Positions 1-64,000 of a stretch of 64,000 nt of DNA are shown one piece after another. Position numbers and translations under genes: made by a program. Each line of letters starts with the position of its first letter. The stretch's first letter is position 1. The DNA is from Squalus acanthias (lineage: Eukaryota), in contig JASTWF010000034.1 in assembly GCA_030390025.1 (NCBI GenBank), positions 1,984,001 through 2,048,000 of the forward strand, in the 5' to 3' direction. The notes beneath the pieces are model-generated. The model had not been told where the DNA came from. It searched no databases and worked only from the letters and a program-made list of their open reading frames with translations.

Positions 1-354
1 GACTGGAACCGTGTTGGTCATTAATTGCTCCCTTATCTCTTGGGAGACCCGGTTCGAATAGTAGATGTACCCCCGTGCCTGGAACTGTGTTGGTTGTTAA
101 TTGCTCCCTTATCTCTTGGGAGGCCAGGCTGTGCTTTGACAATGGCTCTACTGAGGTTGTGAATACATATATTCCAAGGTTTGATAAGGGGAGAGAGGCA
201 CCTTCCAGTCTACAAATATGCCTTAATTAGCTAAACCTACTATCTGAAATAAGTAGAGGGTAATGTAGTCAAGTATCCCAGCATTCTTTGGGAACAAGCA
301 GGATCCTTCAGTAGTAGTCAAGTATCCCAGAGTTCTTTGGGAACAAGCTGGATC

Positions 355-1868
355 CTTCAGGACCCTAGTCTCTGATTCAACTACTTCACCCTCCATCCTA
401 ATGAAGAATTCTATCATATTATGATTACTCTGACCCAAGGGGCCTCGTACAACAAGATTGCTAATTAATCCTTTCTCGTTACATAATACCCAGTCTAAGA
501 TGGCCTGATATCTGTTGGTTCCTCGACATATTGTTTCAGAAAACCATGACGTAAACATTCCAGGAATTCCTCCTCCACAGTATTTTTACTAATTTGGTTA
601 GCCCCATCTATATGTAAATTAAAGTCACCCATGATGACTGCTGTACCCTTACGGCATGCTTCTCTAATTTCCCTTTTATTGCCGTCCCCAACCTCCGTAT
701 TACTGTTTGGAGGTCTATATAACACTCCCACAAACGTTTTCTGCCCCTTGTTATATCTCAGTTCTACACATACAGATTCCACATTATCAGAGCTAATATC
801 CTTCCTTTCAATTGTGTTAATCCCCTCTTTAACCAGCAATGCTACCCCACCTCCCTTTCTTTTTTGCCCATCTTTCCTAAATATTGAATAACCCTGGATG
901 TTGAGTTCCCAGCCTTGGCCACCCTGGCGCCATGTTTCTGTAATCCAAATCAAATCGTATTCATTAACCTCTATTTGCGCAGCTAATTCATCCACCCTCC
1001 CCAACAGCACTCGCAAACACTCCCCCGAGGACATCGGACCCGGCCCTGCCCAGGTGCAGACCGTCCCGTTTGTACTGCTCCCACCTCCCCCAGAACCGGT
1101 TCCAATGTCCAAGGAATTTCAATCCCTCCCCCTTGCACCATTCCTCTAGCCACGTATTCATTTGAAATATCCTCCTATTTCAACTCAGACTTCCACATGG
1201 CACAGGTAGCAATCCTGAGATTACTACCTTTGAGGTCCTATTTTTTAATTTACCTCCTAACTCCCTATATTCTGCTTTTAGGACCTCATCCCGTTTTTTA
1301 CCTATATCGTTGATGCCTATGTGCACCACGACAACTGGCTGTTCGCCCCCCTCCCTCCAAAATGTTCTGTAGCCGCTCCGAGACGTCCTTGACCCTTGCA
1401 CCAGGGAGGCAACACACCATCCTGTAGTCTCGTTGTGGCCGCAGAAACGCCTATCTATTCCCCTTACAATTTAATCCCGTATCACTATAGCTCTTCCACA
1501 CTTTTTCCTCACAGCCTGTGCAGCAGAGCCACCCATGGTGCCAGGAAGTTGGCTCTGCTGCCTGCCCCTGATAAGTCATCTCCCCCAACAGCATCCAAAG
1601 TGGTATATCTGTTTGAGAGGGGGATGGCCACAGGGGACCCCTGCACTAACTGCCTGCACCTCTTCCTCTGCCTGGTGGTCACCCATTCACTTCCTGCCTG
1701 TACACCCTTTACCTGCGGTGTGACCAACTCGCTAAACATGTTATCCACGACGTTCTCAGCGTCGCGAATGCTCCAATATGCATCCATCCGCAGCTCCAGT
1801 GCTGCAATGCGGTCCATCAGTAGCTGCAGCTGGATACACTTCCCACACACATGGTCGTCAGGGACACA
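355..1868 (-). mobile_element. CR1 LINE, 5' portion (ORF1 coiled-coil/SGNH esterase and ORF2 AP endonuclease), decayed
   Basis: ORFs 1509..1850 (CGKC..LQLLMDRIAALELRMD), 1180..1401 (VVVHIGINDIGKKR..VVISGLLPVP) and 495..1112 (ITETW, GGGVALLVK, LYRPPN, IMGDFN). Confidence 0.9.
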
Positions 1869-1873
1869 GGACG

Positions 1874-2136
1874 CGGTTCGGTTGTCTGGACCACTCAGGA
1901 GGAGCCCTGCAGTAATCTCAAGAGCGAGATTCCCTCTTCATTGTTGAGTGCTGCATTCTTCATAACATTGCAAACATGAGGACCCAGCCATTGCCACCAG
2001 GGATTGGTGCACCACCTGAGGAGGAGGAGGAAGAGGGAGAGGAGGAGGAGGAGAATCAGCAGCACCAACGTGGGAGGGAGGCGCACAATGTTGCCACTGC
2101 AAGGGCCGTCCGTGAGTGGCTCATTAGACACTGATT
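1874..2136 (+). mobile_element. PIF/Harbinger transposase C-terminal relic
   Basis: Manual translation from 1874 gives RFGCLDHSGGALQ*SQERDSLFIVECCILHNIA..PPEEEEEE..ARAVREWLI, matching the HARBI1-like RFRCLD..CCxLHN C-terminus; in-frame stop. Confidence 0.8.
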
Positions 2137-2179
2137 CTAACCCTTTACTGAGATGATGGCCTCTGGGATGAAGAAGCAC

Positions 2180-2880
2180 ATAGAAACATAGAATCATAGA
2201 AGACAGGAGCAGGAGTAGGCCAGACGGCCCCTCAAGCCTGCTCCGCCATTTAATGCGATCATGGCTGATCATCCAAATTCAGTACCCTGTCCCTGCTTTC
2301 TCCCCATATCCCTTGATCCCCTTAGCTTTATGAAATATATCTATTTCCTTCTTGAATATATTTAATGAATTGGACTGAACTGTCTTCTGTGGTAGAGAAT
2401 TCCACAGGTTCACCAGTCTCTGGGTGAAGAAATTCCTCCTCATTTCTGTCCTTAATGCCTTACCGCTTATCCTTAGACTGTGACTCCTGGTTCTGGACTC
2501 CCCCACCATCGGGAACATCCTTCCTACATCTAGTCTGTCTAGTCCTGTTAGAATTTAATCAGTTTCAATGAGATCCCCTCTCATTCTTCTAAACTCTAGC
2601 GAATACAAGCCCAATCGACCCAATCTCTCTTCATAAGTCCTTCCTGCCATCCCAGATATCAGTCTGGTAAATCTTCGCTGCACTCCCTCCATGGCAAGAA
2701 CATTCTTCCTCAGATAAGGCGACCAAAACTGCACACAATACTCAGGATGTGGTCTCACCAAGGCCCTGTAGAACTGCAGCAAGACATCCTTGCTCCTGTA
2801 CTCGAATCATCTCGCTATGAAGGCCAACATACCATTTGTCTTCTTAACCGCCTCCTGCACCTGCATGCTTACCTTCAGTG
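2180..2880 (-). mobile_element. CR1 LINE 3' end
   Basis: LVRPHPEYCVQFWSP, RRMRGDLIE and NFFTQRLVNLWNSLP motifs; ttctatg-type tail at about 2180-2200. Confidence 0.92.
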
Positions 2881-3299
2881 ATATCATTAGGCCTCACTGT
2901 AACAGGCATTAATTACAGTAATTGAACAAACATACTCATTGAACCATTGTCACCACAACACTTTACTGCAGCATAATCCAGCTCACCTTATTGTACACAG
3001 TTTTAAATTAAAAGTGAGCGAATACGTAATATTTCAGACGCCCATAAACATAAGAATATAAGAATTAGGAGCAGCAGTTGGCAATACTGTCTTTCGAGCC
3101 CTTCATTGAATGAGATCATGGCTGATCTTCGACCTAAAATCCACATTCCCCGACACCCAGCTCATCCTCATACCCCTTGATTCTGGACCAGTCCAAAAAT
3201 ACCGAAGACAGAACAGAGAGAAGGGAGTTTCTCTTCCTGTATTGATCTAAAGCTGAGAACAAAAGACGAGAAAGTGACAGAAAAAAGGCAGGCATAATG

Positions 3300-3771
3300 T
3301 GTTAGCTGTGGCTCAGTGGGTAGCACACTCGCTTCTGACATCTAAAGGGTTCTGGGTTCAAGTCCCACTGCAGGAACTTATAGCCCATAAATCTAGGCTA
3401 ACACTCCAGTGTAGTGCTAAGGGAGTGCTGCACTGTCGGAGGTGCCGTCTTTCAGATGAGATGTTAAACAACGTCCCTTTCTGCGCTCTCAGGTGGACGT
3501 AAAGGATCCCATGACACTATTTTGAAGAGGAGCAGGGGAGTGAACCCCGGTGTCATGGCCAATGTTTATCCAACAATCAACATAACAGAAACAGATTATC
3601 TGGTCATTATCACAATGTTGTTTGTGGGAGCTTGCTGTGCACTAATTGGCTGCCGTGTTTCCCACAATACAACAGTGACTACGCTTCCAAAATTACTTCA
3701 TTGGCCGTAAAGCGTTTTCAGATGTCCGGTGGGCGTGAAAGGTGCGATATAAATGCAAGTCTTTCTTTCTT
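3300..3771 (+). mobile_element. tRNA-headed DeuSINE (SacSINE1-like) with L2-type tail
   Basis: A box tggctcagtggg and B box ggttcaagtccc; Deu-domain text gtgctgcactgtcggaggtgccgtctttcagatgag...ctctcaggtggacgtaaa; tail gcgatataaatgcaagtctttctttc. Confidence 0.85.
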
Positions 3772-3775
3772 GAAA

Positions 3776-5720
3776 GATAGAATCATAGAATGGTTACAAC
3801 GCAGAAGGAGGCCATTCGGCCCGTCGAGCCCGTGCCATCTCTCTGCAAGAGCACTTCAGCAAGTCCCACCCCCATGCGCTTGCCCCAAAGCTGAGCAATT
3901 TTTTTCCTTCAGGTGCTTATCCAATTCCCTTTTGAAAGCCACAACTGAATCTGCCTCCTCCACCCTTTGAGGCAGTGCATTCCAGATCCTAACCACTCGC
4001 TGCGTAAAAAAGTTTTTTCTCATGTCCCCTTTGGTTACTCTGCCGATCACCATAAATCTGTGTCCTCTGATTCATGAACTTTCCACCAATGGGAACAGTT
4101 TCTCTCGATCTACTCTGTCCAGACACCTCATGATTTTCAACACCTCTATCACATTTCCTCTCAACCTCCTCTGCTCTTAGGATAACAACCCCAGCTTGTC
4201 CATTCTATCCACGTAACTGAAGATCCCTAATCCCTGGAATAATTCTTGTAAATCCTTTCTGCACCCGCTCTAAGTCATTTAAATCCTTCCTAAAGTGCGG
4301 TGCCCAGAATTGGACACAATACTCCAGTTGAGGCTGAACCAGTGTTTTATACAGGTTGATCATAACTTCCCTGTTTCTATACTCTAAGCCTCTATTTATG
4401 AATCCAAGGATCCGGTATGCTTTTTTAACCAACTTTTCAACCTGCCCTGCAACCTTCAACGATTTGTTTCTCTGTTCATGCACCACTTTTAGAATTGTAC
4501 CCTTTAGTTTATATTGTCTCTCCTCATTCTTCATACCAAATTGTATCATTTCACACTTTTCTGCATTAAATTTCATCTGCCACGTGTCCGCCCATTTCAC
4601 TAGCATGTCTCTTTCCTCTTCAAGTCTATCACTTTCCTCCTCACTGTTCACTATACTTCCAAGTTTTGTGTCATCTGCAAATTTAGAAATTGTGCCCTGT
4701 ACCCACAAGTCCAAGTCATTAACAAATATCAAAAAAGCAGTGGTCCAATACCGACCCCTGGGGAACACCACTGTGTTCCTTCCTCCAGTCCAGAAAACAA
4801 CCGTTCACCACTACTCTCAGTTTCCTGTCACTTAACCAATTTCTTATCCATGCTGCACTGTCCCTTTTATTCCATGGGCTTCAACTTTGCTGGCAAACCT
4901 ATTATATGGCACTTTATCAATGTCTTTTTGAAATCCATGTCAACCACATTCCGCTCATCAACCCTCTCTGTTAAATGATCAGAAAACACGTCAAGTTAGT
5001 TAAACACGATTGCCTTTGACAAATCCGTGCTGGATTTCCTTAATTAAACCACACTTGTCCAAGTGACTGTTAATTTTGTCCCGGATTATCGTTTCTAAAA
5101 GCTTCCCAACCACCAAGGTTAAACTGACTGCTCTGTATTTTGTGGGTTTATCCTTACACCCGTTTTTGAACAAGGGTTTAACATTTGCAATTCTCCAGTC
5201 TTCTGGCACCACACCGTATCTAATGAGGATTGAAAGATTCTGGCCAGTACCTCCGCAATTTCCCCCCTTCCCTTAGCATCCTAGGATGCATCCCATCCGC
5301 TCCTGGTGACTTATCTACTTTAAGTACAGCCAGCCTTTCTAATACCTCGTCTTATCAATTTTTAGCCCATCCAGTATCTCAACCACCTCCTCTTTCACTA
5401 TGACTTTGGCAGCAGTTTCTTCCTTGGTAAAAACAGATGCAAATTACTCATTTAGTATCTCAGCCATGCCCTCTGCCTCCATTCGTATGTCTCCTTTTTG
5501 GTCCTTAATGAGCCGCACCCCACCTCTTCATACCCGTTTACTATTTATATGCCTTTAGAAGACTTTTGGATCCAATTTTTTGTTAGCTGCCAATCTATTC
5601 AAATACACTCTCTTTGCCCCTCTTATTCCCTTTGACACAGCATCTCTGAACTTTCTATATTCAGCCTGGTTCTCACTTGAATTCTGAACTTGATACCTCT
5701 CATATATCCACTTATATGAG
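3776..5720 (-). mobile_element. CR1 LINE (5'-truncated RT and 3' UTR)
   Basis: PEDWRIANV, KFADDTKLG, EYCVQFWAP and FFTQRVVRIWNALP fragments in several frames. Confidence 0.92.
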
Positions 5721-5842
5721 ACTGAAAGACAGGGAGAGGTACAGAGGGAAAGAAATTAACTTTAAAAGGGGAATTGGATAAATACCTGAAGGAGCAATTT
5801 GCAGGACTATGGGAAAAGAGCAAGGGAATGGGAATAATTTGA

Positions 5843-6330
5843 GGGGTGAGGCCATGGTGGGATTTGAACATGAGGAGAAGAATATTTAAATCGAGTTGTT
5901 GCCGGATCGGCAGCCAATGTTGGTCAGTGATCACAGGGGTGATGGGTGAACGGGACATGATGTGTGTTAGGATATGGGCAGCAGAGATTTGGATGAACTC
6001 TAGTTTACGGAGGCTTGTTACTGGGTGGGCCGGCCAGGAGAGTATTGGAATAGTCGAGTCTGGATTTAACAAAGGCAAGAATGAGGGTTTATGCAGCGGA
6101 AGGGCTGAGGTGGAGCGGAGATGGGTGAAATTTTGGGGGTGGCAGTCGGCATGAATAGTGATTCAGAAGATATGAGTTCAGAATTCAGCTCAGGGACAAA
6201 GAGATCGCAGAGGTTGCAAACAGCCTGGTTCAGCCTCAGACATTGACCAGGGAGGGGGCCTGAATCGGTAGATAGAGAATGGAGTTTGTGACGGAGAATG
6301 AAGACAATGGCTTCGCGCTTCCCAAGATTT
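5843..6330 (-). mobile_element. L2 LINE fragment
   Basis: LEFIQISAAHILT..SPITPV..HWLPI..ILLLMFKS, an L2 ORF2 C-terminal signature. Confidence 0.8.
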
Positions 6331-6581
6331 AAATGACAAAAACAGTAATTTAGTGAAACGTGATTTTCAGATCAAATTTCTGGATATAGAGACTTTACCA
6401 ACGACACCAACAGCAGCAAAGAATGAAGAATAGTAATACAGTTAGCAAAGGTTTGCAGGGTTAATAGCTGGATAGAGAGATTTACCTGGAACAACAACTG
6501 CAGCAAGGAGGGGAGAGTAAACAACACGAACAGTAATACAGTAAAACATGGTTAACAGAATAGCTGAATAGAGAGACTTAC

Positions 6582-6904
6582 CAGGAACACCAACAGCAGC
6601 AAGGAGGGGATAGTAAATGTATTTAACAATCTGAAATGCCAACTGTATCCGCAGGTCTAATGATAGTTCATCATAATATGCTGAAAGAAAGTCAACCTGC
6701 CAGCTGAAACTCCTGCCCATTGTTGTAGCATTCCAATCTACTGTTCTCAGATTCTGATCTATTTTTGTAACATTCCAATCTACTGTTCTCCGATTCTGAT
6801 CCATTGTTGTAACATTCCAATCTACTGTTCTCAGATTCCGACTCCCTCTCTGTGGAGCAGCGCGCTGATCCCTGTCAGTGCCGGAGGTGAGGCTCTCACT
6901 GACA
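6582..6904 (-). CDS. Coding exon (N-terminus and first half of TM1) of a GPR139/GPR142-like class A GPCR; likely start ATG at 6804 (alternative 6720); remainder of gene lies left of the window
   Basis: Peptide ..LRIQLAFQIVKYIYYPLLAAVGVP(G) ends at a canonical phase-1 donor GTAAGT (6576-6581); three NxT sequons upstream; candidate acceptor ..ttatcccatAG before 6904. IYYPxLAAVGVP is recalled as typical of the shark GPR139-like expansion. No NLxxIxIL continuation exon seen in 1-6400. Confidence 0.75.
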
Positions 6905-6976
6905 CTATGGGATAACACATTGAAAGGAGTCCCTTATTAATAGAAGAGGGGAACCCTGCACTGATATAATTAGAGT

Positions 6977-7283
6977 CCATGGAGACTGACATTAATTACA
7001 GTCACTAAACAAACAGCTTCAGTTAACCCGTGGAGACTGACATTAATTACAGGCACTGAACAAACAGCTTCAGTTAACCCGTGGAGACTGACATTAATTA
7101 CAGTCACTGAACAAACAGCTTCAGTTAACCCGTGGAGACTGACATTAATTACAGTCACTAAACAAACAGCTTCAGTTAACCCATGGAGACTGACATTAAT
7201 TACAGTCACTGAACAAACAGCTTCAGTTAACCCGTGGAGACTGACATTAATTACAGTCACGAAACAAACAGCTTCAGTTAACC
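6977..7283. repeat. 51-bp minisatellite, about 6 copies
   Basis: Unit ccgtggagactgacattaattacagtcactgaacaaacagcttcagttaac. Confidence 0.95.
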
Positions 7284-7324
7284 CCTTTCAATCCAGCACG
7301 TTTTGTACCCCAATAAAGTAGAAC

Positions 7325-7920
7325 ATTTACCCGGTCCGGATGGGAATTATGAGGATTGCTGAGGGAAGGAATGGTGGAAATAGCGCAGGCTCTGGCCAGA
7401 ATATTTCAATCTCTTCGGATATGGGAGTGGTGCCAGCGGACTGGAGGGTTGCAAATGTTACACCCTGTTTAAAAAAGGAGAGGGGGATAAATCCTGTAAC
7501 TGCAGGCCAGTCAGCCTAACGTCAGTGGTGGGGAAACTTCTAGAGGCCATATTCACAGAGAAAAGTATCTGTCTTTGGAAAAAAACTTGGATTAATAAAT
7601 GACAACCAGCACGGATATGTTAGCGGCAAAGTGTGTCTGACAAACTTGATTAAATTCTTTGATGAAGTAACGGAAATGGTTGATGAGGGTAGTGTGGTTG
7701 ATGTTGTGTATATGGACATTCAAAATGCATTTGATGAAGTGCAATTGAATAGACTTGTTAGGACCAAAGGGACAGTGGCAGTGGGGATCTAACATTGGCT
7801 AAGGGAGAGAAAACAGAGAGTAGTGGTGAACGGTTGTTGTTCAGACTGGAGGGAAGGGTTCATAGGTATCCCCCAGATGTCGCTATTCGACTACTGCTCT
7901 TTTTGATATATATTAATGAT
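7325..7920 (+). mobile_element. CR1 LINE RT fragment, strongly decayed
   Basis: gactggagggttgcaaatgttacacc, ttctttgatgaagtaac and gatatatattaatgat CR1 RT text. Confidence 0.85.
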
Positions 7921-7985
7921 AGATATATATATATATATATAGACATATATATATATTCATATACATATATACACGCACACACAGA
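7921..7985. repeat. (TA)n/(CA)n microsatellite
   Basis: Directly visible. Confidence 0.9.
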
Positions 7986-8034
7986 GCGGGATAAGGTAGG
8001 CTTCAGGATGACATAGACAGACTGCTGAAATGAG

Positions 8035-9690
8035 CAAATTGATGAAAGGTGCCGTCGACAGTGCTATTATTTGGCACTTACTCACTAATAACCTTCTCAC
8101 CGATGCCCAGCTGGAGTTCCGCCAGGACCACTCGGCTCCAGACCTCATTACAGCCTTGGTCCAAACATGGACAAAGGAGCTGAATTCCAGAGGTGAGGTG
8201 AGAGTGACTGCCCTTGACATCAAGGCAGCATTGGACTGAGTGCGGCATCAAGGAGCCCCAGTAAAATTGTGGCAATGGAAAGCAGGGGGAAAACTCCCCA
8301 CTGGCTCGAGTCATACCCGGCACAACGGAAGATGGTTGTGGTTTTTGGAGGTCAATCATCACAGCCCCAGGACATCACTGCAGCAGTACATCAGGGCAGT
8401 GTCCTCGGCCCAACCATCTTCAGCTATTTCATCAATGACCTTCCCTCCATCCTATGGTCAGAAGTGGGGATGTTCGCTGATGATTGCTCAGTATTCAGTT
8501 CTATTCACAACTCCTCAGATAATGAAGCAGTCCATGCCCGCATGCAGCAAGACCTGGATGACATTCAGCCTTGGGTTGATAAGTGGCAAGTAATAATCAC
8601 ACGAAACAAGTCCCAGGCAATGACAATCACCAACAAGAGCCACATCCCCTTGACATTCAATGGGATTACCATCGCCAAATCCGTCACCATCAGTATCCTG
8701 GGTGTTTCCATTGACCAGAACATTAACTGGACCAGCCACATAAATACTATGGCTGAAAGAGCAGGTCAAGGCTGGGTATTCTGCGGCGAGTGTGTCACCT
8801 CCTGACTCCCCAAATCCTTTCCACCATCTACAAGGCACAAGTCAGGAGTGTGATGGAATACTCTCCACTTGTCTGGATGAGTGCAGCTCCAACAACACTC
8901 AAGAAGCTCGACATCATCCAGGACAAAGCAGCCCACTCAATTGGTAGCCCATCCATCACCATAAAAGGGCAGAGAGGGTGGTAAAAAGGGAGGGGGTCGC
9001 GGTATTGATTAAAGAAACTATTACAGCTGTGAGGAGAGATGATATGTTGGAGGGATCATCAAACGAGGCCATATGGGTCGAATGGAAAAACAAAAAAGGG
9101 GCGACCACACTGCTGGGAGTGTACTAAAGACCCCCAAACAGTGAGAGGGAGATAGAAGAGCAAATATGTCGACAAATTTCTGAGAAGTGCAAAAACTATA
9201 GGGCAGTAATAGTAGGAGATTTGAACTACCCCAATATTAACTGGGATAAGCTGGGTTTGTTTTCATTGGAACAGAGGAGGCCTGCTCCTGCTCCTATTTC
9301 TTATGTTATGTTCTTAAACATTCACTCCCTCCACCAGCGGCGCACCGTGGCTGCAGTGTGTACCATCTACAAGATGCACTGCAGCAACTTGCCAAGGTTT
9401 CTTCGGCAGTACCTCCCAAACATGCAGCCTCTACCACCTAGAAGGACAAGGGCAGCAGAAGCATGGGAACACCATCACCTGTAACTTCCCCTCCAAGTCA
9501 CACACCATCCTGACTTGGAAGTATATCACCATTCCTTCATTGTCGCTGGGTCAAAATCCTGCAACTCCCTCCACAACAGCACTGTGGGAGCGCCTTTCCA
9601 TCACTGCAGCGGTTCACCACCACCTTCTCAAGTGCAACTAGGGATGGGCAATAAATGCAAGGCGTGCCAGCGATGACCACAGGCCATGAA
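8035..9690 (+). mobile_element. CR1/L2-group LINE (second family), RT to 3' end, interrupted at about 8962-9310 by CR1 fragments
   Basis: ALDIKAA, HQGSVLGPTIFSYFINDLP, MFADDC, YKAQVRSVMEY and SLHQRRTVAA motifs; tgaa-repeat tail. Confidence 0.85.
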
Positions 9691-9764
9691 TGAATAAAAA
9701 AGAAAAACAAAATAGATGGCAGATGAAATTCCATAAATTAAATCGATTTTAGAACGTTTGCCGC

Positions 9765-11200
9765 GGATTGGAATGTAGCAAATGTAACCCCAATATTTAA
9801 GAAAGGAGGGAGAGAGAAAACGGGGAACTACAGATCAGTTTTCCTGACATCAGTAGTAGGGAAAATGCTAAAATATATTAAGGACGTAGTAACAGGGCAC
9901 TTAGAAAATTATAATAAGATTGAGCTCAGTCAGCACGGATTTATGAAAGGGAAATCGTGTTTGACAAATTTGTTAGAGATTTTTGAGGTTGTAACTAGCA
10001 GAACAGATAAGGGGGAGACAGTAGATGTGGTGGATTTGGATTTTCAGAAGTCATTCGATAAGGTGCCGCACAAGAGGTTATTAAACAAAATGGGATTGGG
10101 GGTAATATTCTAGCATGGGTTGAGGATTGGTTAACGGACAGAAAACAGAGAATAGCAATAAACGAGTCATTTTCGGTTTGGCAGGCTGTAACTAGTGGGT
10201 ACCGCAAGAATCAGTGTTTGGGCCACAGCTATTTACGATATATATCAATGATTTGGATGAGGGGACCAAATGCAATATATCCAAGTTTGCTGATGATACA
10301 AAGCTGGGTGGGAATGTAAGTTGTGAGGAGGATGCAAGGAGTCTTCAAGGGGATATAGACAGGCTAAGTGAATGGGCAAGAACACGGTAAATGGAATATA
10401 ATGTGGAGAAATGTGCAGTTAGGAAAAATAGTAAAGCAAGGTATTTTTTAAATGTTGAGAGATTGGAAAATGTTGGTATTCAGAGGGACCTGGGTGTCCT
10501 TGTACATGAATCACTGAAAGGTAACATGCAGGTACAGCAAATAATTAGGAAAGCAAATGGTATATTGGCCTTTATTACATGAGGATTTGAGCAGAAGAGT
10601 AAAGACGTCTTACTGCAATTATATAAGGCCCTGGTGAGACCACACCAGGAGTACTGTGTACAGTTTTGGTCTCCTTACCTAAGGAAGGATATAATTGCCA
10701 AAGAGGGAGCGCAACGAAGGTTCACCAGACTGGTTCCTGGGATGGGGGGATTGTCCTATGAGGACAGATTGAGTAGACTAGGCCTATGTTCTCTAGAATT
10801 TAGAAGAATGAGAGGTAATCTCATGGAAATATATAAAATTCTTAGAGGGCTTAACAGGGTAGATGCAGGGAGGATGTTTCCCCTGGCTCGGGAGTCTAAA
10901 ACAAGGGGTCACAGTCTCAGCAAAAGACGTCGGCCAGTTAGGTCCGAGATGAGGAGAAAATCCTTCACTCGGAGGGTGGGGAATCTTTGCAATTCTCTAC
11001 CCCAGAGGGCTGTGGATGCTCAGTCCTTGAGTATATTCAAGACAGAGAGGGAAAGATTTTTGAATATTTAGGGAATCAAGGGATATGGGGATAGTTCAGG
11101 AAAGTGGTGTTGAGGTAGAAGATCAGCCATGACCTTATTGAATGGCAGAGCAGGATCGATGGACCGAATGGCCTACTCCTGCTCCTATTTCGTATGTTCC
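9765..11200 (+). mobile_element. CR1 LINE (RT and 3' UTR)
   Basis: SQHGFMKGKSCLTNLLE, DFQKSFDKVPH, EYCVQFWSP and CR1 3' UTR. Confidence 0.93.
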
Positions 11201-11446
11201 TATTTTATAACTCTCAATATCTATCCCTGTCTTTCTCTTCCCTCTGCCTCTCTGTCTCTCTCTGGCTGTCTGTGGCTCTCCCCCTGACTTTCTGTCTCTC
11301 TATTTCTATCTCTCAATCTGCCCACTCTCATTGTTTCTATTTCTCTCTTTGTGTCTGTCTGACTCTCTCTATGGCCCGCTCAATGACCCTCCCAATGGCT
11401 CGCTCTATGTTTCAGTCAATGTCTCTCTCAATGTCCCTCTCAATGT

Positions 11447-11692
11447 ATCCCTGATTTTAATCGCTCCACCATTGGTGGCCATGCCTTCAGCTGCCTGGGC
11501 CCTCAGCTCTGGAATTCTGTCCGAGAACCTCTCTGCCTCTCTCTCCTCCATCAAGACGCTCCTTAAAAATTACCTCTTTGCCCAAATATCTCCTTATGTG
11601 GCTCGATGTCAAATGTTGTTTGATAGCACTCCTGTGAAGCGCCTTGGGATGTTTTACTACGTTAAAGGCGCTGTATAAATATAAGTTGTTGT
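11447..11692 (+). mobile_element. L2 LINE 3' end
   Basis: ggtggccatgccttcagctgcctgggcc...cctgtgaagcgccttgggatgttttactacgttaaaggcgct..aagttgttg tail. Confidence 0.85.
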
Positions 11693-11716
11693 GTTTTGCT
11701 TATTTCCAATTTAAGA

Positions 11717-11850
11717 ATTAACAATTAACTTTACTCCCTTGTGTATTGGTTATCATACCCAATTTAACAATTAACTGACAGTTTTACCCTGTGTATTGGT
11801 TATCATACCCAATTTAACAATTAACTAACTTTATGCACTTGTGTATTATT
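11717..11850. repeat. Short AT-rich tandem repeat (about 45-50 bp, 3 copies)
   Basis: aattaacaattaact...tgtgtattggttatcatacccaat repeated. Confidence 0.75.
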
Positions 11851-12069
11851 TATCAGGTCAAATTTAAATAACTGTAGCTCGGTTCCCCTCTATGCTTAAT
11901 TTATCAATTTGTACAAATAATTGCAACGTTCTGAATAAAATAATAAATAAGATCAGGAGTAGGTCCTGCGCTGCAACCTGTTTCTTAGTTTTGATGTCCA
12001 ATTTATCAATCAACAGTGCCTTTGTTCCTCGGTGAATTGGTTACCACTTCCATTTTAAAACCACCTCAA

Positions 12070-12981
12070 CCACAACAACAACAACGTGTATTTATATAGC
12101 GCCTTTAACGTAGTAAAACGTCCCAAGGCGCTGCTCAGGAGTTTAAGACACAAAATTGGCACCGTTCCACATAAGGATAAATTAGGGCAGGTGACCAAAA
12201 GCTTGGTTGAAGAGGTAGGTTTTAAGGAGCGTCTTCAAGGAGGAAATAGAGGCGGGGGGGGGGCGCGGCTGGCGAGTGGTTATGGGGCTGAAGGAGATTA
12301 GAGATAGGAAGGGGCGAGGCCATGGAGGGATTTGAAAACAAGGATGAGAATTTTGAAATCGAGGTGCTGCTCAACCGGGAGCCAGTGTAGATCAGCGAGC
12401 ACAGGGTTGATGGGTGAACGGGACTTGGTACGAGTTAGGACACGGGCAGCCGAGTTTTGGATGGCCTCAAGTTTACATAGGGTGGAATGTGGGAGGCCAG
12501 CCAGGAGTGAGTTGGAATAGTCAAGTCTAGAAGTAACAATGGCATGGATGAGGGTTTCAGCAGCGGATGAGAGGAGGCAAGAGCGGAGACGGGCGATGTT
12601 ACGGAGGTGGAAGTAGGCGGCCTTTGTTATGCTGCGGATATGTGGTCGGAGGCTCATTTCAGGGTCAAATATGACACCAATGTTGTGAACAGTGTGGTTC
12701 AGCCTCAGACAGATGTTAGGGAGAGCGATTGAGTCAGTGGCTAGGCAACGGTGTTGGTGGCAGGGACCGAAAACAATGGATTCGGTTTTCCCAATATATA
12801 ATTGGAGAAACTTTTGGCTCATTCAGAACTGTATCTCGGACAAGCAGTCTGACAATTGAGACACTGTGAAGGGGCCGAGAGAAGAGGTAGTGAGTTAGAG
12901 CTGGGTGTCGTCAGCGTACATGTGGAAACTGACGCTGTGTTTTGGGATGATGTCACCAAGGGGCAACGAGTAGATGAGAAA
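12070..12981 (-). mobile_element. L2 LINE (RT C-terminus and tail)
   Basis: ORF 12298..12822: KTESIVFG, AYFHLRNIARLR, VTSRLDYSNSLL, LHWLPV. Confidence 0.93.
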
Positions 12982-13377
12982 TCTCTCGCTCTATTCCCCT
13001 CTGTGCTGGTTGTCATGTTCAAGTTAACAATTAATGATAAATTTATTGCCCTGTGTCTTGCTGATCAAGCCCAATTTACCAATTCACTGGATCTTTATTC
13101 CACTGTGTATTTGTTATCAGGGAGAGCCAGACAAGATTTGGTGAAGGCAAATCGTGTTTGACTAAACTGATTGAGAGTTTTGATGAGGTAACAGGGTTGA
13201 TGAGGGCTGTGCAGTTGATGTTCTGTATATGGAAATTCGAAAGGCGTTTGATAAAGTTACACATATTAGGCTTGTTAGCAAACTAAAGCCCATGGGATAA
13301 AAGGGGCAGAGGCAGCATGGATACAAATTGGATCAGGGACAGAAAACACAGAATTGTGTTGAATGGCTGTCTTCGGG

Positions 13378-14339
13378 CTGGAGGGAGGTAAATAGTGGAG
13401 TTCTCCAGGGTTCAGTACTGGGGGCTGGAGGGAGGTATACAGTGGAGTTCCCCAGGGTTCAGTACTGGGGGCTGGAGGGAGGTATACAGTGGAGTTCACC
13501 AGGGTTCAGTACTGGGGTCTGGAGGGAGGTATACAGTGGAGTTCCCCAGGGTTCAGTACTGGGGGCTGGAGGGAGGTATATAGTGGAGTTCCCCAGTGTT
13601 CAGTACTGGGGTCTGGAGGGAGGTATACAGTGGAGTTCCCCAGGGTTCAGTACTGGGGTCTGGAGGGAGGTATACAGTGGAGTTCACCAGGGTTCAGTAC
13701 TGGGGGCTGGAGGGAGGTATACAGTGGAGTTCACCAGGGTTCAGTACTGGGGTCTGGAGGGAGGTATACAGTGGAGTTCCCCAAGATTCAGTAATGGGGT
13801 CTGCAGGGAGGTAAACAGTGGAGTTCCCCAGGGTTCAGTACTGGGGTCTGGAGGGAGGTATACAGTGGAGTTCCCCAGGGTTCAGTGTTGGGGTCTGGAG
13901 GGAGGTAAATAGTGGAGTTCCCCAGGTATCAGTACTGGGGGCTGGAGGGAGGGATATAGTGGAGTTCCCCAGGGTTCAGTACTGGGGGCTGGAGGGAGGT
14001 ATACAGTGGAGCTCCCCAGGGTTCAGTACTGGGGTCTGGAGGGAGGTATACAGTGGAGTTCCCCAGGGTTCAGTGCTGGGGGCTGGAGGGAGGTATACAG
14101 TGGAGTTCCCCAGGGTTCATTACTGGTGTCTGGAAGGAGGTATACAGTGGAGTTCCCCAGGGTTCAGTACTGGTGTCTGGAGGGAGGTATAAAGTGGAGT
14201 TCCCCAGGGTTCAGTACTGGGGTCTGGAGGGAGGTGTACAGTGGAGTTCCCCAGGGTTCAGTACTGGTGTCTGGAGGGAGGGATACAGTGGAGTTCCCCA
14301 GGGTTCAGTACTGGGGTCTGGAGGGAGGTATACAGTGGA
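13378..14339 (+). repeat. 47-bp minisatellite, about 20 copies (CR1 RT-derived)
   Basis: Unit ctggagggaggtatacagtggagttccccagggttcagtactggggt, encoding WREVYSGVPQGSVLG in rotating frames. Confidence 0.97.
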
Positions 14340-16416
14340 ACTACAGAATTTGTTCATCCCTGTATGGCATAAAAATAAAACAAAAAATGTGAATCAACCG
14401 TGGCTAACAAGGGAAATTAGGGATAGCATAAGATCCAAAGAGAGGACACATAAATTGGCCAGAAAAAGCAGCAAACCTGAGGATTGGGAGCACTTTAGGT
14501 TTCAGCAGAGGAGGACAAAGGGATTAATTAAGAGGGGGAAAATAAAGTATGACAGTAAGCTTGTGAGGAACATAAAAACTGACTGTAAAAGCTTCTATAG
14601 ATATGTGAAGAGAACAAGATTGGTGAAGTCAAGCGCAGGTCCCTTGCAGTCAGAATCAGGGGAATTTATAATGGGGAACAAAGAAATGGCAGACCAATCG
14701 AATACATACTTTGGTTCTGTCTTCACAAAGGAGGACACAAATAACCTCCCAGATATGTCGGGGAACATAGGGTCTAATGAGAGGGAGGAACTGAAAGAAA
14801 TCAGTAATTGTAGGAAATGGTGTTAGGGAATTTGACGGGATTGAAGGCAGATTAATCCCCAGGGCCTGATAATCTACATCCTAGGGTACTTAAGGAAGTG
14901 GCCCGAGAAATAGTGGATGCAATGCTAGTCATCCAAAATTCTATAGACACTGGAACAATTCCCATGTATTGGTGGGTAGCTAATGTTACCCCACTATTTA
15001 AAAAAGGTGGGAGAGAGAAAACGGGGAATTATAGACCGGGAAGCCTGACATCGGCAGTGGGGAAAATGTTGGAGTCCATTATAAAAGATGTAAAAGCAGA
15101 GCACTTGGAAAACAGTGAAAGGATCGGTCAAAGTCAACATGGATTTACAAAAGGTTAATCGTGCTTGACTAATCTACTGGAATTTTTTGAGGATGTAACT
15201 GGTAAAATAGATAAGGGAGAACCAGTGGATGTGGTGTATTTCGACTTTCAGAAGGCTTTCGATAAGGTCCCGCATAAGAGATTATCGTGTAAAGGTGAGG
15301 CACATGGGATTGTGGGCATTGTACTGACTTGGATAGAGAACTGGTTGGCAGACAGGAAGCATACAGTTGGAATAAATGAGTATTTTTCCGACTGGCAGGC
15401 AGTGACTAGTGGGGTACCGCAGGGATCGATCCTAAGACCCCAGCTATTCACAATATATATTAATGATCTAGACGAGGGACCTCGATGCAATCTCTCCAAG
15501 TTTGCAGACGACACAAAGCTGGGTGGGCGTGTGGGCTGTGAAGTGGATGCCGAGAAACTCCAGTATGATTTGGATAGGTTGGGTGATTGGGCAGAAGCAT
15601 GGCAAATGCAGTACAATGTGCATAAATGCGAGGTTATCCACTTTGGTGGCAAAAACAGGAGGCATATCATTACCTGAACGGCAATAGATTGGGAGAAGGG
15701 GAAGTGCAACGAGACCTGGGAGTCCTTGTGCACCAGTCGCTGAAGGTAAGCATGCAGGTGCAGCAGGCGGTTAAGAAGGCAAATGGTATGTTGGCCTTCG
15801 TAGCGAGAGGGTTCGAGTACAGGAACAAGAATGTCTTGCTGCAGTTGTACAGAGCCTTGGTGAGACCATATCTTGAGTATTGTGTGCAGTTTTGGTCGCC
15901 TTAGCTGAGGAAGGATGTTCTTGCCATGGAGGGAGTGCAGCGAAGATTCACCAGACTGATACCTGGGATGGCAGGAATAACGTATGGAGAGAGATTGGGT
16001 CGATTGGGCTTATACTCGCTGGATTTTAGAAGAATGAGAGGGGATCTCATTGAAACTTATAAAATTCTAACAGGACTAGACAGACTAGGACCAGGAAGGA
16101 TGTTCCCGATGGCGGGGGAGTCCAGCACCAGGGGTCACAGTCTAAGGATAAGGGATAAGCCATTTAGGACTTAGATGAGGAGGAATTTCTACACCCAGAG
16201 AGTGGTGAACCTGTGGAATTCTCTACCATAGAAGACAGTTAAGGCCAACTCATTAAATATATTCAAGAAGGAGTTAGATATATTTCTTAAGGCTAAAGGG
16301 ATCAAGGGAGGTGGGGAGAAAGCAGTGACAGGGTACTGAATTTGGATGATCAGCCATGATCGCATTGAATGGCGGAGCAGGCTCGAGGGGACGAACGGCC
16401 TACTCCTATCTTCTAA
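14340..16416 (+). mobile_element. 5'-truncated CR1 inserted in the 47-bp array
   Basis: QPWLTREI, LTNLLEFFEDVT, GVPQGSIL, KFADDTKL and 3' UTR; abrupt junctions with the minisatellite on both sides. Confidence 0.95.
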
Positions 16417-17560
16417 GTTCAGTCCTGGTGTCTGTGGGGAGGTTTACAGTGGAGTTCCCCAGGGTTCAGTACTGGGGTCTGGAGGGAGGTATATGGTGGA
16501 GTTGCCCAGTGTTCAGTACTGGTGTCTGGAGGGAGGTATACAGTGGAGTTCCCCAGGTTTCAGTACTGGTGTCTGTGGGGAGGTATACGGTGTAATTCCC
16601 CAGGGTTCAGTACTGGGGTCTGGAGGGAGGTATATGGTGGAGTTGCCCAGTGTTCAGTACTGGTGTCTGGAGGGAGGTATACAGTGGAGTTCCCCAGGGA
16701 TCAGTACTGGGGGTCTGGAGGGAGGTATACAGTGGAGTTCCCCAGGGTTCAGTACTGGGGTCTGGAGGGAGGTATACAGTGGAGTTCCCCAGGGTTCAGT
16801 ACTGGGGGCTGGAGGGAGGTATACAGTGGAGTTCCCCAGGTTTCAGTACTGGTGTCTGGAGGGAGGTATACAGTGGAATTCCCCAGGGTTCAGTACTGGG
16901 GTCTGGAGGGAGGTATACAGTGGAGATCCCCAGGGTTCAGTACCGGGGTCTGGAGGGAGGTAGACAGTGGAGATCCCCAGGGTTCAGTACTGGAGTCTGG
17001 AGGGAGGTATACAGTGGAGTTCTCCAGGGATCAGTACTGGGGGTCTGGGGGGAGGTATATAGTGTAGTTCCCCACCGTTCAGTACTGGGGTCCGGAGAGA
17101 GGTAGGCAGTGGAGTTCCCCAGTGTTCAGTCGTGGAGTCTGTAGGGCGGTATATAGTGGAGTTCCCCAGGGTTCAGTACGGGTGTCTGGAGGGAGGTATA
17201 CAGTGGGATTTCCCAGGGTTCAGTACTGGGGTCTGGAGGGAGGTCGACAGTGGAGTTCCACATCGTTCAGTACTGGGGGCTGGAGGGAGGTTTACAGTGG
17301 AGTTCGCCAGGGTTCAGTAGCAGGGGCTGGAGGGAGGTATACAGTGGAGTTCCCCAGGGTTCAGTAGCAGGGGCTGGAGGGAGGTATACATTGAAGTTCC
17401 CCAGGGTTCACTACTGGGGGTTGGAGGGAGTTATACAGTGGAGTTCCCCAGGATTCAGTACTATGGGCTGAAAGGAGGTATACATTGGGATTCCCCAGGT
17501 TTCATCACTGGGTGTCTGGGGGTTGGTATACAGTGGAGTTCCCCAGGGTTCATTACAGGG
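16417..17560 (+). repeat. 47-bp minisatellite, about 24 copies (continuation)
   Basis: Same unit, more degenerate toward the right. Confidence 0.96.
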
Positions 17561-18394
17561 GGGAGACATAAATATTATAGTTTTAGCCATACATTTCCAT
17601 TACTGATTGATATTATTAATGATGTATTTCTAATAGCTCTTTAATGGCCATATAATTGACAAATGAAATTTAACACAGATAAATCTGAGGTATTACATTT
17701 TGTTAAGAAAAGTAGAGAGGTCACATATTACTTGGAAAATAAGAATATAAATGGGGTAGAGCAGCAAAGGGATCTCGGAGTACAAATACACAAATCACTG
17801 AAAGTAGCGACACAGGTTAATAAGGCCATAAAAAGCAAACCAATCACTCGGGTTTATATCTAGAAAGGTAGAATTGAAAAGTAGTGAATTTATGCTAAAC
17901 TTGTATCGAACCTTGTTTAGACCACACTTGGAGTGCTGCGTACAATTCTGGTCGCTATATTCTAAAAAGGATATAGAGGCACTGGAGAGGGAGCAGAGTA
18001 GATTTACATGGATAATACCAGAAAATCAAGGTAAGGCAATGTCAGGAAAGGAAGTGCAGGCTAAATCTCCTTTCTCTTGAAGGCTGAGGGTTAGAGGCCA
18101 TCAATATAAGGTAGTCACCAAGAAATCAAATAGGGAATTCAGAAGAAACCTCTTTACCCAGAGAGTGGTGACAATGTGGAACTCGCTACCACAGGGAGTG
18201 GTTGAAGCGAATAGAATTGATGCATTTAAGGGGCAGTTAGATAAGCAAATGTGGGAGAAGGGAATAGAGGGTTACGCTGATAGAATTAGATGAGGTAAGA
18301 TGGAAAGAGGCTCGAGTGGAGCATAAACGCTGGCATGGACTGTTTGGGCCGAATGGCCTGGTTCTGTGCTGTGTACCCCATGTAATCCCCTGTT

Positions 18395-18850
18395 ACAGAG
18401 TAAAGCTCTCATCAAATACCTCCAGGGCAGGTACAGTGGGTTAGATACAAAATTCAGCTCCCTCAACAATGCCCCACCAAACAGTCCCAGTGCAGGTACA
18501 GCACGGATTAGATACAGAGTAAAGCTCCCTCTACACTGTCCCATCCAACACTCCCAGGGCAGTACAGCACGGGTTAGATACAGAGTAAAGCTCCCTCTGC
18601 ACTGCCCCACCAAACAGTCACAGGGCAGGTACAGCACGGATTAGATACAGAATAAAGTTCCCTCCAATTTGGTTCATCAACACAACCAACTGTGATGCAT
18701 CATGTGTTCTATGCAGCGTACAGCTCCCTTGACACTACCCAATGAAGCACAACCAGCTCAGGTACAGCATGGGATGAATACAAAATAAAGATCCCTCTAC
18801 ATGTAAGTGTCAAACACTCCCGGGTGAGGTACGGGCAAGGTTTATCTCCG
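18395..18850. repeat. 67-bp satellite, degenerate short array
   Basis: agggcaggtacagcacgggttagatacagagtaaagctccctctacactgtcccatc.. Confidence 0.9.
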
Positions 18851-18911
18851 AGTTAAGGCCGAGCCTGACGGCAGATGTTGAACAAATCCCAGTATCTGGT
18901 TAGACTCTCAC

Positions 18912-19490
18912 CTCGGCAGAATCCTGGACTGGTGGAATTCTCAGTAAAAGTTCCTCACCTTTCCAATCATTGTTGAAGCTTCCCGTTTTATCCCGTCTCC
19001 GACACGGGGGGTCTCGATTCCACCAGATCTGCTCTGTGAAACCAGAGACATTTCTCTAGTCCCAGTGAGTGTGGCGATGATTCGACTTCTCTCTCTCCAC
19101 CTTCCTGAGATATTGCTCACTCCCAGAGACTGTCAATAGAAAACTGATTCATATTAATCCCAGATCCAGTACCTGGAATACAGTGGGGCTGTTTTTTTGA
19201 CTGGGATTGTATCTAATTTCATTATATTTGCAATTAATGTGTATTTGAATTACTTACATTAATATTAAATTGTTCCTTTCAGCCCATTGCCCTGTTTATT
19301 GAGACTAAACTCACTGCCAGTGTCAGCTGTCACTCCAGCTCCTCCCACACTGACATCCCACTGATGGGCCGTAACCAGGGACGGGGCCCTGTTTCCAAGT
19401 GACATCACACAGGAGCAGGGAGCCAATCAATCAAAGAGCAGCCTGGAAAAATGTTAAAGCGGCCAAGCCCCTCCCAATCTCCCCGGGGCA
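18912..19490 (-). other. Putative promoter and two non-coding 5' exons (copy 1 of 3): exon A ends 19315, exon B 19129-18912
   Basis: Donor GTGAGT (19309-19314), acceptor ttctattgacAG, donor GTGAGA (18906-18911); two CCAAT motifs and TGACATCA in 19400-19480; paralogous to 27776-28330 and 58430-58916. Confidence 0.5.
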
Positions 19491-19494
19491 GGTA

Positions 19495-22400
19495 CATAAC
19501 GAACATACGAATTAGGAGCAGGAGTCGGCCATTCGGCCCCTCAAGCCTGTTCCGCCATTTAATAAGATCATGGCTGATCTGATTGCTCCACATTCCCGTC
19601 CAACCCCCGATAACCTTTCACCCCCTTGCTCATCAAGAATCTATCTACGTCCGCCTCAAAATATTCAAAGACTCTGCTTCCACCGCCCTCTGAGGAAGAG
19701 AGTTCCAAAGACTCAAGACCCTCTGAGAAAAAACATTCTCCTCATCTCTGTCTAAAATGGGCGCTCCATTATTTTTAAACAGTGACCCCTAGTTCTAGAT
19801 TCTCCCACAAGAGGAAACATCCTCTCCGCATCCACCCTGTCAAGACCCCTCAGGATCTTATAGGTTTCAATCAAGTCACCTCTTACACTTCTAAACTCCA
19901 GTGGATACAAGCCTAGCCTGCCCAACCTTTCCTCATAAGACAACCCGCCCATTCCAGGTATTAGTCTAGTGAACCTTCTCTGAACTGCTTCCAATGCATT
20001 TACATCCTTCCTTAAATAAGGAGACTAATACTGTACTCAGTACTCCAGATGTGTTCTCACCAATGCCCTCTATAACTGAAGCATAAACTCCCGACTTTTG
20101 TATTCAATTCCCCTCGCAATAAACGTTAACATTCTATTAGCTGTCCTAATTACTTGCTGTACCTGCATACTAACCTTTTGCGATTCATGCACTAGGACAC
20201 CCAGAACCCTCTGCATCTCAAAGCTCTGCAATCTCTCACCATTTAGATAATATGCTTATTTTTTATTGTTCCTGCCAAAATGCACAATTGCACATTTGCA
20301 CACATTATACTCTATTTGCCAGATCTTTGCCCACTCACTTAACCTATTTATATACCTTTGTAGCCTCCATATGTCCTCTTCACAATTTACTTTCCTACCT
20401 ATCTTTTTGTCATCAGCAAATTTAGCAACCATACCTTCGGTCCCTTCATCCAAGTCATTTATATAAATTGTAAAAAGTTGAGGCCCCAGCATTATCCCTG
20501 TGGCACACTACACATTACATTTGCTAACCAGAAAATGACCCATTTATGCCTACACTCTGTTTCCGGTTAGCTAGCCAATCTTCTATCCATGCCAATATGT
20601 TACCCCTACACCATGAGCTTTTATTTTCCGAAATAACCTTTGATGTGGCACCTTATCAAATGCCTTCTGGAAATCTAAGTACAGTACATCCACCGGTTCC
20701 CCTTTATCCACAGCACATGTTACTCCCTCAAAGAACTCCAATAAATTGGTTAAACATGATTTCCCTTTCACACCACCATGCTGACTCTGCCTGATTACCT
20801 TGAACTTTTACACGTGCCCTGCTATAACGTCTTTAATAATAGTTTCTAGCATCTTCCCCAAGACACGTGTTAAGCTAACTGGCCTGTAGTTTCCTGCTTT
20901 CTGTCTCCCTCCCTCTTTGAATAAAGGAGTTACAATCGCTATTTTCTAATCTAATGGAACCTTCCCCGAATCTAGGGAATTTTGGAAAATTAAAACCAAC
21001 GCATCAACTAGCTCACGAGCTACTTCTTTTAAGACCCTAGGATGAAGTCCATCAGGACCCGGGGACTTGTCAGACCGCAGCTCCAACAATTTCCTCAGTA
21101 CTACTTCCCTGGTGATTGTAATTTTCTTGACTTCCCCCCTCCCTTCCATTTCCTGATTTACAGCTGTTTCTGGGATGTTAATTGTATCCTCTATAGTGAA
21201 GACCGATGCAAAATACCTGTACAATTCAACTGCCATCTCCTTATTTTCCATTATTAATTCCCCAGACTCACTTTTTATAGGACCAACGACCCCTTTGTTA
21301 AATCTTCTTTTTTGAATATCTATAGAAACTCTTACTATCTGTTTTTATATTTCTAGCTCGCTTTCTCTCGTACTCTCATTTTTCTCTCCTTATTAATCTT
21401 TTAGTAATTCTTTGCTGTTTGTTTATATTCTGTCCAATCTTCTGACCTGCCACCCATCTTTCACCATTATATGCTTTTTCTTTAAGTTTGATACTATCTT
21501 TACCTTTTTTAGTTAACCACGGATGGTGGGTCCTCCCCTTGGAATTTTTCTTTCTCGTTGGAATGGATCTATTCTGTGTATTCTGAAATATCCCATTAAA
21601 TGTCTGCCACTGCAGCTCTATTGACCTATCGCTTACTCTAGTTTGCCAGTTCACTTTAGCTTGCTCTGCTATCATGCCCTCATAATTGCACTTATTTACG
21701 TTAAAAAAACTAGTCTTGGACCAAATCTTCTCTCCCTCAAACTGAATGTAAAATTCAATCATATTCTGATCGCTGCGACCTAGGGGCACCTTCACTATGT
21801 GGTCATTAATTAATCTGATCTTGTTTCACAATACCAGGTCTACTATAGCCTGCTCTCTGGTTGGCTCAAGAACGTGCTGTTCTAAGAAACTGTCCCAAAA
21901 ACATTCTATGAACTCCTCATCTAGGCTACCTTTGCCCATCTGATTTTTCCATCTATATGTAGATTAAAATCCCCCATGATTATTGCCGTACCTTTCTGAC
22001 AAGCTCTCATTATTTCTTCCTTGATACTCCATCCTAACGTGTGGTTACTGTTAGGGGGCCTGTACACCACTTCCACAAGTGACTTCTTGCCTTCATCATT
22101 TCTCATCTCTACCCAAACCGCTTCTGCATCCTGGTTTCCTGAACTTAAGTCATCCCTCTATTGCGCTAATACCATTATTAATTTACAGAGCCACCCCTCC
22201 ACTTTTTCCTAAATATCATGTACCCTTCAATATTCAGGTCCCAATGTTTGTCATCCTGCAGCCATGTCTCTGTAATGGCTATCAGATTGTACTTATTTAA
22301 TTCTATTTGCGCCATCAGTTCATCTGTTTTGTTTCGAATGCTACGTGAATTCAGATACAGAGCCTTTAGTTTTGTCCTTTTATTATTTTTGTACCATTTA

Positions 22401-22740
22401 GCCTTATCTGTTGATTTACTCTTAGATTTGTACTCTCTATCCCTTCCCGTCACAGTCTGTTTATCATTTCCCATAGTAATACCTTTCTCTCTTGTCTTGT
22501 TTCTACTCTTTGATTTACCACACCTTCCCAGATGTGATCCCTGGCCCCCAATATTTAGTTTAAAGCCCTCTCTACCGCCCGAGTTATATGACTCGCCAGA
22601 ACACTGGTCCCAGCACGGTTCAGGTGAAGACCAACCCAACGGTACAGATCCCACTTTCCCCAGTACTGGTGCTAGTGCCCCAGGAAGCGAAACCAATTTC
22701 TCCCATACCAGTCTTTGAGCTAAGCATTCATCTCTCTAAT
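19495..22740 (-). mobile_element. CR1 LINE, near-complete decayed ORF2
   Basis: LYLNSRSIRNK..AITETWL, VYRPPN, KSPGPDGLHPRVLKE, KFADD, RFTRLIPG and 3' UTR. Confidence 0.95.
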
Positions 22741-22744
22741 TTGA

Positions 22745-25500
22745 TGGAACAGGGTAGAGGGAGCTTTACTCTGTATCTAAACCGTGCTGTATCTGCCCTG
22801 GGAGTGTTTGATGGGTCTTTGTAGAGGGAGCTTTACTCTGTATCTAACCCGTGCTGTACCTGCCCTGGGAATATTTGATGGGTCTTTGTAGAGGGAGCTT
22901 TACTCTGTATCTAACCCGTGCTGTACCTGCCCTGGGAATATTTGAAGGGTCTTTGTAGAGGGAGCTTTGGCTGTATCTAACCCGTGCTGTATCTTCCTGG
23001 GAATATTTGAAGGGACAGTGTAGAGGAAGCTTTACATTGCATCAATCCCTGTGCTGTACCTGCCCTGCGAGCGTTCGATAGGTCTTTATAGAGGGAGCTT
23101 TACTCTGTACCTAACACGTGCACTACCTGCCCTGCGAGGATGTAATGCGACAGTGATGAGGGAGCTTTCCTCTTTCAAAACAGTGCTGTACCTGCCCTGG
23201 AAGTGTTTGATGGGACGGTGTAGAGGGAGCTTTACTGTATATCTAACCCCGTGCTGTACCTGCCATGGGGCTGATTGATGGGACAGTGTAGTGGGAGCTT
23301 TACTCTGTATCTAACCCCGTGCACTACCTGCCCTGCGAGTGTTTGATGGGGCAGTGTGGAGGGAGCTTTACTCTGTATCTAACCCCGTGCACTACCTGCC
23401 CTGCGAGTGTTTGATGGGACAGTGTAGAGGGAGCTTTATTCTTTACATAACCCGTGCACTACCTGCCCTGCGAGTGTTTGATGGGACAGTGTAGAGGGAG
23501 CTTTATTCTTTAGATAACCCGTGCACTACCTGCCCTGCGAGTGTTCGATGGGACAGTGTAGAGGGAGCTTTACTCTGTATCTAACCCCGTGAACTACCTG
23601 CCCTGCGAGTGTTTGATGGGGCAGTGTAGAGAGAGCTTTACTCTGGATCTTACCTGTGCTGTACCTAAACTGGGAGTGTTTGATGGGACAGTGTAGAGGG
23701 AACTTTACTCTGTAACTAACTTGTGCTCTACCTGCCCTGGGAGTGTTTGATGCAACAGTGTAGAGGGAGCTTCATTCCATATCTAATCCATGCTGTACCT
23801 AAACTGGGAGTGTTTGATGGGACAGTGTAGAGGGAGCTCTACTCTATATCTAACCATTGTTGTATCTGCCCTTGGTGTGTTTGATGGCACAATGTATAGT
23901 GAGCTATACTCTGTATCTAACCCGTGCAGTACCTGGCCTGGGAGTGTTTGTTGGAACAGGATAGAGGTGTCTTTACGCTGTATCTAACCTGTGCTGTTCC
24001 AGACGTGGGAATGTTTGATGTGATAGTATACAGGGAGCTTTACTCAGTAACTAACCCATGCACTAACTGCCCTGCGAGTGTTTGATGGGACAGTGCATTG
24101 GGAGCTTTACTCTATATCTAACCATTGCTGTACCTGCCCTGGGCGTGTTTGATGGGATTCTGTAGAGGGATCTTTACTCTGCATCAACCCGTGCTGTAAC
24201 TGGCCTGAGAGTGTTTGATGCAACAGTGTAGAGGCAACCTTACTCTGTATCTTACCTGTGCTGTACCTGACCTGAGAGTGTTTGAAGGGATAGTATAGAG
24301 GGAGCTTTATTCGGTATTTAACCCGGGCTGTACTTGCCTGGGACAGTTAGATGGGACAGAGTAGAGAAAGCTTTACTCTGTATCTTCCCCTGTCCTGTAG
24401 CTGCCCTGGGAGTGTGTGATGGGTCCGTTCAGAATGAGATTTACTCTGCAGCTAAACTGTGATATACCTGCCCTGGAAGGTATTGAAACGACAGTGTAGA
24501 GGGAGCTTTACTCGGTATCTAACCCGTGCTGTATCTGCCCTGGGATTCATTGATGGGAAAGTGTAGAGGCAGATTTACTCTGTATCTTACTTGTACTGTA
24601 CCTGACATGTGAGTGTTTGATGGGACAGTGTCGCGAGAGCTTTACTTTGTATCTAACCCGTGCTGTACCTGCCCTGGAAATGTTTGATGGGACACTGTAG
24701 AGGGATCTTTAATCTGTATCTGAACCGTACTGTTCCTGCCCTGGGAGTGTTTGATGGTCATGATGCGGAGATGCCGGTGTTGGACTGGGGTGGACAAAAT
24801 TGAGAGGTCGCACAACATCAGGTTATAGTCCAACAGTTTTATTTTAAATCACAAGCTTTCGGACGAAGGAGTTGTAACTCCGAAAGCTTGTGATTTAAAA
24901 TAAAACTGTTGGACTATAACCTGGTGTTGTGCGACCTCTCAGTGTTTGATGGGACAGTGTAGAGGGAGCTTTACTCTGCATCTAACTCGTGCTGCAGCTG
25001 CCTGGGTATGCTTGTTGGGACAGTGTAGAGAGAGCTTTACTCTGTATGTAAACCGTGCTGTACATGACCTGGGATGGTTTGATGGCATAATGTGGAGGGA
25101 GCATTACTCTGTATCTAACCCGTACTCAACCTGCCCTGGGAGTGTGTTTGGACAGTGTAGAGGAAGCTTTACTCTGTATCTAAACCTTGCTGTACCTGCC
25201 CTGGGAGTGTTTGATGGGATTGTGTAGAGGGAGCTTTACTCTGTATCTGAACCTTGCTGTACCTGCCGTGGGAGTGTTTGATGGGATTGTGTAGAGGGAT
25301 CTTTACTCTGTATCTAAACCTTGCTGTACCTGCCCTGGGAGTGCTAAAACGGGCAGTGTATTTGCACTTTACTCTATATCTAACCCATGCTGTACCTAAC
25401 CTGCGAGTATTTGATGGGACAGTGCAGAGGGATCTTTACTAAGTATCTAACAAATGCTGTACCTTCACTGGGACTGTTTGATGGGACAGTGTAGTGGGAG
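22745..25500. repeat. 67-bp satellite array, about 38 copies
   Basis: Unit gtagagggagctttactctgtatctaacccgtgctgtacctgccctgggagtgtttgatgggacagt; period 67 (22821 to 22888). Confidence 0.97.
24758..24940. mobile_element. Palindromic non-autonomous Penelope-type terminal-repeat insertion with 12-bp TSD
   Basis: 63-bp inverted arms 24801-24863 and 24879-24941 (1 mismatch); TSD agtgtttgatgg at 24746-24757 and 24941-24952; empty site in the other arm at about 61437-61448. Confidence 0.8.
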
Positions 25501-25829
25501 CCTCATAACTCTTTATAACGTTAGAATCATTAATAATCATTTACAAAAGGTGTATAACGGGTTATTAATGATTATAATGATTTATAAAGGGTCATGTCAC
25601 TTTATCATATTTTGCATCACTTTGTACCCCATTCAAATCCCTTTATAATCCTTTGTCAATCATTATAACTCTTTATAAGCCTTTGTCGATCATTACAACC
25701 CTTTATATTCCTTAACAATTCATCATAACACTTTATCTTCCATTATCAAACTTTATATATCATAATACTTTATATTCATTTATAATAATTTATAACCCAG
25801 CATAATCCTTTATAACCCTTTATAAAGCG

Positions 25830-26900
25830 TCAGGATACAGCGTAGGGATAATGGGTAGGTACTCAAATTGGCAGGATGTGACTCCTGGTGTCCGGCAGGG
25901 CTGTGTTTTGGAGCCTCAGCTATTCACAATATTTATTAATGACTTAGGTGATGTCATAGAAAGTCATATACCCAAATGTGCCGATGACACAAAGATAGGC
26001 AGCATTGTAGGCAGTGCAGGTGAAACCATAAAATTACAAAGGGATATTGACAGAGTAAGGGAATGGGCAAAACTATGGCAAATGGATTTCAATGTAAGCA
26101 AATGTGAGGTCATTCACTTTGGACCCTAAAAGGATAGAACCGGTTACTTTCTAAATGGTGAAAAGCTAAAAAGAGTGGATGTCCAAAGAGACTTGGGGGG
26201 GGGGGTCCAGGTACATAGATCATTAAAATGTCATGGACAGGTGCAGAAAATAATCAAAAAGGCTAATGGAAAGCTGGTCTTTATATCTAAAGGACTAGAT
26301 TACAAGAGGGTAGAATTTATTCTGCAGTTATACAAAACCCTGGTTAGACCACACCTGGAGTACTGTGAGCAGTTCTGGGCACCACACCTTCGGAAGGATA
26401 TATTGGCCTTGGAGGGAGTGCAGCGCAGGTTTACCAGAATGATACCCAGACTTCAAGGATTAAGTTACGAGGAGAAATTACACAAATTAGGGTTCTATTC
26501 CCTAGAATTTAGAAGGTTAAGGGGTGATCTGAGCGAAGTTTTCAGGATATTAAGGGGAACAGATAGAGTAGATAGTGAGAAACTATTTCCGTTGGTCGGG
26601 ATACTAGGACTTGAGGCACAGTCTAAGAATTAGAGGCAGTCCTTTCAGGAGTGAAATTAGGAAACACTTCGACACACAATGTGGTAGAAATTTGGAACTC
26701 TCTTCCACAAACGGAAGTGGATGCTAGATAAATTGTAAATTTTAAATCGGAGATTTATTGCTTTTTGTTAACCAAAGGTATGAAGGGATATGGGCCAAAG
26801 GTGGGTTTATGGAGTTAGATAGCAGATCAGTCAATGATCGCATTGAATGGGGCAACAGGCTCGAGGGGCTGAATGGCCGACTCCTCTTCCTATGTTCCTC
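25830..26900 (+). mobile_element. CR1 LINE 3' portion
   Basis: GVRQGCVLEPQLFTIFINDL, CADDTKIG and RPHLEYCEQFWAP. Confidence 0.93.
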
Positions 26901-26999
26901 AGTGTAGGATCCGTTGACTTGTTAGCCCTCCCCAAATGCATCACCTCACACTTCTCCGGATTGAATTCCATTTGCTACAATCTCCCTGCATGTAGCATG

Positions 27000-27680
27000 A
27001 GTTATACACAGAGTAAAGCTCCCTTTACACTGTCCAATCAAGTAGTCCAAGGGCAGGTATAGCACCGGTTAGATCGAGAGATACAGAGTAAAGCTCCATT
27101 TACACTGTCCAATCAAATAGTCCAAGGGCAGGTACAGCACGGGTTAGATCGAGAGATACAGAGTAAAGCTCCCTTTACACTGTCCAATCAAATAGTCCAA
27201 GGGCAGGTATAGCACCGGTTAGATAGAGAGACACAATGCAAAGCTCCCTTTACACTGCACAATCAAATAATCCAAGGGCAGGTATAGCACGGGGGAGATA
27301 GAGACATACAGAGTAAAGCTCCCTTTACACTGCCCAATCAAACAGTCCAAGGGCAGGTACAGCACGGGTTAGATAGAGATACATAGAATAAAGCTCCGTT
27401 TACAATGTCCAATCAAAACAGTCCAAGGGCACGAACAGCACGGGTTAGATAGAGAGATACAGACTAAACCTTCCTCTGCACTGCCCACTCAAACACTCGC
27501 TGAGCAGGTACAGCGCGGGTGACATGCAAAGCTTTCTCTAATGCAGGATGTGTAGCTTACAGCTCCCTTGACACTACCCAATGAAGCACAACCAGCTCGG
27601 GTACAGCATGGGTTGAATACAGAATAAAGATCTCACTACATGTAAGTGTCAAACACTCCCGGGTGAGGTACAGGCAAGGT
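27000..27680. repeat. 75-bp variant of the 67-bp satellite, in opposite orientation to 22745-25500
   Basis: Extra 8 nt (cgagagat/agagagat) per unit; period 75 (27051 to 27126). Confidence 0.92.
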
Positions 27681-27775
27681 TTATCTCCGAGTTAAGCTCC
27701 GCTCAACTTGCCACATCAAAGGCCGAGCCTGACGGCAGATGTTGAACAGCTCCCAGTATCTGGTTAGACTCTCAC

Positions 27776-28330
27776 CTCAGCAATATCCTGGACTGACGGG
27801 ATTCTCAGTAAAGTTCCTCTCCTTTCCAATCATTGTTGAAGCTTCCCGTTTTATCCCGTCTCCGACACTGGGGTTCTCGATCCCACCAGATCTGCTCTGT
27901 GAACCCAGCTATATTTCTCCAGTCCCAGTCAGTGAGGCGATGATTCGACTTCTCTCTCTCCACCTTCCTGAGATATTGCTCACTCCCAGAGACTGTCAAT
28001 AGAAAAAGGATTCATATTAATCCCAGAATACAGGGGGAGCATTTTTGTGACCATAATTATATTCAATTTGATTATTTTTGCAATTAATCAGTGTGTTTAA
28101 ATTACTTACTTTAATATTAAATTGTTCCTTTCAGCCCTTTGCCCTGTTTATTGGGACTAAACTCACCCCCAGTGTCAGCTGTCACTCCAGCTCCTCCCAC
28201 ACTGACATCCCACTGATGGGCTGTAACCAGGGGCAGGGCCCTGTCTCCAGGTGACATCACACAGCAGCCAGGAACGATGTCACAAAGCGGCCGGAGCCCC
28301 TCCCACTCGAGGTGTCACAGGGTCACATTG
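27776..28330 (-). other. Putative non-coding 5' exon module (copy 2): exon A ends 28167, exon B 27992-27776
   Basis: GTGAGT at 28161-28166, acceptor at 27993-27994 and GTGAGA at 27770-27775 are all conserved. Confidence 0.5.
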
Positions 28331-28649
28331 ACCAGGCTCTGCTCCTGGTGTGCAGTCTCACTGGGCATGAACACAGGGTGTACAATCAGCCCCGTCTCCG
28401 GGAATGAACCGGGATCCTGCCCTACATCTCTCCCGAGTTTTATTTCCATCGGTGTAAAATGGGTGGCTGTTTCACAATTACCCAGTTTGTACTATAGCAC
28501 CTACTAAACGTCAAACACCACCCCAGAATTTATTTCCTTCTCTACGTATCTGCTCCCTCACTGTCTCTGCCTCTCTCTCTCTCTCCACAGAGAGGGATGC
28601 GTCTGGGGCTGGGATCATACTGTGCGGAAAGGATCAGAATATCAGTTAG

Positions 28650-29728
28650 CCTCTCTTCCTGCTCCTGCATCGTTACCTCTGGTGTCCCCCAAGGATCTCT
28701 CCTTGCCCCCCTCCTATTTCTCATCTACATGTTGCCCCTTGGTGACAGAATCCAGAAACACAGTCAGTTTCCATCTGTACGCTGACGACACCAAGCTCTC
28801 CCTCACTACCTCTTCTCTCGACCCCTCCACGGTGTCTAAATTGTCAGACTGCTTGACCGACATGAGCAAAAGTTTCTCCAAATAAATATTGGGAAGACCG
28901 AAGCCACTGTTTTCGACCCTGCCACAAACACCGTTCCCGAGCCACAGACTCAATCCCTCTCCCTAACATCTGTCTGAGGCTGAACCACACTGTTCGCAAC
29001 ATTGGTGTCATATTTGACGCTGAAGTGAGCCTCCGACCACATATCCGCAGCATAACAAAGGCCGCCTAATTCCACCTCCGTAACATCGCCCGTCTCCGCC
29101 CTTGCCTCAGCTCATCCGCTGCTGAAACCCTCATCCATGCCTTTGTTACTTCTAGACTTGACTATTCCAACGCACTCCTGGCTGGCCTCCCACATTCCAC
29201 CCTATGTAAACTTGAGGTCATCCAAAGCTCGGCTGCCCGTGTCCTAACTCGTACCAAGTCCCGTTCACCCATCTCCCCTGTGCTCTCTGACCTACACTGG
29301 CTCCCGGTTAAGCAGCACCTCGATTTCAAAATTCTCATCCTTGTTTTCAAATCCCTCCATGGCCTCGCCCCTTCCAATCTCTAATCTCCTTCAGCCCCAC
29401 AACCCCCCGAGATATCTGCGCTCCTCTAATTCTGCCCTCTTGAGCATCCCTGATTATAATCGCTCAACATTTGGTGGCCGTGCCTTCTGTTGCCTGGGCC
29501 CTAAGTTCTGGAATTCCCAGCCTAAACCTCTCCGCCTCGCTACCTCTCTTTCCTCCTTGAAGACGCTCATTAAAACCTTCCACTTTGACCAAGCTTTTAG
29601 TCACCTGTCCGAATTTATCCTTCTGTGGCTCAATGTCAAAATTGTTTGTCTGAAAATACTCCTGTGAAGCGCCTTGGGACGTTTTACTACGTTAAAGGCG
29701 CTATTTAAATACAAGTTATTGTTGTTGT
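28650..29728 (+). mobile_element. L2 LINE (RT and tail)
   Basis: VTSGVPQGSLLAPLLFLIYMLPLG, HLYADDT, FGGRAF and gttgttgttg tail. Confidence 0.93.
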
Positions 29729-29850
29729 ACATCTCTGGCTCTATAGAATCATAGAATGGTTACAGCACAGAAGGAGGCCTTACGGCCCATCGAGCACGTG
29801 CCGGCTCCCTGCAAGAGCACTTCAGCAAGTCCCACTTATCCAAACCCCAT

Positions 29851-30903
29851 TTGATATACTCCACACCCCTCACTGTAACACTGATAATCCCCGCACCCCT
29901 CACAGTAACACTGATATACCCCACACCCCTCACTGTAACACTGATATACTCCACACCCCTCACTGTAACACTGATATACCTCACACCCCTCACTGTAACA
30001 CTGATATACCACACACCCCTCACTGTAACACTGATAATCCCCGCACCCCTCACTGTAACACTGATAATCCCCGCACCCCTCACTGTAACACTGATAATCC
30101 CCGCACCCCTCACTGTAACACTGATATACCCCACACCCCTCACTGTAACACTGATATACCCCACACCCCTCACTGTAACACTGATTTACCCTACACGCCT
30201 CACTGTAACACTGATATACCCCACAACCCTCAATGTAACACTGATATACCCCACACCCCTCACTGTAACACTGATATACCCCACACCTCTCACTGTAACA
30301 CTGATATACCCCACAACCCTCACTGTAACACTGATATACCCCTCAACCCTCACTGTAACACTGATATACCCCACACCCCTCACGCACACTGATATATCCC
30401 ACACCCCTCACTGTTACACTGAAATACCCCACACCCCTCACTGTAACACTGATATACCTCACACCCCTCAATGTAACACTGATATACCCCACACCCCTCA
30501 CTGTAACACTGATATACCCCACACCCCTCACTGCAACACTGATATACCCCACACCCCTCACTGTAACACTGATATACCCCACACCCTTCACTGTAACACT
30601 GATATACCCCACACGCCTCACTGTTACACTGAAATACACCACACCCCTCACTGTAACACTGATATACCCCACACCCCTCACTGTAACACTGATATACCCC
30701 ACACGCCTCACTGTTACACTGATATACCCCACACCCGTCACGGTAACACTGATATACACCACACCCCTCACTTTAACACTGATATACCTGACTCCCCTCA
30801 ATTTAACACTGTGCTATACCTCACACACCTCACTATAACACACGGAAATACCCCACACCTCTCACTGTAACACACATATATCCCACAGGCCTCACAGTAA
30901 CAC
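29851..30903. repeat. 30-bp minisatellite, about 35 copies
   Basis: Unit ctgatataccccacacccctcactgtaaca. Confidence 0.97.
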
Positions 30904-30910
30904 TATGATT

Positions 30911-31001
30911 CAGTGGGGAGGTGAGCTGCTGGTTTAGTGGGGAGGTGAGCTGCTGGTTTAGTGGGGAGCTGAGCTGCTGGTTTAGTGGGGAGGTGAGCTG
31001 T
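30911..31001. repeat. 24-bp minisatellite, about 4 copies
   Basis: Unit gtggggaggtgagctgctggttta. Confidence 0.9.
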
Positions 31002-31374
31002 TATCATTCGTTGTTCTTGCCCATTAATCTCTATCAGTTTGTTCTTTAGTCTCCCACACAGGAGTGTTACTTACCTGCTTATGTAACCTTCAAACCCTCA
31101 CAGCTTCCAATGTCTTTTACAAAAGGGACTGATTCTCTGGCCACACTCCCCAGCAGTTCTCCAGACACCCTGCTGGCATTAAATTCAATCTTCACACTCA
31201 CCCATGCTCGGCAGCAGATGTGCGTCTTTCTGGGCTGTATTCTAAGCTAACGTAATCCCTGGTTATTCAAGCTTAATATTGATATTATTCCATATGTCAA
31301 CCAGTGTATTATATTTAATAATCTATGCATACCAATACTTACAACAACTTTTAAAAGGTCAGCTTTCAGAGTGT

Positions 31375-32012
31375 ATTCGCTTGCCTTTCACCAGACTGGA
31401 TGACCTTGTGAAACCCCCCGCACACATGGAGCAGGTGAACGGATTCTCTCCAGTGTGAACATGCTGGTGTTGAATGAGGTGGGATAAGTGAATCTCTTCC
31501 CACAGGGGAAGCAACTGAACAGTCTCTCGTCAGTGTGAACTCGCTGGTGTTTCAGCAGGATGCATGACCGATTGAATCCCTTCCCACATACGGAGCGGGT
31601 AAACAGTCTCTCCCCTGTGTGTCTGCACCGATGAATTTGCATCTCAGATGGATAATTGAATCCCTTCTCACAGTCCCCACATTCCCACGGTTTCTCCATG
31701 GTCCACCGGTCTCTCCAGGTGGGACGATCGGCTGAAGCCTCGTCCACACACAGAACACGTGTACGGTTTCTCCCCGCTGTGAATTGTGCAAAGTTTTTTC
31801 AGGCTGTGTAACTGGTTACAGCTCTTTCCACAGTCAGTGCACTGGAACACTCTCGCTCAAGTGTGAATGGGTCTCACTGCTTTCCCAGTCACATGATGTG
31901 TAAAATCCTTTCCCAAACACAAGAACAGAGAAAGATGAATCGAGTGACTCTCAGATCTTGGCGTGATGTTTGTTTTGAGTTTCTTGTCTGCAAATCCTCC
32001 CCTTCTAATACC
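31375..32012 (-). pseudogene. C2H2 (Kruppel-type) zinc-finger pseudogene exon
   Basis: FQCTDCGK..HSGEKPYTCSVCGRGF and [26 protein letters not shown] in different frames; substituted Cys/His; acceptor ttttttcAG before 32012. Confidence 0.88.
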
Positions 32013-32239
32013 CTGAAAAAGAAGATTACAAAAGTCATCACGAAGTACAGGACATAAATTCAGAACAGACAATTCTACATTCTCTGGAACAATCTTTCCT
32101 CTCTTGTTTCCCCCAAAAGCTGTAAATTCCTGTCCCACACACTCTCCCTCTCCCTGTGCTGAAATCCTTACCCATTGCACCATATTTTTGCCCCAACCCA
32201 CTCTCTCCCGTCCTCTGCTCTCCAGTTCTGCAGTCCCTG

Positions 32240-32750
32240 TGTGCGAGGAGTTTGATGGAATACTCTCCACTTGTCTGGATGAGTACAGCTCCAACAACAC
32301 TCAAGAAGCTCGACGCCATCCAGAACAAAGCAGCCCGCTTGATTGGCACCCCATCCACCACATGAAACATTCACTCCCTCCACCACCGGCGCACCGTGGC
32401 TGCAGTGTGTACCATCTACAAGATGCACTGCAGCAACTCGCCAGGTCGTGATCGGTAGCACCTCCCAAACCCGCGACCTCATCTACAGAGAAGAACAAGG
32501 GCAGCATGCTAATGAGAACACCACCACCTCCAAGTTCCCCTCCAAGTCACACACCACCCTGACTTAGAAGTTTATCGCCGATCCTTCATCATCGCTGGGT
32601 CAAAATCCAGGAACTCCCTAACTAACAGCAATGTGGGAGTACCTTCACCACACGGACTGCAGCGGTTTAAGAAGGCAGCTCACCACCACCTTTTCAAGGG
32701 CAATTAGGGATGGGTAATAAATTCTGGCCTTGCCAGCGACGCCCACATCG
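32240..32750 (+). mobile_element. 3' end of CR1/L2-group LINE (same family as 8035-9690)
   Basis: MEYSPLVWMS..KKLDAIQNKAARLI and HSLHHRR text. Confidence 0.85.
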
Positions 32751-32789
32751 CAGAAACTAATATAAAAAACAGCTTCTGCTGCACCTGCT

Positions 32790-33460
32790 CTGTTCGTGGG
32801 CGGCGCATGCGCCCTGATCCCGCCCTGTCCAAGATGGCGGCGCGGGGACAAGTCCTGCCTTCCTTCACTAAGATGGCGGCCGGTTGCCGGGGTAACCCGG
32901 GCCTGTCGCCGCGGAGAAATCCACTCGCAAACGGGCGGACAATCACCCGCTCAACCCGGCGGCCGGGCCTGGCGCCACGGCGCAAATACGGCACCCGCGG
33001 CGTCTTATTCGGGGCCTGAGCCCTACGTCCGGTGTTTTTGAAGCTCCCCAGCCCCGCCGCGGCGCCTATTCCTCCCCGGCCCCCACAATGTCTTCCCACC
33101 TCTCGAGCCGCCTTTTCGGCCATTAGTACAACAGAAAATGACCTGAATGATGAAAGGTCATCGACCTGAAACGTTAACTCTCTTTCTCTCTCCACGGATG
33201 CTGCCTGGCCTGCTGAGTTTTTCCAGCGTTTTCTGTTGTTATTTCGGATTTCCAGCATCCGCAGTATTTTGCTATCGAAAATGACCTGAACCGTTCGCTC
33301 TGTTTCTCTCTGCCCGCCGCTTTTATTGTTGTAAGCTATTACTCTTGACGTCACCACGCATACTGCGCATGCTCAGAGCACGCCGCGGTCCCGCGCCTGC
33401 GCACTGGAATCCTGCAGTCATTGATAGGGCACTTTCTGTCGCGCGGGCGATCCTGGGTAA
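32790..33460. promoter_or_regulatory. CpG-island promoter with YY1, NRF1 and CRE motifs
   Basis: CpG-dense; AAGATGGCGGC at 32831-32841 and 32870-32880; GCGCATGCGC at 32803-32812; GCGCCTGCGCA at 33393-33403; TGACGTCA at 33346-33353. Confidence 0.75.
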
Positions 33461-33626
33461 ACACACCGCCATTGAAAGTTCCAATTGGTGAAGAGATCAT
33501 TCACATTTTCAGATTGGGCCTTTGTTCACTACCTGTAGTGGGGTGACATTAAGTTGCCCCATTTTCACTAGACGTGGATATAAACCAATAAGGCAAGTGT
33601 CCCAACACACCACAAATATCCAGTAA

Positions 33627-33664
33627 CAGTTCTGACGAAGGGCCCTGGACCCGAAACGTTGACT
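33627..33664 (+). ncRNA. Minimal type I hammerhead ribozyme motif in a Penelope-derived short repeat
   Basis: agtt-CTGACGA-agggcc ctg gaccc-GAAACGTT-gact: core, stem II, palindromic ACGT stem III and stem I all present. Confidence 0.6.
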
Positions 33665-33917
33665 CTGTTTCTCTCTCCTCGATGCTGCCTGACCTGCTGA
33701 GTGTTTCCAACATGTTCTGTTGTTATTCCTGTAATAAGTATGTACAATACAGCCACACACACAAACAATAATTAAATCACAATGTGACAGTGTGGATTGA
33801 TTATCACCTCACTGAGCTGCGGTGCCCACCGGCCACTTCAGGTAATGATAAAGAGGCTGCAACCTCTCACACTGAAAATACATATGGATCATGGACTCCT
33901 CAAGGCTGTAAAAACAC

Positions 33918-36900
33918 GGCTGGAATTGTGCCTACCTGGCAGGTCCGGTGCGGGCGGTGGCAATGGCGGGTCGTCAGCCCGCTGCTGAAAATGACTTTAC
34001 GTTAGTCGGACCTATTGAGCCCACCCAACGCGTTACCCGGTCCAATTAAATGATTCGGGTCTGGACTGTTGATATCGTTGATTAAGCGTTTTCAGCCGGG
34101 ATCTTCAAGACGCCATGGCCGCATTGGACTTGAATGTCAATGGAACATACTGCTGTCAGTGCACTACAGCATTGGAGTGCTGCAAACACTGACAATGACT
34201 GCACAGAGGCAGAGTGCTGCACCCAGGTTGTCTGATGGCTCCCTCCATATGCTGATGAAGGGTGTCAAAGCATTCAGGGTGGTCCTCTTCTCTTCCAATG
34301 GACGGATGTGACCTCCCCAGGACACCAAAACAGCCTGGTTGGAGATTGCAGAGGGGGTCACCAGCTGGGATGTTGTCAGCAAGACCTGCGTGCAGTGCCA
34401 CAAACGTTTCAATGATCTCATTAGATCAGGAAACCTGAGTACAAAGCCACACTCACCATCATCTTGATATGCCTCTCATCACACCCCCATCACTCTGCCT
34501 TCCCAACCCTACCCCTGCACATTCTTACTCACGCCAACATACCTTGCACGTCCACCCGTCCCTCTCTTTCTATTTACATTATCACATCCCCATCTCAATA
34601 GCTACCCCTCACACTCACACTCACCCTTGTGCAATCATACCAACTAACAACACACAAGGAGGCCACTTGTCTTTGGCACCCCACTCCATCATAGTCACCC
34701 TCTAAATATCTACCCCATCCATTCCTTACATTCATTCCATCAGTCTCACTCAAACTTCTCTTTATTCCCTCCTTGCAGGAAAAGAGAGCCCACAATAACA
34801 GGGAGAAGTGGTGAACCGGCGGTGGCACTCCATCATTTGCAAACCTTAAAATAGCAGAGGAGGCTGCTTTAGAAATATCTGGAGTCGCTGAGCAGCTGGA
34901 GGTGGGAGATGGAGCGAGGGGGATATCTCAGCAACCTGGTGACAGAATTACATATCATACAGCAACATGGCATACATCCATCACTCAAATGGGCACTGAT
35001 CTCACTGAATGGTCATCATGTGCATAATGATATCTGTACCCATTCTTCATATGACATATCTAACTCATATCTTCACTCTCCCACAGGTCCATCAAGAGTT
35101 CCCCCCCTCCAATGTCCAGGAGGAAGAGGAAGATGACTCCTCAGAGGAACCTTCAGCCGCTGAGGGTGCACCATCACAAGACATAGATAGATTAGTGTTG
35201 TCAACTGATGTCTCCCAACTCACAAGTGTGCAAGAGGAGATGGTGGAGAGAGGGAGAGCAGTGGAGTCTCCTTGCCGGAGGGCGCAGGACGCTCCCAGCT
35301 CCGCTCAGCTGCATGCAGACGCTGAGCCTCGGGGGCCATCCAGAAAGAGGGCGATCCTGGAGGAGCAGCAAGAAGTGCAGGGGGGCTCTGACAGGTGTTG
35401 CGAGCGCGAAGTCTGCAAATGTTCAGAGAATGGAGGAGCCCGTCTCCAACATGAGCACTACCTTATCACAGGCGATGGTGACTGTAGGCTCCTCCATGGA
35501 TAGGATGGGCAGTTACATGGAGCAGCTAATGCGCCACTCAGAGGATCACATGGTTTTTATGGAGGGTAGATGGCTATTTATGCAGAATAGATGGCAGAGG
35601 CTCATAGATCTCCTCTCTAGGAGGGATGTCAGCATAGACTTGGGTCCTCATGGCCTCTCTGCTGTGCAACAAGGTGCTCTACACCTCCTTGGCAACAGGG
35701 AAGTGAGCAGGCTGCCTCTACCTCTGCTGAAGCCACAGGGCTAGCACCTCGTAGATGCATGCAGAAGAGAAAGATGACACACAAGCTTAAGATCTTTGTG
35801 ATCTCTGAGAGTTCTTGGACAAGACACCAATAGGCAGCAGCCAGTCTGTTTGAGCAATAGATCAAGATTTATTAAGCTTACAGCGTAATAGACTGAACAG
35901 CAGGCGATAGTTTAACGAGTAGCTCGCAGCCCTTGGACTCTGGAACCTCTCGGACACAAGTGACGTCATCTTCAGTCTGTTCGTTTGTTCTTGCAGTAGG
36001 TCTGTGTAAAGTTGTTATTCGAGTTCAGGTTTTAACCCATATCTTATCAAAAGTTCATGCGGGTATTGTCCATATATGGTCTTTCACAAAATCACCTATT
36101 TTAATTGGTTCTAATGATCAAAACACCATTGTCACTCAGACTAAGTTCAGCATCCTGGCCTCACTTTTCCAGTATTTTTCCTACAACTTTTTCCTGTTTA
36201 TCGTTATCTTGTTTATAGTTCTTCACCCCATTGGAATTGACCTTATCTCTCTCATTTCTAGCTTCCCTGGTACAGGCAGTACAAGGCCTCATAAGCTGCG
36301 TAAGCTGCGATACTGTCCGTTATCAGAGCCAGTCTTGATTAGTCCTGGCTGTCTTTGAAGTTACATTTTGAGCAATCCTCAGCAATTTATGCACAAGTCA
36401 TTACAGGTCACACTGAATATAAATATTTGGTTAATGTGAAGTTCACTATTCTACACATACACTTATACTTATACATGTTATTACTAAAAACATCCAAGTA
36501 TCAGTCTTTTGTACACACATATAATTCACAAGGGTAGCCACTTGGGTGTTTTATCGAATGTTTATGTAAAGTTTCGGTTAATGTGCTGTCAAACATCAAA
36601 ATCCATATTTTCAACACTTTCCGGTCTTGGACAGATGTGTGTGCACCTTTGCAAGTGGATTAATGAGTTGCAGTGAATGGTGAGACATAACGGTACCTCC
36701 CACAATGGTGGTGAGTGTGAAAGGAATGGCTTGGTCATTGCAGGGATGCTTTACGGTGTTGCTGTGGGGTGGTGCCATCCTGGAGCATCATGTGGCAGCT
36801 GCAAGGATGTACAGCGTCAAGTGAAGTAAATCTGGCCATGGTGAGACCAGCCCTGGCCTGCCGGGCAGCAATGTGCTCGGGTGCTGATGCGCTCTGTGCT

Positions 36901-37593
36901 CTGCAGCATCAAGTGATTGCGGAGAAGGTTGGTGTTGTTGTTGGTGCTGATGGTGTGCCTGGCGCTGCTGGTGTTGGGGCTCATCGTGATCAGATTCTGA
37001 GGACCAAGGTGAGACAGTATAAATGGCATCCATGCTGATGGAATAGATGGCAGGTGAAGTAGAGATGACAGAAGCAATCTGTCAATTGTGAGAGAGGTTC
37101 TCCCAATGAGGTGACACTGGATGGAGACTTTGCTGGAAAGACTGCAGCCTGCAGAATCTGTGCTGGGAATGCCGTGAGAAACAGCTTCTACAGATGAAAG
37201 TGATCATCAATCAGGTGGGAGTATTTGTACTATGTTTGATGCTGACAAGTAATCAGCTGGAGCCATGGCCACTGAACTCCTGCCTCAGGTTGTCAGCCGT
37301 GATTCCCGAACAGCGAGCATCCCGTGGCCATCCAGTTCAATTTAAAAGGTAAGGTTAAACCCACTGTTAAAGGTCTGACAACTAGCTACTAATAATTTAA
37401 ACAGAAAATGCTGGAAATCAGCATTTCCTGGGGTGGTAGTGGGCGCGATCGGAGGCGGGTCCGGTGGGAAAGTTGTAATTTCTGTGAACGGGTCGGGAAC
37501 CCACTGTCATCCCGCTCCAAGCGCCTGTCCCGCAGGTGCGTCTGTCAGCATGGATCCGCCCTGACCGGCAGAGGCGGGCGACCCAATTTCAAT
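33918..37593 (+). mobile_element. Decayed PIF/Harbinger transposon: spliced Myb/SANT (MADF-like) gene on +, internally deleted transposase-side relic on -
   Basis: AAPRLSDGSL..KTAWLEIAEGV..VQCHKRFNDL exon at about 34200-34435; next exon EKRAHNNREKW*TGGG..EEAALEI from about 34779; acidic third exon. Termini approximate, TIRs not clearly resolved. Confidence 0.72.
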
Positions 37594-37604
37594 TAATAGT
37601 ACGA

Positions 37605-38613
37605 AAGCAAAATACTGCGGATGCTGGAAATCTGAAGTAAAAATAGAAAATGCTGGAAGTACTCAGCAGGTCAGGCAGCATTTGTGGAGAGAGAATCAGA
37701 GTTCATGTTTCAGGTCGATGACCCCTCGTCAGAACTGGAAAAAGTTGGAGATGGAACAGGTTTTTAAGCTGATGTAGAGGAAGGGAAAGGGGGGAGGGGA
37801 GGAAAGAACAAACGTGAAGATCTGTGATTGGATGGAAGGCAGGAGAGATTAAGAGACAAAAGGGATGATGGTGCAAGGCAAAAGGAGATGGTAATGGGAC
37901 AAGTTAAGAAAAAAAGATGACTCTAGATGAAGTGTAAATGGCAATGGCAGAATGATCGACAGCTGCCGTTTGAGAGAGAGAAAACATGAAAGAAATGATA
38001 GGGGCAGAGGTTATGGTCTGAAATTGTTGATCTCGATGTTGGATCCAGAAAACTGTAAAGTGCCTAATCGAAGGATGCGGTGCTGATCCTTGAGCTTATG
38101 TGAGCTTCATTGGAACAGTAGAAGAGGCCGAGGATGGAGAGATCAGAGTGGGAGTGGAGCGGAGATTTAAGGTGACAGGCGACTGGAATCTCGGGGTCAC
38201 ACTTACAGACTGAACGGAGGTGTTTCGCAAAGCGATCACCCAATGTACGTTTGGTCTCCCCAGTGTACAGGAAACTGCATCGTGAGCAGCGAATACAGTA
38301 TACTAAATTGCAAGAAGTACAAGCAAATCGCTGTTTCACCTGGAAGGAGTGTTTGGGGCCCTGGACAGTGGGAAGGGAGGAGATAAAAGGGCATGTGTTG
38401 CATCTCCTGCACTTGCACGGGAAGGTGCCAGGTGAAGGGGAAGGGGTGTTGGGGGTGAAAGAGGAGTGGACCAGGGAGTCGCGGAGGGAGCGGTCTCTTC
38501 AGCATGCGGAAAGGGGAGGTGAGAGGAAGATGTGTTTGGTGGTGGGATCATGCTGGAGGTGGCGGAAATGGCGGAGGATGATCCGCTGAATGTGGAGGCT
38601 GGTGGGGGGAAAG
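37605..38613 (-). mobile_element. Penelope-like element, GIY-YIG C-terminus and 3' terminal repeat
   Basis: ORF 38064..38339: FACTSCNLVYCIRCSRC..YTGETKRTLGDRFAKH; terminal repeat with CTGACGA..GAAAC. Confidence 0.9.
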
Positions 38614-38822
38614 GTTCTTTTTTTTCAATATCCTCTCTGACCCCGAAGTCCGAGCTTAATTCTCTTACGCCCCCAGTTCAATGAATTTTAAGCTCAGCAT
38701 TCGGAACAAGGTGGATGAATTAGCTGCGCAAATAGAGGTAAATTAACATGATTTGATTGGGATTACCGAAACATGGCTCCAGGGTGGCCAAGGCTGGGAA
38801 CTCAACATCCAGAGGTACTCAA

Positions 38823-39037
38823 TGTCATAAATCGCAAGTAACAACTCAGGAAGTACTACTGGGCGGCCAGCTGGGGCGCCGTCCAGGGAGTATAAATACT
38901 CAGGCATGGGCCCACCTTGGGCAGAGACAATCTGGAAACAGGAAGCTAGTGACTGCTAACTAGACCTCCATGTTTTGTTACAAGTTGATTAAAGCCTTGC
39001 TTTATGTTCAAGTGCGTAGTGAGTCTTTATTACGTCA
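38823..39037 (+). repeat. 5' LTR
   Basis: tgtcataa...ttacgtca; TATAAATA at 38891-38898; ATTAAA at 38988-38993. Confidence 0.97.
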
Positions 39038-39137
39038 ATTTAATCAACTTGGTATCGTCTCCACGCTTTGGGTGATTCGGAACAACCAGCTGCAACTCGA
39101 ACCACAGAAGGGAACTAGGGCAAGAAACTGATCCATC

Positions 39138-40145
39138 ATGGAAAAACTCCTTCGACCCGCTCGTCTCGACCTGGACCCGAATGCACCTGCGGCAGCGAAG
39201 GTATGGAAGCATTGGTTTCGTACCTTTAGCAACTTTCTTGAAGAATGTGGGGCGGATGTCCCTAATAAGTTACGAATGCTTATCAACTACGTGTCTCCTC
39301 ATGTGTATGATTATATTGAGGACTGTATAATCTATGACACTGCTATCGAAATCTTACAGCAGCTATATGTCAAGTCCCCAAATGAAATATTTGCTCGACA
39401 CCTACTGGCCACAACTCGACAGCAGCCTGGGGAATCACTCGATGAATTTCTCCAGAAACTTCGCAGGCTCAGCAAGGATTGTAACCTTAAAGCAGTTACA
39501 GCTGAACAGTATCAAGAGGAACTAATCCGCGATTCCTTTATCAATGGAATCGCGTCCCCTTTTATACATCAGCGCCTGCTGGAAAATAAAACCCTCAATT
39601 TACGGGCTGCTTATGACCAGGCGTGTTCCTCGGCCTTGGCCAAGAAAAATGCAGACACTTATCTCCCATCACGTGCACGGGCGGCGGCTATCTCCTTTAA
39701 TGAGTCTTTCGGTAGGTCTCGGGCGGATGCCCCCACTGATGTTGACTCTACTCTAACGGACGACGACCCTACCCTAGAGGCCTTCGCTGATGACGACCCT
39801 GCCCTAGCAGCATCCTGGCAATCAGGAAGAAAGTGTTTCTTTTGTGGAGGGGCGTGCCATCACAGAAAATTTTGCCCGGCTCGTAATGTGACCTGCAATC
39901 GTTGCAGCAAGAAAGGACACTTTTCCAAGGTATGCCAGTCACGGGCCTTTGCTAACAAGAAAGGCCGCTCCTCTAAAGTATACCGGTCGAGAGCTCCTGT
40001 TAGTTCACAGCTGCTATCTATGGAGCTGCTCCTCCCCCAAGAACTACTGTTAAGGCTACAGTTGCCGAAGAGAAAATTGCCCCTCCTCCCATCACGGCTG
40101 TTTTTCCCCAAAGTTTGTCCCATGCAGCCACGAAGGTTTCAGTAA
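39138..40145 (+). CDS. gag: Gag with two zinc knuckles; last about 45 aa probably out of frame
   Basis: RQQPGESLDEF, LIRDSFINGI and CFFCG..H..CPA..CNRCSKKGHFSKVC. Confidence 0.92.
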   Translation: MEKLLRPARLDLDPNAPAAAKVWKHWFRTFSNFLEECGADVPNKLRMLINYVSPHVYDYIEDCIIYDTAIEILQQLYVKSPNEIFARHLLATTRQQPGESLDEFLQKLRRLSKDCNLKAVTAEQYQEELIRDSFINGIASPFIHQRLLENKTLNLRAAYDQACSSALAKKNADTYLPSRARAAAISFNESFGRSRADAPTDVDSTLTDDDPTLEAFADDDPALAASWQSGRKCFFCGGACHHRKFCPARNVTCNRCSKKGHFSKVCQSRAFANKKGRSSKVYRSRAPVSSQLLSMELLLPQELLLRLQLPKRKLPLLPSRLFFPKVCPMQPRRFQ

Positions 40146-40360
40146 ATGGGCACACTCTAAGCGCGCTAATCGACTCCTGCAGCTCTGTAAGCGGGCTGTC
40201 AACAGGTTAAAACTGCACATTTATCCCTCGGACAGGGAGATTGCAATGGCTCTGACGACTCTGACCACCAATTCTTCTGTCTTCTGTCTGGTCAACCTCA
40301 TCCTCAACGGCCGCACGTATCTCTCCACCCGGCTCGGAGTACTCGCAAACTTATGCAGCG

Positions 40361-43063
40361 ATGTGCTTCTGGGACAGGACTTCCAGAAGCAGCACAAGAA
40401 GATCACTTTTGAGTTTGGAGGGTCAAGGCCGGAGCTTACCATTTCTAAGGTGCCGTTTTGTTCACTCTCGGCGGCCTTACTCGGTGAACCCTCCCTGTTT
40501 GCCAATCTTCCCCCCCCCCCCCCGCTGTAAACCCATAGCCACCAAATCGCGGCGCTTTAGCCAAGACGATCGAGCGTTTATTGAGGCGGAAATCTCTCGC
40601 CTTTTAGTCGACGGTATTATCGAGCCATGTTCATCTCCCTGGCGGGCTCAGGTCGTCATCGTGAGGAATCCCTTAAAACAACATAAAAAACGTCTGTGTA
40701 TCGATTATTCGCAGACTATTAATCTATATACCGATCTGGATGCCTACCCGCTGCCACGCATAGATGACATGGTCAACAACCTTGCCAAATACAAGGTATT
40801 CTCGACCTTCGATTTAAAAAGCGCGTACCATCAGGTGCCACTGCAAGACTCCGACAAGAAGTATACGGCCTTTGAGGCCAATGGTCGGCTTTTCCAGTTT
40901 CGCCGCCTTCCATTCGGGGTCACCAATGGGGTGGCCGTCTTCCAACGGGCCATGGATGGCCTAGTCCGGCAAGAGAACTTGACGGATACCTTTCCGTATT
41001 TAGACAATATCACTATTGCCGGCCATGATCAAAAGGAGCATGACGCCAATCTTCAGAGATTTTTTGACGTACTCCGCCGTCGCCACTTAACGTTAAACGA
41101 ATCCAAATCGGTGAAGTCGGTGCCATCGGTGAACATTCTTGGCTACTGGGTGGGCAACGGTGTTATTAAACCGGACCCAGAGCGACTTCGTCCACTTCAG
41201 GAGCTCCCTCCCCCGACGAACCTCGGCTCTCTTCGTCGGGCACTTGGCATGTTTGCTTATTACGCAAAATGGATACCACACTTCTCCGATAAAATACAGC
41301 CCCTGCTCCATGCGAAGTCTTTTCCATTGGAAGCTACGGCTATTTCTGCCTTCAACCTCCTCAAACGACAGCTGGAGAAAGCCACGCTTCGCTCCATTGA
41401 CGAAAATCTTCCTTTTGTGGTCGAATGCGATGCATCGGAGGTCGCGATCTCCGCTACCTTGAATCAAGGTGGCCGACCCGTGGCATTCCTATCCAGAACC
41501 TTGCAGGGTAGCGAGCTCCATTACCCCCCCGTCGAGAAGGAGGCTACGGCCATCATCGAGGCTGTACGCCAATGGGGTCATTTTCTTGCTCTGCGTCATT
41601 TTACGCTTATAACTGACCAGCGCTCTGTGGCCTTCATGTTGGATAACCGGAGGCGCTCGAAAATCAAAAATAATAAAATTCAACTCTGGAGGATGGAGCT
41701 GGCTGCCTTTGGATATACTATCTGTTACCGACCCGGCAAACAGAACGTGGCCCCAGATACCTTCACACGGGCATTTTGCTCCTCAATGTCAACGTCGACT
41801 CTGGCGGATTTGCATATGGACTTATGCCATCCTGGTGTGACCCGCATGTTGCACTTTGTGCGCTCCAAAAATCTACCATTTTCAACCGAGGACGTAAAGA
41901 AAACATGCTCCTCCTGTAGGATTTGTGCAGAATTGAAACCACAATTCTTTCGCCCATCAGATGGCTTACTCATACATGCAATGCAGCCTATGCAGAGGCT
42001 CAGCATAGACTTTAAAGGGCCATTGCCTACGTCGACAAGGAACACCTACCTACTTACGATGATGGACGAGTATTCACGCTTACCCTTCGCCTTCCCCTGC
42101 CCTAATATGCTTACCTCTACGGTAATTAAATGCCTCGATCAGGTCTTTTCCCTTTGCGGGACGGCCAATTTTATCCACACTGATCAGGGTCCCTCCTTTA
42201 TGTCGAGTGAACTTAAAAGTTATCTCTCCCAACGGGGAATCGCCTCAAGTAGGACGACACCATATCACCCAATCGGTAACGGACAGGTTGAACGATACAA
42301 TGCCATCATCTGGAACGCTGTCCGTCTGGCACTAGGGTCATGCAACCTACTGGACCAGCAGTGGGAAACGGTGCTCCCCGACGTGTTACACTCTATCAGG
42401 TCTCTTCTCTCCACGTCTACTAATGTCACGCCTCATGAGCGATTCTTCAAATTCCGGCGTCGCTCTACACATGGGACGTCTCTACCGTCATGGTTGGTGG
42501 CTCCAGGCCCGGTGCTACTCCGGAGGTTCGTCCGGTCTGCCAAAAACGACCCTCTCGTTGACGAGGTGGAGTTAACGGAGGTAAACCCCACGTATGCGCA
42601 CGTATGGTACCCTGATGGCCGGGAGACCACCGTCTCGCTCCGAGATCTGGCTCCCTGCCCAACCGGTCACACGGGCCCGAATGATGAAGGATCCCCCGAC
42701 AATGATATCAACACTCCGCACCCCTATGAAAATGACGCCCCGCTTGGGACATCGGGGGATCTGCCGGCAACGCTACCGGATCAACTCAGGGACCTGGACG
42801 TTCCCCGTAGGATGGCCACCCGAAACCAGGACACCGGACAATCTCCAGCCACGACCCGGGATGAGGCCAGCTCCGCACCTGTGGGGACCCACACCCGGAG
42901 TCATGATATTCCCAGTCCTCCACAGGATGATCAAGATGACGCGGATTCTACTGACTTACCGGTACGGGCCAAGCGACCCAGGGACCAGGACACGGTCCGG
43001 GGAGACGTGCCTTCTGGTCACAAGCAGAGAGCTAAACGTCTACGGCAATACTGGTCCGCCTAG
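40361..43063 (+). CDS. pol: Pol (RT, RNase H, integrase); true homology begins at about 40524; protease (LIDSCSS, about 40135-40500) lies upstream in shifted frames
   Basis: SPW, RLCIDY, DLKSAYHQ, LPFGV, YLDN, CDAS, EKEA, TDQ, HHCC, SIDFKGP, HTDQGPSF and NGQVERYN. Confidence 0.95.
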   Translation: MCFWDRTSRSSTRRSLLSLEGQGRSLPFLRCRFVHSRRPYSVNPPCLPIFPPPPRCKPIATKSRRFSQDDRAFIEAEISRLLVDGIIEPCSSPWRAQVVIVRNPLKQHKKRLCIDYSQTINLYTDLDAYPLPRIDDMVNNLAKYKVFSTFDLKSAYHQVPLQDSDKKYTAFEANGRLFQFRRLPFGVTNGVAVFQRAMDGLVRQENLTDTFPYLDNITIAGHDQKEHDANLQRFFDVLRRRHLTLNESKSVKSVPSVNILGYWVGNGVIKPDPERLRPLQELPPPTNLGSLRRALGMFAYYAKWIPHFSDKIQPLLHAKSFPLEATAISAFNLLKRQLEKATLRSIDENLPFVVECDASEVAISATLNQGGRPVAFLSRTLQGSELHYPPVEKEATAIIEAVRQWGHFLALRHFTLITDQRSVAFMLDNRRRSKIKNNKIQLWRMELAAFGYTICYRPGKQNVAPDTFTRAFCSSMSTSTLADLHMDLCHPGVTRMLHFVRSKNLPFSTEDVKKTCSSCRICAELKPQFFRPSDGLLIHAMQPMQRLSIDFKGPLPTSTRNTYLLTMMDEYSRLPFAFPCPNMLTSTVIKCLDQVFSLCGTANFIHTDQGPSFMSSELKSYLSQRGIASSRTTPYHPIGNGQVERYNAIIWNAVRLALGSCNLLDQQWETVLPDVLHSIRSLLSTSTNVTPHERFFKFRRRSTHGTSLPSWLVAPGPVLLRRFVRSAKNDPLVDEVELTEVNPTYAHVWYPDGRETTVSLRDLAPCPTGHTGPNDEGSPDNDINTPHPYENDAPLGTSGDLPATLPDQLRDLDVPRRMATRNQDTGQSPATTRDEASSAPVGTHTRSHDIPSPPQDDQDDADSTDLPVRAKRPRDQDTVRGDVPSGHKQRAKRLRQYWSA

Positions 43064-43110
43064 TCCGTTAAAGGAAGACTGGACTTCCAAACCTTTTTAG
43101 GGAGGAAGAA

Positions 43111-43325
43111 TGTCATAAATCGCAAGTAACAACTCAGGAAGTACTACTGGGCGGCCAGCTGGGGCGCCGTCCAGGGAGTATAAATACTCAGGCATGGGCC
43201 CACCTTGGGCAGAGACAATCTGGAAACAGGAAGCTAGTGACTGCTAACTTGACCTCCATGTTTTGTTACAAGTTGATTAAAGCCTTGCTTTATGTTCAAG
43301 TGCGTAGTGAGTCTTTATTACGTCA
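43111..43325 (+). repeat. 3' LTR
   Basis: Direct repeat of 38823-39037; only difference seen is ctaactAgacc vs ctaactTgacc. Confidence 0.97.
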
Positions 43326-45756
43326 CTCAATATTCAGGAAAGATAGGCAAACTGGAAAGAGAGGTGGGGTAGCATTGCTGGTTAAACAGGGGATGAACAC
43401 AATTGAAAGGAATGATATTAGCTCTGATGATGTGGAATCTGTATGGGTTGAACTGAGAAATAACAAGGGGCAGAAAACGTTAGTGGGAGTGATATATAGA
43501 TCTCCAAACAGTAATGCGGAGGTTGGGGATGGCATTAAAAGGGAAATTAGAGATGCGTTCAATGAGGGCACAGCAGTCATCATGGGTGACTTTAATCTAC
43601 ATATAGATTGGACTAACCAAATTAGTAACAATACGATGGAGGAGGAATTCCTGGAGTGCTTAGGGGATGGTTTCCTGGACCAATATGTCGAGGAAACTAT
43701 CAGAGATCAGGCCATCTTACACTGGGTATTAGTCACCCCGGACTTCCAAATTTTAATTTAATTTGTTAAGTTTCCTTTAAAGTTTTATTGAGTTACAGAT
43801 ATTTAATTGGTACCCATTCAAAAGAGTACACAGGGTATTATGCAATGAGAAAGGATTAATTAGCAATCTTGTTGTGCGAGGCCCCTTGGGTCGGAGCGAT
43901 CATAATATGATAGAATTCTTCATTAGGATGGAGAGTGAAGTAGTTGACTCAGAGATTAGGGTCCTGAATTTAAATAAAGGAAACTACGATGGTATAAGGT
44001 GCGAGTTGGGTAGGATTAATTTGGGAATGTCACTCAAAGGGTTGATTTGTGGATAGGCAATAGCAAACATTCAAGGACCGCATGGACGACCTACAGAATT
44101 TGGTCATCCCAGTTTGGCATAAGAATAAAACAAAAAGGGTGACTCAACCGTGGCTAACAAGGGAAATTAGGGATAGCATAAGATCTAAGGAGAGGGCATA
44201 TAAATTGGCCAGAAAAAGCAGTAACGCTGAGGATTGCGAGCAGTTTAAGATTCAACAAAGGAGGACAAAGGGATTAATTAAGAAAGGGAAAATAGAATAC
44301 GAGAGTAAGCTTAAATGGAACATTAAAACTGACTGTAAAAGCTTTTATAGATATGTGAAGAGAAAAAGATTAGTGAAATCAAGCATAGATTCCTTGCAGT
44401 CACAATCAGGGGAACTTATAATGGGGAACAAAGAAATGTCATACCAATTAAATACATATTTTGGTTCTGTCTTCACAAAGGAGGACACAAATAACCTCCC
44501 AGATATGTCGGGGAACATAGTGTCTAATGAGAGGGAGGAACTGAAATAAATCAGTAATTGTAGGGAAATGGTGTTAGGGAAATTGACGGGATTGAAGGCC
44601 GATAAATCCCCAGGGCCTGATAATCTACATCCTAAGGTAATTAAGGAAGTGGCCCTGGAAATAGTAGATGCATTGCTGATCATCTTCCAACATTCGATGA
44701 AATCTGGAACAGTACCCATGGATTAGAGGGTAGCTAATATTACCCCTCTATTCAAAAAGGGTGGTAGAGAGAAAACATGGAATTACAGACCGGTAAGCCT
44801 GACATCGGTAGTAGGGAAAATGCTAGAGTACATTATAAAAGATGTAACAGCAGAGCACTTGGAAAACAGTGACAGGATCGGACGAAGTCAACATGGATTT
44901 GCAAAAGTTAAATCATGCTTGACTAATCTACTGGAACTCTTGAGAGGATGTAACTGATAAAATAGATAAGGGAGAACCAGTAGATGTGGTGTATTTGGAC
45001 TTGCAAATGGCTTTTGATAAGGTCCCGCATAAAAGATTAGCGTGTAAAGTTAAGGCACATGGGTTTGGGGGCAAGGTATTGATTTGGATAGATAACTGTT
45101 TGGCAGACAGAAAGCAAACAGTTAGAATAAACGGGTCTTTTTCCGAGTGGCAGACAGTGACTAGTGGGGTACCGCAGGGGTCGGTCCTTGGACCCCAGCT
45201 CTTCACAATATACATTAATGATCTAGAGAAGGGAACTGGATGTATTATCTCCAAGTTTGCAGACGGCACAAAGCTGGGTGGGCGTGTGTGCTGCGAGGAC
45301 GATGCCGAGAAACTCCAGGATGATTTGGACAGGTTGGGTGATTGGGCAGCAGCGTGGCAGATGCAATATAACGTGGATAAATGCGAGGTTATCTACTTTG
45401 GTGACAAAAACAGAAAGGCAGATTATTATCTGAATGGCAATAGATTGGGAGAAGGGGAATTGCAACGACCTGGGTGTCCTTGTGCACCAGTCGCTGAAGG
45501 TAAGCATGATGGTGCAGCAGGTGGTTAAGAAGGCAAATAGCATGTTGGCCTTCATAGCGAGAGGGTTTGAGTACAGGATCAAGGATGTCTTGCTGCAGCT
45601 GTACAGAGCCCTGGTGAGACAACACCTTGAGTACTGTGTGCAGTTTTGGTCGCCTTATCTGAGGAAGGAAGGAGTTCAGTGAAGATTCACAAGGCTGATA
45701 CCCAGGATGGCAGGAAGGACGTATGAAGAGAGATTGGTTTGATTGGGCTTATACTC

Positions 45757-46067
45757 ACAGAATCACAGAATCCCCACAGTGCAGATAGAGGCCATTTCGG
45801 CCCATCGAGCCTGCACCGACACATATCCCACCCTATCCCCGTAACCCCACGTATTTAATCCCCCCCTAACACTAAGGGTCAATTTATCCATAGCCAAATC
45901 AACCTAACCCACACATCTTTGGACTGTGGGAGGAAACCGGAGCACCCGGAGGAAACCCACGCAGACACGGGGAGAATGTGCAAATTCCACACAGACAGTC
46001 ACCTGGTCCGGATTCGAACCCGGGTCCCTGGCGCTGTGAGGCAACAGCGCTAACCACTATGCCACCG
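45757..46067 (-). mobile_element. HE1-type V-SINE with CR1-derived tail
   Basis: A box tggcatagtgg, B box ggttcgaatcc, V-domain ctccccgtgtctgcgtgggtttcctccgggtgctccggtttcctcccacagtccaaaga, tail gattctgtgattctgt; TSD tactc at 45752-45756 and 46068-46072. Confidence 0.92.
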
Positions 46068-46497
46068 TACTCGCTGGAGTTTAGAAGAATGAGAGGGGTT
46101 CTCATTGAAACTTATAAAATTCTGACAGGACAGGAAAAACTAGATGCAGGAAGGATGTTTCCGATGGTCGGGGAGTCCAGAACCAGGGGTCACAGTCGAA
46201 GGATAAGGGGTAAGCCAGTTAGGACAGAAATTAGGAGGAATTTCTTCACCCTGAGAGTGGTGAACCTGTGGAATTCTCTGCCACAGAAGGCAGTAGAGGC
46301 CAATTCATTAAATATATTCAAGAAGGAGTTGGATATATTTCATAATGCTAAAGGGATCAAGGGATATGGGGAGAAAGCAGGGACAGGGTACTGAATTTGG
46401 ATGATCAGCCATGATCGCATTGAATGGCGGAGCAGGCTAGAGGGGCCGAATGGCCTACTCCTTCTCCTATCTTCTATGAGTCTATGAGTCTATGAGA

Positions 46498-48548
46498 TCC
46501 AAACTCCAACATTGTCATTAAACCTGCTGACAAGGGTGGTGCTGCTGTTGTTTGGCGAACCGACCTCTACCGTGCGGAGGCTGAACACCAATCTCCGACA
46601 CCTCCTCCTCCGACCTCCGCCTGGACAATGGCCCCACCACCGAACATCAAGCCACCATTTCCTAGACTGTCACTGGCCTCATCTCCTCTGGAGATCTTCC
46701 CTCCACGGCCGCCAGTCTCATAATTCCCCAACCCCGCACAGCCCTCTTCTACCTCCTTCCCTAGATCCATAAACAGGTCTGCCCTGGTAGACGCATCGTT
46801 TCAGCCTGTCCTTGCCCCACGGAAAGTAACTCTTCCTATCTCGACTCTATTTTTTCTCCACTTGTCCAGTCTCTTCCCACCTACATCCGCGACTCTTCCG
46901 ACGCCCACTGCCACTTTAACAGTTTCCAGTTTCCTGGCCCCAACCGTCTCCTTTTCACAATGGATGTCCAATCCCTCTACACCTCCATCCCCCACCAGGA
47001 TGGCCTGAGGGTACTCCGTTTCTTCCTTGAACAGAGGCCCAACCAGTCCCCATCCACCACCACCCTCCTCTGCCTGGCTGAACTTGTTCTCACTTTAAAC
47101 AACTTCTCCTTTGACTCCAGTCACTTCCTCCAAATTAAAGGTGTTCCTATGGGAACCCGAATGGGCCCTAGCTATGCCTGCCTTTTCGTGGGATATGTGG
47201 AACATTCTTTGTTCCAGTCCTACTCAGGTCTCCTCCCTCACCTCTTTTTCTGGTACATTGATAACTTTATCGGTGCTGTTTCCTGCTCTCGCCCTGAACT
47301 AGAAAATGTCATTCATTTTGCTTCCAATCTCCACCCTTCCCTCATCTCTGGCTCTTCCCTTCCCTTCTTTGACTTCCCCGTCTCCATCTCTGGGGATAAG
47401 TGATTAACAAACATTCACTGTAAGCCCACTGACTCCCACAGCTACCTGGACTACACTTCCTCACACCCCGCTTCCTGTAAGGACTCTATTCCATTCTCCC
47501 AATTTCTCTGTCTCCTCTGCATCTGCTCTGACGATGCCACCTTCCATACTAGTGCTTTCGACATGTCTTCCTTTTTCAACAACCAAGGATTCCCCTCTAC
47601 TGTGTTTGACACGGCCCTTGACCGTGTCCGTTCTATTTCCCGCACTTCTGCTCTCACCCCTTTCCCTCCCTCCTGGAACCAATATAGGATTCCCCTTGTC
47701 CTCATCTTTGACCCCACCAGCCTTCAAATTCAACAGATCATCCACCGCCATTTCCGCCACCTCTCGCGTGATCCCTTTCAGCATTCCAAAGGGAATACTC
47801 TCTCCAAAACATCCTGGCCCACTCCTCTATCACCCCAAACAACCCGCTGCACTTCCCACGGCAGCTTCCATGCAAGCCTGTACACTGGGGAGATCAAACC
47901 CACATTGGATGACCGCTTTGCGGAACACCTCCCTGCAGTCTGTAAGGGTGATCCCGAGCTTCCTGTCGCCTGTTACCTTAATTCTCCGCCCCACTCCCAC
48001 TCTGACATCTCCGTCCTCGGCCTCTTATAGTGTTTCAATGATGCTCAACGTAAACTCAAGTATCAGCACCTCATCTTTCGATTAGGCACTTTACAGCTTT
48101 CTGGACTCAACATTGAGTTCAACAATTTCAGACCATAACCTCTGCCCCTATCATTTTTTTCATTTTTTCTCTCTCTCACACGGCAGCTGTCGATCATTCT
48201 GCCATTGCCATTTACACTTCATCTAGAGTCATCTTTTGTTTCTTAATTTGTCCCATTACCATCTCCTTTTGCCTTGCACCATCATCCCTTTTTTCTCTTA
48301 ATCTCTCCTGCCTTCCATCCTATCACAGTCCTTCACATTTGTTCTTTCCTCCCGTCCCCCCTTTCCCTTCCTCTACACTGACTTAAAAACCAGTTCCATC
48401 TCCAACTTTTTCCAGTTCTGACGAAGGGTCATCGACCTGAAACATGAACTCTGATTCTCTCTCCACAAATGCTGCCTGACCTGCTGAGTACTTCCAGCAT
48501 TTTCTGTTTTTATTTCAGATTTCCAGCATCCTCAGTATTTTGCTTTTG
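46498..48548 (+). mobile_element. Penelope-like element (RT, partial GIY-YIG, terminal repeat), decayed
   Basis: IKPADKGGA, MDVQSLYTSIP, GVPMGTRMGPSYACLF, YIDN, YTGE..DRFAEH; hammerhead-like core at 48414-48451. Confidence 0.93.
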
Positions 48549-48556
48549 CACTAATA

Positions 48557-51500
48557 ATTGAAATTGGGGCGCTCGCCTCTGCCGGTCAGGGCGGATCCAC
48601 GCTGATAGACGCACCTGGGGGACAGCTGCGAGGGAGCGGGATGACAGTGGGGTCCCGACCCGTTCACAGAAATAACAACTTTCCCACAGGACCCGCCTCC
48701 GATCGCGCCCGCTACCACCCCAGAAAATGAGAAGTTCCAGCATTTTCTGTTTAAAGTAGTTATCTGTCAGACCTTTAACAGTGGGTTTAACCTTACCTTT
48801 TAAATTGAACTGGATGGCCACGGGGAGCACGGTGTTCGGTGATCAGGTCTCACAAGCTGAGGCAGGAGTTCAGTGGCCATTGCTCCAGCTGATTAATTGT
48901 CAGCATCAAATGTAGTATAAATACTCCCACCTGACTGATGATCACTTTCCTCAGCAGAAGCTGTTTCTCACTGCATTCCTAGCACAGATTCAGCAGGCTG
49001 CAGTATTTCCAGCAAATACTCCATCCAGTGTCACCTCATTGGAGGAACCTCTTCCACATTGACAAATTGCTTCTGTCATCTCTACTTCACCTGCCATCTA
49101 TTCCATCATCATCGATGCTATTTATACTGTCTCACCTTGGTCCTCAGAATCTGACCACGATGAGCCCCAACACCAGCAGCGCCAGGCACACCATCAGCAC
49201 CAACAACAACACCAACCTTCTCCACAATCACGTGATGCTGCAGAGGACAGAGCGCATCAACACCCGAGCACATTGCTGTCCGGCAGGCCAGGGCTGGTCT
49301 CACCATGGCCAGATTTACTTCACTTGACGCTGTACGCCCTTACAACTGCCACATGATGCTCCAGGATGGCACCACCCCACAGCAACACCGTAAAGCATCC
49401 CTGCAATGACCAAGCCGTTCCTTTCACACTCACCACCGTTGCTGGAGTTATCGTTATGTCTCACCATTCACTGCAACTCATGAATCCACTTGCAAAGGTG
49501 CACACACATCTGTCCCAGACCGGAAAGTGTTGAAAATGTGGATTTTGATGTTTGACAGCACATTAATGGAAACTTTACATAAACATTCGATAAAACCCCC
49601 AAGTGGCTACCCTTGTGAATTATACTTGTGTAGAAAAGACTGATAGTTGGATGTTTTTAGTAATAACATGTATAAGTATAAGTGTGAGTGTAGAATAGTG
49701 AACTTCACATTAACCAAATATCTATATTCAGTGTGACCTGTCATGACTTGTGCATAAATTGCTGAGGCTTGCTCAAAATGTAACTGCAAAGACAGCCAGG
49801 ACTAGTCAAGACTAGCTCTGATAACGGACAGTATCGCAGCTTACGCAGTTTATGAGGCCTTGTACTGCTTGTACCAGGGAAGCTAGAAATGAGAGAATTA
49901 AGGTCAATTCCAATGGGGTGAAGAACTATAAACAAGATAACGATGAACAGGGTAAAGTTGTAGGAAAAATACTGGAAAGGCGGGGCCAGGATGCTAAACT
50001 TAGACTGAGTAACAATGCTGTTTTGATCATTAGAACCTATTAAAATAGGTGATTTTGTTAAAGACCATACATGGACAATACCCGCATGAACTTTTGATAA
50101 GACATGGGTTAAAACCTTGCTACTCGAAAAACAACTTTACACAGACCTACTGCAAGATCAAAGGAACAGACTGAAGATGACGTCACTTGTGTCCGAGAGG
50201 TTCCAGAGTCCAAGGGCTGCGAGCTACTCGTTAAACTATCGCCTGCTCTTCAGTCTAATACACTGTAAGCTTAATAAATCTTGATCTATTGCTCAAATAT
50301 ACTGGCTGCTGCCTATTGGTGTCTTGTCCAAGAACTCTGAGAGATTATAAAGCTCTTACACTTCTGTGTCATCTTTCTCTTCTGCATGTATCTACGAGGA
50401 GCTAGCCGTGTGGCTTCAGCAGAGGTAGATGCAGCCTGCTCACTTCCCTGCTGCCAAGGAGGTGTAGAGCACCTTGCTGCACAGCAGTGAGGACATGAGG
50501 ACCCATGTCTATGCTGACATCCCTCCTAGAGAGGGGATCTATGAGTCTTTGCCATCTATTCTCTCTGCATAGCCATGTATCCTCCATAAAGACTATGTGC
50601 TCCTCCGAGTGGAGCATTAGCTGCTCCATGTAGCTGCCCATCCTATCGATGGAGGAGCCTACAGTCACCATCGTCTGTGACATGGTAGTGGTCATGTCGG
50701 AGATTGACTCCTCAATTCACTGAACATTTGCAGACTTCGCACTCGCAACACCTGTCAGAGCCCCCTGCACTTCTTGCTGCACCTCCAGGATCGCACTCTT
50801 TCTACATGGCCCCCGAGGCTCAACGTCTGCAGGCAGCTAATCAGAGCTGGGAGCATCCTGTACCCTCCGGCAAGAAGTCTCCACTGCTCTCCCTCTCTCC
50901 ACCATCTGCTCTTGCACACTTGTGAGTTATGAGAAACCAGGTGACAACACTACTCTATCTCGTGTGGGACCTACCGAGGTGTGCGTGTCTGCCCTTGTGC
51001 TGGGTGAACTTATGTCAGGTGATGGTGCACCCTCAGAGGCTGGAGGCTCCTCTGAGGAGTCGTCTTCCTCTTCCTCCTGGACAGTGGAGGGTGGGGGGAG
51101 CTCTTGATGCCCCTAAGGGAGAGTGAAGATATGAGTTAGATATGTCATGTGAAGAATGGCTACAAGTACCATTATGCACATGGTGACCATTCAGTGACAT
51201 CAGTGCTCATTTGAGTGATGGATGTATGCCATGTAGCTGTATGATATGTAACTCTGTCACTAGGTTGCTGAGATGTCCCCCTCGCTCCGTCTCCCACCTC
51301 CAGCTGCTCAGCTACTGCAGATATTTCTAAAGCAGCCTCCTCTGCTGTTGTAAGTTTTGCAAAAGATGGAGTGCCACCGCCGGTTCACCCCTTCTCCCTC
51401 TTATTGTGGGCTCTCTTTTCCTGCAAGGAGGGAAAGAAGAGATGTTTGAGTGAGAGTGTTGGAATGAATGTAAGGAATGGATGGGGTAGATATTTAAAGG

Positions 51501-52263
51501 GTGACTATGATGGAGTCGGGTGCCAAAGACAAGTGGCCTCCTTGTGGGTTGTTAGTTGGTATGATTGCACAAGGGTGAGTTTGAGTGTGAGGGAAGGCTA
51601 GTGAGATGGGGACGTGATAATGTAAATAGAAAGAGAGGGACGGGTGGACGTGCAAGGTATGTTGGTGTGAGTAAGAATGTGCAGGGGTAGGGTTGGGAAG
51701 GCAGAGTGATGGGGCTGTGATGAGAGGCACAGCAAGATGAAGGTGAGTGTGGCTTTGTACTCACGTTTCCTGATCTAATGTGATCATTGAAACATTTGCA
51801 GCATTGCACCCAGGTCTTCCTGACAACATCCCTGCTGGTGAGCCCCTCTGCAATCTCCAACCAGGCTGTTTTGGTCTCCTGGGGAGGTCTCTTCCGTCCA
51901 TTGGAAGAGAAGAGGACAACCCTGAATGCTTTGACTCCCTTCATAAAAATACGGAGAGAGCCATCGGACAACCAGGGTGCAGCCCTCTGCCACACTGCAG
52001 TCAATGTTAGTGTTTGAAGCACTCCAATGCTGTAGTGTACTGACAGCACTATGTCACATTGACATTCAAGTCCAATGTGGCCATGGCCCCTTTAAAGCTC
52101 CCAGCTGAAAACGCGTCATCGATAACGTCAACAGACCAGACCCGTCTAATTGGCCCGGGTAACGCACTGGGCGGGCTCAATAGTCATGTTCAGCAGCGGG
52201 CTGGAGCCATCAACAGGGTCAAGATCCGTAACGGACCTGCCCAGGTAGGCACAATTCCGGCCG
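48557..52263 (-). mobile_element. Harbinger relic, right-arm copy
   Basis: ORF 51552..52049 contains the Myb/SANT exon with intact donor GTGAGT (51759-51764); mirror of 33918-37593. Confidence 0.72.
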
Positions 52264-52979
52264 TGGTGTTTACGGTCTTGAGGAGTCCAGGGGCCATATG
52301 TATTTTCAGTGTGAGAGGTTGCAGCCTCTGTATCGTTACCTGAAGTGGGAGTTCCTCAGCCTTTGGTTACATTTTAGCGCCAGGCTCCTAATCTTTGGCC
52401 GCCTGGTGCAGAGTCGGGTGAGTAAGGCGGCGGATCTTCTCCTGGACCTGCTCTTGCACTTGGCTGAAACAGCAATTTGTAGGTTCAGGGTGGGCGGGGC
52501 CCATGGGAAGCGAAGCTGTCTCTGGCTTCCTGCCTCTCTTCCGCTGTCTTCTCCGTGCCCAGGTGCTGCTGGAGAGGGTGCATGCGGTGTCCACTGGTAC
52601 GTACGATATCTTCCGTGACCAGAGCGCACTGCAGGTCAGTGAGGTGATAATCGAAACTCACAATCACATTGTGATTTAATTATTGTTTGTGTGTGTGTGT
52701 GTGGCTGTATTCTACATTTTACTGTAATAACAACAGAACATGCTGAAAACACTCAGCAGGTCAGGCAGCATCGAGGAGAGAGAAACAGAGTCAAAGTTTC
52801 GTGTCGAGGGCCCTTCCTTAGAACTGTTACTGGAAATTTGTGGTGCGTTGGGACAACTGCCTTAATGGTTTAATGTCCCCGTCTGGTGACACTAGGGCAA
52901 CTTAATGTCACCCCGCGACAGGTAGTGAACAAAGGCCCAATGTGAAAATGTCAATGATCTCTTCACCAATTGGAGCTTT

Positions 52980-53390
52980 CAATGGCGGTGTCCTTACACA
53001 GGATCCCCCGCGCGACAGAAAGTGCCCTATCAATGACTGCAGGAGCGCAGTGCGCAGGCGCGAAGCAGGGGCGTGCTCCGAGCATACGCAGTGCGCGTGG
53101 TGACGTGTAGGAGTAATGGTGGAAACAATCGGAGCATCGAGCACAGAGAAGCAAAATGAACGTTTCAGGTCGTGACCTTCGTCAGTGTATTTCCTGTTGT
53201 ACTCATGGCCGAACAAGCGGCTGGAGAGGCGGCAGGAGATTGTAGCGGCCGGGGAGGAATCGGCTCCTCGGCTGGACTGGGAAGATTCAAAAACACCCGG
53301 CCGCCATCTTGGTGAAGGAAGGCGGGACATGACCCCGCGCCGCCATTTTGGACAGTATGGGGTCACGGCGCATGCGCTCGCCTCTCCCAG
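52980..53390. promoter_or_regulatory. CpG-island promoter, right-arm copy
   Basis: YY1-like CGCCATCTT and CGCCATTTT at about 53303-53350; GCGCATGCGC at about 53368; TGCGCAGGCGC at about 53051. Confidence 0.7.
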
Positions 53391-53419
53391 TGCAGCAACA
53401 GCAGGAACATTTTTTTAAT

Positions 53420-53880
53420 TCCCTCGAGAAGGTGGTGGTGAGCCGCCTTCTTGAACCGCTGCAGTCCGTGTGGTGATGGTACACCCACAGTGCTGTTAGG
53501 GAGGGAGTTCCAGGATTTTGACCCAGTGACGATTAAGGATCGGCGATATATTTCCAATTCAGGATTGTGTGACTTGGAGGGAAACTTGGAGGTGGTGGTG
53601 TTCCCATGCGCCTGCTGCTCTTGTCCTTCTTGGTGGAAGAGGTCGAGGTTTGGGAGATGCTGCCGAAGAAGCCTTGGCGTGTTGCTGCAGTGCATCTTGT
53701 AGATGGTACACAATGCAGCCCCGGTACGCCAGTGGTGGAGGGAGTGAATGTTTAAGGTGATGGATGAGGTGTCAATCACGCGGGCTGCTTTGTCCTGGAT
53801 GGCGTCGAGCTTCTTCAGTGTTGTTGGAGCTGTACTCATCCAGGCAAGTGGAGAGTATTCCATCACACTCTTCGCACACA
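53420..53880 (-). mobile_element. CR1/L2-group LINE 3' end, right-arm copy
   Basis: ORF 53363..53929: VMEYSPLAWMS..KSWNSLPNS. Confidence 0.85.
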
Positions 53881-54071
53881 GGGGCTGTAGAACTGGAGCA
53901 GAGGGAGGGAGAGAGTGGGAGAGGGGCAAACATATGATGCAATGGGTAAGGATTTCAGCACGGAGAGGGAGAGTGTGTGGGACAGGAATTTACAACTTTT
54001 AGAAACTAGAATTGTCTGTTCTGAATTTCTGTCCTGTACTTAGTGTTGACTTTTGTAATCTCCTTTTTCAG

Positions 54072-54680
54072 GGTATTAGAAGGGGAGGATTTTTAGAAAA
54101 GAAACTCAAAAAAAACATCATGCCAAGATCTGAGAGTCACTCGATTCATCAGGACCTGAATATCATCGGCCTTTGAATGGGGAAGGAGAAAGCTTTCTCG
54201 GGTTCTTCTGTGTGGGAAAGGATTTTAACACCTTGTGACTGGGAAAGCACCGAGACCCGTTCACACTTGAGCGAGAGTGTTCCAGTGCACTGACTGTGGA
54301 GAGATCTGTAACCAGCTACACAGCCTGAAAAAACTTCGCACCATTCACAGCGGGGAGAAACTGTACACGTGTTCTGTGTGTGGACAAGGCTTCAACCGAT
54401 CGTCCCACCTGGAGAGACAGATGGACCATGGAGAAACCGTGGGAATGTGGGGTCTGTGAGAAGGGATTCAATTATCCGTCTGAGATTCAAATTCATCGGC
54501 ACAGTTACATTGTGGAGAGACTGTTGACCTGCTCCGTGCATGGGAAGGGATTCAGTCGGTCACCCATCCTGCTAAAACACCAGTGAGTTCACACTGGAGA
54601 GAATCTGTTCACCTGCTCCGTGTGTGTGAAGGGATTCACAAGGTCATCCAGTCTGCTGAAACACCAGCGAATTCACTCTG
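54072..54680 (+). pseudogene. C2H2 zinc-finger pseudogene exon, right-arm copy
   Basis: Acceptor tcctttttcAG (54070-54071); ORFs 54277 and 54380; same frameshift as the left copy plus an extra stop. Confidence 0.88.
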
Positions 54681-55044
54681 ACAGCAGATCTTTTACAAGT
54701 TCTTGTAAGGATTGGTATGTATAGATTAATAAATAGAGTCCACTGGTTGAGATATAGAATTATATCAATATTAAGCTAGAATTACTAGTGATTAAGTTAG
54801 GTTAAAACACAGTCCAGATAGACACACATCTGCTGCCAAGCATGGGAGAGTGTGAAGATTGAATTTAATGCCAGCAGGGTGTCTGGAGGACTGCTGGGGA
54901 GTGTAGCCAGAGAATCAGGCCCTTTTGTAAAGGACATTGGAAGCTGTGAGGGTTTGAAGGTTACAGAAGCAGGTAATTAACACTCCTGTGTGGGAGTAAA
55001 GAACAAACTAATAGAGATTAATGGGCAAGCACAACGAATGATAA

Positions 55045-56233
55045 CAGCTCACCTCCCCACTAAACCAGCAGCTCACCTCCCCACTAAACCAGCAGCTCAC
55101 CTCCCCACTAAATCAGCAGCTCACCTCACCACTAAACCAGCAGCTCACTGGCCCACTAAACCAGCTGCTCACCTCGCCACAAAACCAGCAGCTCACCTCC
55201 CCACTAAACCAGCAGCTCACCTCCCCACTAAACCAGCAGCTCACCTCCCCACTAAACCAGCATCTCACCTCCCCACTAAACCAGCAGCTCACCTCCCCAC
55301 TAAACCAGCAGCTCACCTCCCCACTAAACCAGCAGCTCACCTCCCCACTAAACCAGCAGCTCACTGGCCCACTAAACCAGCAGCTCACTGGCCCACTAAA
55401 CCAGCAGCACACCTCCCCACTAAACCAGCAGCTCACTGGCCCACTAAACCAGCAGCTCACCTCCCCACTAAACCATCAGCTCACCGCCCCACTAAACCGG
55501 CAGCTCACCTCCCCACTAAACCAGCAGCTCACCGCCCCACTAAACCAGCAGCTCACTCCCACTAAACCAGCAGCTCACCTCCCCACTTAACCAGCAGCTC
55601 AATGGCCCATTAAACCAGCAGCTGACCTCCCCACTTAACCAGCAGCTCACGAGCCCACTAAACCAGCAGCTCACCTCCCCACTAAACCAACAGCTCACCT
55701 CCCCACTAAACCAGCAGCTCACCTCCCCACTAAACCAACAGCTCACTGGCACATTAAACCAGCAGCTCACCTCCCCACTTAACCAGCAGCTCACTCCCCA
55801 CTAAACCAGCAGCTCACCTCCCCACTAAACCAGCAGTTCACCTCCCCACTAAACCAGCAGCTCACCTCCCCACTAAACCAGCAGCTCACTGGCCCATTAA
55901 ACCAGCAGCTCACTGGCCCACTAAACCAGCAGCTCACTGGCCAATTAAACCAGCAGCTCACTGGCCCACTAAACCAGCAGCTCACCGGCCCACTAAACCA
56001 GCAGCTCACTGGCCCATTAAACCAACAGCTCACTGGCCCACTAAACCAACAGCTCACTGGCCCACTAAACCAGCAGCTCACTGGCCCATTAAACCAATAG
56101 CTCACTGGCCCACTAAACCAGAAGCTCACTGGCCCACTAAACCAGCATTTCACTGGCCCACTAAACCAGCAGCTCACTGGCCCACACAACCAGCATCTCA
56201 CTGGCCCACACAACCAGCAGCTCGCCTTCCCAG
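55045..56233. repeat. 24-bp minisatellite, about 50 copies
   Basis: Unit cagctcacctccccactaaaccag, with a ctggccc variant. Confidence 0.97.
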
Positions 56234-56241
56234 TGAATCAG

Positions 56242-56836
56242 AGTGTTAAAATGAAGGGTGTGGGGTATATCAGTGTTACAGTGAGGGATGTGGCGTATAT
56301 CAATGTTACAATGAGGGGTGTGGGGTGTATCAGTGATACAGTGAGAGGTGTGGGGTATATCAGTGTTAAAGTGAGGGGTGTGGGGTGTATCAGTGATACA
56401 GTGAGGGGTCTGGGGTGTATCAGTGTTACAGTGAGGGGTGTGGGGTGTATCAGTGTTACAGTGAGGGGTGTGGGGTGTATCAGTGTTACAGTGAGGGGTG
56501 TGGGGTATATCAGTGTTACAGTGTGGGGTATATCAGTTTGACAGTGAGGGGTGTGTGGTATATCAGTGTGACAGTGAGGGGTGTGTGGTGTATCAGTGTG
56601 ACAGTGAGGGGTGTGTGGTATATAAGTGTGACAGTGAGGGGTGTGTGGTATATCAGTGTTACAGTGAGGGGTGTGGGGTTTATCAGTGTGTTACAGTGAG
56701 GGGTGTGGGTTTTATCAGTGTTACAGTGAGGGGTGTGGGGTATATCCGTGTTACAGTGAGGGGTGATGGCTATATCAGTGTTACAGTGAGGGCTGTGGGG
56801 TATATCAGTGTTACAGTGAGCGATGTGGGGTGTATC
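56242..56836. repeat. 30-bp minisatellite, about 20 copies
   Basis: Unit gtgaggggtgtggggtatatcagtgttaca. Confidence 0.96.
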
Positions 56837-57004
56837 AAAAGGGAATTGGTTAAGTGCCCGAAGGAAAACAATTGCAGTGCTCTGGGGAAAGGGCATGGGT
56901 GTGGGGACTTGCTGAAGTGCTCTTGCAGAGAGCCGGCATGGGCTCGATTGGCCGTAAGGCCTCCTTCTGTACTGTATCCATTCGATGATTCTATAGAGCC
57001 AGAG

Positions 57005-58085
57005 ATGTACAACAACAACTTGTATTTAAATAGCGCCTTTAACGTAGTAGCACGTCCCAAGGCGATTCACAGGAGTATTTTAAGACAAACAATTTTGACA
57101 TTGAGCCACAGAAGGATAAATTCGGACAGGTGACTAAAAGCTGGGACAAAGTGGAAGGTTTTAATGAGCGTCTTCAAGGAGGAAAGAGAGGTAGTGAGGC
57201 GGAGAGGTTTAGGCTGGGAATTCCAGAACTTAGGGCCCAGGCAACAGAAGGCACGGCCACCAAATGTTGAGCGATTATAATCATGGATGCTCAAGAGGGC
57301 AGAATTGGAGGAGCGCAGCTATCTCGGGGGGTTGTGGGGCTGAAGGAGATTGGAGATAGGAAGGGGCGAGGCCATGGAGGGATTTGAAAACAAGGATGAG
57401 AATTTTGAAATCGAGGTGCTGCTTAACCGGGAGCCAGTGGAGGTCAGCGAGCACAGGGGAGATGGGTGAATGGGACTTGGTACGAGTTAGGACACGGGCA
57501 GCCGAGTTTTGGATGGCCTCAAGTTTACATAGGGTGGAATGTGGGAGGCCAGCCAGGAGTGCATTGGAATAGTCAAGTCTAGAAGTAACAAAGGCATGGA
57601 TGAGGGTTTCAGCAGCGGATGAGATGAGGCAAGGGTGGAGACGGGCGATGTTACAGAGGTGGAAGTAGGCGGCCTTTGTTATGCTGCGGATATGTGGTCG
57701 GAGGCTCACTTCAGGGTCAAATATGACACCAATGTTGCGAACAGTGTGGTTCAGTCTCAGACAGATGTTAGGGAGAGGGATTGAGTCTGTGGCTCGGGAA
57801 AGGTGTTGGTGGCTGGGACCGAAAACAATGGCTTCGGTCTTCCCAATATTTACTTGGAGAAACTTTTGCTCATGTCGGTCAAGCAGTCTCACAATTTAGA
57901 CACCGTGGAGAGGTCGAGAGAAGAGGTAGTTAGGTAGAGCTGGGTGTCGTCAGCGTACATGTGGAAACTGACTGTGTTTCTGGATGATGTCACCAAGGGG
58001 CAACATGTAGACGAGAAATAGGAAGGGGGCAAGGTGAGATCCTTGGGGGACACCAGAGGTAACGATGCGGGAGCAGGAAGAGAGA
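57005..58085 (-). mobile_element. L2 LINE, right-arm copy
   Basis: ORF 57281..57892 L2 motifs; [10 protein letters not shown]. Confidence 0.93.
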
Positions 58086-58429
58086 CTGACTGATATTCTG
58101 ATCCTTTTTGCACAGTATGATCCCAGCCCCAGACGTATCCCTCACTGTGGAGAGAGAGAGAGACAGTGAGGGAGCAGATACGTAGAGAAGGAAAGAAATA
58201 CTGGGGTGGAGTTTGACGTTTAGTCGGTGCTATAGTACAAACTGGGTAATTGTGAATCAGCCACCCATTTTGCACCGATGGAAATAAAACACGGGAGAGA
58301 TGTCGGGCAGGATCCCGGTTCATTCCCGGAGGCGGGGCTGATTGTACACCCTGTGTTCATGCCCAGTGAGACTGCACACCAGGAGCAGAGCCTGGTCAAT
58401 GTGACCCTGTGACACCGCGAGTGGCTGCT

Positions 58430-58916
58430 GTGTGATGCCACCTGGAGACAGGGCCCTGCCCCTGGTTACGGCCCATCAGTGGGATGTCGGTGTGGGAGGA
58501 GCTGGAGTGACAGCTGACACTGGGGGTGAGTTTAGTCCCAATAAACAGGGCAATGGACAGAAAAGAACTATTCAATCTTAAAGTAAGTAATTCAAACACA
58601 CTGATTAATTGCAAAAATAATCAAATTGAATATAATTATGGTCACAAAAATGCTCCCCCTGTATTCTGGAATTAACATGAATGATTTTTCTATTGACAGT
58701 CTCTGGGAGTGAGCAATATCTCAGGAAGGTGGAGAGAGAGAAGTCGAATCATCGCCTCACTGACTGGGACTGGAGAAATGTCACTGGTTTCACAGAGCAG
58801 ATCCGGTGGGATCGAGACCCCCAGTGTCGGAGACGGGATAGAACGGGAAGCTTCAACAATGATTGGAAAGGTGAGGAACTTTACTGAGAATCCCATCAGT
58901 CCAGGATTTTGCTGAG
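58430..58916 (+). other. Putative non-coding 5' exon module (copy 3): exon A ends 58525, exon B 58700-58916
   Basis: GTGAGT at 58526-58531, tttttctattgacAG ending 58699, GTGAGA at 58917-58922. Confidence 0.5.
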
Positions 58917-59029
58917 GTGAGAGTCTAACCAGATACTGGGAGCTGGTCAACATCTGCCGTCAGGCTCGGCCTTTGATGTGGCAAGTTGAGCGGAGCTTAA
59001 CTCTGAGATAAACCTTGCCCGTACCTCAC

Positions 59030-59912
59030 CCAGGAGTGTTTGACACTTGCATGTAGTGAGATCTTTATTCTGTATTCATCCCATGCTGTACCCGAGCTGG
59101 TTGTGCTTCACTGGGTAGTGTCAAGGGAGCTGTACGCTGCACATACTGTATTAGAGGGAGCTTTGCATGTCACGCACGCTGTACCTGCTCTGCGAGTGTT
59201 TCAGTGGACAGTGCAGAGGAAGGTTTAGTCTGTATCTCTCAATCTAACCCGTGCTGTTCGTGCCCTTGGACTGTTTGATTGGGCATTGTAAAGGGAGCTT
59301 TACTCTGTCTCTCTCTATCTAACCCGTGCTATACCTGCGCCTGCACTGTTTGATTGGGCAGTGTAAAGGGAGCTTTCCTCTGTATCTCGCTATCTAACCC
59401 GTGCTTTTCCTGCCATTGGACTGTTTGATTGGGCAGTGTAAAGGGAGTTTTACTCTGTATCTCTCGATCTAACCCGTGCTACACCTGCCCTTGGACTGTT
59501 TTATTGGGCAGTGTAAAGGGAGCTTTACTCTGTATCTCTCTATCTAACCCGTGCTATACCTGCCCTTGGACTGTTTGATTGGGCAGTGTAAAGGGGGCTT
59601 TACTCTGTATCTCTCGATCTAACCCGTGCTACACCTGCCCTTGGACTGTTTGATTGGGCAGAGTAAAGGGAGCATTACTCTGTATCTCTCTATCGAACCC
59701 GTGCTGTTCGTACCCTTGGACTGTTTGATTGGGCAGTGTAAAGGTAGCTTTACTCTGTATCTCTCTATCTAACCGGTGCTATACCTGCCCTTGGACTGTT
59801 TGATTGTACAGTGTAAAGGTAGCTTTACTCTATATCTCTCTATCTAACCGGTGCTATACCTGCCCTTGGACTGTTTGATTGGGCAGTGTAAAGGGAGCTT
59901 TACTCTGTGTAT
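59030..59912. repeat. 75-bp satellite variant array, right arm
   Basis: Mirror of 27000-27680 with more copies. Confidence 0.92.
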
Positions 59913-60019
59913 AACTCATCCTACATGCAGGAAGATTGTGTCAATTGGATTTCAATCCGGAGAAGTGTGAGGGAATGCATTTGTGGAGGTCTAACAAGTC
60001 AACGGATCCTACACTGAAG

Positions 60020-60771
60020 AACATAGGAAGAGGAGTCGGCCATTCAGCCCCTCGAGCCTGTTGCCCCATTCAATGCGACATTGACTGATCTGCGATCTAA
60101 CTCCATAAACCCACCTTTGGCCCATATCCCTTCATACCTTTGGTTAATGAAAAGCAATAAATCTCCGATTTAAAATTAACAATTTATCTAGCATCCACTT
60201 CCGTTTGTGGATGAGATTTCCAAACTTCTACCACTTTGTGTGTCGAAGTGTTTCCTAATTTCACTCCTGAAAGGACTGCCTCTAATTCTTAGACTGTGCC
60301 TCCAGTCCTAGTATCCCCACCAATGGAAATAGTTTCTCGCTATCTACTCTATCTGTTCCCCTTAATATCCTGAAAACTTCGCTCAGTTCACCTTCTAAAT
60401 TCTAGGGAATAGTACCCTAATTTGTGTAATCTCTCCTCGTAACTTAACCCTTGAAGTCCGGGTATCATTCTGGTAAACCTGCGCTGCACTCCCTCCAAGG
60501 CCAATATATCCTTCCTAAGGTGTGGTGCCCAGAACTGCTCACAGTACTCCAGGTGTGGTCTTACCAGGGTTTTGTATAGCTGCAGAATAACTTCTACCCC
60601 CTTGTAATCTAGTCCTTTAGATATAAAGACAAGCTTTCCATTAGCCTTTTTGATTATTTTCTGTACCTGTCCATGACATTTTAATGATCTATGTAAATGG
60701 ACCCCCCAAGTCTCTTTGGACATCCACTCTTTTTAGCTTTTCACCATTTAGAAAGTAACCTTTTCTATCCT
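60020..60771 (-). mobile_element. CR1 3' portion, right-arm copy (about 300 bp shorter than the left copy)
   Basis: ORF 60388..60723; mirror of 26130-26900. Confidence 0.92.
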
Positions 60772-61091
60772 TATAAAGGATTATGCTGGGTTATAAATTT
60801 TTATAAATGAATATAAAGTATTATAATGATATATAAAGTTTGATAATAGAATATAAAGTGTTATGATGAATGGTTAAGGAATATACAGGGCTGTAATGAT
60901 CGACAAAGGCTTATAAATTGTTATAATGATTGACAAAGGATTATAAAGGGATTTGAATGGGGTACAAAGTGATGCAAAATATGATAAAGGGACATGAGCT
61001 TTTATAAATCATTATAATCATTAATAACCCGTTATACACCTTTTGTAAATGAATATTAAGGATTCTAACGTTAGAAAGAGTTATAAGGCTC

Positions 61092-62968
61092 CCACTACAC
61101 TGTCCCATCAAACACTCGCAGGTTAGGTACAGCATGGGTTAGATATAGAGTAAAGCGCAAATACCCTGCCCGTTTTTGCACTCCCAGGGGAGGTGCAGCA
61201 AGGTTTAGATACAGAGTAAAGCTTCCTCTACACTGTCCCAACACACTCCCAGGGCAGGTTGAGTACGGGTTAGATACAGAGTAATGCTCCCTCCACATTA
61301 TGCCATCAAACAATCCCAGGTAATGTACAGCACGGTTTACAAACAGAGTAAAGCTCTCTCTACACTGTCCCAACAAGCATTCCCAGGCAGCTACAGCACG
61401 AGTTAGATGCATAGTAAAGCTCCCTCTACACTGTCCCATCAAACACTCCCAGGGCAGGAACAGTACGGTTTAGATACAGATTAAAGATCCCTCTACACTG
61501 TCCCATCAAACATTTCCAAAGCAGATACAGCACGGGTTAGATACCGAGTAAAGCTCCCTCTACACTGTCGTTTCAATACCTGCCCTGGCAGGTATATCAC
61601 AGTTTAGCTGCAGAGTAAATCTCATTCTAAACGGACCCATCACACACTCCCAGGGCAGCTACAGCAGAGGGTAAGATACAGAGTAAAGCTTCCTCTACTC
61701 TGTCCCATCTAACTGACCCAGGCAAGTACAGCCCGGGTTAAATACCGAATAAAGCTCCCTCTATACTATCCCATCAAACACTCCCAGGTCAGTTACAGCA
61801 CAGGTAAGATACAGAGTAAAGATCCCTCTACAGAATCCCATCAAACACACCCAGGGCAGGTACAGCAATGGTTAGATATAGAGTAAAGCTCCCACTGCAC
61901 TGTCCCATCAAACACTCGCAGGGCAGTTAGTGCATGGGTTAGATACTGAGTAAAGCTCCCTGTATACTATCACATCAAACACTCCCAGGTCTGGAACAGC
62001 ACGCATTAGATACAGAGTAAAGACACCTCTATCCTGTTCCAACAAATGCTCCCAGTACAGGTACTGCACGGGTTAGATACAGAGTATAGCTCACTATACA
62101 TTGTGCCATCAAACACTCTCAGGGCAGATACAAGAATGGTTAGATATAGAGTAAAGCTCCCTCTACACTGTCCCATCAAACACTCCCAGTTTAGGTACAG
62201 CACAGGTAAGATGCAGAGTAAAGCTCCCTCTACACTGCCCCATCAAACTTTCTCAGGCAGGTACAGCACGGGTTAGATACAGAGTAAAGCTCCCTCGACA
62301 CTGTCCCATCAAACACTCCAAGGGCAGGTACAGCACGGGATAGATACAGAGTAAAGCACCCTCATCACTGTCGCATTAAAGCCTCGCAGGGCAGGTAGTG
62401 CAAGCGTTAGCTACAGAGAAAAGCTCCCTCTACAAAGACTTATCGAACACTCCCAGGGCAGGTGCAGCACAAGGATTGATGCAATGTAAAACTGTCCCTT
62501 CAAATATTCCCAGGAAAATACAGCCCGGGTTAGATACAAAGTAAAGCTCCCTCTACAAAGACCCTTCAAATATTCCCAGGGCAGGTACAGCACGGGTTAG
62601 ATATAGAGTAAATCTCCCTCAACAAAGACCATTCAAACACTCCCAGGGCAGGAACAGCACGGGTTAGATACAGAGTAAAGCTCCCTCTACAAATACCCAT
62701 CAAACACTCCCAGGGCAGATACAGCACGGGTTAGATACAGAGTAAAGCTCCCTCTACAAAGACCCATCTAATATTCCGAGGGCAGGTACAGCCCGGGTTA
62801 GATACAGAGTAAAGCTCCATCTACAAAGACCCATCAAACACTCCCAGGGCAGGAACAGCTCGGATTAGATACAGAGTAAAGCTCCCTCTACAAATACCCA
62901 TCAAACATTCCCAGGGCAGATACAGCACGGTTTAGATACAGAGTAAAGCTCCCTCTACCCTGGTCCAT
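61092..62968. repeat. 67-bp satellite array, about 28 copies, right arm
   Basis: Mirror of 22745-25500. Confidence 0.96.
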
Positions 62969-62969
62969 C

Positions 62970-64000
62970 AAATTAGAGAGATGTATGCGTAACTCAAAGA
63001 CTGGTATGGGAGAAATTGATTTCACATCCTGGGGCACTAGCACCACTACTGGGGAAAGTGGGATCTGTACCATTGGGTTGGTCTTCACCTGAACCGTGCT
63101 GGGACCAGTGTTCTGGCGAGTCATATAACTAGGGCGGTAGAGAGGGCTTTCAACTAAATATTGGGGGCCAGGGATCAAATCTGGGAAGATGTGGTAATTC
63201 AAAGAGTAGAAACAAGACAAGTGAGAAAGGTATTAACATGGGAAATGATAAACAGACCGTGACGGGAAGGGATAGAGAGTACAAATCTAAGAGTAAATCA
63301 ACAGATAAGGCTAAAGGTTACAAAAATAATAAAAGGACAAAACTATAGGCTCTGTATCTGAATGCACGAAGCATTCGAAACAAAACAGATGAATTAATGG
63401 CGCAAATAGAATTAAATAAGTACAATCTGATAGCCATTACAGAGACATGGCTGCAGGATGACAAACATTGGGACCTGAATATTGAAGGGTACATGATATT
63501 TAGGAAAAAGTGGAGGGGTGGCTCTGTAAATTAATAATGGTATTAGCGCAATAGAGGGATGACTTAAGTTCAGGAAACCAGGATGTAGAAGCGGTTTGGG
63601 TAGAGATGAGAAATGATGAAGGCAAGAAGTCACTTGTGGAAGTGGTGTACAGGCCCCCTAACAGTAATCACACGTTAGGATGGAGTATCAAGGAAGAAAT
63701 AATGGGAGCTTGTCAGAAAGGTACGGCAATAATCATGGGGGATTTTAATCTACATATAGATGGAAAAATCAGATGGGCAAAGGTAGCCTAGATGAGGAGT
63801 TCATAGAATGTTTTTGGGACAGTTTCTTAGAACAGCACGTTCTGGAGCCAACCAGAGAGCAGGCTATAGTAGACCTGGTATTGTGAAACAAGATAAGATC
63901 AATTAATGACCACATAGTGAAGGTGCCCCTAGGTCGCAGCGATCAGAATATGATTGAATTTTACATTCAGTTTGAGGGAGAGAAGATTTGGTCCAAGACT
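62970..64000 (+). mobile_element. CR1 5' portion (APE), right-arm copy, runs off the window
   Basis: VVYRPPNSNH and IMGDFN; mirror of 21712-22740. Confidence 0.94.

Follow-up and report, generated by a model that had tools for sequence, protein, structure and literature searches.

A Mag C-like Ty3/Gypsy lineage with a primer-binding site complementary to its own LTR: a probable case of Tf1-like self-priming in which primer and poly(A) signal overlap

To our knowledge, self-priming of reverse transcription has been proven only in the Tf elements of fission yeast, and it has been predicted for their chromovirus relatives and for some plant Copia elements. The Tf1 self-primer is 11 nt long, and a 1998 article by Lin and Levin reportedly names in its title a 'U5-IR-like' structure for this element. 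In Tf1 and Tf2, a site directly behind the LTR pairs with a segment of R, and the RNA, once cut, is extended, a mechanism that passages of two papers give as experimentally established (PMC4600332, PMC5341516). Sections of two further papers (PMC6317226, PMC6934838) list Tf1/Tf2/Tj1, the Tf1/sushi group, the Tcn1 chromoviruses of plants and the TAR Copia elements as cases in which self-priming has been described or predicted; for the Tf1/sushi group of vertebrates and fungi, Tcn1 and the plant TAR elements, namely Houba and Osr-1, the prediction is based on LTR-PBS complementarity, as stated in a passage of the first of them (PMC6317226). Regarding animal elements, parts of one survey (PMC3601003) report AATAAA followed by a GT-rich stretch for Metaviridae LTRs generally, AATAAA near the 3' end of sushi LTRs, and, for the Mag C group, a mean LTR length of 174 nt, the termini TGTNATRT..AYANAACA and a metazoan-wide distribution that includes vertebrates. 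Among open full texts, a coverage that does not extend to the articles first describing SURL, Jule, Tf1 and sushi, we found neither a description of self-priming or of the PBS for Mag, SURL, Jule or the C-clade, nor a paper linking a self-primer to a poly(A) signal; three papers on C-clade diversity (PMC6238403, PMC8220671, PMC3587641) do not discuss the PBS of the clade.

The stretch of DNA analysed here (64 kb, hereafter the window) contains a complete LTR element of 4503 bp on the + strand, at 38823-43325, with the features expected of Ty3/Gypsy, namely two TG..CA LTRs, a TSD, a polypurine tract, and gag followed by the order PR-RT-RNase H-integrase (Table 1). Its LTRs differ from each other by one base (38962 A versus 43250 T), and in this copy gag, the short putative protease ORF and pol occupy three different frames. 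Comparison with Pfam detected no chromodomain (PF00385) in the window pol, which sets the element apart from the Tf1/sushi chromovirus group. The LTRs of its relatives, described below, begin with TGTNATG-like sequences and end in ACAACA or ATAACA, in good agreement with the Mag C profile, while the window LTR end, TTACGTCA, fits that profile less well than they do. The element interrupts a LINE-type ORF, as the flanks (38650-38822 and 43326-43760) translate as endonuclease-like sequence, with ..ITETWLQGGQGWELNIQ.. on the 5' side and ..RKDRQTGKRGGVALLVKQ.. on the 3' side.

Table 1. Features of the element, with positions in the window.
Feature	Position	Strand	Remarks
TSD CTCAA, 5' copy	38818..38822	+	identical 5 bases at 43326-43330
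5' LTR, 215 bp, TG..CA	38823..39037	+	single mismatch to the 3' LTR
GGGCGG, GC-box-like	38861..38866	+	within the 5' LTR; putative function
TATA box TATAAATA	38891..38898	+	90 nt upstream of 38981; predicted start at about CA 38922/38923; absent from relatives at that distance
LTR arm of the duplex, candidate self-primer, CAAGTTGATTAAA	38981..38993	+	last six bases, 38988-38993, are ATTAAA
First loop hairpin	38994..39015	+	predicted in the fold of the loop; its first base directly follows the arm (GCC..); lies in a GU-rich region
Second hairpin, 7 bp, U5-IR-like	39016..39033	+	predicted fold; just 5' of the LTR end
Candidate PBS arm TTTAATCAACTTG	39039..39051	+	complementary to 38981-38993; spacer is A39038
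gag ORF, 335 aa	39138..40145	+	two CX2CX4HX4C knuckles; no Pfam match; N-terminus conserved among relatives
Short ORF, third frame, putative protease	40246..40530	+	from its position and the protease Pfam entries of relatives
pol ORF: RT, RNase H, integrase	40361..43063	+	Pfam; no chromodomain match
Polypurine tract AGGGAGGAAGAA	43099..43110	+	abuts the 3' LTR
3' LTR, 215 bp, TG..CA	43111..43325	+	arm copy at 43269-43281; no complementary site after it
TSD CTCAA, 3' copy	43326..43330	+	matches 38818-38822

The sequence-only reading of this locus had called attention to an exact 13-nt complementarity between the LTR and the PBS position, and the sequence bears this out: the arm at 38981-38993 is the exact reverse complement of the site at 39039-39051, which begins two bases past the end of the LTR, and the arm recurs in the 3' LTR. 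Its placement of the LTR end at 39037 with one spacer base before the paired site proved right as well, as did that of ATTAAA at the 3' end of the arm, the sole poly(A)-type hexamer seen in the window LTR, and of a TATA box upstream. The further claim, that the pairing extends by a few pairs with one bulge, turned out to be weak, since past 13 bp only T38978-A39054 and one G-U pair fit. The complementarity is far beyond chance: when the LTR was shuffled 5000 times with its dinucleotides preserved, no complement to 39038-39062 exceeded 11 nt (a length seen in 2 shuffles) and 13 nt was never reached (0/5000); in the rest of the window a complement of at least 11 nt within the 215 nt upstream was present at 12 of 2517 sampled positions. 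The helix is AU-rich. Folding of the RNA, also proposed in that reading, gave a divided answer: the 13-bp helix is part of the predicted minimum-energy fold when the RNA begins at 38920 (38920-39140) and is absent when it begins at 38981 (38981-39140), and neither fold is more stable than those of shuffled sequences (z of -0.05 and 0.13, respectively), so that folding energy provides no argument.

Relatives of the element are numerous and widespread. At E<=0.001, 2153 pol relatives were found among 7999 scored in the database, and the 120 homologs listed are 52-83% identical to the window pol. The named ones among these 120 come from shrimp, nematode, copepod, soft coral, sea anemones, mussel, tunicate, shark and ray, and are annotated only as 'uncharacterized protein'; relatives at 70-83% identity occur across phyla, and according to precomputed Pfam lists none of the 120 carries a chromodomain. 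A profile scan of metagenome contigs recovered 80 related loci with 42-78% pol identity, many of which lie between two LTRs of 144-241 bp, with 3.8-4.0 kb from one to the other. No relatives were found in viral contigs, and no transcript-like contigs with poly(A) tails occur among the 80 loci.

In these relatives, the sequence right after the 5' LTR is complementary to a segment located 52-70 nt before the LTR end, and the sequences themselves differ. The arms measure 14 nt in L033, 13 nt in L034 and L042, 15 nt in L053 and 16 nt, with one mismatch, in L082; L031 and L032 have a similar arm-site complementarity. A covariance model built from 13 relatives, and used to find further members, located arms in loci outside its training set (L040, L045, L046, L048, L065 on the other strand, L078 and L081). 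As a denominator, gag N-termini were located by tblastn, which gave 32 gag starts in 31 of the 80 loci. Clear arms accompany 25 of these starts, and 4 others (L043, the second copy of L053, L064 and L071) show arms that are decayed yet recognisable; arms are missing at the remaining 3, namely L057 and the duplicates L098 and L101. The arrangement thus characterises the clade and is not peculiar to the window element.

Some of these loci have peculiarities of their own. Four loci of one assembly (L036, L038, L041 and L060) belong to an invertebrate-like family whose 13-mer arm and site are identical to those of the vertebrate family in the window, the LTR being otherwise unalignable; the shared 13-mer may reflect horizontal spread or strong constraint. 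At L048:2130-2340 there is a 16-nt direct repeat, ATAATCGTTCGTGTTG, with one copy in U3 and another right after the paired site. The contigs of L045, L040 and L110 are circularly permuted, running from the pol end through the PPT, one LTR and the PBS to the gag start, as would result from LTRs collapsed by the assembler, and L031 and L032 terminate in a 127-nt repeat that resembles a k-mer artefact.

Compensatory changes between PBS and LTR, which the sequence-only reading had proposed to look for, were evaluated in 20 representatives aligned by MAFFT, with 18 candidate pairs counted. The 11 pairs adjoining the loop (columns 8-18) are paired in 218 of 220 cells, column 7 in 19 of the 20 representatives and column 6 in 18, and the count then falls to 12, 14, 13 and 11 in columns 5, 4, 3 and 2, and to 7 in the outermost column 1. 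Hence the 13 loop-proximal pairs (columns 6-18) form in 18-20 of 20 representatives and the share drops from at least 90% to 60-70% and lower further out; because the representatives were chosen for having arms, the share paired is partly built in, which does not apply to the position of the arm, its conserved flanks or the slid controls. Changes on both sides were observed in 14 of the 18 pairs (71 cells), and the covariation score was 0.525 against 0.167 for shuffles, a value reached in 0/500 of them; with the 3' partner displaced by 1-3 columns, the score was 0.07-0.10. The value reached in none of the shuffles is 0.525. Co-variation was analysed on a 13-sequence version as well. A compensatory change can also be seen within a single family, where L037, compared with L036, L038 and L041, has G>T in the LTR arm matched by C>A in the site. 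Co-variation of the two arms was thus found across the relatives.

The surroundings of the duplex are conserved too. The poly(A) hexamer inside the LTR arm, noticed in the window by the sequence-only reading, is a recurrent trait: the arm ends in AATAAA in 8 of the 20 rows and in ATTAAA in 6, and the remaining ends (GTTAAA in 4, TTTAAA and TTAAAA in one each) are single-base variants of a poly(A)-type hexamer. Counting from the 3' end of the arm in 19 representatives, positions -1 to -3 are A in 18-19, position -4 is T in 18, position -10 is G in all 19, and position -11 is A in 14. The bases that follow the arm are G or A (14 and 4 of the 19), C (17), C (16) and T (16), and 15 of the 19 have a small hairpin beginning with the first base of the loop. 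Such a conserved AAA|GCC context is suggestive of a cut at the end of the duplex, with which it would be compatible. The loop is 24-68 nt long, with a GT fraction of 0.38-0.69 overall and 0.62 in the window, being GT-rich in some families. Moreover, in every family the paired site begins 1-2 nt past the LTR end (..CA A|TTTA..), and in most invertebrate relatives the gag ATG follows within about 2-20 nt after the site. The hexamer, the near-fixed GCC with its hairpin and the GT-rich loop fit a genuine poly(A) signal working in the 3' LTR, where the arm has no pairing partner after it.

As in Tf1-type elements, the PBS matches the LTR of the element itself and not the 3' end of a tRNA, the comparison with tRNAs covering two isotypes. 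The sites are family-specific and none starts with TGG, as the sequence-only reading had supposed for the window, so that no single tRNA fits; the orientation of the pairing is the one a primer needs, again in accordance with that reading. A site that pairs with the LTR of its own element and changes along with it, that lacks an initial TGG throughout and that varies from family to family speaks against priming by a tRNA and in favour of Tf1-like self-priming, and the clade probably primes its own reverse transcription in the way yeast Tf1 does. In the RNA, 38981-38993 would pair with 39039-39051, and the RNA would be cut after A38993, presumably by the RNase H of the element as in Tf1. Extension of the freed 3' end over A39038 and 44 bases back to 38994 would produce a minus-strand strong-stop DNA of only ~45 nt, which may then move to the 3' copy of R, the stretch from the hexamer to the poly(A) site providing the homology for this first jump. 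In the 3' LTR, the hexamer would be unpaired and could direct cleavage ~15-25 nt downstream, while nearness to the cap, pairing, or the two together would keep its 5' copy silent. The transcript most likely starts at or within a few bases of 38981, in which case the primer would be the 5' end of the RNA, ~13 nt long, in ordinary Tf1 geometry. Taken as a whole, the reading of the element as a young Ty3/Gypsy of a Mag C-like (SURL/Jule-like) lineage, free of tRNA, with Tf1-like self-priming and a transcript start at ~38981, is the one we prefer, at about even odds. A start at the conserved A-G at -11/-10, which would give an 11-nt primer, was set aside because the pairing at -12 and -13 co-varies as well.

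The sequence-only reading had placed the primer inside R and not at the predicted cap site. Within this proposal, the location of the segment in the LTR and its polarity as a primer held, and the internal position depends on the TATA box at -90. Transcription would start at ~38922, as directed by that box, ~58 nt upstream of the arm, and one 13-bp duplex would serve as internal self-primer after a cut at 38993/38994, and would hide the 5' poly(A) signal with the 3' copy left open; in an extended form of the proposal, put forward here, it would also rewrite the PBS from the R copy in each cycle. Several observations are in line with it: the TATA box is well formed, GGGCGG lies 30 nt upstream of it, and the CA at 38922/38923 is found where the start is predicted, 58 nt before the arm; the helix enters the minimum-energy fold only if the RNA begins upstream; of the 20 rows, 14 carry the poly(A)-type hexamer in the arm and the others a single-base variant of it, and the loop of the window is GU-rich as expected of a downstream element. 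Rewriting of the PBS from the R copy would also explain why the two arms change in lock-step. The relatives, however, do not share such an upstream start, as their TATA-like motifs lie at -8, -24, -29, -31, -57, -62, -73 or -113, or are absent. A motif at -24 to -31 was found in 3 of 20 rows by script pattern, weak ones near -30 were seen by eye in L048 and L045, and the 20 rows show no TATA or initiator whose distance from the arm is constant. A TATA at -90 is missing from L045, the closest relative that has an LTR. Moreover, past 13 bp the pairing weakens in all families, which would be expected of a primer ending at that point. In the standard scheme of reverse transcription, synthesis of plus-strand strong-stop DNA runs through the primer as far as the primer's 5' end; with an internal primer that carries a 58-nt 5' tail, the 3' end of this DNA would be unable to anneal and the second jump would be blocked, unless a second cut or a stop of the plus strand intervened. 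Altogether, we consider an upstream start with an internal primer doubtful; if true, its geometry would be one not described for Tf1-type elements.

It could also be that the duplex is structural only, acting in poly(A) occlusion, in packaging or in a contact between the leader and the 3' R, with something unrecognised as primer. Co-variation proves pairing or copying and not priming, and the presence of the hexamer in the arm gives the pairing a use of its own, as in HIV-1, whose 5' poly(A) signal is held in a hairpin; in the window, the hexamer of the 5' copy does sit in the predicted helix, a likeness to HIV-1 occlusion at the structural level only. Such a role leaves unexplained that the paired site occupies exactly the PBS position, just past the LTR end, in every family, that the gag ATG follows so closely in most invertebrate relatives as to leave no room for another PBS, that no TGG-type site was seen in these families, and that the polarity fits priming, which together make a purely structural duplex quite unlikely. 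Priming at 39039-39065 by a host tRNA, whole or halved, or by a piece from the interior of one (e.g., at TGGTATCG.., from 39050), with the LTR match being secondary, is very improbable: TGG does occur at 39050-39052 and half-tRNA priming is known in copia-type elements, as mentioned in a section of PMC6317226, but position 39052, G in the window, is A in many genomic copies and in contigs of three other organisms, which destroys the only TGG, the sites vary among families yet always match their own LTR, the longest word that the site has in common with the 25 distinct host tRNAs compared, all Lys-TTT or Cys-GCA, is 5 nt, and no tRNA gene lies within the 64-kb window.

These 25 distinct sequences, of two isotypes, derive from 51 tRNAs, taken from the top-scoring Rfam tRNA matches together with 20 small extra pieces, and the comparison agrees, for these isotypes, with the absence of a tRNA partner supposed at the outset. 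Near-identical tRNA-Lys(TTT) genes were found in tandem arrays with ~1.8 kb spacing (G000 contigs C29, C2208, C1484 and C1516).

The family to which the window element belongs is young and present in high copy number. Searching the 3.7-Gb host genome with the LTR-leader gave 1137 candidates, the 40 scored being all ~100% identical, and LTR-PBS junctions with no more than 2 mismatches amount to 692, with at least 96 exact ones among the matches listed. Many other genomic copies carry a single open frame of 1315 aa. The interior of the window copy is ~98% identical in DNA to that of other copies, and the LTRs are 99.5-100% identical. The G/A exchange at 39052, the base adjoining the paired site, marks two subfamilies. 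At the one position examined with exact flanks required, 0 arm variants were found within the family, and a shark pol homolog used as bait (P0093) matched only the window family (98% DNA identity), revealing no second family in the same genome. In addition, 62-82% of the sampled LTR-leader words are present in the contigs of 14 of 15 run rows, and 8% in the remaining one, under six organism labels and with no RNA run among them, which indicates that the family is common to several species and nearly unchanged among them. Contig sets of four sequencing runs have loose ends at the LTR borders (38821/38823 and 39037/39039), as expected of DNA.

Overall, the window element is best read as a further case of a known kind of self-priming, in which the notable feature is the overlap of primer and poly(A) signal. 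Self-priming would thereby appear as the rule in a different Gypsy lineage, one that is spread over many animal phyla and includes a very successful young vertebrate family, that of the 692 junctions and the many copies with an open frame of 1315 aa. Independence from host tRNA could ease the movement of such elements between distant hosts, and would let them escape defences directed at tRNA-type primer sites; by the same token, annotation pipelines that rely on a tRNA PBS would miss or misjudge them. The overlap of primer and poly(A) signal may, moreover, represent a compact model for the way in which a short LTR deals with the 5'/3' poly(A) problem.

Compared with described systems, the window element resembles Tf1 and Tf2 of Schizosaccharomyces pombe and Tj1 of S. 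japonicus, as far as the published passages portray them, in having no tRNA PBS, in pairing with its own LTR and in the stem-loop beside the duplex; it differs from them in an arm of ~13 nt that ends in a poly(A) hexamer, in its animal host and in the lack of a chromodomain match. The same kind of LTR-PBS complementarity underlies the prediction of self-priming for the Tf1/sushi, Tcn1 and TAR elements; these are chromoviruses or Copia, whereas the window lineage resembles Mag C in the length of its LTRs and, more clearly in the relatives than in the window element, in their termini. With the elements of the Mag C-clade, such as SURL of sea urchins and Jule of Xiphophorus, the lineage appears to have in common the short LTRs, the 3' terminus AYANAACA, AATAAA with a GT-rich stretch downstream, a wide distribution among metazoans and a length of ~4-4.5 kb, Jule itself being 4.8 kb long with LTRs of 202 nt. 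Finally, as in HIV-1, the poly(A) signal is repeated at both ends of the RNA and must be silent at the 5' end. In HIV-1, the hairpin that holds the 5' poly(A) signal is a local one and forms at either end of the RNA, whereas in the window element the pairing partner of the signal is the PBS itself, located only at the 5' end, with an effect on polyadenylation that is predicted from this arrangement.
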